Shown: piece by piece, positions 1 through 64,000 of the stretch
Numbering within the stretch: position 1 is the first letter of the stretch
Layout: each line of letters opens with the position of its first letter
Source: Chiloscyllium plagiosum
Lineage: Eukaryota
Assembly (NCBI RefSeq): GCF_004010195.1
Contig: NC_057719.1
Location: 38,043,722 to 38,107,721 of the forward strand
DNA length: 64,000 nucleotides
Reading direction: 5' to 3'
Notes under the pieces: generated by a model
What the model saw: the letters and a program-made list of their open reading frames with translations, nothing else
Database searches by the model: none
Told to the model about the DNA's origin: nothing
Position numbers and translations under genes: made by a program

Positions 1-118
1 TTCTGGATTAGTGGTGCTGGAAAAGCACAGCAGTTCAGGCAGCATCTGAACTGCTGTGCTTTTCCAGCACCACTAATCCAGAATCTGGTTTCCAGCATCT
101 GTAGTCATTGTTTTTACC
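1..118. mobile_element. Fold-back PLE-end element, family A (left edge cut by window)
   Basis: Perfect 38-bp inverted repeat (1-38 / 46-83, loop GCAGCAT), followed by the family terminus TCCAGCATCTGTAGTCATTGTTTTTACC. Confidence 0.8.
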
Positions 119-1268
119 TATTCGACAAGGTTCCCCATGGGAGACTGGTCAGCAAGGTTTGATCTCATGGAATCCAGGTAACCATTTGGATACAGAACTG
201 GTTCAAAGGTAGAAGACAGAGGGTGGTGGTGGAGGGTTATTTTTCAGACTGGAGGTTGTGACCAGTGGTGCGCCACAAGGATCAGTGCCAGATCCACTAC
301 TTTTCATCATTTATATAAATGATTTAGATGTGAGCATAAGAGGTACAGTTAGTAAGTTTGCAGATGACACCAAAATTGGAGGTGTAGTGGACAGAGAAGA
401 AGGTTACCTCAGATTACAACAGGATCTTGATCAGATGGGCCAATGGCTGAGAAGTGGCAGATCGAGTTTAATTTAGATAAATGTGAGGTGCTGAATTTTG
501 GGAAAGCAAATCTTACCTGGACTTATACACTTAATGGTAAGACCTGAGGGAGTATTGCTGAACAGAGAGACCTTGGAGTGCAGGTTCATAACACCTTGAA
601 AGTGGAGAAGGATAGTGAAGAAGGCGTTTGGTATGCTCTCCTTTACTGGTCAGAGTATTGAATACAGGAGTTGGGAGGTCATGTTGTGGCTGTACAGGAC
701 ATTGATTAGGCCACTGTTGGAATATTGTGTGCAATTCTGGTCTCCTTCCTATTGGAAAGATGTTGTGAAACTTGAAAGGGTTCAGAAAAGATTTGCAAGC
801 ATGTTGTCAGAGTTGGAGTTGAGCAATTGGGAGAGGTTGAATAGGCTTGGGCTGTTTTCCCTGGAGTGTCAGAGGCTGAGGGGTGACGTTATAGAGATTT
901 ATAAAATCATGAGGGGTATAGTTAGGATAAATAGACAAAGTCTTTTCCCTGAGGTGGGGGAGTCCAGAACTGGAGGGCATAGGTTTAGGGTGAGAGAGAA
1001 AAGATATAAAAGAGACCTAATGGAGAACGTTATCACACAGAGGGTGGTACGTGTATGGAATGAGCTGCCAGAGGAAGTGGTGGAGGCTAGTACAATTGCA
1101 ACATTTAAAAGGCATCTGGATGGGTATATGAATAGGAAGGTTTTAGAGTGATATGGGATGGGTGCTGGCAGGTGGGACTAGAATGTGTTGGGATATCTGG
1201 TCGACATGGATGAGTTGGACCAAAGGGTCTGTTTCCATGCTGTACATCTCTATGACTATACGACTCTC
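119..1268 (+). mobile_element. CR1 LINE (HER1-like), RT domain to 3' tail, frameshifted
   Basis: SG.PQGSV...YINDLD...KFADDTK and LIRPLLEYCVQFWSP motifs; (CTATGACT)-type tail. Confidence 0.92.
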
Positions 1269-3464
1269 TGACTTAACATTTTGGCTGAGATAATTGTCTT
1301 TCAATCTCAGCTACAACTATTTTTCTTCATGGTGGTAGGATTCTAATGAATGTAGAAACTTCCTCCAGTTCCCATCAATTTCAATTTTGCTACAGTTGCT
1401 TGAAAGTATACATGGTGTAATACTATCTTGATGTCCAGGACAGTTATTCTCACTTGACATCGGAAATTCAGCATTGCTGTCCAAAGCTTTGATTAACACT
1501 GTAGTGTGGTGTGCAATTGAATGGCCCTGGTAGAGTCGAAAGTGAGGATCAGTGAATAGATTATTGTTGAGTAAGTGTTGCTTTTCCTGGGTGACAGCAC
1601 CTTCCCTTCCTGTCTTGATAATTGAGAATAGACTGGTGCAATTTTCCCTCTAAGCTGTGCATGCTCTGATCTTCCAGGCACAGAACTGATTTCCGCTTCT
1701 GCAAGTCGCTGCTTTTCATGTGCTTAGAAGGGCCACGCAGCCAGTGAGAAATTTCGAGTGAATGTTGGACTCATGATATGTATTTTGATCAGATGAGTTC
1801 TCCTTGGGCTATTTTCCACATTGTCAGAAAGATGCCAGTATTTTAGCTACATCAGAATGGCTTGGCTAGAGCTCAGCTAGTCCTGGAACACAAATCTATG
1901 CTTTTGCTGCTGGGATGTTTTCGAAGCCCATAGCTGTATGAAATTATTTCTTGATATCTTCATGGAGTGACTCAAATTGGCTGAAGATAAGCACCTATGA
2001 TGTTGGAGACCTCTGGAGGAGACTGAAATGGGACATCCACCCGACGTTCTGCCCAAGGGTGGTTGCAAATATTTCTTTGATACTGGTATAACATTTATGC
2101 ATTGAATTTATCATCTTAGCCACGGATAAAAAAAATTCTGCAATGAGGAAAGCTCCAGGTCATTATGAAAACAACAGTAAGAAATGAAACTGATACACAT
2201 ACAGCTGCCTTGTGGAGGCCCAGTTGTTTTATTTCTGTCCTGCAAATCCTCTAGAAAATACTATTGCTCCTCCTCTAAATTCTTCATATTTCTCTGCTGC
2301 GTAATAATTGCCACATGCCTGGTTTAAAGCCAAATTAACCACTGCAGTGAATGTAGACTGGTAAACCCCATTTAAACTACAAATTTTAATATTCATTTTT
2401 TAATCAGTCAGGGGGTGTGGGCATCCACCATTTATTGCCCATCCCTAGTTGTCCTTGAGAAGGTGGTGGTGAGCTGCTTTCTTGAACTGCTGCAGTCCAT
2501 TTGCTGTTAGGGCAGGAGTTCTCGGAATTTGATCCAGCAACACTGAGTGAACAGCAATATATTTCCAAGTCAGGATGGTGAATGGCTTGGAAGGGATCTT
2601 GCAGGTGGTGATATTCCCATATATTTGCTGACACTCCTGACGTACAACTTGTAGATGGTGAACAGACTATTGGGAGTTAGGAAGTAAGTTACTCACTGCA
2701 GTATTCCCAGGCGTGGACCTGCTCTTCTCGCCATTGTATTTACATGGTAGTCTAGTTCAGTTCCTGATCAGTGGTAACCTTAGGTTGTTGATAATGAGGG
2801 ATTCAAATGTAAAGAAACAGCGATCAGGTTATACAGTCATAGAGTCATAGAGATGTACAGCATGGAAACAGACCCTTTGCTCCAACCCGTCCATGCCGAC
2901 CAGATATCCCAACCCAATTTAGTCCCACCTGCCAGCACCCGGCCCATATCCATCCAAACCCTTCCTATTCATATACCCACCCAAATGCCTCTTAAATGTT
3001 GCAATTGTACCAGCCTCCACCACTTCCTCTGGCAGCTCATTCCATATACGTACCACCCTCTGCGTGAAAAAATGTTGCCCCTTAGGTCTCTTTTATATCT
3101 TTCCCCTCTCAACCTAAACCTATGACCTCTAGTTCTGGACTCCCCGAGCCCAGGGAAAAGACTTTGTCTATTTATCCTATCCATGCCCCTCATAATTTTG
3201 TAAACCTCTATAAGGTCACCCCTTCGACGCTCCAGGGAAAACAGCCCCAGCCTGTTCAGCCCCTCCCTGTAGCTCAGATCCTCCAACCCTGGCAACATCC
3301 TTGTAAATCTTTTCTGAACCCTTTCAAGTTTCACAACATCTTTCCGATAGGAAGGAGACCAGAATTGCACGCAATATTCCAACAATGGCCTAACCAATGT
3401 CGTGTACAGCCGCAACATGACCTCCCAACTCCTGTACTCAATACTCTGACCAATAAAGGAAAGC

Positions 3465-3671
3465 TCGTATGTGGCGCTTAGGCGGTTGGCACAGGATTCC
3501 CATTTCCTGGCTTGTCTTAGCGTCTCTCGCCTGTAGTTGTTCAAAGTCTGTCTGAAGATTTGTAGCTCGGGTGCTCGTTGTTGTGGTTCTGTTCACCGAG
3601 CTGGGAATTTGTGTTGCAGACGTTTCGTCCCCTGTCTAGGTGACATCCTCAGTGCTTGGGAGCCTCCTGTG
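3465..3671 (-). mobile_element. PLE pseudo-LTR fragment (family C) with hammerhead motif
   Basis: Exact 13-bp TSD AATAAAGGAAAGC (3452-3464 / 3672-3684). Minus strand reads GCA-CTGAGGA-TGTC...GAC-GAAACGTC-TGC, then an ORF-start-like NYRRETLRQARKWESCANRL. Confidence 0.8.
3616..3655 (-). ncRNA. Predicted minimal type I hammerhead ribozyme
   Basis: Stem I GCA/UGC, core CUGAGGA, stem II GUC(ACCU-AGAC-AGGG)GAC, GAAA, palindromic ACGU stem III, GUC cleavage triplet. Confidence 0.7.
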
Positions 3672-4954
3672 AATAAAGGAAAGCATACCAAACGCCTTCT
3701 TCACTATCCTATCTACCTGCAGCTCCACTTTCAAGGAGCTATGAACCTGCACTCCAAGGTCTCTTTGTTCAGCAACACTCCCTAGGACCTTACCATTAAG
3801 TGTATAAGTGCTGCTAAGATTTGCTTTCCCAAACTGCAGCACCTCGCATTTATCTGAATTAAACTCCATCTGCCACTTCTCAGCCCATTGGCCCATCTGG
3901 TCCAGATCCTGTTGTAATCTGGGGTAACCCTCTTCGCTGTCCACTACACCTCCAATTTTGGTGTCATCTGCAAACTTACTAACTGTACCTCTTATGCTCG
4001 CATCCAAATCATTTATATAAGTGACAAAATGGAGATGGTCATTGCCTGGAATATGTGTGAGATGACTGTCACTTGCCATTTGTCAGCCCAAGCTTGGATA
4101 TTGTCCAGGTTGTGCTGCATTTGAACATGGGCTAACTTAGTATCTAAGGAATCACGAACAGTGCTGAACATTGTACAATCATCGCCAAACATTCCTGCTT
4201 CTAAACTTATGGACAGAAGACCATTATTGAAGCAGCTGAAGGTGTTTGGGCTGAGGACAACTGCAAAAGACATTGACAGATTCATCAAATGAAATGTTGT
4301 TGTGTATGCAAATCGTAATAGAGTTGGGAAATCATGAATCAGAAGTAAGAGCACTCCATCTTGGATTTGGTTAAGTCTCTCTGCTGTTCATATTGAAACA
4401 GGATATAGTCAAACAATACCATAAGCTTATTCCATCGTTACATTAGATCACAGCTGATCTGATTCTCAACTCCATTTCATTGTTTCTGTTCCACATTCCT
4501 TGACATCCTAATAAACTCTTGAAAATTTTAATTGATTCAGGATCTATTTCCTCTCAGGAGAGGAATTTACACACTTACAGTTTGGACATAGTGCTTCCTA
4601 ATTTTAGTCCTATTTGGCCTAGCTCCAGTTTTGACATTGTGCTGCCTTATTTGTTTGATGATAATAACCAGTCATTTCCACCAAAACGAAGTTAAGTTGA
4701 CACGTTCTGGTTTGTCCCTGTCTCCCCTCCCTTTTTACATAGCGGTGATATTTGGCATTTCCAACAATTGGCATGCTTCTGAACTCTCAAAACCTTCATG
4801 ACCTACTGACGCCTGGCTTTCAAACCAGTATTATCAATCCCTCTTCAAAGTTCCACCTCTTCCCTTTGTACACGTCTTTAACCCTCCTTCTTCTCCAGGT
4901 CCTCCAACAATTCCATGTTTGATTTACTCTGTTTTGAAATTCACCAATCAAGTT

Positions 4955-5307
4955 CATAGAATCATAGAATCCCTACAGTGTGGAAACAGGCCCTTCGGCC
5001 CAACAAGTCCACGCCAACCTTCCAAAGAGTAACCCACCTAGACCCATTCCTCTCCCCTATTATGCTACATTTACCCCAACCAATGCACCTAACCTACAAT
5101 CTCTGAACACTATGGGCAGTTTAGTATGGTCACTTCACCTAACCTGCACATCTTTGGACTGTGGGAGGAAACCGAAGCACCTGGAGGAAACCCACGCAGA
5201 CACGGGGAGAATGTGCAAAGTCCACACAGACAGGTATCTGAGACTGGATTCGAACCTGGGTTCCTTACACTGTGAGTCAGCAGTGCTAACCACTGAGCCA
5301 CTGTGCT
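4955..5307 (-). mobile_element. HE1-like V-SINE (tRNA-derived)
   Basis: Minus-strand A box (GGCTCAGTGGTTAGC) and B box (GGTTCGAATCC), conserved central domain, CR1-like tail with (TTCTATGA)n. Confidence 0.88.
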
Positions 5308-5451
5308 ACCTCATTTCACAAGTTCCTACACTTCTGACAGCAATGAATCAATCCAAATCAGTCAAACATAACATGTTCTTTGATTGTAGGCATAATCAAT
5401 TTACCTTTTAACTCATTCTCATCTTCCCTGCAACCTTTGTTATAGGGAAGG

Positions 5452-5670
5452 AGTTTGGTTTAGCTCAGTTGGCTGGACAGCTGGTTTGCGATGCAGAATG
5501 ACGCCATCAGCGTGGGTTCAATTCCTGTACTAGCTAACGTTATGACAAAGGATTCTCAATCTCTCGACTTGCCTGAGCTGTGGTGACCCTCCAGTTAAAC
5601 CACCAGTCATCTCCTCTCTCTAATGACAACGGCTCTATGATCTGGTAGGACTATGGTAACTTCACCTTGT
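5452..5670 (+). mobile_element. Old tRNA-derived SINE (different family)
   Basis: A box TAGCTCAGTTGG (5461) and B box GGTTCAATTCC (5515); no intact cloverleaf. Confidence 0.55.
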
Positions 5671-5699
5671 TACAGGGACCAGATTAACTTCGTCCAATG

Positions 5700-6420
5700 C
5701 CTCACTGCTCTTGTCCAGCTCTGTTGGCTCCCCTCAGTTGATTTCCATGATCAGCTATCAATTGTAGTCAGAGCAACAACTTCTCTTTGCATTCCAGTAA
5801 CATTAGCTTCTGGCGTCCCCAAAGTATAAGCCATTTCACCTTCTGCATTTAGGTGCTACCTCTTGGCAACTTTCTCCAAAGACATAATCAGCTTCCACAT
5901 GAATGCTGCTGACATCCCACTCTACATCTATGTGCCAACAAACCTCATTCATTTCCTCTAATCCTCTTCTTCCTCTCACCTACAAATCAGTCTTGTCATC
6001 TTATTTAGTGCTGAGTTAAGCCTTGCATCCAGCATCCTCTTTATAACAAAGCCCACCAGGTTCAACACATATATTAGCACAGCAGTGCATCAAACTGTTA
6101 TCCAAGCCTTTGTTCCCTCAAGATGTGACTATTCCAATGTTCTCCTGGCAAGTGTTCCAGTCTCCACCTTCTGTGAACATTAGCTCATCCAAATGCCTTC
6201 TGCCTATATTCTAACATATGCCTAGTCTCAGCCATCCTGCATCTATCTGGTTCAAATTTGTTCCTGGTCCCCTAATGTCTTCATTTTCTTGTTCGTATTC
6301 AAATGCCTTTGGAATCTAATTCTTCTCAAACTTTGCTTACTCTACCTGCATCTCTGCTCTATTCACTCAGCCCTCTTGTACTTCTCATCGTCCTTCCACT
6401 AGATGCTTAGCAGCAATACC
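5700..6420 (+). mobile_element. Highly decayed L2-like LINE RT fragment
   Basis: Remnants read SGVPQ.., ISFHMNAADIPLYI (YADD-like) and TVIQAFVPSRCDYSNVLL (LIHAFVTSRLDYSNALL-like). Confidence 0.6.
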
Positions 6421-8550
6421 TCTAATCACTAAAGGCTAGATTTTCATCACAGAGTTGTGAAGGAGCAGCCAGTTCTGTTTTGTGTTAGGGATCTGCCTGT
6501 GGTAGGAACTAATTGAAGTTTGGGTTTTCACTGTGTTGCCTTTCCCTTAAATGGAGTAAGGTGAATAGAGGCAGGAAGAGAAGTGAATTTCAGACTCAAA
6601 TAGCCATCACTGAGGCTGCTAGTAATGCTGAAGGAGAGACTTTGTGTCAAGGCCTATCTCTGCAGCACAGGGAAGTGAGATGTCATAAGGGTGCCTGACA
6701 CCCGTGAAGCAGAGGAGGCCACCTTGTCGAGCAGCAAGGGCACATCTTTGGCAATGCCACCTCTCTCCACCTCCAATTCCTTCCCTTCACTTACCTCCTG
6801 TTTCTCATTCAGTGGGCTATCTCTTCTTGGGCGACAACTTTCCTTAAGGTCCACACATCTCAGGAGGGCCATATTATGAAGATGGCAGAGACAAAAAACA
6901 ACCTGAACAGACTACACACAGGACCCAGTGCTCTCTGACCCTGTGATGGCTCACCCAAATCTGCTGGGTTGTCCAGCATTGGCAAGGAGAGCATCTATCA
7001 CCTTTCAGATATCTCAGAATCCTGCACTGTGTTTGAGAATCCTTCACGCATGACTCCAATAGCTTTGCAGCTGCTTGTAGATCTTCTTTTTCCATCTTGT
7101 CCCTTGTTCATCTCCCCAGGATACTGATCCAAAGGAGAATATATTAGAAGGTCTAACAAAAAGCAATGTCAAAGAACTGGTTTTAAATCAGGTCCATAAT
7201 TGCAGAGGAAGGTGGAGAATACATGGGTCTATGAAGCAATAGCCATAGTCTAGAGCTTAGAGACTTAATTTTGGGCTGAAACAGAAGTGGGAAGTCTGAA
7301 AAGGTGGCAGTGGTGCCTTGCTGCTTTCTGGTGCCTGGGGCTCTGCTTTTTCTGTTGCTCCTCCTCTTGATAGATCCATTTCCAACAACAACCCTCCTGG
7401 TTCTCAGGTGGAGCCAAAAAGCTTTGCCAAACTACTCTGCTAACCTGCGAGTCGAGAGAATGACTCCCCTACCCCTGAACTGGCAACGTTATAATGCTGA
7501 CCTGTAATAGGCTGTTGCAACTTTTATTTCAAAAGGGTGAGCCCTTTAAGTGTGAACTCTTCCCTCCCATGGCTTACCCCTGACAAAGTCCTCACTTGAC
7601 TGCAGCTGCTCTGATTCAGATAGGTACTGGATACTGGCTGTCTACAGCAGTGTTGCAAAGTCAGGCTTTTAAAAAGCTCTTTATGTACTTCAATTTGTTT
7701 TTTTTATGTGGGTGACAATTAGAGACCTTTGTTCTTCCTCAGTCTCAAAAACAATGGAGAGGCTGGATATGGAGGTACAACATCCAGTCACATGACATCA
7801 TTGCCAAATTTTTGCACAATGCTCTTGATACGAGATTTTAGACCCATGTATCCCACACACCCTCTCCATCCTTATACACCTGACTTAAACCCACCTCTTT
7901 GACAATGTTATTTGTCACTCCTCTGATCATTTCCTTTGAATTGGAATTCTGGTATTAAGTATTACACTTGTGGGAAGAACTTTGGAATGTGTTCCTACAT
8001 TAAAACGTCTTTGAAAACCAATGCAAACTTATTTAAATTGTATTTCAGACATCAAATGTGATAAAGTTAGACAAAACTTAATTACAGTGTAGTTAGAATC
8101 TATTGGGACTGCACTCAGCATGAGAGCTTCACTATAACCACCCACGAGCCCTGGCAATTAGCCACCTAAACAGGGTCAAGGAAGTCTATACATTTAATAC
8201 TGAAGGAAGTGATTACCATAACTGAGTCAGCTGGGTAGGGGGATGTTGAAGGAACCTTGGTGCAGCTGTAGTGCATCTTGTCAATGGTATGCACCACAGG
8301 CTTGGTATGCTAGTGTTTGGAAGGAGTGAATGGTTTAAAGTGGTCTACAAATTCTATCCAAGCAAGTTACTTTGGCCTGAATAGTGTTGAGTTTCTTGAA
8401 AATGTTTGGAACTGCGATCATCTAATCCTGTGAGGAATATTCCACCACTGTCTTGAGAATTAGAATTTAAAATTAGGTTTATTGTCACATATACTCAAGT
8501 TATAAAAAAACAGGAGTAGAGTGAAAAGTATATAAAGTTGCCGACACACA

Positions 8551-8808
8551 TTAGATTAGATTAGATTCACTACATTATGGAAACAGGCCCTTCAGCCCAA
8601 CAAATCCACACCAACCCTCTGAAGAGTAACTCACCCAGACCCATTCCCCTACCATATATTTACCCTGACTAATGCACCTATCACTATGGGCAATTTAGCA
8701 TGGCCAATTCACCTGACCTGCACATCTTTGGACTGTGGGAGGAAACCAGAGCATCTGGAGAAAACCCACGTAGACACGGGGAGAATGTACAAACTCCACA
8801 CAGACAGT
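8551..8808 (-). mobile_element. HE1-like V-SINE, 5'-truncated
   Basis: (TTAGA)n tail and central domain nearly identical to 37144-37465; tRNA head missing. Confidence 0.85.
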
Positions 8809-8811
8809 CTC

Positions 8812-9550
8812 AATTGTACATCAATTTTTTATTCTAGCCCTCTAAAAATAATGCTAATATTGCATTTTCTTTCCTAACTGCCAACTGAACCTGCATGTTA
8901 ACTTTATGAGAATCCTGAACCAGGATTTCCAAGTCCCTTTATGTTTCAGATTTCTGAACCCTTTCCCTGTTTAGAAAATAGTCTATGCTTCTATTCTACA
9001 GTGCATAGCTTTACACTTACCTACATTTTATTCAAATTGCCATTTCTTTGCCCATTCTCCTAGCCTATCCAAGTCCTTCAGTAACCTCCCCATTTCCTCA
9101 ATGCTACCTGTCCCTCCAACTATCTTGTTGTTATCTGCAAACAAGCAACAATGCCCTCAGTTCCGTTGTCCAGTTCGTTAATGTATAACATGATTAGTTG
9201 TGGTTCTAACACTGAGCCCTGCAGAATTCCACTAGTCTCTGGCTGCCATCCTGAAAAGGACCCCTTTATCCCCACTCTCTGCCTTCTGTCAGGACCCTTC
9301 CCTTAACACCATGGGCTGTTATTTTATTTAACAGCCACTATGCGGCACCTTGTCAAAGGCCTTTTAGAAATCCAAATCGATCACATCCCAGGAGCTCTCC
9401 TTTGTCTAACTTGCTTGTTACTTCCTTAAAGAATTCTAACAGATTTGTCAAGCATGACCTTCTCTTGATGATGCCATGCTGGCTCAGCCCTATGTTACAG
9501 TGCACTTGCAATTATTCTGCAATCTCATCCTTATTAATGGACTTTCAAAT
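8812..9550 (-). mobile_element. CR1 LINE RT fragment (same family as 36660-39765)
   Basis: Reverse-complement similarity to 38500-39170 (DF.KAFDKVPH, SG.PQGSVL regions). Confidence 0.8.
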
Positions 9551-10479
9551 CTCTTTGGAACTATGAGTGGTATTGAACACTGTAGGATCATCAGCAAACA
9601 CACCTAATTTTATCTAGAGAAGGTCACTGATGAAGCATGAAAATGGCCTAGGACACTATTCTGAGCAACTCCCGAAGCAATGGAATTGAGCCTAGGTGAT
9701 TGACCTTGAACAACCTGAAACATCTTCCTTTGAGTTACGTAAAACTGCAACCAATGGAGAGTTTTTTCCCCAATTCCCATTGACTTCAGTTTGCTACATT
9801 CAGTTAAATACTATCTTGATGTCAAGGATAGAAATTTGGGTAGTCACACTCAGCTCACCTCTGATATCCAGCTTCATTGTCAATGTGTGGAACAAGGCTG
9901 CATTGAGATATGGAGATGAATGCCTTGTCGGAACCTGGACTGACCAGTGACATGCAGGTTTTTGCCAAGGAACCAGATTAGATTTATTATCCCTTTATCA
10001 AACAGGACACAGGTGGATAGTTTTTCTCTTTCTCAAGTAGAAGTCAATAAAATGGTAGGCTACTGCAGAAAATACAGAGATATGGCATTGAGGGTGAGTT
10101 CTATGTTCTATGTTCTAAAATAACAGGACTGCAATAGCTTGGCTAAGGGCACGACTGGTTCTGGAGTACATACCTTATATACTACCAGGGTTTTGTCAGT
10201 ATTCATAGCCTTTGCAGTAACCAGTCCTCTCATGCATATTTTGATACTTTATGGGATTAATTAAATAAATTAAAGACTGGCATTTGTGATCCTGGGAGCT
10301 TTGGGAGAAGAATGGGATGAATTGATCTACTTGACTTCTGCCTACAAATGGATACGAAAACTTCAGCATTGGCTTGTGTGCTGATGTGCTGCGTTCTGCC
10401 AACAGTGAGGATGGATATCGAGACACCACCTTATGCTTATTGCTTATTTGTTCATGATCACTTATATTCAATGGTATTC

Positions 10480-10770
10480 CCATGGGACTAGTAATCCAGA
10501 ACTCTAAGGCAATGTAGTGGGGGCGTGGCTTTGAATCCCACGATGGCAGATGGTGAAATGTGAGTTCAATAAAATTTGGATTAGAGAGCTGGCCTAATGG
10601 TGACCATGTAATCATTATCGATTGCTGTACTTCACTAATACCCTTAATTGGTTAAGCTAACACCAAACCTACAGTACTGTGGTTGACTTTTAATTGCCCA
10701 CTGGGCATTTAGGGATGAGCAATAAATGCCGACTTAGCCAGTGGTGCACAGCCCATGAACAAATTTTTAA
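10480..10770 (+). mobile_element. Old tRNA-derived SINE sharing the 3' tail of LINE family B
   Basis: B-box-like TTTGAATCCC and tail GGGATGAGCAATAAATGCCGACTTAGCCAG, resembling the family B 3' end. Confidence 0.55.
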
Positions 10771-11458
10771 AAATAACAGGGATGCAAAACTTTCATCTGA
10801 TCTGTTGGTTATGGGATCACATTGCTCTGGCTATCTCACACTGCTGTAAATATTTAGTCATACTCCAGTAATACAGCTTTACCAAGAAAACAAGACATTT
10901 TCAGGTTCACCTGGTGTTGCCTTTCTTCTTCTTCTGCATTGCTTGTTAAACAAGGATTGATGCCCCGGCTTGATGGTAAAGGTAGAATGAGAAACATCGT
11001 GGATTATGAATTTTGAAATTTGTGGGTCAATACAAATCTGCTGCTCTTGATGACTTACAGCTAGAGCCTCATGAGTTTGATTTATTTGAGCTGATAGATC
11101 TAATCTGAATCCATCCTGTTTAGAATGATGGCAGTGCCACACCACATAATGGAGGATGTTCTCAGCATGAAGACAGGACTTCGCCTCCACAAGGTTTCTG
11201 TCACTCCCATCACTACTGACACGGTAAATACACCTGTGACAGGTAGATGGGTAAAGTAGGTTTCTCTCTTGTGTTGCTTCTCTCACCACCGACTCAAGGT
11301 CCAGAGTTTAGCTGAGAGTATTTAGAGCAGTGAGTATTTACAGAGCAGAGGCTATTAACAAAGCAGAGGGTATTTACAGAGGGCCTGCGAATGAGTTGAA
11401 TAACTAATATAGATATTCAACAGAGAGGAATAACAAACTCCAAAACAGAGCAAATTAA

Positions 11459-11700
11459 GGGGGGGTAGATATAGGACTGATGTTAGGGGTAGGTTCTTCA
11501 CTCAGCGAGTCGTTAGTTCATGGAATGCCCTGCCAGTAACAGTGGTGGACTCTCCCTCTTTATGGGCATTTAAGAGGGCATTGGATAGGTATATGGAGGA
11601 TAGTGGGTTAGTGTAGTTTAGGTGGGCTTGGATCGGCGCAACATCGAGGGCCCAAGGGCCTGTACTGCGCTGTAATGTTCTATGTTCTATGTTCTATGTT
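11459..11700 (+). mobile_element. CR1 3' end, distinct young subfamily with (TTCTATG)n tail
   Basis: RFFTQRVVSSWNALP...FKRALDRYM C-terminus, retained CpGs, 7-mer tail. Confidence 0.85.
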
Positions 11701-12382
11701 CAAATAGACAGTGTAAGGGACAAACTGGTCCTGCTGCCTGCACCCATGCTCCCACATTGGACTAAATGAGCACAAACAGGCAGGAGGGAATGGCTGAGAC
11801 AGCACTGATTTTAATAACAAATTTATTTCAAATAGAGGTGGGGCAGTCTGCTCACATGGAAGATGGTGACATTAGATGCAGACACACCCTGAAGACAGTC
11901 ACAAGAGGGCATCACTGGCCCCCATCTGTGCATGAGCTGGGACTAGTGGCAATTTTGCATTTGGAGTAATTATTCCATTCATCCATCACTATGCAACTTC
12001 ATAGAGTATAGATCAATGTTAAGAGCTCCCTGGCCACTCCCACCTGGTTGTATATTGTACAGCAACCTCAGGTTTATCTGTCGGGTGGAACAGAATATAT
12101 TCAGGTCTGGTGATGGATCTATGGTTGATATGTGGTTCTGAAATATGGTAATTTCTGGGTAATCTGTGGAAAAGCTCACCTAATTTAGACACAATTCCTC
12201 AGATGTTAATAAGGAGGATTTCACAGAATAGGCTGCATTAAGTGTGCTCTTAGCATATCCGTTGCCTATTTTGATGTCTGGTAGTCCATCCAATTTCATT
12301 CCTTTTTTGTTGATACAAGTGGTATTCCAGAGTCAACCCATTGCTGTATTTCTGGACCAGACATGGTTCATACCAAATGAGT

Positions 12383-12650
12383 TATAGAGTCATAGGGATG
12401 CAGCACGGAAACGGACCCTTCGGTCCAACACGTCCATGCTGACCAGCTATCCCAACCCAATCTAGTCCCACCTGTCAGCACCTGCCCCATATCCCACCAA
12501 ACCCTTCCTGTTCATATACCCATCCAGATGCCTTTTAAATGTTGCAACTGTTGAACTACCACTTCCTCTAGTAGTTCACTCCATACACATACTACCCTCT
12601 GCATGAAAAAGTTGCCCCTTCGGTCCCTTTTATATCTTTCCCCTTTCACT
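12383..12650 (-). mobile_element. CR1 (HER1-like) 3' fragment
   Basis: Similar to 2836-3110. Confidence 0.85.
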
Positions 12651-13882
12651 AAGAAAGCTAGATTTCCTTCCTGAAAACATATTAATGAACTAAATCCCCA
12701 TGTACACCCAGATTTTAATTCTTTAAACTTACCAAACCGGTTGAAGCCTTTTTCTTACACACCCTTGTTGTTCTTATGCGCTTAACCCCTTCTCACCTGG
12801 ACCCAATACAAGCTCATTACTTTGCCAGCTGTTTCTTGCTAATTTAACTGGAAGCGAGTATTGTGTGCATGTCTGTTATTATTGTCACATCCCTAGAGAG
12901 AGTAAGCACCAGAATTAGAATTCTTTCCCAGAACCTCTCCCAATGCATTTCAAACAAAAAGGGAAAACTAAAAAGGTTGAAAGTCAGAAGTAAAAAAGAA
13001 AATGTGGGAATCACAAAGCAAGACTATAAGTACCTGAAAGAGAAAAATATGGAGGTTTGTCAAAAGTATATTTCACTCTTAAACTGAAAATGATCTTGCA
13101 GTAAATTCTATCAAATGACCAATCAAAATGGCAGATGTTTCTGATGGTTTTAATTAATTTGAAAACAGGAAAAACAAAACTAACCAATCAATACTCTTGT
13201 TAGAATGTTAATTTCAAATTTCTCGGCAACTGAATTGACAAGTAAACAATAATTTATTTCATTTCATGCATGGCATGGACAACTAGAAAGTGGAAATTTT
13301 GATATGTTTCTATGTCCAGCTAGTCCCACACTTGCCTGTTTACTCAACTGTACTTCCCCCTTTCACTTTACAATGTGAAAACCAAACCTTTGTGCATTGT
13401 TATAGCACCAGAAATTACACAGAGTCATATTTAAATGAAAGTAAAGCTTAGCAATCATATGATCCTTTAAATTATTAAAGGTATAAAATTGCTACAAGTT
13501 ATATTTTTATACCACACCCATGTTTTTGGTTTCACATTATGGACTAGAGGACATTGGAGTGAAGTTATATTAAACCAGGAATCTACGTGAGGCCTATGTG
13601 ACAGATGCCAGCCTGTGTGTGTGGGTGGAAATAATCAGAAACTTGGAGCCAGTTCAGAGGAGTTGGATCTTCTAGCCTGATGAAAGTGTTTGCAGACAAA
13701 TTGCAATTGAAGATATTTCCAAACTGTAAGGTTGGTTCTGCTATAAGTAAGCTTCACCTACTATTTCACAAACATGGGACTGAATCTTGCATTTTTCTGG
13801 CTAAGTGTCAGTTCCATCAGGTTTTTTGGAGGGTGCCTCTCTATGAGGCCTTGCAAGATCACTCACCATATCTTAACAAACT

Positions 13883-14050
13883 TGTAATCCAAAAAACTAT
13901 GGATGCTAAAAATCTGAAACAAAAATAGAAATTGCTGTAGAAATTCAGCGGGTCTGGTAGCTGCTATGGAGAGAAAGCAGAACTAATATTTCAAGTCCAG
14001 TGACCCTTCTTCAGAACCTGCTGAGTTTCTCTAACAATTCCTGTTTAGGT
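13883..14050 (-). mobile_element. Fold-back PLE-end element, family B, degenerate hammerhead
   Basis: 12-bp TSD TCTTAACAAACT (13871-13882 / 14051-14062). Minus strand reads GTT-CTGAAGA-AGGGTC-ACTG-GACTT-GAAA. Short inverted arm 14016-14050 pairs with 13921-13953. Confidence 0.7.
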
Positions 14051-14274
14051 TCTTAACAAACTACCTATCCCATCCCAATGGCAATAATCTCACCTGATTT
14101 TAGCCCCATTCTACCACCCACCATGCCCAGAGAATTAGCTGGGTGCCTGTCCCTGAAGGCAAAGTAAGCCTGAAGCAGTATTAGAATGATAGTTGCTGTT
14201 TCACCCTGAGGTACAGCATTGAAGTTCCAATGCTGTAAGTGGAACAGAGGGTTCATGCAGATTGGCACGTACTG

Positions 14275-14672
14275 TCACAGAGTCCGAGAACTATCCTGCA
14301 TGGAAATAGATCCTCAGTCCAACTCATCAACGCTGACCAACTTTTCCAAAATAAGCTAGTCCCACTTGGCTGCATTTGGCTCATATCTCTTTAAACCTTT
14401 TCTATTCATATACCTATCCAAATGTCTTTTAAATGTTGCAACTGTACCTGCATCAGCCACTTCCTCTGACTGTTCATTCCATATATGAACCACCTGCTGT
14501 GTGAAAATGTTGCCCCTCGGGGCTTTTTTAAGTCCTTCTCCTCTCACTTTAAGAAATCTCCACTTCTTTTGAACTCACCCACCCTAGGGAAGAGACCTTT
14601 GCTATTCACCAAATCTGTACCCTCATGATTTTATAAATCTCTATCAGGTCACCCCTCAACCTCCGACACTTC
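14275..14672 (-). mobile_element. CR1 3' fragment
   Basis: RRLRGDLIEIYKIM and VHIWNE...FKRHLDRYM on the minus strand. Confidence 0.85.
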
Positions 14673-16139
14673 AGTGTGGACATGGGTTGAGTGTGGTCAG
14701 TTCCCATGAAGTGTGCCCTGAGATGTTGATGCCTGGTGAGAAGGACAGAGTTCTTTAGGAACAAGTGGTGAGCTTGTTGCCATTTACCTGCTGCGACCTC
14801 CAAATTGAGAATTCTCAGCATCTAGTTTTTTGTGGTGTTTGGTAGGATAGAAAGCTGCACATTAATATGGCAGGATGTGATCTGGTAGGTAACGAGCAAG
14901 CTCAGTGCTCTCTAGAGAGGATTCTACTGTGAGGCATGGAACTTAATTAAAAATCAAGTTGCTCCAAATGTTGAGATAGAGCTTGCAGGATCTCCCACAT
15001 GATTCAGCCACATCCGCCAAAAGCCCACATCGTTCAGGCCCATATAAGATGCTGACCATGGTGCGTATGTCAACCACACCAGCATATTTCCAAAAGCAAA
15101 GATTTTCTCACACTTTCCACCCATGTATTAGTATCCTCAGTCAGGGAATTTTCAATTGTAGTAATTATGTAGTAGCAAATGCCTAAATTTTGCTAGATTA
15201 GTATTAAAAGGTGGAGAAAATCTGAACTCTATGCGAATACACAGGATATGAGGAAATGATGAGGCATTAATTATATCTTGGTTTCTCAATGTATGCGAGC
15301 AATTGTTTCATTTTAGAATAGCAAAGATGGGACCATAGGGGCAACCTGCTCAGAAATTCAAGGAAACTGCAATAACCCCTAAAAGGTTCATGGGGAATGA
15401 CTAATTAATATCCTATGGAGCTTGTTGAAATGACGCAGGGATGGGTCTGCATGACTGCCTGCCCTGGACTGGGACTAGCCTATATACAGGCCAAGTAGTG
15501 GCTGTATTTTGGTGTTCAATAATAAATGATGATCCTTTCCAGTCGGGTTTCCTGAATTATTACATTGACAAAAAGAATAGGTTAGGTCAGGTGGCAAAAA
15601 AGTGACAGTTGAAAGATAATGTGGAAGACTGTGAATTATGTTCTTATGTTTCATATGTACTTAAGTTGTTGTGGAACAAATATCACTTTATTTCACTTTC
15701 ACTGTTCATTTTCAGTCATTTTTAAGATTTAAATTTGCAATATCATTTATGAACCTTAAAAACTGCTATGGCATCATTGCTCGATTACCAGCTTTCATTA
15801 TTTAAAATCTATTAGGACCTGATTTACCCACTGCAGGTGGAATTTGGAAGTTGGGACTGATCCCATGTTGAGTTCCTGTCTCAGACTCCAAGCTGTCATG
15901 ACGCAACACCTACTTCCTAATGTAAACTGGACGTGGGTCTGCTACCAGCTTTGGCAAAGTATACTCAGAAATGAATGTGTGCTTATTTGAGAGTGGGCTT
16001 GACTACCATCCTTCCATCTTTGTAGAAGGTTGAGAGTTGTTGGCTGCAGTTTGCAGTGTGATAACTGGCCTCCAAATGTTCTTGCTCTCCAATTGACAGA
16101 CCAGTCAGCATTTTCAATTATTACTTCCTTCACAATCAA

Positions 16140-16460
16140 TACAAGATGCACTGCAGTAATTCACCAAGGTTTCTTAGACAGCACCTTCCAAATCCATGAA
16201 CACTTCCATCTAGAAAGACAAGGTCAGCAGATGCATGGGAGCACCACCACCTGCAAGTTATTCTCCAAGCCACTCACCATCCTGACTGGGAACCATATTG
16301 CCATGTCTTCATTATCACTGAGTAGAATCCTGGACCTCCATCCGTAGCAGCTTTGTGAGTGTCCCTACAATCCAAGGGTTTCAGCAGTTTAAGAAGGCAA
16401 CTCACCACCATCTACTAACCAGCAATGCCCACATTCACATGTATGAGTTTATAAAAAAAG
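16140..16460 (+). mobile_element. LINE family B 3' fragment
   Basis: Similar to 42600-42880; A-rich end. Confidence 0.65.
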
Positions 16461-17689
16461 CCTCAATAAAAAATGACCAGAATAATGAAATGATTGTGAT
16501 CAATTGAATTGTTTAAACAATCCAACTTAGAGTTTTAAAGCACTATTTCCAGTGACTGACTGATGCCCTGTCTCCATTCCTGTTCACACCATCACTCACT
16601 GGGTAGAATTGCTGAAGACTCCTGATTTCCAGCTTCTTCCTGGAAAAAGTTGTCGCAATTAAAATCAAGCCTGTTTGTGAGGCCCAATCTGCTTAATGAA
16701 TGCTTTAATAGGTGCCAGTCTGATTTGCCACTTGCCTTTTTCTGAAACTGCACAAAAAGATAGAATGTGGAGATGGAGATAGACTTCTGGCAGCTGCTCG
16801 GCAGCCATTGTCTTTTATGATTCCACCTCCATTTGTATCCCAATAAGGATGGAAATTCCAATCAGATTTCTCCAGTTTCCTCAAATTACAGATTTCCTAA
16901 TCCCTGGTTGGTTTTATTTGTTACTGTTTTCACTATTACCAGTGACTGAATGTCTCCTATGTGCCTTGATAAGTAGAATTATCTTCAGTACTTTAAGTGC
17001 TGTCTGGCCAACATACCACATAGTTGATGAATTGCTTATTCTGACCAGTACTCTACCATTTATGCTTTGTTCTTGTTCTATGCAATCTGTTGATTGTTGC
17101 TCTAAAGTGATTGAATAAGTTATGCGTCAAATCCACAAAATATCCAAGATAACTTTCTACTTCGTATTGATTATTTTCCACACTTCACACTGTGCTTGTG
17201 CATTTTTTTTACTTTATGTAATACTTTAAATGCACATTATATGAAATTTTAAACACTCAGCACAATGAAATATTTTGTCCAATGTGGGTCATATTAGCTT
17301 TTAGAGTCAGTTGCCTTTCTAGTTGTTCAGCTGCAGATTGATCATGTTGTTTTAAGTTTCAAAACTGAAGTTCCAATACTGTTTTCCAAGGTATCCCACT
17401 TGTCATATTTCCCTTAACAGCAATAACAACTTATGTTCATGTGGTAAATTTAAAGTAATACATTGTCTCAAGCCACTCTACAGGAACATTATAAATCCAA
17501 ACATTGTATTGAACTCCATGAGAAGATATTGGGTCAAATGTTTAGTCAAACAGGAAAGTTTTAAGAAATATCTTAAAGGGGCAAAGTGAGGAGAGGGGGT
17601 TGGGTGTGGAGAAAGTATTCCAAAACTTGGGGCATAGGCAACTGTTTCATTTTCCCGGAATAGAAGGAGCAAGGACCAGAGGCCCGATG

Positions 17690-20150
17690 GGAAGGTAAAT
17701 TTTAAAACATATAAAAGCTTACCTTGTGTATAGGTGGAGCACACACTGAGCAGGAGCGACCACGGGACTGCTGGGTAAGAGGGTTTTATATTTGGGTGGT
17801 TGCTTTACCCGAAACTCTACTCGGGTAATGTCTCCCACCCGTCCTCATCCTCTGACCAAAAATAAAGGTTCTGTAAGGTGATTGGTAAGGTGACTGTTTT
17901 TTTTTAGTTTTTCAGTAGTCCCGTTGGGAATTTAGAATTGTGGGAATGGAGGTTAGGGCAGTTGAATATTCCTCCTGCAGAATGTGGGAGATAAGGGTCA
18001 CCAGTCATGTCCTGCTGACTACATCTATGGGAAATGCACCCAACTCCAGCTCCTTGAAAACCATGTTAGGGAACTGGACCTGGAGCTGGATGAACTTCAG
18101 ATCATTTGGGAGGTGGAGGGGGTTATTGAGAGGAGTTACAATGAGGTAGTTGACTTACGGGGGGGGGGGGGGGGACTTACCAGGGGTAAGCCATGGGGTA
18201 CAGGTCTCTGGCACAGAGTTTGTCCCTGTTGCTCAGAAGGGAGGGTGGGGAGAGGAGCAGAGCATTAGACATTGGGGGCTCTATATTAAAAGGGACAGAT
18301 AGGAAGTTCTGTGGGAACGAGAAAGACTCGTATTTGGTGTGTTGCCTCCCAGGTACCAGGGTTCGTGATGTCTCGGATTGTGTTTTTAGGATCCTTGAGG
18401 GGGAGGGAGAACAGCCCCAAGTCATGGTCCCATTTGGCACCAACAACATAAGTAGGAAGAGAGATGGGGATTTAAGGCAGAAATTCAGGAAGCTAGGGTG
18501 GAAGCTTAGAGCTAGAACAAACAGAGTTGTTATCTCTAGTTTGTTGCCTGTGCCACATGCTAGTGAGGTGAGGAATAGGGAGAGAGAGGAGTTGAACACT
18601 TGGCTACAAGGATGGTGCAGGAGGGAGGGTTTTGGATCCCTGGATAATTGGGCCTCTTTCTGGGGTAGGTGGGACCTCTACAAACAGGATGGACTTCATC
18701 TGAACCAGAGAGGTACCAATATTCTGGGAGGGATGCTTGCTAATGCTCTTTGGGTGGATTTAAACATTCACCAGGGGGATGGAAACCTAAACTGTAGTTC
18801 CAGTATATGGGAGGTAGTGAGTAGTGAAGTCAGAATTAAGATTTCAAGATCACAAGAAGGCACCGACAAGCAAGAAGTTAGTCTGAAGTGTGTCAACTTC
18901 AACACCAGGAGCATCCTGGAATAAGGTAGGTGAACAAGCTGCATGGGTTGGTACCTGGGATTTCAATGTTGTGGCCATTTCAGAAATATAGATAGAGCAG
19001 AGACTGGAATGGTTATTGCAGGTTCCAGGATTTAGATGTTTCAGTATGAACAGAGAAAACAGTAAAAGAGGAGGTGGTGTGGCATTGTTAGTCAAGGAGT
19101 ACCCGGTTGCAGAAAGGATGTTTGAGGACCCGTCTACTGAGGTAGTATGGGCTGAGATTAGAAACAGGATAGGAGAGGTTACCCTGTTGAAAGTTTTCTG
19201 AAGGTCGCCAAATAGTTCCAGAGATGTAGAGGATAGGATAGCAAAGATGATCCTCAATAGGAGCAAGACTGACAGGGTAGTTGTGATGGGGGACTTTAAC
19301 GTTCCAAATATTGACTGGGAATACTTTAGGAGAAAGTGAGGACTGCAGATGCTGGAGATCAGAGCTGAAAAATGTGTTGCTGGAAAAGTGCAGCAGGTCA
19401 GGCATCATCCGAGGAGCAGGAGAATTGACGTTTCGGACATAAGCCCTTCTTCAGGAATTCCAAAACGTCGATTCTCCTGCTCCTCGGATGCTGCCTGACC
19501 TGCTGTGCTTTTCCAGCTGGGAATACTTTAGTTCAAATAGTTTAGATGGGTCAGTTTTTGTCCAACGTGTGCAGGAGGGTTTTCTGACACAGTATGTAGA
19601 CAGGCCAACAAGGGGCGATGCCACATTAGGAGTGGTACTGGGATGAACCCGGCGAGATGTTAGATTTGGAGGGAGGTGAGCACTTTGGTTTTGGTGACCA
19701 CAATTCAGTTATTTTACTTTAGTGATGGAAAGGGATAGGTATATACCAAAAGGCAAAAGTTATAGCTGGCGAAATGCAATTACGATGCGGTTAGGCAAGA
19801 TTTAGGATGCATTGGATGGGAAAGGAACCTGCAGGGCACAATTAAAATGTGGAGTTTATTCAAGGACCAGCTATTGCAGGTCCTTGATAAATATGTACCG
19901 GTAAGGCAGGGAGGAAGTTGTTGAGCGCGGGAGCTGTGGTTTACTAAGGAAGTTGAATCTCTTGTCAAGAAGAAGAAGAAGGCTTATGTTAGGATGAGAT
20001 GTGATGGCTCAGTTAGAGCATTTGAGAATTACAAGTTAGTCAGGAAAGACCTAAAGAGAGAGCTAAGAAGAGCCAGGAGGGGACATGAGAAGTCATTGGC
20101 AGATAGGATCAAGGAAAACCCTAAGGCTTTCAATAGGTATTTCAGGAATA
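17690..20150 (+). mobile_element. CR1 5' portion: 5' UTR, ORF1 (Cys-rich + SGNH esterase-like) and ORF2 endonuclease, disrupted
   Basis: SSCRMWE...KCTQLQLLENHVRELDLEL; IGGSILKGTDRKFCG..VCCLPGTRVRDV..GTNN..DGLHLN; APE motifs RGGGVALLVK and VMGDFN.PNIDW. Confidence 0.9.
19329..19516. mobile_element. Fold-back PLE-end element, family A
   Basis: TSD CTGGGAATACTTTA (19315-19328 / 19517-19530); inverted arms around ~19455; minus-strand CTGAAGAAGGGCTTATGTCCGAAACGTC. Confidence 0.88.
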
Positions 20151-21299
20151 TTTATCACAAGTGTCCTTGACTGCCAGGGCACTCAGAGAAAATGACTTAT
20201 CAAAGAACACTTCATATTAACTAACGCTTCTGATTGTGGAGGTTTGCATTATTGAGGAAAGCACTGTCCGTCTGAAAGGGTTTAAAATTCAAGTACTACC
20301 TACCATCTCCTAAACGTGCGAGAGAGTATCATGAAGTGTGTCATTTGAACTCACCTCAAATGACAATGATCATATCCCTTATTTTTCTTATTTGGTTTCC
20401 ACCACAGGACAAACATCTTGAGTTGCCACCATAAGCTGAGAGGGACTCTTGCTCATCCCCGAAGAAGGCAGAGCCCTCACATCTTTCTTCATCTTCACAT
20501 CCCTGCTCCACATCAGATACATGCGCCTCAGTTGGTGGTTATGTATGAAGCACCTCAAAGCTTCCACACAATGTGAACATATCAGAGACACAAGACCAAC
20601 TGTCAGACACATGATATCATGCAGGCTGCTAGTAATCATGTGTTGCAGTGTTGGAAGTGATCTAGATGCTGAGCCCCAGTCTGATGATGAGTCCCTGGAG
20701 TTGTTCATGATGAATACTACTGGACATTTTGTGGGAGGAATGTGAAGATGTGGCAGAGATTCCAAAGAACTTATGTACGCTGGCAGGAATGGTGCAGAAA
20801 TCCATGCAAGCTATGGGTGCTGCCATCACCCACTCTGGACAAGGCATGACTTCCTCCATTCAGAGAACTACATGGAAGGCCAAACCTAGGAATTCAAAAA
20901 TTGGAAATTAGTTATGTGCTCTAAACTGCAACGTCTTGTTTCAAAGTTCTGAGTTCAAGGCAAGAGATGGCTGAGGAATGTGGAGACTTGTCACAGTTTT
21001 ATTTTCACAAAAAAGCAGACGAGTATTAAATAGACCTCAGGATGACGGATCAGCAGCTGCTGCAACCAGCAAAGGACACCTCTGAGGCGCTTTCTGTGGC
21101 TTCTCTGCCTCTCTGCCATTGACACATGGTGATTATTAAGCCTCATGCAGGAGATCTCCATTATGCAAGATCCCTGATAGTCTCAGGCAACCACAGGAGG
21201 CACAACAAGATTATCACAGACAATGGGACAACTCATTGTACCTCCATCCATGGGTTTAGTGCTGATGTTATCAGCCATCTCTTAAGAGAGTAACCTTTG

Positions 21300-21850
21300 T
21301 CCTGCATCAGCAACTATCTAAAGTTTGTGCCCACTGAATATTCCTGGCACCTGGCAGTGCCTCAGTACATAGGGATTATGGCTGCTGCCTGAACAGTGTG
21401 CACAGACCTGCATTGTCTGTTGTTGCATACCAGCTGTGTGTGAGAGGAATGATATTCCTTCCAGTCTGTGAATCCCCAGCAGGCAAGAAGGTTCTTTAAT
21501 GGCCACATGAGTTCAGACTATTATGCCTTTGGAAACTGGTAATACTGTCATAGCCTTTGGCTCTTTCAGTTTAATTGGCATTGTTGTCTGTAAATAAAAT
21601 ACATTCATGGGTTCCAAGCACCACCTTGAAGCAGAGAAGCATAGCCAGCTGTGAGATCTCACATAGGTCTGCAGATGAGACCGAGAAAGACCCAACCACT
21701 AGTGAAAAGATCCAGAATCTTCAAGACCTCAGGCATCAGGTGCTTACTTCCCCAGTTGGATGTGATAGTGGGAGCTAACATGTGCTGTGGTTGTACCCCT
21801 GAACAGTCAGAGTCTTTAGAGGCATTGGTGCTCTGCCTGAGTTAGTTGAA
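21300..21850 (-). mobile_element. Decayed PIF/Harbinger (HARBI1-like) transposase
   Basis: Minus strand reads GIIV*THVAIKEP and MQVCAHCSGSSHNPYVLRHCQVPGIF, resembling DDE_Tnp_4 GAIDCTHVAI...VCARFPGS.HD..IL. Confidence 0.6.
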
Positions 21851-22140
21851 TGTATTGGTGTGACAGTCCCTTCTCTGGAGGTTCTTGCTCAACATCAGGT
21901 AAGCCAGCTGGTTGGACTACAAGGTACTCCTTTCTTTGGTCAGCTTCCCTACCCCTCCACCTTCTCCTTCCCATAGAATGGAGTGTTCCCATTCAGTGCA
22001 GTGTGCTCATCACAAATGCTACAGTGTATAATTTTCTTTATAGGATTGCCTGGCTGTTCCTTTGTCATCAGGAAATGGCTTAATTTTTAATTTTAAATGA
22101 GCAGGAAAAGAAATGAAAGCACAATACCAAATTCTGGTCA

Positions 22141-22640
22141 AGTCATAGTCACAGAAATATACAGCATGGAAATAGATGATTCGGTCCAACTTGTCCACGC
22201 CGACCAGATACCCTAACCTAATCTAGTCCCATTTGCCAGCACTTGGCCATATCCCTCTAAATCCTGCATATTCATACACCCATCCAGATACTTTTTAAAT
22301 GCTGTAATTGTACCAGCTTCCACTACTTCCTCTGGCAGTACATTCCATACACACACCATCCTCTACATGAAAAAGTTGCCCCTTAGGTCATTTTAAATTT
22401 TTCCCCTCTCACCCTAAACCCAAGCCCTCTAGTTCTTGACTCCTCTACCCAGGGAAAAGACCTTGTCTATGTATCCTATCCATGACCCTCATGATTTTAT
22501 AAATCTCTGTAAGGTCACCCCTCAGCCTCTGACGCTTCAGGGAGAACAGCCCCAGCCTATTCAGCCTCTCCCTGTAGCTCAAATTCTCCAACCCTGGGAA
22601 CATCCTTGTAAATCTTTTCTGAACCCTTTCAAGTTTCACA
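22141..22640 (-). mobile_element. CR1 (HER1-like) 3' fragment
   Basis: KLERVQKRFTRMFPGL...RLRGDL; tail present. Confidence 0.9.
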
Positions 22641-23330
22641 TCCTTCAGCCACTGTCTGACTTGAAGCCATTATACCCACCTTTCTAGCACTTCCTGTTAA
22701 AAACCTATGTCTTATTGAATGTGTTTCCTGTACAAACACCACATTTTGACAAGGGCAGAGTATTGTTCTGCTCAGTTAACTTGTTAACAAGCTCAATAGT
22801 CCTTCATTTTTATTTAAATGGATACTGACCTCTGTATTATGGGATACTGTTCACAATGTGACATCATCCTACTGGATTTTACACACATGGGACAGCAGCA
22901 ATCTTGATCTCAGAATATAAAATTCACCCTGAAATTTTGAATCCTGCAACCTAGTCCCACCTGAGACTGGAATCTTGTGGAGATGGTGGAGGGCCCTGGG
23001 TAGCACCAAATCATCTCTTTTTCCGGAAGTCCCGCTGCATCTTGTTCCACACAAGCACTTGACGACCTTTCCCCAGGAGACATTAAATGGCCATTTAAGG
23101 GCCTCAACATAAATAGCAAGTCTGGATGAGTGTGCATGGGCCTTCTTACCACATGCTTAATCGGAGTGGAACAAGAGTCACCAGCCCACATCCAAACACC
23201 CGAATGAATATCCCTCCCTTCACCTCCCTCTCTGGGCAGGGTGGGAGTGGGGCATAAGTTTCCTTTATATAGTTAACAGAAATAATTAAGAATTGCCCTT
23301 ATGCCAACTTAGTACCTGCCTTCCACCTAG

Positions 23331-24061
23331 TGTCATGGACACTGAACCTTATTGGATGGGGCATGGCAGAGTAACAAAATACCTCAGTTCAGAGACATAC
23401 CATTAGTTCTGGTTGCCTTGGAAACTGAAACTCATTAAAGTAATGTGTGCCTGGTTTGAAACACTTTCACAATATCTCACACAAAAAATAATTTTGATAC
23501 AAATAGACAAAGATACTAATGCAGTGGGAATTGTAGGTCAACTAGTTATATTTTAACACCAGACAAGATGCTTGTAAGAGTTCAATTTCTATTAAATAAA
23601 GGAAGGGGCCAAAACAGATGAAACTCTTTAAAATTTAAGGAATAGACAACCAAAGTGCCTTGTTGATGATAACTAGATCTGGAAAACCTGAAAAGTAAGT
23701 GGAACAATGATCAAGAAATACTGGAAGCTTTGACCTGGAATGACGAGAGACATTAATCTCCACTGGTGAGCTTTGATTATCATGGAACTATGCTTGTAAT
23801 GTTTCTTAATGATTTAACGTATAACACTGTGTAAAGATGTTCTGTAAAACATTTCCATTGTGCTAGTTACAGGAAATGAAAATTACCATTTTCTTTAGTT
23901 TGGTGTATCAGTTGCCTGTTAATTAATGTTGGATCTGTTTGTTTCAGTTTATTTGTTGCAGTAAAAGTCTTAAAATATGAAATCAGGTCCTTTGGATCTT
24001 CCTGTCAAACAGTAGATAATTCTCTTTTCAAAAGTTATCAGTCTCTATGGGGATGGTAACA
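23331..24061. mobile_element. Possible solo LTR
   Basis: TGTCA...TAACA termini, flanks CTAG/CTAC, non-coding. Weak evidence. Confidence 0.3.
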
Positions 24062-24445
24062 CTACCTTTCAGATCCTATGAGTTTTGAACCAGTAACTGG
24101 CCCTTCCATTGAAGACGCTGGTGGAAGACTTCAATAGCTGTGGGCCTCCAAGACCCAACTGTAGACGTTTAGCACCTTGGTGTAGACCAAATAATTCCGG
24201 TCCAGCTGGCTATGTGACACCAGTAAGTGCTGTATAAGTTAATTGTTCTGAAAGGTTAATGTTAGAGACTGCTTTAAGCCTCCAACCAATCTGATGTCAT
24301 ACAAGTTTGTGCATAAGACAAAGTATTTGAGAATCTTGAAGAGGATAGGCCTGTCATCCTCATAATTTTATTAACAATGCCTATCTTACTAATGTAATTT
24401 GTATCTGATTACTATCATGTAATAAACTACATTGTGTCTTTTCTT

Positions 24446-24585
24446 GGAGTAGGAGAATCGATGTTTTGGGCATAACCCTTCATCAGGAATGAGTGGGCAT
24501 TCTCGGATGCTGCCTGACCTGCTGTGCTTTTCCAGCATCACACTCTCGACTCTGATCTCCAGCACCTATACTCCTCACTTTCTCC
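24446..24585. mobile_element. PLE-end family A with 5' inversion
   Basis: Inverted hammerhead-containing piece (24446-~24497) joined to a sense 3' piece ending CTCACTTTCTCC. Confidence 0.8.
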
Positions 24586-25074
24586 AAGAGACTCTTCTTG
24601 TCAAAATTTAGTTGTTGGCAATAAACGACCGCAGCTGCAAGCTGCCAGAAGTTGAATCCCAAAATCAAATGTGACAATAGGCAGAATGAACGGTGGGGAC
24701 AGTGAGCATGCAGTCTTCGTGAGAGAACAGCAGGTGTCTGTCAGATGGAGCTGAAGGTTGGTCTTCTGGGAATGTGCCTCTACTTTCATTACTCCAGGTG
24801 AGAAATGTCTGCAAAATCTGTCTCGAGCATTCTAAACATTCTGGTCAGCACATGTGCTGTCATAATGTATCAGAAATCCAAAGTACTATGTGCTGTGAAG
24901 GTCAGTCTAAGAACAATCCAACAGTCACCCCTACATTGCAGGTACGATCTCTATCTTGCTCTGAGTACTAGATGCCAATTAGCTAACAAGCCAGTCAAAA
25001 GGAAATAGGGACAACAGCAGACTCTCTCTCTCGAAATGCAGCCAACCAACCACTGTCAAAATGAAACAAGACAG

Positions 25075-25657
25075 AGTATAGGAGTTGAAAAATCATGTTG
25101 AGGTTGTATAAGACATTGGTGAGGCCTCTTCTGGAATATTGTGTCCAGTTCTGGTTGCCCAGTTATAGAAAGGATATTTTTAGGCTGGAGATGGCTCAGA
25201 AGATATTTACCAGGATTTTGCCGGGTATGGAAAGTCTGTGTTATAAGGAAAGGCTGGATAAGCTGTGATTTTTTTCACTGGGACATAGAAGATTGAGAAG
25301 GGACCTGATTGAGGTTTATACAATAACGAGGGGTATAGAGTTAACGGTAGGTGTCTTTTCCTAGGATGGAGAATTTCAAGACTAGAGGGCACATTTTTAA
25401 AGTGAGAGGAGAGGCATGAGAGACAACCTTTTTACACAGAGGGTGGATCGTGTGTGGAATGGACACCTTGAGGAAACGGTGAATGAGGTTTAAAACGTTT
25501 AAAAGACATTTGGATAAGTACATGAATAGGAAAGGTTTGGAGGGATATGGGCCAGGAACAATCAGGTGGGACAAGTTAGTTTGGGATTATGTTCAGCATG
25601 GACTGTTTGGACCATAGGGTCTGTTTCTGTGTGTGATGTGTGACTTTATGGCTCTAA
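25075..25657 (+). mobile_element. CR1 3' fragment
   Basis: LYKTLVRPLLEYCVQFW motif; tail. Confidence 0.88.
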
Positions 25658-27099
25658 GACAATTTTAACTAACTTGCGCAGCCAAAATTCCAAAATTGAT
25701 TGTTCAATTAACAATTTTCCACTAGCCACTCTTTAGTAATGGCCCCGAGATACTGATCCAAATTATTTCATAACATTTATCTATTTTTGTGGTCACTTAT
25801 TCTTTCTAATCTGCACACATGTATGTTGGGTTATTATTTCTTTTTGCATTTTATAACTAATAAACTCAATCTTTTGTTAACTCATTAGATTGGCTCCTTT
25901 TAAAACATAAATTCACTTGGTCTACCTACCTCTGCTGGTATTTTATCAGTGGGAGGGTGTGTGCAAAGACAGACAAAGCTGTCAGGTAAATGCTGGTGGC
26001 TTGGACAAGAGTTTGGAGAGGAGGTTCTTACTGTTTGGTGACTCAGTATCTAACAAAGGGCCTTGACCAGCTGATTGGGGCCCCTTTCCCTGTCTGACTG
26101 GCCCTGGAAAGGCTGCCCCACTTACCTTCCAATCCGTCATTGCCATGGCACCTTGTTGGAGAATGGCTAGAGTCCCAGCAGTGACCATTGCTGTCAGTGG
26201 ACTGGAGAGCTGCTGATCATCTAACTGGCTGGAAGCTCTTGGAAGCAGGACATCATTCACATGAGGACAGAAGTCATGACATCAGACAATCAGTGCCCTG
26301 ATGACCCTTAAATCTAATTGCGGGGCATTAGCTGGTGAGGCTGTTTCACCACCAGCCTTTAAGCCAATTCTTCTTGTACAATCCAGTCCATTTCTTTCTT
26401 GATCATTTTGAATTGAACTACCTTACTGTGTGTTATTGGACTTTAAACATTAACTTTTATGTAACTTCCTGATTTCTATTTATGGGTGAATACGGAGCTC
26501 ATAGTTCTTTATCTGCCATTCATCTGTGTTCAGGCATTTTGTTTTAATAAAGGGAATAACTTAGCTGTTTTCCTCTCTTGCTAGAGTTCTTAAGTTGTAC
26601 TGCTATAAGAAATGAATTGTGGGAGAATATAATTAATTACAATACAGTGAGTGAAAACTTTAAGTAATTGCTGCCTTTTTTGGGGGCTTTGTGAGTGCCG
26701 TTGGATTCCAAATTAGAGTCTGTGGTGCACCAAAAGAATCTTGTGGGAAAATCATGCCAGATGTTATATTGGTGAAGCTGTTAATGTATGTAGTCCAACT
26801 GCCAAAAATATGTGGAGTAGGCAGAACATCTCATTAAACAGCATTCACCAGAAAACCTGTGATACCGTTTTGGATTGCAACATTCCAACTAATGCCCTAT
26901 CCCAGTGTCACATTGAATGCATTAAGCTGCAGGAAGAAACCTCCCACCCACCAAATTACCCCTATTTAAATGGATTGACACCATTTACAAGTTTGTTATT
27001 GGTTGATTTCTTCTGTCTGTTTTTTAAACCTATAAGTGCCTGCTGCTCTCTGTAGTTGTTTTAAGTTGTAAAAGCCTACAGGGAGTGATGTGACAGGTG

Positions 27100-27202
27100 G
27101 GAGAAAGTAAGGACTGCAGATGACTGAAGATCAGGGTTGAGAGTGTGGTGCTGGAAAATCATAGCAGGTCAAGAAGCAGGAGAATCAAATTTCGGGCATA
27201 AG
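27100..27202 (-). mobile_element. PLE-end family A, single decayed arm
   Basis: GGAGAAAGTAAGGACTGCAGATG...TTTCGGGCATAAG. Confidence 0.75.
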
Positions 27203-27903
27203 GATAGGGTCTCAAGGAGTTCTTACTGATTTAAAGCTTCTGCATCAACTCGTTTCTTCCAAACATGGTTACTTAAATAAGGCTTTTGTTTGGAACTCCA
27301 CCTGTTTTGGAGAGTGTACAGATGTCATATAGAGCTGGACCATCTCTTAGAAGAAAGAAAAGGAAGAGAGAAAGGCCTCTTAGCAGGAGGCCATAATTGG
27401 CCAGCTTGTTCAGGGAACAGTGCTCCTCCCTGAATCTCTATGAGGGTCAAAGTTTGAGATGAGTGCTCTTCATAAAGGAAGTCCTCACTGGAACCTGCCA
27501 TCTGCTGCCACAAATGTGACCTCAAAGCAAGAAAAGGGCTACATTGCCAGTGGTTGTGCCGGTGACTATAGAAATAAACGTTTGTCTATCTGTCTCCTTC
27601 CAGGCCGGGCTTCAAGACATTTGCAACAGTTTGTCATCCAATGAGGCTCAGTACTCCAGTGTTTCCAATTGTTTTTCTGTTATGACTCCATTTTAATGTT
27701 ACCCCGTTGGTGTGACTGCAGAGTGAAAATTGGGGTGGGGGGAAGGCCAGGGAGCTTTTGAATGTGATGAGGCTCAAACAGCAGTGATATAAGCACACAA
27801 AAAGAACTATGGTCATTGACAGGCTCTGTTGGTGCCAGTCATGGGCCTCACAGCTCAATAATTTGAGTCATGTCCACAGGAAATAAAATTCCACACATTT
27901 AAA

Positions 27904-28104
27904 GGCGAAAGTGGGTACTGCAGATGCTGGAGATCAGAGTCTAGATTAGAGTAGTGCTGGAAAAGCACAGCAGGTCAGGCAGCATCCGAGGAGAAGGAAA
28001 ATCGATGCTTCGGGCAAAAGCCCTTCATCAGGAATCATTTCTGATTTTCCTGCTCCTCGGATGCTGCCTGATCTGCTGTGCTTTTCCAGCACTAATCGAG
28101 ACTG
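27904..28104. mobile_element. Fold-back PLE-end element, family A
   Basis: 12-bp TSD CACACATTTAAA (27892-27903 / 28105-28116); minus-strand CTGATGAAGGGCTTTTGCCCGAA. Confidence 0.88.
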
Positions 28105-28129
28105 CACACATTTAAACTCAATCCTAGGA

Positions 28130-28775
28130 CTGTCAAATTTGACTCTTTGTTTCACAGCTGCTATTGCTGCCTCCGAGCTCGCAACCCCAATTGTGAGCCC
28201 ACTGAGGGTTGCAACCCACTGTTTGCCAACCCTGCTCTTCTCAATGGGAAGCCAATTACATTTTGTTCTCACTTGCCAGAGAGAAACGGAATCACAAAAA
28301 CACAGCATGTAAATTGCAAGATTATCCATCATGCAGGGTGCCATTGACTGCATGAGCATCACTTTACAGGCACCACAAATCAACTCTGCCCTATACCACA
28401 ATCTATATCCACTCCCTCAACTTCCAGCTGGTCTGTATAAAAAGGCATAAAATTATACAGCTCAGTGCTCAGGATCCTGAAAGCAATCAAGATGTCATCA
28501 CTCTGTTGGAGTCTGTTGTGGCAACTCCATTTGAATAACTATTTGAGTAACCACAGCAATTACAGTATGGCAATTGGATGACATGACATGCTGAAGTCAT
28601 GACTCCTGATTCTGATGCTTATGCATCACCAATGTATAGAATAACTATACATTGACTTGGGATCAAGTAGATCATTAGTGTGTTTTCGCAGCATGAGCCA
28701 GTCTAGAGGAGCTTTGCAGTACTTAGCTGAACGGATGTCAAAATTCATGTTGGTCTTCAGTGATCTGTACAAATT
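28130..28775 (+). mobile_element. Decayed PIF/Harbinger (HARBI1-like) transposase
   Basis: MQGAIDC (28331-28351), HSLNFQLVC (28410-28436) and GALQY.AERMSKF (from 28708), in the expected order, with stops and frameshifts. Confidence 0.78.
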
Positions 28776-29479
28776 CACCATTGTGAGGGTCAGGCCTCAC
28801 TGCCACACATAAGGTGAGCAGCCAAGGAGTAGCAACAGGGTTGAGAGACAGGGGCACATGTGGAATCCTGGGTTTCTGAAAGCCGAAAGGCATAAAGGTC
28901 AGAAAATGGTGTGGGAAGATGACGGAAAATAAGGGACACAAGTGGTCATCGTCTCCAGCATATAAGTTGAAAATGGTATAGGTTGGAAGGGAGCTTGAAT
29001 GTGAGAAGTAAGATTAGGTCTAAGGAGAATGTGGTATTTGCAGATTTAAACCCCTCCACTGACCTAGTAATGGATATCCTAATGATGGCCAACATGTTTC
29101 CTCCAAGGGCTAAGAACATGCAGTCATACCTGTCCCTCTCTCGCTAGCTCCTGCTGCCTCTGGTAGTGCACCATGTTTTCCTGAAAGAGAGGGAAAAGTG
29201 TTTGTGAGCATTGTATAATCTGTTTGGCTGTTGTGGCTGTCATACTTGAATAGTGAGTTCACACAATGAGATGTGAGTTTAAGGCTTGTAAGTGTTGCTA
29301 AGTGCATAAGGGTTTTGCGGCTGGGGGGGGGGTGCAGCTGGCAGTGAAACCAAATTATGTCAGACGTTTGTTTTGAATGATAGAGATTGCAGAAAGTGGA
29401 TGATCAGGTTGTGGGAGAATTGAATAGTGCCTGAGATGAATGATGCATTTGGTAGGATATAATACTTGAAGACAATTCA

Positions 29480-29680
29480 CTAAACTTGACCACTTGCTTG
29501 AAGTCTTTGAACTTCCTGTGTCACTACATCCACGTCTTAAGGGCTTGACTCCTGAGAGTTGACCAGCTTGGCGATCTGTTCCAACTGAGCATGTTTCTGG
29601 AAGTTCTCCACTGGATACATGTCATCTCTCATTATTTTTACCTCCAACACCAGGCTTTCAATGCAGCAGCCAAAGACTAT
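29480..29680 (-). mobile_element. Decayed Myb/SANT-like partner gene of Harbinger
   Basis: Minus strand reads LEQIAKLVNS / RSQALKTWM**HRKFKDFKQVVK, resembling W..IA..VN....RTW.QC.KKF.DL..VK. Confidence 0.55.
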
Positions 29681-29877
29681 AGAACCTCCTATTCCCCAGA
29701 TTGAACCATATTCCCTAGGTCACTTAGTGCAGGCCTCCTGCATCTGCTTCAGCCACAATATTTCTGACCGTTAAGAAATGCAGATTTGTTTTAAGTGCTG
29801 TCAGCCACTCAGAATTTTGGCAGCACCCATCAGTTGATTACCAATCAATATTTGTTGTATAATATTCATTCCTGGAA

Positions 29878-31385
29878 AGTCATAGATTCATGGAGTCAAA
29901 CAGCAAGGAAACAGACCTTTCGATCCAACCAGTTCATGCCAACCATATTGCAAAACTAAACCAGTTCCACCTGCCTGCTCTTGGCCCATATCCCTCCAAA
30001 CCTTTCTTATTCATGTACTTATCTACATGTTTTTTAAATGTTGTAACTATACCCACATCCATCACTTCCTCTGCAAGTTCATTCCATATACAAACCACTC
30101 TCTGTGTAAAAAAATTGGCCCCATGTTTTTTTTTAATCTTTCTCCTCTCACCTTAAAAGTATGCCCTCCAGACTTGAAATCCCCCACCCTAGGGAAAAGA
30201 CACCTGCCATTCACCTTATCTATACCCTTTATGATTTTATAAACTTCTATAAGGTCATCCCTCAACTTCCTACGCTCCAGTGAAACAAGTCCCAGCCTAT
30301 GCAGCTTCTCTTTATAATTCAAATGCTCCATTCCCAGCAACATCCTGGTAAATCTTTCTGAACACTGTCCAGCTTAATAATATCCTTCCTATAACTAGGT
30401 GACCAAAGCTGGATATAATACCCCAGAAGAGGCCTTACCAACATCCTGTACAACCTCAACACTACATCCCAACTCCTACACTCAAAGGTCTGGGCAATGA
30501 AGGCAAGCATGCTAAATGCCTTCTTAACCACCCTATCTATCTGTGATGCAAACTTCAAAGAATTATGTACCTAAACCCTGTTCTACAACAATGCTCAGGC
30601 CCTATTTTTAATTGTGTAAGTCTTGTCTTTGTTTTACCAAAATGCAATACCTCTTATTTGTCCAAATTAAACGCATTTGCCACTATTCAGCTCATTGATC
30701 CAATTAATCAAAATCTCTTTATAATTGTGGATACTCTTCTTCACTGTCCACTATACCACCAATCTTGGTGTCATCTGCAAACTTACTAACCATGCTTTCT
30801 ATATTGTCATCTAAATCATTCATATAAATGACAAACAAAAGTGTAGCCAGCATCAATCCCTGTGGAACACCACTGGTCACAGTCCTCCAGTCTGACAAAT
30901 AGCCCTCCATCATCACTCTCTGTCTCCTGCTGTTGAGACAATTTTGTATCCAACTGGCAAGTTCTCCCTGAATCCTATGTAATCTAACTTTACTAATTAG
31001 TCTACCATGTGGAAGCTTGTCAAAGGTTTTACAAAAGTCCAAGTAAGCAATGTTCACCACTCTGCCTTCATCAATCTTCTTGGTTACTTCCTCAAAAAAC
31101 TCAATAAAGTTTGTTAGACACAATTTCCCTTGCACAAAACCATATTGACTATCCCTAATCATTCCTTGCCTCTCCAAATGTATTTGAAACCTACCTGTCA
31201 GGATCAACTTCAACAACGTACCCACCACCAGTCTTCTTCTTACATCCCTTCTTAAACAAAGGCAGGTAACCACTTTCAGTCATTCGGCACCTCACCCATA
31301 TTTGTAGATGATACAAGTATTTCTGCAAGGAGGTGGGTGGCACTGCTATGTAACCCCTAATATTTTCCAAAATTCCATGCATGGC
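29878..31385 (-). mobile_element. CR1 LINE RT domain to tail
   Basis: SQYGFVQGKLCLTN, YLDFCKTFDKLPH, SGVPQG and KFADDTK motifs. Confidence 0.92.
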
Positions 31386-32190
31386 AGTGACATTTTCAAA
31401 TGCCAATAGGTCTGAGTGGATGTCTATGTGGAGGCACAGCCTCAAGGGAATGTTTGTTATTGCCCATTCCTAGTTGCCCCTGAGAAGGCCTTTTTGAACT
31501 CCTGCAGTCCATTTAGCGTAGGTAGATGCAGAACAGTGTTATATTCTGTAAGTTCAACCAGATCCCCCCCTCATCTTTCTACACTTCTTCAAGTATAGCG
31601 CCAGAGTCCTCAAGCATTCCTCATATGTAAAGCCTTTCATTCCTAAGATCATTTTTGTATACCTCCTCTGGACTCACTCCAGAGCCAATACATCCTTCCT
31701 GAGGTGAGGGGCTCAAAATTGCTCACAATATTGAAAATGTGGTCTGACCAGAGCCTTATAAAGCCTCAGAAGTACATCCCTGCTTTTATATTCTAGTTCT
31801 TTTGAGATTGTATTTGCCTTCCTCCTGATTCAACCTGCAAGTTTACCTTAAAACGACTGACCTCATCTTCATTTATGCCAGGTATGTCTCCAAATGGCAG
31901 AGAACTTCCTCCCTGATCACACTGACTTTAGTTTTGCCAAGGTTCCTTGATGTCATACTTGATTAAAGATGGCTTTGACATCAATGACAGTTATTCTCAG
32001 CTTGTCTCTAGAATTCAGCTATTTTGTCCATGTTTGATTCAGGGTTCTAATAACATCAGAAACTGAGTAACCCTGATGCATACTAAGTGTTAGTGGACAG
32101 GTTATAGCAAAGCAGCTGCTGCTTTATAACACTGTTGATTACACCTTCCATCACTTTACTGATGTTCGAGAGTGGACTGATGGGGTGGAT

Positions 32191-32406
32191 CTGGAAAAGC
32201 ACAGCAGGTCAGGCAGCAACCGAGGAGCAGGAGAATTGATGCTTTGGGCAAAAGCCCATCATCAGAAATGCCCGGAAACTCCTGATGAAGGGCTTTTGCC
32301 TGTAACGTCGATTCTCCTGCTCCTTGGATGCTGCCTGATCTGCTGTGCTTTTCCAGCACTACAATCTCAACTCTAATCTCCAGTATCTCTAGTCCTCACG
32401 TTCACC
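32191..32406. mobile_element. Fold-back PLE-end element, family A
   Basis: 14-bp TSD with one mismatch, CTGATGGGG(T/G)GGAT (32177-32190 / 32407-32420); + strand CCTGATGAAGGGCTTTTGCCTGTAACGTC. Confidence 0.85.
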
Positions 32407-33017
32407 CTGATGGGGGGGATTTGTCCTGCTTTTTTAGTGTACAGGGCATACCTGGGCAAATTTCCAAATTGTTGGATAGGTGTCAGCATTGCTGATGTAC
32501 TGGAACAGCTTGACTAGGTAGGAAGGTCTAGAACACAAATCTTCCTCACTAGTTTGGCTGAAGGAAGTCGAGATGGATCATCTATTCTGTACTTATGGCT
32601 GAAGGTTGTTGCAAATGCTTCAACATTATCTTTTGCACTGATATGTTGGGCTCTTTCACCACTAAGGATGGGGATATTTGTGGAGCCTCCTTCTCCAGGG
32701 AGTTGTTTAATTGTTCACTATCATTCATAACTGGATATGGCAGTTCTACCAAGCTTGAATCTGATCCATTGGTTATGGGATTGCTGAGCTATATTCCTTG
32801 CTGTTCATACTGTTTGGTACAAAAGTGATCCGATTTTGTCGGTTCACTGGGGTGACAACTCATTTTTAGATATTGCTAGTGCTGATTGTGAAAAGCCTTT
32901 CTGCACTCTTCAATGAATCAGTGTTGATCCCCGGATTTATGGTAATGGTAGAGTGGGGAATATGCTAGGCCGTGCAGATACAGATTGTGTTGGAATATCG
33001 CAGCCCACAGCTCCTCA

Positions 33018-33392
33018 TGAATCTGCTGGTATGTGTCTTCAAACTTTTGGATCTTCTGCCTGATGGAAGTGGGTGGAAGAGAGTATATCTGGGGTAGATG
33101 TGATGTTTGATTATATTATCTGCTTTCTTGAAACAGTGGGAAGAATAGATGGAGTCAATGGAAGGATGGTTGGTTTTGGTGATGGATGGGGTTGTGTTCA
33201 CAACTGTCTATAGTTTCTTGTGGTCTTCGGCAGAGCAGTTGCCATACAGGCTGTGACGCATCTGGATGGGATGCTTTCTATGGTGCATTTATGAAATTTG
33301 GTAAGAGTCATTGTGGGCATGCCAAATTTTCTTAGCCTTCTCAGGAAATAGAGGCATTGGTGTACTGTCTTGACGGTAGCATCAATGTTGGT
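33018..33392 (-). mobile_element. Rex1/Babar retrotransposon C-terminal fragment
   Basis: HQCLYFLRRLRKFGMP..TLTKFHKCTIES...LFHPLPSGRRSKSLKTHTSRF (DUF1891-type tail). Confidence 0.8.
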
Positions 33393-33809
33393 AATGTCAC
33401 ACAACACGATTGAGGGTATTCTCAGTGTGAAGATGGAACTTTGTCTCCACGATGACTGTAAGGTGTTACGGACAATTGCATCTGGGACAGGGAGACTTGT
33501 AAGGATGAAATCAAGTATGATTTTTCCTTCGTGTTGGTTCCCTGACCACCTGCTACAGACCCAGTCCACCCTCTTCATCAGTGCTGAGTCATGCTTGGTG
33601 GTAGACTTCGAAGTCACCCACCCAGAGTATGATCTGGGCCCTTGTGACCAATAGTGCTTCTTCCAAGTGTTGTTCCACATGGAGGATTACTGATTCATCA
33701 ACCAAGGGATGGCTATTATGAATGTAATCAGCAGGAGGTTTTCTTCTCTGTGTTTGACCTGATGCCGTGAGACTTCATGGCAGCCAGAGTCCAGGTTGAG
33801 GACTCTCAG

Positions 33810-34044
33810 GGAGAAAGTGAGGTCTGCAGATGCTGGAGATCAAAGTTGAAACTTTATTGCTGGAACAGCACAGCAGGTCAGGCAGCATCCAGGGAACAGG
33901 AGATTCGACGTTTCGGGCACAGGCCCTTCTTCAGGAATGGCCCTTCTTTGATTCCTGAAGAAGGGCCTGTGCCCGAAACGTCGAATCTCCTGTTCCCTGG
34001 ATGCTGCCTGACCTGCTGTGCTGTTCCAGCAATAAAGTTTCAAC
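33810..34044. mobile_element. Fold-back PLE-end element, family A, perfect 94-bp arms
   Basis: 13-bp TSD TGAGGACTCTCAG (33797-33809 / 34045-34057); arms 33845-33938 and 33951-34044; 12-nt loop. Confidence 0.92.
33951..33986 (+). ncRNA. Predicted minimal type I hammerhead ribozyme (mirror copy on - strand at 33903-33938)
   Basis: AUUC-CUGAAGA-A-GGGC-CUGU-GCCC-GAAA-CGUC^GAAU: stem I AUUC/GAAU, stem II GGGC/GCCC, palindromic ACGU stem III. Confidence 0.75.
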
Positions 34045-34427
34045 TGAGGACTCTCAGTGCAACTCCCTTCCAAGTGTACACCATTGTCTGCCATCCCTGC
34101 TAGGTCTATGCTGCCGATGGGACAGGACTTACCCAGGGATGTTAGTGATGTTGTCTGAGTCATTGTGTTTACAGTATCCCTCTGAGTATTATATTGTCAG
34201 ATGATTGCTAGAATAGTCTGTGAAATAGATTATCCAATTTTTGCAGTTTTCCCCAAATATTAGAAAGGATGACTATGCAGATTAATAAGGCTGAGTTTAC
34301 CAATCTCATTTCTAATACTTTAGCCAAAGCCAGCTGGTCTATCTGGTTTCATTCTCTTTTTCTTTTCTAACAGTTGTATAACTGAATGGTTTGCTAGACC
34401 ATTTCAAAAAGCACTTAAGAATCAACA

Positions 34428-34603
34428 ACATAGAATCGTAGAATCCCTACAGCGCACAATTTGGCCCATCAAGTATGCACCGACCCTCCGAAAAGCATCC
34501 CACCCAGACTCAGCCCTCCCACCATATCTCCATAAACCTAGCATTTGCCATGGCTAATTCACCTATACCGCACGTCCCTAGACACTATGGGACAATTTAG
34601 CAA
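34428..34603 (-). mobile_element. V-SINE 3' fragment
   Basis: Tail and 3' half similar to 4955-5125. Confidence 0.6.
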
Positions 34604-35267
34604 ATTTTTAAAATTACAATCAACATTGATTTCATGATCATCCTTATACCTTTGGTTCAATTCTTTAATGAATTTAAATTCCATCACCTACAATGGGGAA
34701 TCTAGATGGGGATCTCCAGAAAGTTGCTTGGGTTACCAGCACACTATTGTCTCCCCTTAGTCAGACTCTAAAAACATTGAAATGTCCAGGCAGCATGAAA
34801 TTGGCAAACTGCCAGCACCACAATCAGCAGCACTGGTCAGTTGCTCATCAAATCCCTATGCCTGTTCTCAGAAGCTATCAAATTTAACCCCCAGTGATTG
34901 TAAAGGATAAGATTTTAACCTGAGGTCAATGGATACATTGTTGGAATGAAATATGGACTATAAAACTTTGAGATTTCAAAACACAAAATCATATTTCATG
35001 AACTGTACAAGAATGTCCCCATATTAAATTAAGTTTATTTGAATAACTGAATCTTGCTGTTAATGGTATGTAGTCTTACAAAACATTAATGTAGTTCTGG
35101 TTCATTTCCTATTCTAATATTGTAAAAGTTGATTGGAGTTTAACCATTACAAAATTATGTTCAATAATGTACTTTTATTGTCAATCATTGCACATCTTTC
35201 CATTTGTTCATACATGGTAAAGTTTTTAATCAGACTCAATGGGCCAATTGACCTTTATCTACACAGT

Positions 35268-35423
35268 GGTAAAAACAATGACTGCAGATGCTGGAAACCA
35301 GATTCTGGATTAGTGGTGCTGGAAAAGCACAGCAATTCAGGCAGCATCCGAGGACAGGCAAAATCGACGTTTCGGGCAAAAACGTCGATTTTGCCTGTCC
35401 TCGGATGCTGCCTGAATTGCTGT
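35268..35423. mobile_element. Fold-back PLE-end element, family A
   Basis: 16-bp TSD CCTTTATCTACACAGT (35252-35267 / 35424-35439); turnaround inside hammerhead stem II (TTTCGGGCAAAAACG). Confidence 0.9.
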
Positions 35424-36659
35424 CCTTTATCTACACAGTAACAATTCTGTAATTCTGTGAACTGGGGCAAAGCCAAAAGTTTATATGTAATAATTTCATG
35501 TCTAGAGAGACCACACGCTTAAAGTATTTATCCAATCTCAATCTTCATATCTTAAAATGGGTATTGATTTATTAAGTGTAGAGAGGAAAAACATTGACAA
35601 GAGGCAAATTTAGATCAATTATCAGAGCTGAGATTATTTTGTTTCAGAAATAAATGTGTACTTGGATAATAGGTAAAGTTCAGTGACTTCAACTTCAGGA
35701 ACAAAATTGTTATAATAAAAACATTAGTAAAAATGCATAAAATAAATATGATCTCGATATAAGGGAGGATAGAGAAACTATGGGTCAAAATGTGACAGTT
35801 AGAATTAAACAGTGAAATCAGATAGAATGGTTTCAACAAAGTGTAATACATACAGGGAAGAGATCACCAGAGAAGACTAAGTAACAGGTAACAAATCGTT
35901 AAGACAACTTATTCTGAAGAATAATTGACTGAAAAGTTTTAGTTAAGACAAACTAAAAAGTTAGGCTGTTGATCCAACTGGTCTTCTCTAACATCACCGA
36001 TGTTGTCTCCACTGATTTAATTGCAGTCATTGATTGTTTTAAAATTTAATGTATCAGCTTTTAGGTTATTCTATTTTAATCAAATCAATATTCACTTTTG
36101 AATTGTGAAATAGAATAATCTGAGTATTAGAATACTAATTAGAGTAATCCTGAAGTATCTTCATATTTGACTTATCCATTTCAGAATCATTCATTTCTAT
36201 CCTTTGTATCAAGGTCTGCTTGGAGATATGCTAGTCTAAATTAGATACCACAAAACATTGAACAAAGAATAATTGATACAATATTCTTTACCTTATTTGT
36301 GAATCTCAGGTGCTCATGGTTAATTATAATAAATGGTATATATTTTAGTTGCATTTGATAAAACAGGCTGGAAATGGTCACAGTGCCATCTCTGAAATAA
36401 GTAAGTATAACAAATTGGATGGTGCAAGTGTGACAATGGCACTATTGCAATTGTTACCGGTTACATTTCCTTTTAAACTACCACATGATATTGATTAAAA
36501 TGTTACTTAAGTATTACAGTGCTATCAAAAAATTAATAAATTGGGACAACAGAACAAATGGGTAATTTGAAAAAAAATGTAATTTGACCAATGTACAGAC
36601 CAAATCAACATTCACTTTTGTCTTGCTAAATAGAGTAATCTTTGTTCCTGAAGGTGTTA

Positions 36660-39600
36660 TGTCTGAATGCAGTCTAAGAAATAAGGTAAATGAGCTTGTG
36701 GTGCAGATCGAAATTGGCAGGTATGACGTGGTGGACATCACGGAGACATGGCTGCAAGGAATCAGGATTGGGAGCTGAATATCCAGGGGTATACATCCTA
36801 TGGAAAAGATAGGCAGGTGGGCAGAGGGGGTAGGGTTGCCTTATTAGTAAGACATGAAATTAAATCAACAGTAAGAAATGATGTATGGTCGTATGGTGTA
36901 GAATCTGTGTGGGTGGAATTGAGGAACCGCAAAGGTAAAAAAATACGTAGTTGGAGATATATTCAGGCCTCAAAACAGTAGTCAGGAGCTGGGGGGCAAA
37001 ATATATCAGGAGATAGAAAAGGTGTGTAAGAAAGACAAACTTACAATGATCTTGGGGGATTTCAAAATGCAAGTGGACCGGCAAAATCAGGTTGGTAATG
37101 GACTGCAAGAAAAGGAATTTGGGGAATGTCTACAAGATGGCTTTTAGATTAGATTAGATTAGATTACTTACAGTGTGGAAACAGGCCCTTCGGCCCAACA
37201 AGTCCACACCGACCCGCCGAAGCGCAACCCACCCATACCCCTACATTTACCCCTTACCTAACACTACGGGCAATTTAGCATGGCCAATTCACCTGACCTG
37301 CACATCTTTGGACTGTGGGAGGAAACCAGAGCACCTGGAGGAAATCCACGCAGACACGGGGAGAACGTGCAAACTCCACACAGTCAGTCGCCTGAGGCGG
37401 GAATTGAACCCGGGTCTCTGGCGCTGTGAGGCAGCAGTGCTAACCACTGTGCCACCGTGCCGCCCACCGTGCAGCTTGTGGTGGAGTCCACTAGGGAACA
37501 GGCAATACTAGATTTAGTGTTGTGCAATGAGGCAGACTTGATAAATGAGCTTAAGGTGAAGGAACCCTGAGGAGGCAGTGATCGTAATATGATTAAATTT
37601 ACCTTGCAATTTGAGAGGAAGAAGATGGAATCAGAGGTAACGATATTACAGCTGAATAAAGATAACTACAAAGGTATGAGGGAGGAGCTGGGCAGAATTG
37701 ACTGGGAAAGCAGCCTAGCAGGAAAAACAGTGGAAAAGCAATGGCAGAGGTTTCTGGGTGTGATTCAGGAGATACAGCAAAAATTCATCCCTAGAAAAAA
37801 ATGGCACGGTAAAGGGAGGATAAGGTAATCATGGCTGACTAGGGAAGTCAAGGATAGCATAAAAGCAAAATAGAAAGCACTTAATGTGGTGAGGGCAGTG
37901 GGGAAGCTTACAAAAACCAACAGAGGGCAACAAAAAATGAAATAAGAAGGGAGAAGATTAAATAGGAGGTTAAGCTAGCCAGTAATATAAAGGAAGACAA
38001 TAAGAGTTTATTTAGATATGTAAAAGAGCAAAAGAGAGGCAAAAATGGAAATTGGACCACAGGAAGATGATGCTGGAGAGATGGTAGATGGAAACAAGGA
38101 AATGGCTGAGGAACTGAATAATTACTTTGCATCAGTCTTCACAGTGGAAGACAAGTAATATCCCAAAAATTCAAGAGAGGGGGGCAGAGTTGAGTGTGGT
38201 GGTCATCACCAAGGAGAAGGTGTTAAATAAAAACTGAATGGCTTGAAGGTGGATAAATCCACCAGGTGGACCAGGTGGACTACACCCCAGAGTTTTAAAG
38301 GAGATAGCTGAAGAGATAATGGAGGTGTTAGTGATGATCTTTCAGGAATCGCTAGAGTCAGGGAGAGTCCTAGAGGACTGAAAAATCACCAGTGTGACAC
38401 CCCTGTTTAAGGAGGGAGTAAGGCAAGAGATGGAAAGTTACAGGCCGATTAGCCTAACCTTGGTTGTGGGTAAGAGTTTGGAGTCCATTGTACAGGATGA
38501 GGTTTCTGAATACTCGGAGGTGTATGGTAAAATAGGGCAAAGTCAGCATGGTTTCATCAAGGGGAAGTCATGCCTGACAAATCTGCGAGAATTCTTTGAG
38601 GAGGTAGTGAACAGGTTAGACCAAGGCGAGGCAATGGATGTTATCTACATGGACTTCAAGAACGCCTTTGACAAGGTGCTGCTCAGGAGGTTGCTGAGTG
38701 AGATAAGGGCCCATGGTGTTAGAGGCAAGGATAGAAGCTTGGCTGTCTGGCAGAAAGCAGAGAGTGGGGATAAAAAGGTCTTTCTCAGGATGGCAGCCGG
38801 TGACAAGTGGTGCTCCGCAAAGGTCAGTGTTGGGACCACAACATTTCACTTTATACATTAATGATCTAGATGAAGGAACTGAGGGCATTCTGGCTATGTT
38901 GCAGACGATACAAAGATAAGGGCCAGGTAGTATTGAAGAGTCAGGGAGGCTGCAGAAGGATTTGGACTGGTTAGGAGAGTAGGAAAAGATGTGGCAGATG
39001 GAGTACAACATGGGAAAGTGAGGTCATGTACTTTGGACTATTTTCTAAATGGGGAGAAAATTCAGAAGTCTGAAATGCAAGAGACATGGGAATTAGTCTA
39101 GGATTCTTTCAAGGTAAACTTGCGGGTTAAGTCAGTAGTTAGGAAGGTAAATGCAATTTTGGCATTTATTTTGAGAGGACTTGAATATAAAAGCAATGAT
39201 GTACTTCTGCAGCTCTATAAGGCTCTGGTCAGACCACATTTAGAGTATAGCAGTTTTGGGCCCCATATCTCAGGAAGGATGTACTGGCCCTGCAGCGTGT
39301 TCAGAGGAGGTTCATGAAAACGGTCACAGGAATGAAAAGTTTAACATATAAGGACTTTTGAGGGCTCTGGGTGTATACTCCATGGAGTTTAGAAAGATGA
39401 GTGGGGATCTAATTGAAACTTACAGAATACTGGATAGCCTGTACAGAGTAGATGTTGGGAAGATGTTTCTATTGGTAGGAGAGACTAGGACCTGAGGGAA
39501 GACCTTTTAGAATGGAGATAAGGAGAAACTTCTTCAGCCAGAGAGTAGTGAATCTATGGAATTCACTGTCACAGAATGCTGTGAAGGCCAGGTCATTGAG

Positions 39601-39765
39601 TATATTTAAGATGGAAATAGATAGGCTCTTGCTTGTCAAGCAGATCAAGGGTTACAGGTCGAAAGTGGGAGAAAGGGGTTAAGAAACTTATCACTGTGAT
39701 TGAATGGTGGAGCAGACTTGATGGGCTGAATGGCCTAATTTCTGCTCCTATGTCTTCTGGTATTA
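36660..39765 (+). mobile_element. Near-complete CR1 ORF2 (APE + RT) and 3' UTR, disrupted
   Basis: DITETWLQ, ILGDF, YRPISLTLVVGK, SQHGFIKGKSCLTN, YMDFKNAFDKV and LVRPHLEY motifs in order. Confidence 0.92.
37144..37465 (-). mobile_element. Full-length young HE1-like V-SINE
   Basis: Minus-strand GGGCGGCACGGTGGCACAGTGGTTAGC...GGTTCAATTCC head and (TCTAA)n tail; inserted in a CR1. Confidence 0.92.
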
Positions 39766-40074
39766 TGATCAAATGTAGCTTTCTCATGATGGTTAAACGT
39801 TAAGGGATTACTGGATCAGGACTCACAGACTCATAGATTTAATTCAGTCAATGTTCATATAACATACATTCTACACTTATTTTACATAATACCTTAAATT
39901 TACATGTGACATTTAGTTTATATTGTTCTTACTAACTAAACATCAAAATGAAGAAATATGAGGATTTGATTGAAGCAGAGGAGATCATCTGTAGCACAGA
40001 TTGAAAAACAAGGAGATGCAGAACTGAGATGTGACAGTGCTGTAGCTGGTGGGAAGTTGTAATCACAACAGGTT

Positions 40075-41290
40075 TGCAGAGCAAAAGAATAATACTGTGG
40101 ATGGTGGAAATCTAAAATAAAAACAAAAACAAAACAGAAATACTCAACAGGTCAAGTAGCACACATGGAAAGAAACATAATTCATGTTTCAGGTCAATGG
40201 CCTTTCACCAGAATGGAAGAAGAATAGAAATGGAAGACTTTTAAGCCAGTAGAAAGGGATCAGAGTGAGAAGAATAAAGGGAAGGAAGAACTATGATTTT
40301 TAATCTCTTCTGCCCTTTATTCAATAAAATAGAAGCAAAAGAAAGTGGTAATAGGTATGGTAAAGAAGCAAGAATTTTGCTCAGGTGAGGCAGCAATCGA
40401 TGTATAATTGTCTTCTGAATACAACATAAAGAAACAGAGAAATAAGTCCACAAAAGAAAATGAAATCACAGTAAGTTGGAGGCAAAGATTATGAACTAAA
40501 GTTGTTGAACTCAGTAATGTCTTCAGATGGCAAGATGAAAGATGAGGTACTGTCCTCAAGCTTGCATTAAACTTCGTTGGAACATTGTAAAGGACAACGG
40601 CAGAAAGGTTAGAGTTGGAGAATTCAAATGGAAAGCAGAGGTGACCCTGGGTCATGCCAGTGAACTGATTGGAAGTGATCCACAAAGTGGTCACAAGTAT
40701 GTGTTTGGTTTCCCAATTTAGAGGATACACTTAACTAAATTAAAAGAAGTACAAGTGAACCATTGTTTCACGTGGAAGAGATGCTTTGAGCTTTGGTGCA
40801 AGAATGGACAGGTGTTACATCCTCTGTGCCTGCATGAGCAGGTATTGTAAAAAATATATTCACTACAAACCTATGGACTCTCAGAACTACCTTGACCACA
40901 CTTCCTCACATGCTGTTCCCTGAAAGGATTCCAATCCATTTTCTTAGTTTTGCCATTTCTGTTGCATCTGGTCTGATGGTGCAACATTTGATGGTGTACC
41001 TTATTTCCTCAACCAACAGTTGCCACCCCATATGGTTGACAGGGCCTTCCATCATGTTTCACCTGTTTCATACACTTCTGCTCTCACCTCCTTCTTTCAA
41101 GATTAATAACAGGATAACCCACCATCCTCATCTTTTGCCCCACCATCCTTATCTTCCACCCCACCATCCTCTCCAATTTTTGCCATCTCCAGAGTGATAC
41201 TATCAACAAATACATTTTCCAATACCTCTCATTTCAGCATTCCCAAGGGATCATTCCCTCTGCAAAATTCCTGGTTCACTCTTCAACAGA
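40075..41290. mobile_element. Old PLE with internal inversion: GIY-YIG + 3' end on -, RT thumb/linker on +
   Basis: Minus strand: FHVKQWFTCTSFN...ETKH (GIY-YIG-like) and a family B terminus at 40075-40215. Plus strand from 40861: HYKPMDSQNYLDHTSSH (YKPTD...YL..SSHP-like). Confidence 0.65.
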
Positions 41291-41844
41291 GCTTCCTTTT
41301 TCTTACTCTTTCATCATGACTGATGAAAAATCGACATATCAGTTCATTAACACAAATTCTCTCTGCCTGAGCTGCAGCTCTTTTGAATTTTTATTCAAGT
41401 TTACGTTGCAGTTTCTATGAAGAATAGAGATATCAGAATCTATAATGGGAAAAGCTAACCCAAGAGTGTTACAAAAACAGAACACTTGTATCAGGATGTA
41501 ATACTTTTACTTCAGTGATGACATACCATGTACTTTTTGTCAGTTCAATAATTATGCTTCTCTAGATTCTTTCCAATAGCATATCAATTTTCCTTGTATC
41601 TCTGCATTCCTGCATTTTTTTAAATATGAGAGTCTAGGTCATTGAAGTAAAATATAAATACAATTTTGTGAAACAGCCTTGGGAACTCCAATATTAACAC
41701 TGAAGATCTAGTTTATGGAAATTTAGTTTTTGTGGGTGACAAAAGAAAAAGAGATTCCCATCTACTATTGAAGATATTGTGTATTGTATGGGAAAAGGAA
41801 TGTTAAAAACAAATATGATTTCTATATTTCAAAGAATGTACCAA

Positions 41845-43255
41845 ATAGAGTGTGGCAGAAAGGAGTTCTAGCAAAACTGGAGTCAATGAGAATCAGAGGG
41901 GTAATTCTCTGCTGGTTAGAATCATTCATGGAGTAAAGGAAGATGGTTGTGGTGGTTAGAAGTCAGTCATCTCATTTCCAGGACATCCCTGCAGGGGTTC
42001 CATAGAATAGTGTCCTTAGCTCAACCATCTTCAGCTACTGTATCAACATTCTTCCCTTGAATATAAGGTTGAAAGCAGGGATGTTCACTGATAACTGCAC
42101 AATGTTCAGCACCATTCACAATTCCTCAGATACTGAAACAGTCCATGGTTTAAATGCAACAAGACCTGCACAATATCCAGGCTTCGGCTGACAAGTGGCA
42201 AGTAACATTTGTGCCACACAAGTGGCAGGCAATGACCATCTCTATCAAGCGAGAATCTAACTATTGCCCCCTTAATATTTAATGGTATCACCATCATGAA
42301 TCCCCCAATATTAACATCCTGAAGGTTACTATTGACCAGAACCTGAACTGGATTGTTGTATTAGTACTGTGGCTACAAGAGCAGGATAGAAGATAGGAAT
42401 CCTGCAGAAAGTTACTTCCAAGCCACAAATCAGGAATATGATGGAATACTCCTCATTTGCCATGTGGAGTCCAGCTCCAGCGACGCTCAAGAAGCTTGAC
42501 ATCATCCAGGACAAAGTAGTGCACTTGATTGGCATCATACCCACAAAACACTTACATTCTCCAACATCAACATTCAGCTGCAGTAATTTCTAGTACCTAC
42601 AACATGCACTGCAGAAATTCACCAAGGCTCTTTAGAAAGCAGCTTCCAAAATCACGAGCACTACCATCTAGAAGTACAAAGACAGCAGTTACGTGGGAAC
42701 ACCACCATCTGTAAGTTCCCCTCCAAGTCATATGTCATCCTTCCTTGAAAATATTCCGCCATTCCTTCACTGTTGTTGGAACTCCCTCTCTACTGACATT
42801 ATGGGTATACCTGTGTCAAATGGACTGCAGCAGTTCAAAAAGGCATTTCATCACCACCTTTTCAAGGGTAACCAGGGATAGGTACTGTCGTGATTGGAAC
42901 CAGCTGGATCTTGTTGACTAGAGTCTAGAGTCATAGAGATGTACAGCATGGAAACAGACCCTTCAGTCCAACCCGTCCATGCCGACCAGATATCCCAACC
43001 CAATCTAACAGCCCCTTGATTGGGGCTGTTAACCTGGGCCAATTGGGAAAGCCGATATTGACCAACATAACCAGGAGATTTAGAGTTTCCTCAATTCAGG
43101 GGACTGACTTTGAGCTAGCTTGCCACAACTAATGTTCTGTGCGCAAGTAAATAAAGGCCGACTTAATGACAGGATACTGGTCTCTGTGCAGTTATGTCGA
43201 TTGTAAATGCTGGCCCAGCCAGTGACACCCACATCCTGTGACTGAACAAAAGAAC
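41845..43255 (+). mobile_element. LINE family B RT to 3' end
   Basis: AGVP..SVL, GMFTDNCTMF and ADKWQVTF motifs; 3' end split by the 42886-43199 insertion. Confidence 0.8.
42886..43199 (+). mobile_element. Probable solo LTR containing a CR1 tail (42926-43006)
   Basis: Starts TGT, has AATAAA near its end, and interrupts the LINE 3' motif GGGAT...|...TAAATGCTGGCCC. Confidence 0.45.
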
Positions 43256-44689
43256 TCATGTTGATCTGGTTGTATAAGGACTACTATCAATATCTCTCAA
43301 TCAACAAATTAGCTGCCAAGTGAATATATCATAACAATGTTGGATAAAAGATCAACATCTTATGATATTAAAAGTTTTAATAGATATTTTCAATTTTTTT
43401 TGGATCTGTCAAATATTTTCTTTAAAAGAGTGTACGTACATTCCAACTGGTGGCTCACTTTGTGGACATCACTTTCAGCACATGGACTACTTTCACGACA
43501 AGATAACAGATTGCTGTTGTTATTCAAAATTTAATCGTAGGCATTGTCTTCATTTGACGTTTTGATTTTAACTTCTCTATTTCACAATAGTTGGACACAT
43601 CAGGTTAAATTTAATATATATGTAAGGTATTTTCAGACATATATAAGCAAGAGCAGCCAAATCAAATTCAGCGTTCAAAAGGATTTACTGATGCATCACG
43701 AGGCTTTCCAGGAAACGATCCCGATATGGTTTTTCTTTGCCACACTCAACAACAGTATACTGCATCTCCAGCGTACATGAAACACTCTTTAATTACTTCC
43801 TCCATTGCAAGCAACTGGATGATGCTGGTGAACAGCCTCATGGCGAACTGAGGCTTTTTGAACTTTCCCAACAGAAAGTATTAAATACCCATATAACCCT
43901 TGTAGGTTTCAACCGTCAGACATCCAATGTTGCAACATTCAAATCTATGCCAAACTATTAGGAGTTTCTAGTGGATGTGATGTAACCAAATATTTGCATT
44001 GCAATATTAAAACCATCATGCATTGCGTGTTTTAACAAAGGAATGGAAATGATAGACATATATAAATATTTAATCCAGTATTTATTAGATTTTTTTGTTA
44101 AATTTACTCATAGTCAATACTAGGTGTTAAATGAAGTATCGCTGTACCCGATCAGGACCCCTAAAATCACTGTCAATCTTGCAGCATTCGTGGAGCTTGT
44201 GCGTACATTGAGGTTCTTGTTAATACCTTTGACTTCCTAGAGGTAGAGCAGTCAAATAATAATTTATTGTATAAGCAGCTTAAATAATGACCAAACACTG
44301 AACTTTAAGCCATTTGTAAAACATTTCAGGACTACGTGTTCATCTTTTGGAAGACGACGAATATTTCAGTTCAACAAACTCACAGTGTGTAGAATTATTT
44401 TATCTGCACCTTAACTGTTAATTATAGAGGAAGAATTGAATGAAACTTCGCATTTCTTTTTTAAATAAAGACAATTCCTCTATCCAGCAAGCTGGGGTTT
44501 CCTCAGCCCTCCGCAAAAGTAAATAGTTCTTAAAGTTTGATCAAATATTCTCCGCCAAAGGCCTATATCATAGGTTATTAACATTATACAGTTCATTTTT
44601 TATAAAAAGTAAAGATCTTCAATTCCTCTCCGAGCGGTTGCAGTATAAAAAAGTACGGCAAGAGAATTAAAAAGTAGATGTGCAGAGCA

Positions 44690-45165
44690 GTATGTGTCCG
44701 TGGGTGGCGGAGTGATCGGGAACCACGTCCAGAAGTGAGTGCGTCGCTCAACCAAACCTGGCGACGGGCGGAGCAAACGGCCACCTTTAATGGACGGGTG
44801 ATTTGACCAATGAGCGTGAGGGTAGCGGGGGCCGCGTGGAGTTACCGGCCAATAGAGAGTGTGCGAAGGAGGGGCGGGAGCATCAGGTTCGGGTGTGCGG
44901 TTGGAGTGAGAGGAAAAGCGCAGAGAGCGGCGCCGGCGGCTGGCGTCCCTTAGACAGACAGACACAGAGAGAGAGAGTGAGTGAGAGCGCGCGCACCGCG
45001 GGGACTAACAGGAGTAGTAGCCTCACTCGCAGTCTCAGACGCTGACACTCACTCTGAGACATAGACAGCCTGGGGACCAAACTTCAACACTACCAAAGTC
45101 GCTCCGTCTCACTCTCTGCGCGCGCGCGCACACACAAAAAACAAGGGGCACCGAGAGGAGCAACA
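44690..45165 (+). promoter_or_regulatory. CpG-island promoter / 5' UTR of RCOR1
   Basis: Abrupt CpG-rich segment in otherwise CpG-poor DNA. CCAAT at 44807-44811 and 44849-44853, GC boxes at 44766-44771 and 44871-44879, GA-rich tract ~44955-44987, (CG)n(CA)n at 45117-45136. Confidence 0.85.
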
Positions 45166-45355
45166 ATGCCGACCATGATCGAGAAAGGGCCCGAGGTTTC
45201 GGGTAAGAGGAGAGGCAGGAATGGGGCGAAAAGTTTTCCAGCAGCTGCTGCGGCGGCGGCGGCGGCGGCACCACCAGCGGTAGCACCGGCTGTGGCGGCG
45301 ACCAACGGCAACAACTCGTGGGAAGAGGCGAGCAGCGGCTCCGAGGACGAGCACG
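45166..45355 (+). CDS. RCOR1: REST corepressor 1 (CoREST), coding exon 1
   Basis: Translates MPTMIEKGPEVSGKRRGRNGAKSFP(A)10...NGNNSWEEASSGSEDEH. This matches the vertebrate RCOR1 N-terminus as I recall it (MPAMVEKGPEVSGKRRGRN...NSWEEGSSGSSSDEEHG). Ends at G|GTAACT donor, phase 1, inside a CpG island. Confidence 0.95.
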
Positions 45356-45487
45356 GTAACTGGCAATAGCCTAGAACTGACTTTCTCTTTTTTTGTTTAA
45401 AGAGATATCCATCGATCGCGTCTTTTTAAAATAAAAACATATTTAAGTGATCGGTTTGTTGATGGGAGAATAAACTACTTGTTACAG

Positions 45488-45544
45488 GTGGAGGAATGCG
45501 AGTGGGCTCCCAATATCAGGCGGTTGTCCCTGACTACGACCCTG
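45488..45544 (+). CDS. RCOR1: RCOR1 coding exon 2 (start of ELM2 domain)
   Basis: TTACAG| acceptor and |GTGAGT donor; 57 nt, phase 1-1. Spliced to exon 1 it reads GGGMRVGSQYQAVVPDYDP, matching RCOR1 GGMRVGPQYQAVVPDFDP. Confidence 0.95.
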
Positions 45545-46671
45545 GTGAGTTATTTGAATTCTGTTTGTGTCGAGATAGCCTAAAACTGTGGCGTTCATTC
45601 TCACCATCTCACTCTTCTCTCCTGCCCGCCACCCCACATAATACTTATTTAAGGGGTTACATTCGTTAGGGGGTCAACGAAGGAGAAGGGGGGTGAGGGG
45701 AATTTCATTCTGAGCCGTCGTGAGAAGAGTTAATAAAACAGTCACAAAAGTATAGGACATTAATTATAATAAAATGAGGGCAGATGAATACCTCTTACCA
45801 CCACCCCCCCCGCCCTGCTGTTCGTTTTGAGAATAGCAGCGTGTGCTGCAGGCGTGCTTTGACTTAAATCATCATTTCCTACCCCACCCTGAATAAAATT
45901 GAAATCTTGCATCGATATTCTTCGTGCGATCAAAAGTTATTAATGGCAAAAAATAAGCTGCAGGTCCGGGATTGCATGTTGCTAACTATTTCATGGGATT
46001 TATTCAACTCCTTTCTCCTCGTTTCGGATGTGCTTACTTTCACATTCACTATGAATGAACACGGCAAAAGATTTTTTTGCACAAATTGGAGCTTGCTATT
46101 AGAGCTTCTCTGATTTCTTTTTTCACCAAATAGTTAAGATTGTGTCGTTTTAGCTTAAATCGACAACGCGATTTGAAAAGTAAAAGTGTATTTTGAAGTC
46201 TGCATTATTTACCTTTGGGCGCATGTGCGAGAAAGGGCTCCGAGAGCGATGCGAAAGGTGTAGTGTAATGCATGTGTTTGAATATAATTAAAAGTTGGAT
46301 AGTTAGCACCTTTTCCTTTTGTTGCGAGTAAGCATTTGATAAGTGCAGTGTAGAAAACCCACTTTCTGAAAGTTATTGAAAACAAATTTTAGAAACGATA
46401 TTTTAATGTTAATATTGTAACTGACTTCGTTATTCAATGATACTGTTTGTATGCATTTAGAAGAATAGTATTTATTACAGACTACAAGTCTTTCGAATGT
46501 GTTTGGATTTTGTAAACTATGCTACTTTAGTGGGGCTTTTTTGACTTTTTTAATGAGTTTTTGTCATTTTGTTCACCATTGTTATGGCGAGGTTTAGGCT
46601 GATATCAAAGAAAATAAACTTTAAAACAAAAAACAATGTGGCTTAAAGTTGGTTAATGATCTTGAACAAAA

Positions 46672-46984
46672 TTAGATTTTAGATTACTTAGTGTGGAAAC
46701 AGGCCCTTCGGCCCAACAAGTCCACACCGACCCGCCGAAGCACAACCCACCCATACCCCTACATTTACCCCTTACCTAACACTACGGGCAATTTAGCATG
46801 GCCAATTCACCTGACCCTGCACATCTTTGGACTGTGGGAGGAAACCAGAGCACCCGGAGGAAACCCACGCAGACACGGGGAGAACGTGCAAACTCCACAC
46901 AGTCAATCGCCTGAGGCGGGAATTGAACCCAGGTCTCTGGCACTGTGAGGCAGCAGTGCTAACCACTGTGCCACCGTGCTGCCC
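46672..46984 (-). mobile_element. Full-length HE1-like V-SINE
   Basis: Nearly identical to 37144-37465. Confidence 0.92.
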
Positions 46985-47075
46985 ACCATTGAGTTTTCCC
47001 TGTTCAAGTTCTTCAGTTTCAGCCATGAAATTATTTATCAAAAAGGTGGGAATTGCAAGTTGGTGCAAGTTACAT

Positions 47076-47373
47076 TAGATTCCCTACAGTGTGAAAACAG
47101 GCTATTTGGCCCAGCAAGTCCAACCTGACCCTTCAAAGAGTAACCCACCCAGACCCATTTCCCTCTGACTAATGCACCTAATATTATGGGCAATTTAGTG
47201 TGGCCAGTTCACCTGACCTGCACGTCTTTGGATTGTGGGAGGAAACCGGCACACCCGGAGGAAGCCCACACAGATACTGGGAGAGCGTCCAAACTCTATA
47301 CAGTCGCCTGAGGCGGGAATCGAACCCAGGCCTCTGACGCTGTGGGGCAGCAATGCTAACCAATGTGCTGCCC
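47076..47373 (-). mobile_element. HE1-like V-SINE, older copy
   Basis: Same head, central and tail organisation; more diverged. Confidence 0.88.
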
Positions 47374-47479
47374 ATAAGTGAAGAAAGGATGATAGGTGAT
47401 CGGAATTGAGATAAAAAAAAATGTGTGAATGAGAGAAAGCAATGAATAGGCTGCTTACCCAGAAGAGCATTGGAATAGT

Positions 47480-47745
47480 TATGTTTCTCCTCTGAGATGA
47501 TATGAATGATGTTCACTCTTAAATGGGATGAAGTAGGATAATCTGTGGAATTCACTCACCCAGAATGTGGTGAATATCAGGTCACTGAGTGAATTTGAGC
47601 ATGTACAGATTTTTTATATTGTAATCGGTTGAAGGGTTATGGAAGATGGGCAGGAAAGTGGAGTGAAGGCCACTGAGATCAGCCATAATTGTACTGAATG
47701 GTGGTGCAGACTCAAGAGACTGAATTGTTTATTCTTGCTCCTAGT
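47480..47745 (+). mobile_element. CR1 3' end, decayed
   Basis: Similar to 39540-39760. Confidence 0.65.
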
Positions 47746-48064
47746 TTTGGAGATGTTGTGAGAGGTCTTTGTGATCAACTAGATATGGGTTGTGACTGAA
47801 CAGATGCTAAGATTACAACCTATTTGGTTCAGTGTGAAATGATGCCTGAGGTAGAGGAATGGAATTGGTGTAAAGAAGTCATGGATTCATTTGCCGAGCC
47901 AGTGTGTTTTTTATGCATAAGTTTTGTTGCCTCACTAGGTGATATCAATGCGTCTTTGATAAGGTATTGGTGGTCTGTCCTGCCTGGTATTTATATCTAT
48001 TTGTTGGTACTTCCAGTTCTGTATCTGAGAGTATGGTTAATGCGTTAATCCTTCAGGTATAGGA

Positions 48065-48470
48065 TTTGGAAAGAGGAATAGGTGCAGGAATAGGCCCTTC
48101 AGCCTTTAGAACCTGTGCTGCCACTTGGTATGCTCATGGCTGATCATCCAAGCTATTCCTGCTTTCTCCGTACACTTTGAGCCTTTAGCATTCCTGTGTT
48201 TTTTTTCCATGACCAGCCCTGTTAGAATTTTATAGATTTGTGAGAGATTCCTTCTCATTCTTCTAATATAGTCCTAACCAAATCAATCTTTCTTCGTGTG
48301 TTAGCCCTGCCAACCCAGGAATCAGTCTGTTAAATCTTTGGTGCACTCCATCTATAGCCAGAACGATGTCCTTCCACAAAGGAAACCAAAACTGTGCACA
48401 GTACTCCAGATATTGTCTCGCCAAGGCCCAGTACAATTGCAGCAAGACATCCCTGCTCCTGTATTTGAAA
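48065..48470 (-). mobile_element. CR1 3' fragment
   Basis: YRSRDVLLQLYWALARQYLEYCAQFW on the minus strand. Confidence 0.8.
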
Positions 48471-50708
48471 CCACATTCAGTTTTGTACTGAACTGCAATT
48501 ACTGACATGAAGGAAAATTTATTCCTTTGGTGAGCTTTGATTTCATTTTCTCCCATGCAGTAACTGTCTTTTCCATATGTTACTGTTTGCTATGGCATAG
48601 TCACTGATGCTGATTCATTGTCCTTTTGAACATTGCCCATTGAGTGTCGAACATTGTTGCTTTTGATGTTTGAAGATTATATATCGGTGTCTGTTCAGGC
48701 ATCACAGTTGGCTCCACTATTTGTCAATGCTTAATATTCAGATAGAAGTTTCCAGTTGGGATAACAAAACAATCAAATGTAATTTCTGTGCTCCCTAACA
48801 ACTTACATTTATATAGCACAGACATTTCACAATGACAAAGTGATGAAAAAGCCTGGTCAGAGGTACTTTTAGTAGGAGAATGTAGCTTGATAGGTGGTTT
48901 CAAAGCATAGAGCTCAGGCAGCTGAAGGCAACAGTAGAGCAATTAGTCAGGGATGTGATGATGCTTGAGTGGCAATCCCTGTGTAGGGATTTAGAACTGA
49001 GGACGATAGACTCTATGCAATCTCTGTAATGAAGTTGTGGTTGCGCCAGCTAAAATCAGTTCATTCAGCTGTCCATTGTACTTAAGTCAGTTGTGGACTC
49101 TGTCTTTTATTGCTTAGTGCATAAGTTCTTTCAACTATTTCGATTGCCAACCTTAATTTTGATACAAGTGTATGATACAATTACTTTCTAGACTCAAGAA
49201 GTGTAATTTCCTAGGTTAAATGAATGAACGAGCCAAATAAAATGTGTAAAGTTCAAATGGCTTTGTATGGAATTTATTTTGCATTTAGTTTGAAGTTTTA
49301 AAAATTTAGTATAAAACATAGGATCTAATGCATTTGCATTTTTCAGGATTACATTATGGTATCTATGTAACTGTTTTTCCTTGCATATCATTTCAGGTTT
49401 TTTGAGATTAATTTTTTAAAATGATATTCTGACTGCCTTGGTTATATATTTAATAAATGATTCAAAGTAGTGTTCAGTGGATTTGCATAGTGAATATTTG
49501 GGGCATGTAGGAGCCAATAGATGCGGCGAGTCTCGATATTGCTTCATAGATGGTTGCAGTTGGAAAAAGCCTGAGTATTTTCTTCCAGGTTAAATGTGTT
49601 GGTGAGCAGAAACTTTCATGTAACAGTTCACACCACACTCTCTTTTTTGTGATGTTAGATATTTGATTCAATCAATATTCTATCTAACTTCAGAAAAAAA
49701 CGCATTGAACTGTGCTTTAAAAGCCTTTTGCGAAAAGTTAATCATTAATAGAAGTCTGAGTGCATTGAGGGTCCAAACTTCAGATATTTCTTGGGAAGGG
49801 TGAGGGCCAGTTTGGGACTCTGTTCATTGCTGCTGATCTGTGAAAGAGAAGATTGACAGTTTAGCAGAGAATCTAAATTGATGCTTTTGTTTCTATTTTG
49901 TTGATTGTGTTCTAAGCCATGCATTCAAACGTACAGTTAGGACTAGATCTGCGATGAAGAGATGATTTTATTCTAAATGTATGACCAAATGCTTACATTT
50001 GGTCATATGTCTCCAAAGGTATTCAGATAATGGGAGGCAGAGGTGAAAGACGGAAATAGCAATTAGAATTGACTTCAGAAAGGGCTTTCTAAATGAAAAT
50101 ATCCTTGTGTCTGCTGTTTTAATTTTTGAGAGAATATTAAGAGTAATTATAATACTGCATGTAGTATGCCAAATTACTTTGTAAAGTGGAGCAAATGGTA
50201 TAAGGGATGTAGGTTTTTAAGCCCTTAACTTTCAATAATTGGACTAAGAATTGATTGGTAACTAGTAATTTTAACTTACCACGGCAACATTTCTTTAAAT
50301 ACTACATTGAGTTTTGGAATAAAAAGTCTTAAGGTATTAGAAAATTTAGATATATCCATAAACTATTGATTTCTCTTTGTCTTGAGGCCAATATAGGTGC
50401 TGTAGAAAGAGTGCAGGAACATGAAACTGGGTTTAGTTCAGGAATTAAAGGTAAATGGGGAACAAAAATTTTCATTTTGCTTCAAAGGAGAAAATAAACA
50501 TGGAGTGAAAGAAACAAAACACTGTTAGTGTCTTAATTTTCCAAGACTTGGTGACAAATTAAAAATAAGTTAAATAGTTTGTAGAAGTATATGAACTGGG
50601 TCATGGGATACAGTGGAAATAGGTACAAATGTCTGGCTGTCTTTGGATTGTATGAGCATTGTATTAAGACAGCTTTATTTTTGTGACCTATAATGCTGTA
50701 AAAAGCTT

Positions 50709-50755
50709 AGTACGTTTTGAAAAGATTTGTAGCTCAGGTTGAGGTTCTGGAAAAC
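50709..50755 (-). mobile_element. 47-bp PLE-related micro-insertion
   Basis: 13-bp TSD CTGTAAAAAGCTT (50696-50708 / 50756-50768); shares AAGATTTGTAGCTC with the 3465-3671 element. Confidence 0.65.
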
Positions 50756-52669
50756 CTGTAAAAAGCTTGTTTGCAAACTCATTAATTGTACAGTTTATGG
50801 CAGAAGTGAAATTGTGGGGATGAATTTGGCTGGACGAACCAGCTTGATTGAAAAGAAAATGAGTTCTTGTATTTACTGTTGCCATTGTTTGATGTATGAA
50901 AATCAGTTTATATTCTAAAGTTCTGAACAGTAATTGCTGATGGCATTGTTGTAGTTCAGGATGTACAGTAATGTTTAGCTAGTGCTAACCCTCATGGTAG
51001 AAGTCACAAAGTCATGAGTTCAAGCTCATCACTTGTTACATGTATCACTGAAAGAGTTTTGAGTTGTTTGTTATGTAGGTGTGATGTTAAATTTTTAAAG
51101 CCCCATTTACCTATTTCTTTGCCCTATTTTTAAATGGAAATTTTTCTAAAATTCTGCAGATGTCTAGACCTATTCTTCTCTTATACCACAAGAAATAATT
51201 GACTGGTTATTTTTCATTACTGTTTGCGTGTTCTTTGCAGAAGTTGACTGCTTGCTTTGCCCATAAAACAGGATAAAGTTTAACTTTCAAACAATTTAAC
51301 TTGGACCTCATGAAAGGCATGATATTAAAACAAGTTTGTTCTTTGTTTCTATAGTTTTGATGCTCAAGTTGTCTAGAGAGAAATGCAACCTTCTGATGCA
51401 AAATGGTCTGCTTAACACCAATGACTTATGGAATAAGCAAGGTTGAATATTTAGAATTTTAAAATTTTATAAGGTTTGAATTTGTTTCAAAATGTAGGAT
51501 TTGCTATCGAATGGACTTCAATAATAGCAACTTTATGATACAACTTTTAGCATGATAAATTGTTTCACGGTACTTGAGTACTGTAAAATAAAATTAGACA
51601 CTGACCCACATAGGCAATTTTTAAGGCTGCTAACAAAGGTTGTTCAAAAAGGGGAAGAAGGATTTGAAAGAGATGTTTTGAAAAATCTAAATGTTGTTTA
51701 ATGGAACTGTTCTTATATCAGTGTACACAGGATGATACATTTAAGGGTATATGGGACAGAGTTCTGGATGAATTTTAGAGAAGATGGATTGTGAGAGGCC
51801 AGCTGTGAGTGTACTGGCCTGGTCAGGTGTAGGGGTAACAAAGGTATGGATAAAGATTTTAGTAGATGAGTGAAGGATTTAGTTGTTGTTTGGTGCAGAG
51901 ATATAAATAGGCAATCTCGATTTGTGGACCAAGTATGTGATTAGACATTGTTGAGGTGAACAGTTTAGTTGGGAGCAGGGGAACAGAGATTGTCATTGGG
52001 TTCAGTTACGTCAATATTTAATTAAATGAAATTCCTACTTAGCTGTATTGGTTGTTGACCAAGTCGTCTGGTATTTTAGTGTATTGGAGGAATCGAGAAG
52101 TGGTGATGAGGTAGAGTGGGTGCCATCAGTGTGTATGTCAAAACTTGATATTGTTTTCATATGATGTCAATGGAGGCTAGCATTTGGCTGACTACTTGGA
52201 AGCCAGAAGTAAATCTTTGTTCTGCTGTTATTCCCAATGTAAGAGAAGCAATTTCAGGTGATATTCTGACTACAGTTGAATAAATAATGTATCTAGTGAA
52301 TGCTGTCCCACCCATCTGGTGAATAGTGGAGAAATGTTGGTGGAGTTGGAAGTCAGCCACATCAAAGGCAGCAGGCAGAATAAACATTTATGGTAAACAT
52401 TGTCCTCGTCACATAGTGTCTTGGAGAGCAGATTGTGTTGTGGCAAGGGTAGAAACTTGGTTGGGCTTGATGAACTATGAACTTCTGGGATTGATGGACA
52501 TGGATCTGGAAGGTAAAAGCACACTTGAGGACTTTGGGTAGGAATGGGAACAGTAGTTTGTAAGATGACAACTTCAAAGAATGTTTGAGGGGAGTGGCAA
52601 TTGCAGTTTGTGAGAGCTGATCAGGACCTGAAGAGAAGACCATTAACAACAACAGATTACATGAGGGCT

Positions 52670-54860
52670 ACATTTTTTTTGAGGCAGTAATGAGCAAGTT
52701 AGACAAAGGAGAGCCAGTGGATGTGATCTGTTTGGATCTCCAGAAGGCTTTTGACATTGTGCTACATGTGAAGCTGCTGAATAAGATAAGAACCAATGGT
52801 ATTAAGGGCATGATTCTGGCATGGATAGAGGATTGGCTGAGATTCCCCCCCGACGTGGTCGACGATGCCCTCCACCACATCTCTTCCACTTCCCGATCCT
52901 CCGCCCTTGAACCCCGCCCCTCCAACCGCCACCAGGACAGAACCCCACTGGCCCTCACCTACCACCCCACTAACCCCCATGTACAGCGCATCATCCGCCG
53001 CCATTTCCGCCACCTCCAAACGGACCCCACCACCAAGGATATATTTCCCTCCCCTCCCCTACCAGCATTCCGTAAAGACCACTCCCTCCGTGACTCCCCC
53101 GTCAGANNNNNNNNNNNNNNNNNNNNNNNNNNNNNNNNNNNNNNNNNNNNNNNNNNNNNNNNNNNNNNNNNNNNNNNNNNNNNNNNNNNNNNNNNNNNNN
53201 NNNNNNNNNNNNNNNNNNNNNNNNNNNNNNNNNNNNNNNNNNNNNNNNNNNNNNNNNNNNNNNNNNNNNNNNNNNNNNNNNNNNNNNNNNNNNNNNNNNN
53301 NNNNNNNNNNNNNNNNNNNNNNNNNNNNNNNNNNNNNNNNNNNNNNNNNNNNNNNNNNNNNNNNNNNNNNNNNNNNNNNNNNNNNNNNNNNNNNNNNNNN
53401 NNNNNNNNNNNNNNNNNNNNNNNNNGTCTGACCTATCACCCTCACCTTGTCCTCTTTCCACCTATCACATTTCCGACGCCCCTCCCCCAAGTCCCTCCTC
53501 CCTATCTTTTATCTTAGCCTGCTGGACCAACTTTCCTCATTCCTGAAGAAGGGCTAATGCCCGAAACGTCGATTCTCCTGTTCCCTAGATGCTGCCTGAC
53601 CTGCGCTTTTCCAGCAACACATTTCCATAATAGAATACAGAGTAGGGTAAAGGGATCTTTTTCAGATGGCAGCTGGTGACTAGTGAGGTTTGTAGGGTTG
53701 TTGTTGGGACTTCATTTTATATATTCACAAACTGGATGAAATAACTGAGGGGCATTGTTGCTAAGTTTACAGGTGGATGGAGTGACAGGTCGTGGTGAAT
53801 AAGCAGGAAGGCTACAGAAAGACTTTGATCAGTTAGAAGGGTGGGCAAAGAAGTGACGGAATCTGATATGGGAAAGTGAGATGATTCACGTTTGTAGAAA
53901 GAATAGATGCATAGACTATTTTCTAAATGGGAAAGGTTTCGCACAAGAGGACTTGGGAGCCCTGGTTTAGGATCCTTTTAAGGTTAATGGGGTTAAAGTG
54001 GCAGTTAGGAAGGCAAATGTTAACATTTATTTTGATAATGCTAAAATACAAAAGCAGCCATGTATTGCTAAGTCTATATAAAGCTCTGGTCAGACCGCAT
54101 TTGGAATATTGTGAGCAGTTTTGAGTCCATATCTAAGGAAGGATGTTTTGGCATTGGAGGGGGTCCAGAGGAGGTTTGGAAGAATAATCCCAGGTATGAA
54201 GAGCTTGTCAAATAAGCAGTTGAGGATTCTGGGTAAATATTTAGTAAGAGTTTAGAAAGATGGTGGAATCTCATTGAAACTACAGAATATTCGAGGGCCT
54301 GAGAGTGGACATGGAGAAGATGTTTCCACTAGAGAGACGAGGACCAAGGGAACAGCGCCAGGGTGAAGAGATGAGTAGGAATTTCTTCAGCCAGAGGGAG
54401 TTGAATCATAGAGTCATAGAAATGTACCATAAGGAAACAGACCCTTCAATCCAACTTGTCCATGCCGACTGGCTATCCCAACCCAATCTTGTAGTACCTG
54501 GCCCATATCCCTCCAAACCCTTCCTGTTCATATACTCATCCAGATGCCTTTTAAATGTTGCAATTGTAGTAGCCTCCATCACTTCCTCTGGCAGCTCATT
54601 CCATACACGTACCACTCTGTGTGAAAAAGTGGTCTTTTTTAATATCTTTTCCATCTCATCCTAAACCTATGCCCTCTAGTGGTGGACTCGCGCACCCCAG
54701 GGAAAAGACTTAATCTATTTATCTTATCCACGCCCCTCATGATTTTATAAACCTCTAAGGTCATCCCTCAGCCTCTGCTAGAATCCGTGGAATGTATTGC
54801 TCCAGAGAGGGACATATCAGCCATGATCAAATGGTGGGACAGACTCAATAGGTGGGAAAG
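52670..54860 (+). mobile_element. CR1 RT to 3' end, with nested PLE (52841-53626) and opposite-strand CR1 (54405-54776)
   Basis: LDLQKAFD..WIEDWL before the PLE; the RT continues after 53627 (LVRPHLEYC). Confidence 0.85.
52841..53626 (+). mobile_element. Penelope-like element (Neptune-type RT-to-GIY-YIG linker, gap, 3' UTR with hammerhead)
   Basis: PLALTYHP...IIRRHFRHLQTDP..KDIFPSPPLPAFRKDHSLRD, then ATTCCTGAAGAAGGGCTAATGCCCGAAACGTC at 53539-53570 followed by the family A arm sequence. Confidence 0.85.
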
Positions 54861-54989
54861 CTTTGTTATGGAAATTGTGTAGTCAACATTGTAATTAGTG
54901 TTGAGATGATGGACGTGAGAGATAAGAGCCTAAAGGACCCCGATGGAAATGGCAGATATAACTGAGTGACTTCTGTAATTGATTTTAAC

Positions 54990-55095
54990 CAATTCTGAAG
55001 AAGAGTCACAACAGACTGAACATCAACAGTTCCTCTGTCCACAGATGACGCCAAACCTGCCAAGTTTCTTTAGTATTCTGTTATTTTTGTTGTTT
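54990..55095 (+). mobile_element. PLE-end family B-like fragment, degenerate hammerhead
   Basis: CTGAAGA-AG-AGTC-ACAACA-GACT-GAA followed by an arm-like sequence. Confidence 0.5.
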
Positions 55096-55164
55096 CGTTT
55101 ACTTTGTTCAGTTAGTAATCTAGCAAAATGGGCACTGTATTCCAGTAAATAGTTTATTTTAATT

Positions 55165-55650
55165 TAGGCTTGTTTCTCCGGCTCTTTATCTGTTGGTACT
55201 ATGATTATGTTCTTGTCTTTTTTGTGTGTTAAGGCCTTCTCTCTCTTTTGGTGTTGAGATTGTTTATTTTGCCTTTTCTTTGGTAAGGGTACAGTGCTTT
55301 GTCTGACTGCTTGCTCTGTCTCTTCAGTTAGTCCATTAGCTCTGAGTGTACATTCTAGTGCAGCTAGGAACTCCATAGTTGAGTCCCTTGGCTGGTCTGG
55401 CTTTTTCTGTGCCTGTAAGCTGCCTTTTGGAGAGGTTTCTTACCTAGATGTCTGTCGTGTTGTCTTGTCTGCTGTTGGTTAGCTTAGTCACCTTGTCTTG
55501 TGGTGCCGTTCTTTATCTGAATGTCATTCTGTTCTGTCCTATGGTGATGGTCTGTTCGATTGCTGCGGTCCACTTTAGGTTTGTTTTTGTCCCGCAAGGA
55601 AAAATAAATTATGATATCCCCTTGCTGCCTTGGTGATCCTGCTTTTGTCT
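55165..55650 (-). mobile_element. PLE ORF N-terminal fragment
   Basis: EFLAALE...REKAL..KKDKNIIIVPTDK, resembling the PLE pre-RT motif E..AL..LK.D..I.I.PADKG. Confidence 0.65.
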
Positions 55651-55719
55651 AATCTGACTCATCTGAGTCAGACACTCTGTTCTGAGGCAAGCCAGTGATG
55701 TATTTGTTGAATGAAATTA

Positions 55720-56775
55720 GGAATCAAAATTTACAGGAGACATTAACAGAATTAAAGGCCACCAAACCCAGGAGACATTGTCGGTGGAGAGTTGTTTTTT
55801 GGACTGGAAACCTGTGACCAGCAGTGTTTCACCTCGATTATCTGAACGACACGAGAGCGGAGTATTTTGTTTGGATAATTGAATGCTGGATAACAGTCTA
55901 GCCAAGCATTGGGACTTTGCAATCTTATCCAGATAATCCAGGTTCCTCTGTATATAAACTATTTGGATGAGCGTTTAGAAGTTGTGGTTAGTAAGTTTGC
56001 AGATGACACCAAAATTGGTGGCATAGTGGATTTTGAAGAAAATTATCTAAGATTACAAAGGGATCTTTATCAATTTGGTCAATGGGCTGAGGAGTGGCAG
56101 ATAGAATTTAATTTGGAAAGATGTGAGGTATTGCATTCTGGTAAAACAAACGAGGGCAGGACTTATACAATTATTGGTAGGATACTCGGTAATGTTGTAG
56201 AATGGAAAAACCTCATGGTTCAGATACATATATTGTTGAAATTTGTCAAGTAGACAGGGTGGTTAGGAAAGCATTTAGCATGCTTGCCTTCGTTGCTTAG
56301 GCCTTTGAGTGTAAGAGATGGGATGTCATGTACAGAATGTTAGTGAGTCCTCTTCTGTATGCAGTTCTGGTCACCCTGCTATAGGAAGGATACTATTAAA
56401 TTGGAGAGGGTTAAGAAAAGTTTTACCAGGATTATATTGGGACTGGTAAGGAGGGGCTAAATAGGTCGGAGGTTGAAGGATGACCTTAGCGGTTTATAAA
56501 ATCATGAGGGATGTAGATAAGCTGGATAGTAAGGGTCATTTCCCTAGGGTGGGTGAGTTCAAAACTAGGGAGCATATTTTTAAAGTAAGAGGGGAAAGAT
56601 CTACAAAGGACATGTGGAGTGAGTAGAATGAACTGCTAGAGAAAGTGTTGGATGCAAGTACATTTTAAAAGACATTTGAATAGGAAAGGATATGGGTCAA
56701 ACACAAACAATTAGTTTAGTTTGGAAATGTGGGCTAGTTGAACTGAAAGGTCTGTTTTCATGCTGCATGACTTCA
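55720..56775 (+). mobile_element. CR1 RT to tail, decayed
   Basis: YINYLD..VSKFADDTK motif. Confidence 0.85.
55831..55950. mobile_element. Short Tigger/pogo-like MITE (left tip deleted)
   Basis: ACCTCGATTATCTG...CAGATAATCCAGGTTCCTCTG|TA; same TIR family as 59096-59915. Confidence 0.7.
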
Positions 56776-59095
56776 TTTTCTAGGTTCTAAAATGGTAGGT
56801 GCATCAGCGATTTTTTTTTTTATTTTCAGAATCTACAGCCTTTTGGAATAATGCTATGGAAGGCAGCAAATGTAGCTGCTGTTTTAAAATTGGGGCAAGA
56901 GCAAGTGGGGTCTATCCCAGTTAAGCTCAAATCCAAACAATCAGTGAATTGTTGAATTCTTTAAGGATATGGTGTTTGTATTTAAAAAGTCAAAATCATT
57001 TGTCAGAGATGAAAGGGAGGCAAGTGGTGCTTTATGAATTCATTAAAGTTTTATTTTTGAGGATGTCTGGCAGGGTGGCTGAAAGGGAAGCAGTGGATGT
57101 TGAATATTTACATTCTTGAAGGATATTCAGTAAGATAGCGTAATGCCAGGATGTTGCATAAAATGAAAGCTCCAGGATTAAGGGGGTGACATTAGCCTGG
57201 ATAGAGGATTAATTGAAGAATATTAAACAATAGGAATACACTTGAGAATTTTCAGTTTGGCAGGCTGCTAATATCAAGTTACTGCAAGGATCCACGTTGG
57301 CCCCACATCTGTTCACAATTGACCTGGGATAGCAAGTAAGATATGAGTTTAATAATACTAAGTTAGGTGGGAAAGTAAGCCATTGAGGGGACAACGTCTG
57401 CAAATAGATACAGAATGGCAAAGTAGCACATTGAGTAGAATGTGAGGAACAAGAAGATCATTTTTTTTTTGATTATGTTGGTATTTAGAGGGACTTGGGT
57501 GTCCTTATCCACAAGAGTTAATGCAAATGAGTTAATGAGATAAATACTGCACATGCTGAAAATCTAAATGGAAACAGAAGATGCTGTAAGTGCTCAAAAG
57601 GTGTGGCACTATTTGTGGTGAAACCGTTAACATTTTGGGTCTGTGACCTTCCATGATGGCAAAGCAGAACGTTTAAATATACAGGTAGAAAAGCAACTCT
57701 GAAGTCAGTTGGTATTTTGGCCTTTTATTGTAAGTACACTGGAGTAGAAAAGCTAACAAATATTGCTGAAATTTACAAGGCCAGGAGTATGGAGTGCAGT
57801 TTTGATCCCTGACCCTAAGAGAGGATACTTTTAACCTGTGGGTGCTAGAAGATTCACTAGATACATTTCTGGACTGAAATGCTTTCCTTTTGAGGAGAAA
57901 GTGAGTATGAGGTTCACACATGTGAGATTGTGGGGATTTGATGGTTGATGCTGAGACAGTGTTTCCCTGGCTAGAAAATCAAGAACTAGGAGACAGTTAC
58001 CATTTTAGTTTGATTGTCTTTATTTTTTTAATTGAAACCTAGCCTAATGAATTGAAGATGCTGTAAATGACACAATTAAATTGAGTATCTTCATAAACTG
58101 TGAATTAGATGATTGGCTCCCTATATTTTGAATTTCCTCCCTAAACTCTTTGTCTATCCTTTTTTAAAATGGTGTCATTAAAACCTACTTTATTTACATA
58201 TTTTCAAGTCACTTTTTACAATATTTGGCTGTGTGCCTCTACTTAACTTCTGAGTACCACTTTGGGTCGTTTCTTTATACATATATCATAAACTTGTATG
58301 AAATAAGTGGCTTTTGCACCATATAATTAAGAGCATTCATAACCCTTGAAAATATTTTCCAACCAAATTTCTCTGTGTAATTCCTGAGCCCGTGTATTAT
58401 TTAACTTTTCTATTATCTGCTTCTATTAGGAAGGTCTGTTCATGATAGGTCATCAATATGAGCTGTTAACTCTATTTCTCTCTCCACACCTTTCTGGCCT
58501 CTATTACTAATGGCACTTTCAGATTTCACATTTTGTTTTGTTATTCTATGTAATATAACATCATTGTCAAAAATCACACGACACCAGGTTGTAGTCCAAC
58601 AGGCTTATTTGAAACCGCAAGCTTTTGGAGCTCCCTTGCCTTCACCTGGCAGCTAGTGAGAGAGAATACACCGGATGCAGAATTTATAGTAAAAGATCAA
58701 GGGTGATACACCTTAGTGAATGTATTGAACAAATCTAAATGGCTATTAAATCTTTAATCAGTTAGAATGGAGGTGCAGGTTTTGATTAATTAGCATTAAA
58801 ATCCAAGAATTTCTTTCAAGTTACTGCCCCCAAGATAACTTCAGGTTTTATCAGAATAAAGATGACACCTCAGGTCAGATTATACATTTTAGGTGTGAGG
58901 TCATGTTTCAAGTCTGTTTGTATCTTAACCTGGAACCAGACAGGTGTTATTTCCAAAGTAGGAATTTGTAAAATGCCACATTGACTGTCTACAGATTTTT
59001 GAACAAAATATCTGAAAATGCACACTCACCCCATAGATTTATAGGTATGTGTGCGCGTGTGCACAAAGGTGTGTGCACATGTGTGTGAGAATGTA

Positions 59096-59915
59096 CAGGG
59101 GAACCTTGATTATTCAAACGAGATGGGTGGGCACTATTTCATTTGGATAATCGATTATTTGGTTAATTGATTAAATGCCTTTCCGTGGGGCTCAGTCTTT
59201 AAAGTCTGCTCCCCATTCAGGAGACTGCAGTAGAACACAGCACGCGGGCTCCCACCCGCCGCACAAACTCCTTCCAACATCACCTGCCCCCCAATCCGTT
59301 CCAACACCACCCCTGGCCCCCCAAACACAAAGCGTGTGAGCTCCTGCCCCCAACACTGCCCCCACCGCACTGCCCATCCCAACCCTGCCCAATACCACCT
59401 CCNNNNNNNNNNNNACCCAATACCACCCCCCCCCCCAAAAAAACCCAGTCCAAAACCGTCACCTGCCCCTTTACTCCATCCAACATTATCGCACCCCCTA
59501 ACCGCACCCAACATCGCGCCTCCGTCTGCCCCGCCCCCTTTCCGGGGCAGCCAACTGTACACCGACAACAAGATTGCTGCTGCAGCAGCTGCCTTTGTGG
59601 GGTAAGTCTCCGAATAACGCGCATGCACACAATGTTTTGCTGCAACCTTTTGACAGGTTCCACGTTTGCCCTGTACAGGACAATGTTGAAGAGATTATCT
59701 GGGGAAGGGGGCGAGTTTAGGGTACACCCCTCCTGTAGAACTCCAGGGGAGGTCTGGGGAGAGAGGGCAGGAGGTCAGTTATTTGGAGACAGTGCCTGTT
59801 TAATCACTGTAAACAAAATACGCGATCACTGTTGGAAACACGTCTTTAATGTTTCTATCAGGACCAAGAGATCTCCTTCGAATAATCAGATTTTCAGATA
59901 ATCGAGGTTCCTCTG
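59096..59915. mobile_element. Non-autonomous Tc1/mariner-superfamily (Tigger/pogo-like) DNA transposon
   Basis: TA|CAGGGGAACCTTGATTAT ... ATAATCGAGGTTCCTCTG|TA: 18-bp imperfect TIR with TA TSD; no transposase ORF. Confidence 0.88.
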
Positions 59916-60307
59916 TATAGTGTGGTGGTCCCACCTGTAGTGGGACATGAACCACAAACTTGGTTGTGGCTACCCTCGTGGGTAATGAACTCTGCATTGT
60001 TGCGTGTCCCAAAGTCTGCTTTGGAGGACATTTATTAAAAGATCTGAGGCCTAATGCTGACTTTGAAGTACTCCCCCACTAGGAGGAAGCAAGCATTGCA
60101 TATTGGCAGACACTGACAATGGATGAACGGACACCACATAACAGTCACCAGGCAGGGATGTTTCCTCCTAGTGTGGGAGCACTTCAGCAGTCAAGGGCAT
60201 TCAGCCTCTGATGTTTGGGTGAGCGCCTTGATTTGATAGCCATGTTTGGTACCCATGAGGACAGTCTCAACTGGGATCTTGGGTTCATGTCACACTACAG
60301 GTGACCC

Positions 60308-60508
60308 CACTACACTATACACTCTCATTCACACATTCCTACACATGGACGCATACTTTCTCACATAAACACACCTTGACATGGATCCTCTTTCATACAC
60401 GCACTCTCACTCTCACTCTCACTTTCATATTTGTTTACTCCATCACACACACTCACTCCCTCCCAAGTGTGCGCCACACTCGTACTCTCTCCTGCACGTG
60501 CGCACACA
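60308..60508 (+). repeat. Degenerate (CA)/(CT) microsatellite within the PLE 3' UTR
   Basis: CACA/CTCA-rich tract; mirror (TG)n remnant at 59046-59090. Confidence 0.8.
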
Positions 60509-60931
60509 AATCTATGGGTTAATTTGCATGTGTGGATCTGTATTTGTCGATACATTCTATTTTGTTTAAAAAGCACACAATCTGTTGACAGTCAGTGGCA
60601 ATTTATAAATTCCTACTTTGGAAATAACACCTGCCTGGCTCCAGGGTGACGGTATTAGGCAAGACTTGAAACATGGCCTCACATCTAAAATGCATTGTCT
60701 GACCTGAGGTGTGTTCTTTCTTCTGATAAAACCTGGAGTCATCTTGCGGCAGGGGTTTACATCTTAATGAATGGAAACCTGCATTTCCATTCTAACTGAT
60801 TAAAGACTTAATAGCCATCTAGGTTTGTTCAATACATTGGCATGGGCTGTATGACACTTTTGATCTTTTACTGAACTTCTATGTCCAATGCATTCTCTCT
60901 CAATATCTGCTTGAGTAAGCAGCAGAGCTCC

Positions 60932-62940
60932 ATATACGCACCTCCCTCTGTGTGAAAAAGGGGCAACTTTTAAATTTTTCTTCACTCACTTTAAACCTAT
61001 GCCCTCCACCCCCGTCTACCTGTGACTTCACTTTCAAGGAACTGTGAACCTACATTCCAAGGTGTCTCTTTTTTTTTTAACAGCAACACCTCCCAGGAAC
61101 TTACTATTAAGTTTATTAATCCTGCCTTGATTTATCTTTTCAAAATGCATCATCTCACATTCATCTAAATTAAACTTTATCTGCCATTCTTTGGCCCATC
61201 TGATCAGGAACCCATTGTAATCTTCATTGTCCACCATACCTCCATAGAGTCATAGAGATGTACAGCATGGAAAAAGACCCTTCGGTCCAACCCATCCACA
61301 CTGACCAGATATCCCAACCCAATCTAGTCCCACCTATTAGATTTGAAATAGTGATGGAAAAGGATAGACCAGATCTAAAAATTGAAGTTCTAAATTGGAG
61401 AAAGGCCAATTTTGACGGTATTAGGCAAGAACTTTCGAAAGCTGATTGAAGGCAGTTGTTTGAAGGTAAAGGGACAGCTGGAAAATGGGAAGCCTTCAGA
61501 AATGAGATAACGAGAATCCAGAGACCTCCAATTTTGGTGTCATCTGCTAACTTAATAACTCTTCCTCCTGTGTTCACATTCAAATCATTTATATAAATGA
61601 GAAAAGCAGTGGACCCAGCATTGACCCTTCAGGCACACCGCTGGTCACAGGTCTCAAGTCTGAAAAGCAACCCTCCACCACCACCCTCTGTCTTCTACCT
61701 TTTGAGCCAGTTCTGTATCCAAATGGCTGTTTCTCCCTGTGTTCCATGTGATCTAATCTTGCTAACCACTCTACCATGAGGAACCTTGTCAAATGCCTTA
61801 CTGAAGTCCATATAGATCGCATCCACCATTCTGCCCTCATCAATCCTCTTCGTTCTTCAAAAAAACTCAATCAAGTTAGTGAGACACAATTTCCACACAC
61901 AAAGCCATGTTGACTATCCCTAATCAATTGTTGCCTCTCCAAATATGTGTAAACTCTGTCAGGATTCGATCCAACAACTTGCCCACCACCGATGTCAGGC
62001 TAACTGGTCTATAATTCACTGGCTTTTCCTTACCACCTTTCTTAAATGTTAGCCAACCTCCAGTCTTCTGGCACCTCGCCTGTGGCTGTTGATACAATAT
62101 CCCAGCAAGGGGTCCAATAATCACTTCCCTAGCTTCCTACAGCATTCTAGGATATACCTGATCCGGTCCTGGGGATTTATCAACCTTTTATGCAGTACCA
62201 TCTCTTCTGTAATTTGGGCATTTTTGGGTCGTTATCTTTTTTTTTCCACATTCTCTATTTTCCATATGCTTTTGCACAGTAAACACTGATACAAAATACT
62301 TAGTTAGCATCTTCCCCCATCTCCTGTGGTTCCACAGATAGGTGGCCTTGCTGATCTTTAAGAGGACCTATTCTCTCCCCAGTTATCCTTTGTCCTTTAT
62401 ATATTTGTAAAAACCCTTTGGATTCTCCTTAACCCTATTTGCCAAAGCTATCTCACATCCCCTTTTTTGCCCTCCTGATTTCCCTCTTATGCACACTCCT
62501 GCCACCTTTTCACTTTTCGATGGAATCACTGATTTCTGCTGTCTTTAACATGGGATTCCTTCTTATTCTTGACCAAAACCTCAATTTCCCTAGTCATCCA
62601 GCATTCCCTTCACCCTAGAGGAACATACTGTCTCTTGACTGTCGTTGCCTTTTTTTTTAAGGCTTTTCATTTTCCAGCTGTCCCCAGTCAACTTTTGAAA
62701 GTTCTTTGTCTAATACTATCACAATTAGCCTTCCTCCAATTTGGAACTTTAACTTTTAGATCCAGTCTATCCTTTTTCATCACAATTATTAAAACTAATA
62801 GAATTATGGTCACTGGCCCCAATTTGCTCCCATATTGATACCTCAGTCACCTGCCTGCCATATTTCCCAACATTGGGTCCAGTTTTGCACCTTCTCTAAA
62901 GGTACATCCATGTATTGAATCAGAAAACCTTTTAGTGCAC
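60932..62940 (-). mobile_element. CR1 ORF2, decayed, with nested 5'-inverted CR1 (61245-61523)
   Basis: NYRPVSLTSVVGKLL, SGVPEGSMLGP and KLADDTK on the minus strand. Confidence 0.85.
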
Positions 62941-62944
62941 CTAA

Positions 62945-63940
62945 CAAAAGAGCTAAGAGCAAAAGTAAGCTATCTCGCTCTTCGAGCCCACTCTGCTATT
63001 CAGTATGATCATGGCTGACCTTTCCTTGCCTCACTCCACTTACCTGCCCTTTCACCATAACCTTAATTCCTTTTCTATTCAAAAAAGTATCACTCTTAGC
63101 TTTAAACACATTTACTGAGGAAGCCTCAACTCCTTCATTGGGCAGGGGATGCACAGATTCTCAACCCTTTGAGTGAAGAAGTTCCTTCTCAATCCGGTCT
63201 TAAATCTGCTCCCCTAATTTTGAGGCTATGTCCTCTTGTTCTAGTTTCACCTGGCAGTGGAAGCTTCCACTCTCCTTGTATGTTATCTATTACCTTCATA
63301 ATTTTATCTTGATATAAGATAGCCCTTCATTTTTCTAAATTCTAATGAATATAATCCCAGTCTACTCAGTCTTTCCTCGTAAGCCAATCCTCTCAACTCT
63401 GGAATCAATCTAGTGAATCTCCTCGGCACCCCCTCTAGTGCCAGTATATTTCTTTTCAAGTAAGGAGGCTAAAACTGCGTGCACTACTCCAGGTGTGGCC
63501 TCACCAGCACCCTGTAGAGCTGCAACATAACCTCCCCTGCTTTTAAACTCAGTCCCTTTAGCAATGACGGGCAATATTCCATTTGCCTTTTTAATTACCT
63601 GTTGTACCTGCAGATGGAACTTCTGCTATTCATGCACAAGGGCACCCAGGTCCCTCTGCACAGCAGCATGCTGTAATTTTTTACCATTCAAACAATAGAC
63701 CTTTTTACTGTTATTCCTACGAAATAGATGACTTCATATTTATAAATATTGTACTCCATCTGCCAGACCTTTGGCCACTCACTTAAAGTAACTATGTCCC
63801 TCTGCAAAGTTTCACAGTCCTCTGCATGATATGTACATGTCATCCGCAAACTTTGACCCACTAGACTAGTGGTCCCCCAACTCCAAATCATCTATATGTA
63901 AATTGTGAATAATTGCAGTCCCAACACTGATCCCTGATGA
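62945..63940 (-). mobile_element. CR1 RT C-half and 3' UTR
   Basis: LQRDIVTLSEW.KVWQMEYN and LVRPHLE motifs on the minus strand. Confidence 0.82.
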
Positions 63941-64000
63941 ACTTATCTTAATTTTGCTTTGGTTGATAGGGTTTTCCATTAATGTTTTTTTATCTGCACT

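Follow-up and report, generated by a model that had tools for sequence, protein, structure and literature searches.

Palindromic stubs of a Penelope-like element in a 64-kb stretch of Chiloscyllium plagiosum DNA: probable formation at each insertion and a case for priming from both target ends

The stretch of Chiloscyllium plagiosum DNA analyzed here (64,000 nucleotides, referred to as the window) contains at 35252..35439 a short palindromic insertion that is a real feature, namely a stub of the 3' end of a Penelope-like element (PLE). The insert is 156 bp long (35268-35423) and lies within an exact 16-bp direct repeat, its target-site duplication (TSD). Together our results lead to the conclusion that palindromes of this family were very probably formed anew at each insertion, as the original prediction held, rather than amplified from a palindromic master. 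Regarding the route by which the inverted arm arises, we favor a reaction in which both target ends prime on the RNA and the two cDNAs are then joined head to head, to which we give a probability of about 0.55. The original prediction had instead proposed that the nascent cDNA folds back and recopies itself; we do not favor this mechanism, as the short arm reaches outside the first arm in two copies, 24446 and copy 1.

A Penelope-like element stub and its relatives

Arm positions are given in element numbering, where +1 is the first base of hammerhead helix I, C3 of the core is +5, the predicted ribozyme cut falls after +32 and the terminus is +129. The features are collected in Table 1. The tail arm of copy 35268 would start at +17 instead of +19 if the shared AA were counted, and its terminus is homologous to a sharp end in sequencing reads at 33810. 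Aligned to each other, the two arms show 0 mismatches in 44 positions. The short arm holds just the 3' half of the hammerhead core and the first half is absent from both arms, so that this copy has no complete ribozyme. Positions 35380-35381 possibly represent a 2-nt microhomology at the turn, an assignment that presupposes the four-T stem II loop of copies 27904 and 32191. Taken alone, this locus is compatible with both two-ended priming and fold-back and does not distinguish them.

Table 1. Features of the 35252..35439 locus and of the family copies in the window; inner ends are given as tail arm/short arm in element numbering
Feature	Position	Strand	Inner ends	Description
Left TSD, 16 bp	35252..35267	+		Exact repeat of 35424-35439
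Tail-bearing arm, 112 nt	35268..35381	-		PLE 3' end, antisense; +19 to terminus +129
Tail	35268-35301			First 34 nt of the tail-bearing arm
Loop, 7 nt	35373..35379			Part of the tail-bearing arm
Short inverted arm, 44 nt	35380..35423	+		Tail-less; +26 to +69
Right TSD	35424..35439	+		Exact repeat of the left TSD
Copy 35268, both arms	35268..35423		+19/+26
Copy 1	1..118		+58/+51	Shares the subfamily of 35268; arm with the terminus 46-118, +58 to +129
Copy 1, other arm	1-45			+51 to +95 or beyond, truncated at the window edge; the loop belongs to this arm
Copy 19329	19315..19531		+1/+22	15-bp TSD; tail arm reaches +1, short arm spans +22 to +80
Copy 24446	24432..24600		+46/about -4	Inverted but not palindromic; inverted arm spans about -4 to +46, tail arm spans +46 to +129
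Copy 27099	27099..27202	-		One arm, from +16 to the terminus; inverted partner absent, TSD search negative
Copy 27904	27892..28116		+1/+33	12-bp TSD; tail arm reaches +1, short arm spans +33 to about +92-95
Copy 32191	32177..32420		+3/+1	14-bp TSD with 1 mismatch; tail arm from +3, short arm spans +1 to +79
Copy 33810	33797..34057		+1/+1	13-bp TSD; both arms to +1, short arm to the tail boundary (+94)
Longer PLE fragment	52843..53622	+		Coding piece, N gap, 3' non-coding part, hammerhead end

Judged from its sequence, the arm is the end of an endonuclease-bearing PLE, with a reverse transcriptase (RT) and, at the C-terminus, a GIY-YIG domain, although the link would run over a gap of Ns. Within the longer fragment, 52843-53094 codes for the linker between RT and endonuclease and matches protein P0001, named by its source as from Chiloscyllium punctatum, at 81% over 84 aa. 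This protein has RT motifs recognizable by eye, a cysteine pair in its linker and a weak GIY-YIG match (E 0.0046, below Pfam's cut-off). The N gap occupies 53107-53425 and the family's hammerhead end lies beyond it (53540-53622); we infer that coding piece and hammerhead end belong together across the gap. Compared by eye with the reverse complement of 53500-53543, the consensus of the reads behind 33939 looks similar. An older PLE reverse-transcriptase fragment, 38% to P0001, is found at 40858-41085.

A motif search identified a minimal type I hammerhead with a palindromic stem III in the family arm, a form described for metazoan PLEs in the accessible part of PMC4209133. Complete cores, for which cleavage is predicted, are present at 33934 (minus), 33955 (plus), 53543 (plus) and 19454 (minus). 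An Rfam scan returned no hammerhead match at E up to 1, and its miRNA-hairpin matches, far under the gathering scores, were rejected as matches of shape. Folded as RNA or as DNA, the arm is nothing special (z -0.38 and -0.44). Further copies with flanks numbered 0 in viral contigs and 0 in prokaryote genomes. Three metagenome matches (L001-L003, 401-423) are unrelated, each being a 23-nt chance match to the motif in bacterial-looking coding sequence.

Other inverted or hammerhead-bearing structures occur in the window. A second, older hammerhead family of like layout lies at 13918-14050 (motif at 14014, minus strand), with a long arm reaching the hammerhead 5' edge and a short inverted one, ~30 nt in length, that derives from close to the terminus; a search for its TSD found none. 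A stub of a third hammerhead family is located at 3560-3670 (motif 3652, minus strand) amid LINE fragments. At 59914-60321 there is a decayed inverted repeat of about 410 bp, with arm pieces 79-88% complementary, in which searches for a TSD and a hammerhead motif found neither.

BLAST of five arms against the 64-kb window identified nine family copies. Seven of these (1, 19329, 24446, 27904, 32191, 33810 and 35268) carry an inverted second piece, that is, the head-to-head, 5'-truncated copy seen in insertions of endonuclease-bearing (EN+) PLEs, and two (27099 and 53538) lack an inverted partner. All family copies are single or head to head and none is head to tail; likewise, no partial tandem forming a direct pseudo-LTR was found in the 64-kb window. 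A few contig joints running from 33938/33939 back to 33810-33812 (X1, X5) suggest that head-to-tail tandems of this 129-nt unit may exist elsewhere in the genome.

Clear TSDs of 12-16 bp flank five of the eight loci searched. They are exact at 35268 (16 bp), 19329 (15), 33810 (13) and 27904 (12), and 14 bp with one mismatch at 32191; by comparison, an exact repeat of at least 12 was found in 3 of 5000 random zone pairs. Copy 24446 has a probable, decayed 15-bp TSD (10/15 matching, which 1.5% of 20,000 random pairs also attained). The search found no TSD at 27099 or 53538, and copy 1, truncated by the window edge, was beyond its reach. The boundaries of 19329 are confirmed by its host frame, which reads open across the site once the insert and one TSD are removed. 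From the appearance of its motifs, we take this frame to be LINE endonuclease-like. A 244-aa frame at 18190-18921, with a GDSL-like esterase domain above Pfam's cut-off, is probably the first ORF of the LINE hosting copy 19329. Copy 33810 bears two complete minimal hammerhead motifs. Its short arm and that of 27904 end ~34 nt before the terminus; thus the tail of 30-40 bp is one-sided.

Probable formation at each insertion

The centers of the palindromes were claimed to differ between copies, and they do: judged by inner-end coordinates, all seven in the window are distinct (Table 1). This includes the siblings 1 and 35268, whose tail arms differ at only 2 of 73 positions and whose centers and ends are nevertheless unrelated.

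Reads provided a second line of evidence. Reads were aligned to one arm (33790-33950) using two raw runs, X20 and X21 (about 4% of each), together with contigs of X1 and X5; runs X14, X23 and X24, with small word shares, were left out. The raw runs yielded 143,462 and 138,712 family reads. Mid-arm depth was near 110,000 in 1,934 Mb; for an assumed genome size of 3-5 Gb, this would correspond to about 10^5 copies of the arm. Two organisms, B and C, contain 22-32% of the sequence words of the neighboring stretch. The sharp end at 33810, the sense 3' terminus, is marked by 27,453 and 27,434 loose ends. On the other side, 10,756 and 21,843 loose ends lie behind 33938 and 33939, where the consensus runs on into upstream element sequence. 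A second class of ends, tail-less and near the tail boundary, comprises 8,438 and 7,981 loose ends before 33847; its end-class agreement (0.39 and 0.38) is near the 0.35 of the true terminus.

No joint dominates these reads. In total 601 read joints were found, and the best of the 15 listed is carried by 60 of the 143,462 X20 reads. Each of the 14 strand-switch joints listed falls on one side within 33935-33939, a figure inflated by the end of the reference, and in 5 of these 14 (133 of 414 X20 reads) both arms reach 33933-33939. Joint coordinates are biased by mismatches to the reference (33843, 33904, 33920, 33922) and by its end at 33939. A class of reads at 33903 pools several positions through a reference mismatch and was therefore rejected as a peak at the cut site. 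Joints from 33842/33851 to 33937/8 were likewise discarded as proof against fold-back, since reads of 150 nt miss the far end of a long arm. Formation at each insertion is thus well supported, given distinct centers even between siblings and no joint in more than 60 reads among the 15 listed of 601.

It is improbable that a few palindromic masters were amplified, or that symmetric palindromes were laid down, and that centers and ends were later diversified by deletion. Some joints do recur, up to 60 reads from 42 starts among the 15 of 601 listed, and there is one X1 contig at depth 47.9 and, in X5, a depth of 286 over 4 contigs. Reads may also understate such masters: hairpin-bearing fragments are possibly under-read in PCR libraries (PMC5932611, in its available text) and centers more than about 40 nt upstream of +1 are invisible as joints. 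However, the best listed joint has 60 reads while the terminus has 27,453, and those joints that recur are spread over 6-8 low-depth contigs, whereas family contigs total millions. Moreover, siblings with flawless arms differ in their centers, and the inserts at four centers are unlike the products of deletion.

The arms themselves are less informative in this respect. The variant strings said to be common to both arms of 35268, 33810 and copy 1 are indeed present, but they are mostly subfamily markers recurring in other window copies rather than private to one copy. Such recurrence was observed for 7 of 7 arm-shared non-majority bases in copy 1, 12 of 16 in 33810 and 3 of 7 in 35268. Of the other four in 35268, three stem from a single small shifted segment that lies outside the cover of its sibling copy 1, and the fourth, unlike copy 1, may be private. 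At 10 marker positions of 33810, 15-44% of X20 reads show none of the alternative letters listed, so that at most this proportion has the base of 33810. Reads at least 99% like the 33810 arm number 9,899 among the 143,462 of X20. Copy 33810 is a member of a young subfamily.

It was further claimed that arms resemble each other more than they resemble other copies. This was true for three of the six palindromes, the young ones that had been cited (0 mismatches in 94 at 33810 and in 38 at copy 1, besides 35268), and untrue for the other three: 19329 (5/59 against its own arm, 0/35 against another copy), 27904 (3/55 and 1/36) and 32191, the oldest palindrome (10/75 and 7/79). In these three older palindromes we counted 18 arm-only differences against 1 shared base unseen in other copies. 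The arms are identical at birth, a result of their common template, and later decay separately, with no sign of gene conversion. Identical arms are expected under every model with a single template, so private variants do not establish an origin at each insertion; such arms fit that origin and a master alike, and it is the junctions that separate the two.

The same counts make it very unlikely that arm identity was created or kept after insertion by gene conversion, or that it reflects collapse of the arms in assembly. Arms are flawless in three copies and no listed read piece spans the palindromic loci, as either process would allow. However, the 18 differences against 1 argue against ongoing homogenization, flawless arms accompany flawless TSDs, 33810 belongs to a young subfamily and strand-switch joints occur in two raw-read runs as well as in contigs of two organisms.

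Turns, arm ends and the proposed reaction

While the centers differ, the turns are less scattered than had been claimed: of 14 inner ends, 5 are at +1 and 7 fall in the range from about -4 to +3 (the -4 at 24446 is a manual reading; a script gave -6 for the segment as cut). Against a uniform null picked post hoc, the pile-up at +1 has P about 0.009. The ribozyme cut site was rejected as a preferred turn, with only 1 of 14 arm ends there (+33) and the 5' edge of helix I preferred instead. The cDNA therefore usually passes an uncut ribozyme. The +1 position may be the start of the RNA, or alternatively an RT stop at the helix; the bases around it resemble an initiator consensus. An extra single base beside +1 at 33810 (33950) and 27904 (28036) would fit a reverse-transcribed RNA cap, a lead seen at 2 of 5 arm ends (P 0.37).

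Microhomology had been suggested as a check at the turns, and it never exceeds 2 nt in the seven window copies. The turn is blunt at 19329 and joined on 1-2 nt at copy 1 and 35268, while the other four are filled with 6-12 nt. A template for the insert is demonstrable at 33810 alone, where the 12-nt center contains a 10-nt duplication of 33922-33931 (score met by 0/300 shuffles). Elsewhere shuffles reached the score in 46/300 (27904), 28/300 (24446) and 247/300 (32191) cases. The center of 27904 (28036-28045) allows two readings, neither of them significant (46/300): the element's first 9 nt may be followed by a jump across the core at a 3-nt repeat, or copying may have resumed precisely at the predicted cut.

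The outer ends of the short arms lie at +94, +92-95, +80, +79, +69 and +46, and in copy 1 at +95 or beyond. Four of the six are off the tail boundary, and two coincident pairs occur among the six, +94 with +92-95 at that boundary and +80 with +79 (P 0.03-0.09). Microhomology to the primer is 0-2 nt at five outer ends, with an imperfect 4-nt match at 35268, by eye.

These ends bear directly on fold-back. In that model the cDNA made first, with its anchor at the terminus, bends back on itself close to the ribozyme, copies its own sequence and then transfers to the other target end. Such a reaction predicts that the inverted arm never holds sequence absent from the tail arm, yet this was seen in two of seven copies. 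At 24446 the arms (about -4 to +46 and +46 to +129) abut within 1 nt, in the geometry of L1 twin priming; chance would give this at about 2% per locus, or 13% over six. In copy 1, the arm opposite the terminus-bearing arm extends 7 nt further 5'. If the hidden end of that arm is tail-less, neither arm contains the other; if it is tailed, recopying had to stop precisely at the terminus. Containment at 32191 is marginal, failing by 2 nt.

Containment does hold at 19329, 27904, 33810 and 35268, and fold-back finds additional support in the 7-nt tail-arm loop and possible 2-nt pairing of 35268, in the local re-priming at the 33810 center and in the self-priming proposed for PLE palindromes in the available part of PMC3846280. 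However, 24446 and copy 1 are impossible under fold-back without later deletions, no turn has microhomology of 3 nt or more, and at 33810 we saw by eye no base pair on hand to prime it at +1. Nor does fold-back predict outer ends at the tail boundary, where reverse transcription starts in the anole element (accessible text of PMC11167929). We therefore regard fold-back as unlikely to be the general route, although it may well operate in a minority of events, and both reactions may occur.

A further proposal, self-priming on an antisense transcript that yields the head-to-head arrangement (Arkhipova et al. 2013), has been published for head-to-head palindromes and intron retention (PMC3846280, as far as its available text goes). 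For the stubs studied here we consider it quite improbable. The sharp end corresponds to the sense 3' terminus, and the anole PLE uses sense RNA in vitro, with start sites that match genomic ends, according to the accessible text of PMC11167929.

We thus return to priming from both target ends, which explains all seven copies and the tail-less outer ends, and which matches the anole PLE in vitro. In the proposed model, the stubs would be one-step, very short insertions made by an endonuclease-bearing PLE from a hammerhead-bearing RNA end. The RT-endonuclease would nick both target strands 12-16 bp apart; the TSDs are observed, and the nicking is modeled on the anole PLE in vitro. One target end would prime reverse transcription at the fixed terminus, +129, itself an observed end. 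The other would prime at a more internal site, commonly the tail boundary near +95 but in some copies +80, +69 or +46, all of them observed short-arm ends. Both cDNAs would head toward the RNA 5' side; the observed stops often lie at the 5' edge of helix I and sometimes earlier. The cDNA ends are joined head to head, as the centers show, either blunt, on 1-2 nt or with a short insert, and the second strands would then be filled in. Overlapping arms would require double copying, whether through strand displacement along one RNA, on two repeats within a tandem transcript or on two RNAs of a dimer.

The sample behind this mechanism is seven dissected loci, among which 24446 is old with an imperfect TSD and copy 1 has its other end outside the window. 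Three of the seven, 35268, 19329 and 27904, agree in full with fold-back. Palindromes are prone to central deletion, and later central deletions that shift the loop to the other arm could mimic the failures of containment. The overlap seen in six of seven copies also departs from classical twin priming, which yields non-overlapping segments.

The stubs are very numerous and small, with both arms, both junctions and the TSD fitting one read. More broadly, we suggest tentatively, at slightly under even odds, that PLEs routinely integrate by double target-primed reverse transcription of uncut RNA from two start sites. If so, one reaction would explain the PLE signature of an inverted terminal repeat with a one-sided tail, and its products would be preserved at base resolution in about 10^5 shark stubs. 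Nothing points to a host function. Our literature search, with most subscription journals outside its coverage, found no publication on two-ended priming in PLEs or on these shark stubs.

Comparison with known systems

The architecture is ordinary for PLEs. As described in the accessible parts of PMC3846280, PMC8557442 and PMC8969392, an inverted 5'-truncated copy, a one-sided tail and a TSD form the standard PLE layout. In Drosophila virilis Penelope, inverted repeats vary in size between copies (available text of PMC2377424), and Craig 2021 (PMC8557442), in the part available, states that the origin of inverted and tandem PLE ends is unresolved. Like the EN+ PLEs of PMC3846280, PMC8557442 and PMC2377424, as far as those texts were accessible, the shark stubs have a head-to-head inverted copy, a variable inverted part, a TSD round the unit, a hammerhead in the terminal repeat and a tail at one end (34 nt here compared with 31 bp and 34 bp). 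In contrast to the EN+ PLE insertions in these accessible texts, the whole insertion here is 140-235 bp with no coding part, arm copies number an estimated 10^5, half of the inner ends lie at the 5' edge of helix I, and TSDs are 12-16 bp rather than the 8-10 bp of rotifer examples.

Similar to metazoan PLE hammerheads (PMC4209133) and non-LTR retrozymes (bioRxiv 10.64898/2026.07.22.740005), in the available portions of both, the family has the core and a loop-less palindromic stem III. Retrozymes, as described there, form head-to-tail tandem arrays, whereas the shark stubs are head to head and several, such as 35268 and copy 1, lack a complete core.

The closest biochemical parallel is the anole PLE, PAc (Frangieh 2024, PMC11167929). 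In the accessible text, its protein cuts and extends both target strands, starts at two RNA sites bounding the tail and uses uncleaved RNA, and a dimer is predicted. The two tail-bounding start sites, the two-strand extension and the uncut RNA match the ends observed here. PAc is a Poseidon-clade element, whereas the shark element is placed only as a PLE. The available main and supplementary text of that study does not link two-strand extension to inverted insertions, although its supplementary figures may bear on this point.

L1 twin priming is established (PMC2912911 and bioRxiv 10.1101/2024.12.14.628481, in the parts accessible). As in that reaction, according to these sources, both target ends would prime, two cDNAs would be joined and an inverted segment lies within one TSD. 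The classical geometry, with segments that abut and do not overlap, is found in one of seven copies, 24446. Unlike L1 in the same accessible texts, the other six overlap into palindromes, poly(A) is absent and the second primer has preferred sites. Taken together, these comparisons indicate that stub formation works like twin priming, though not in its classical form.
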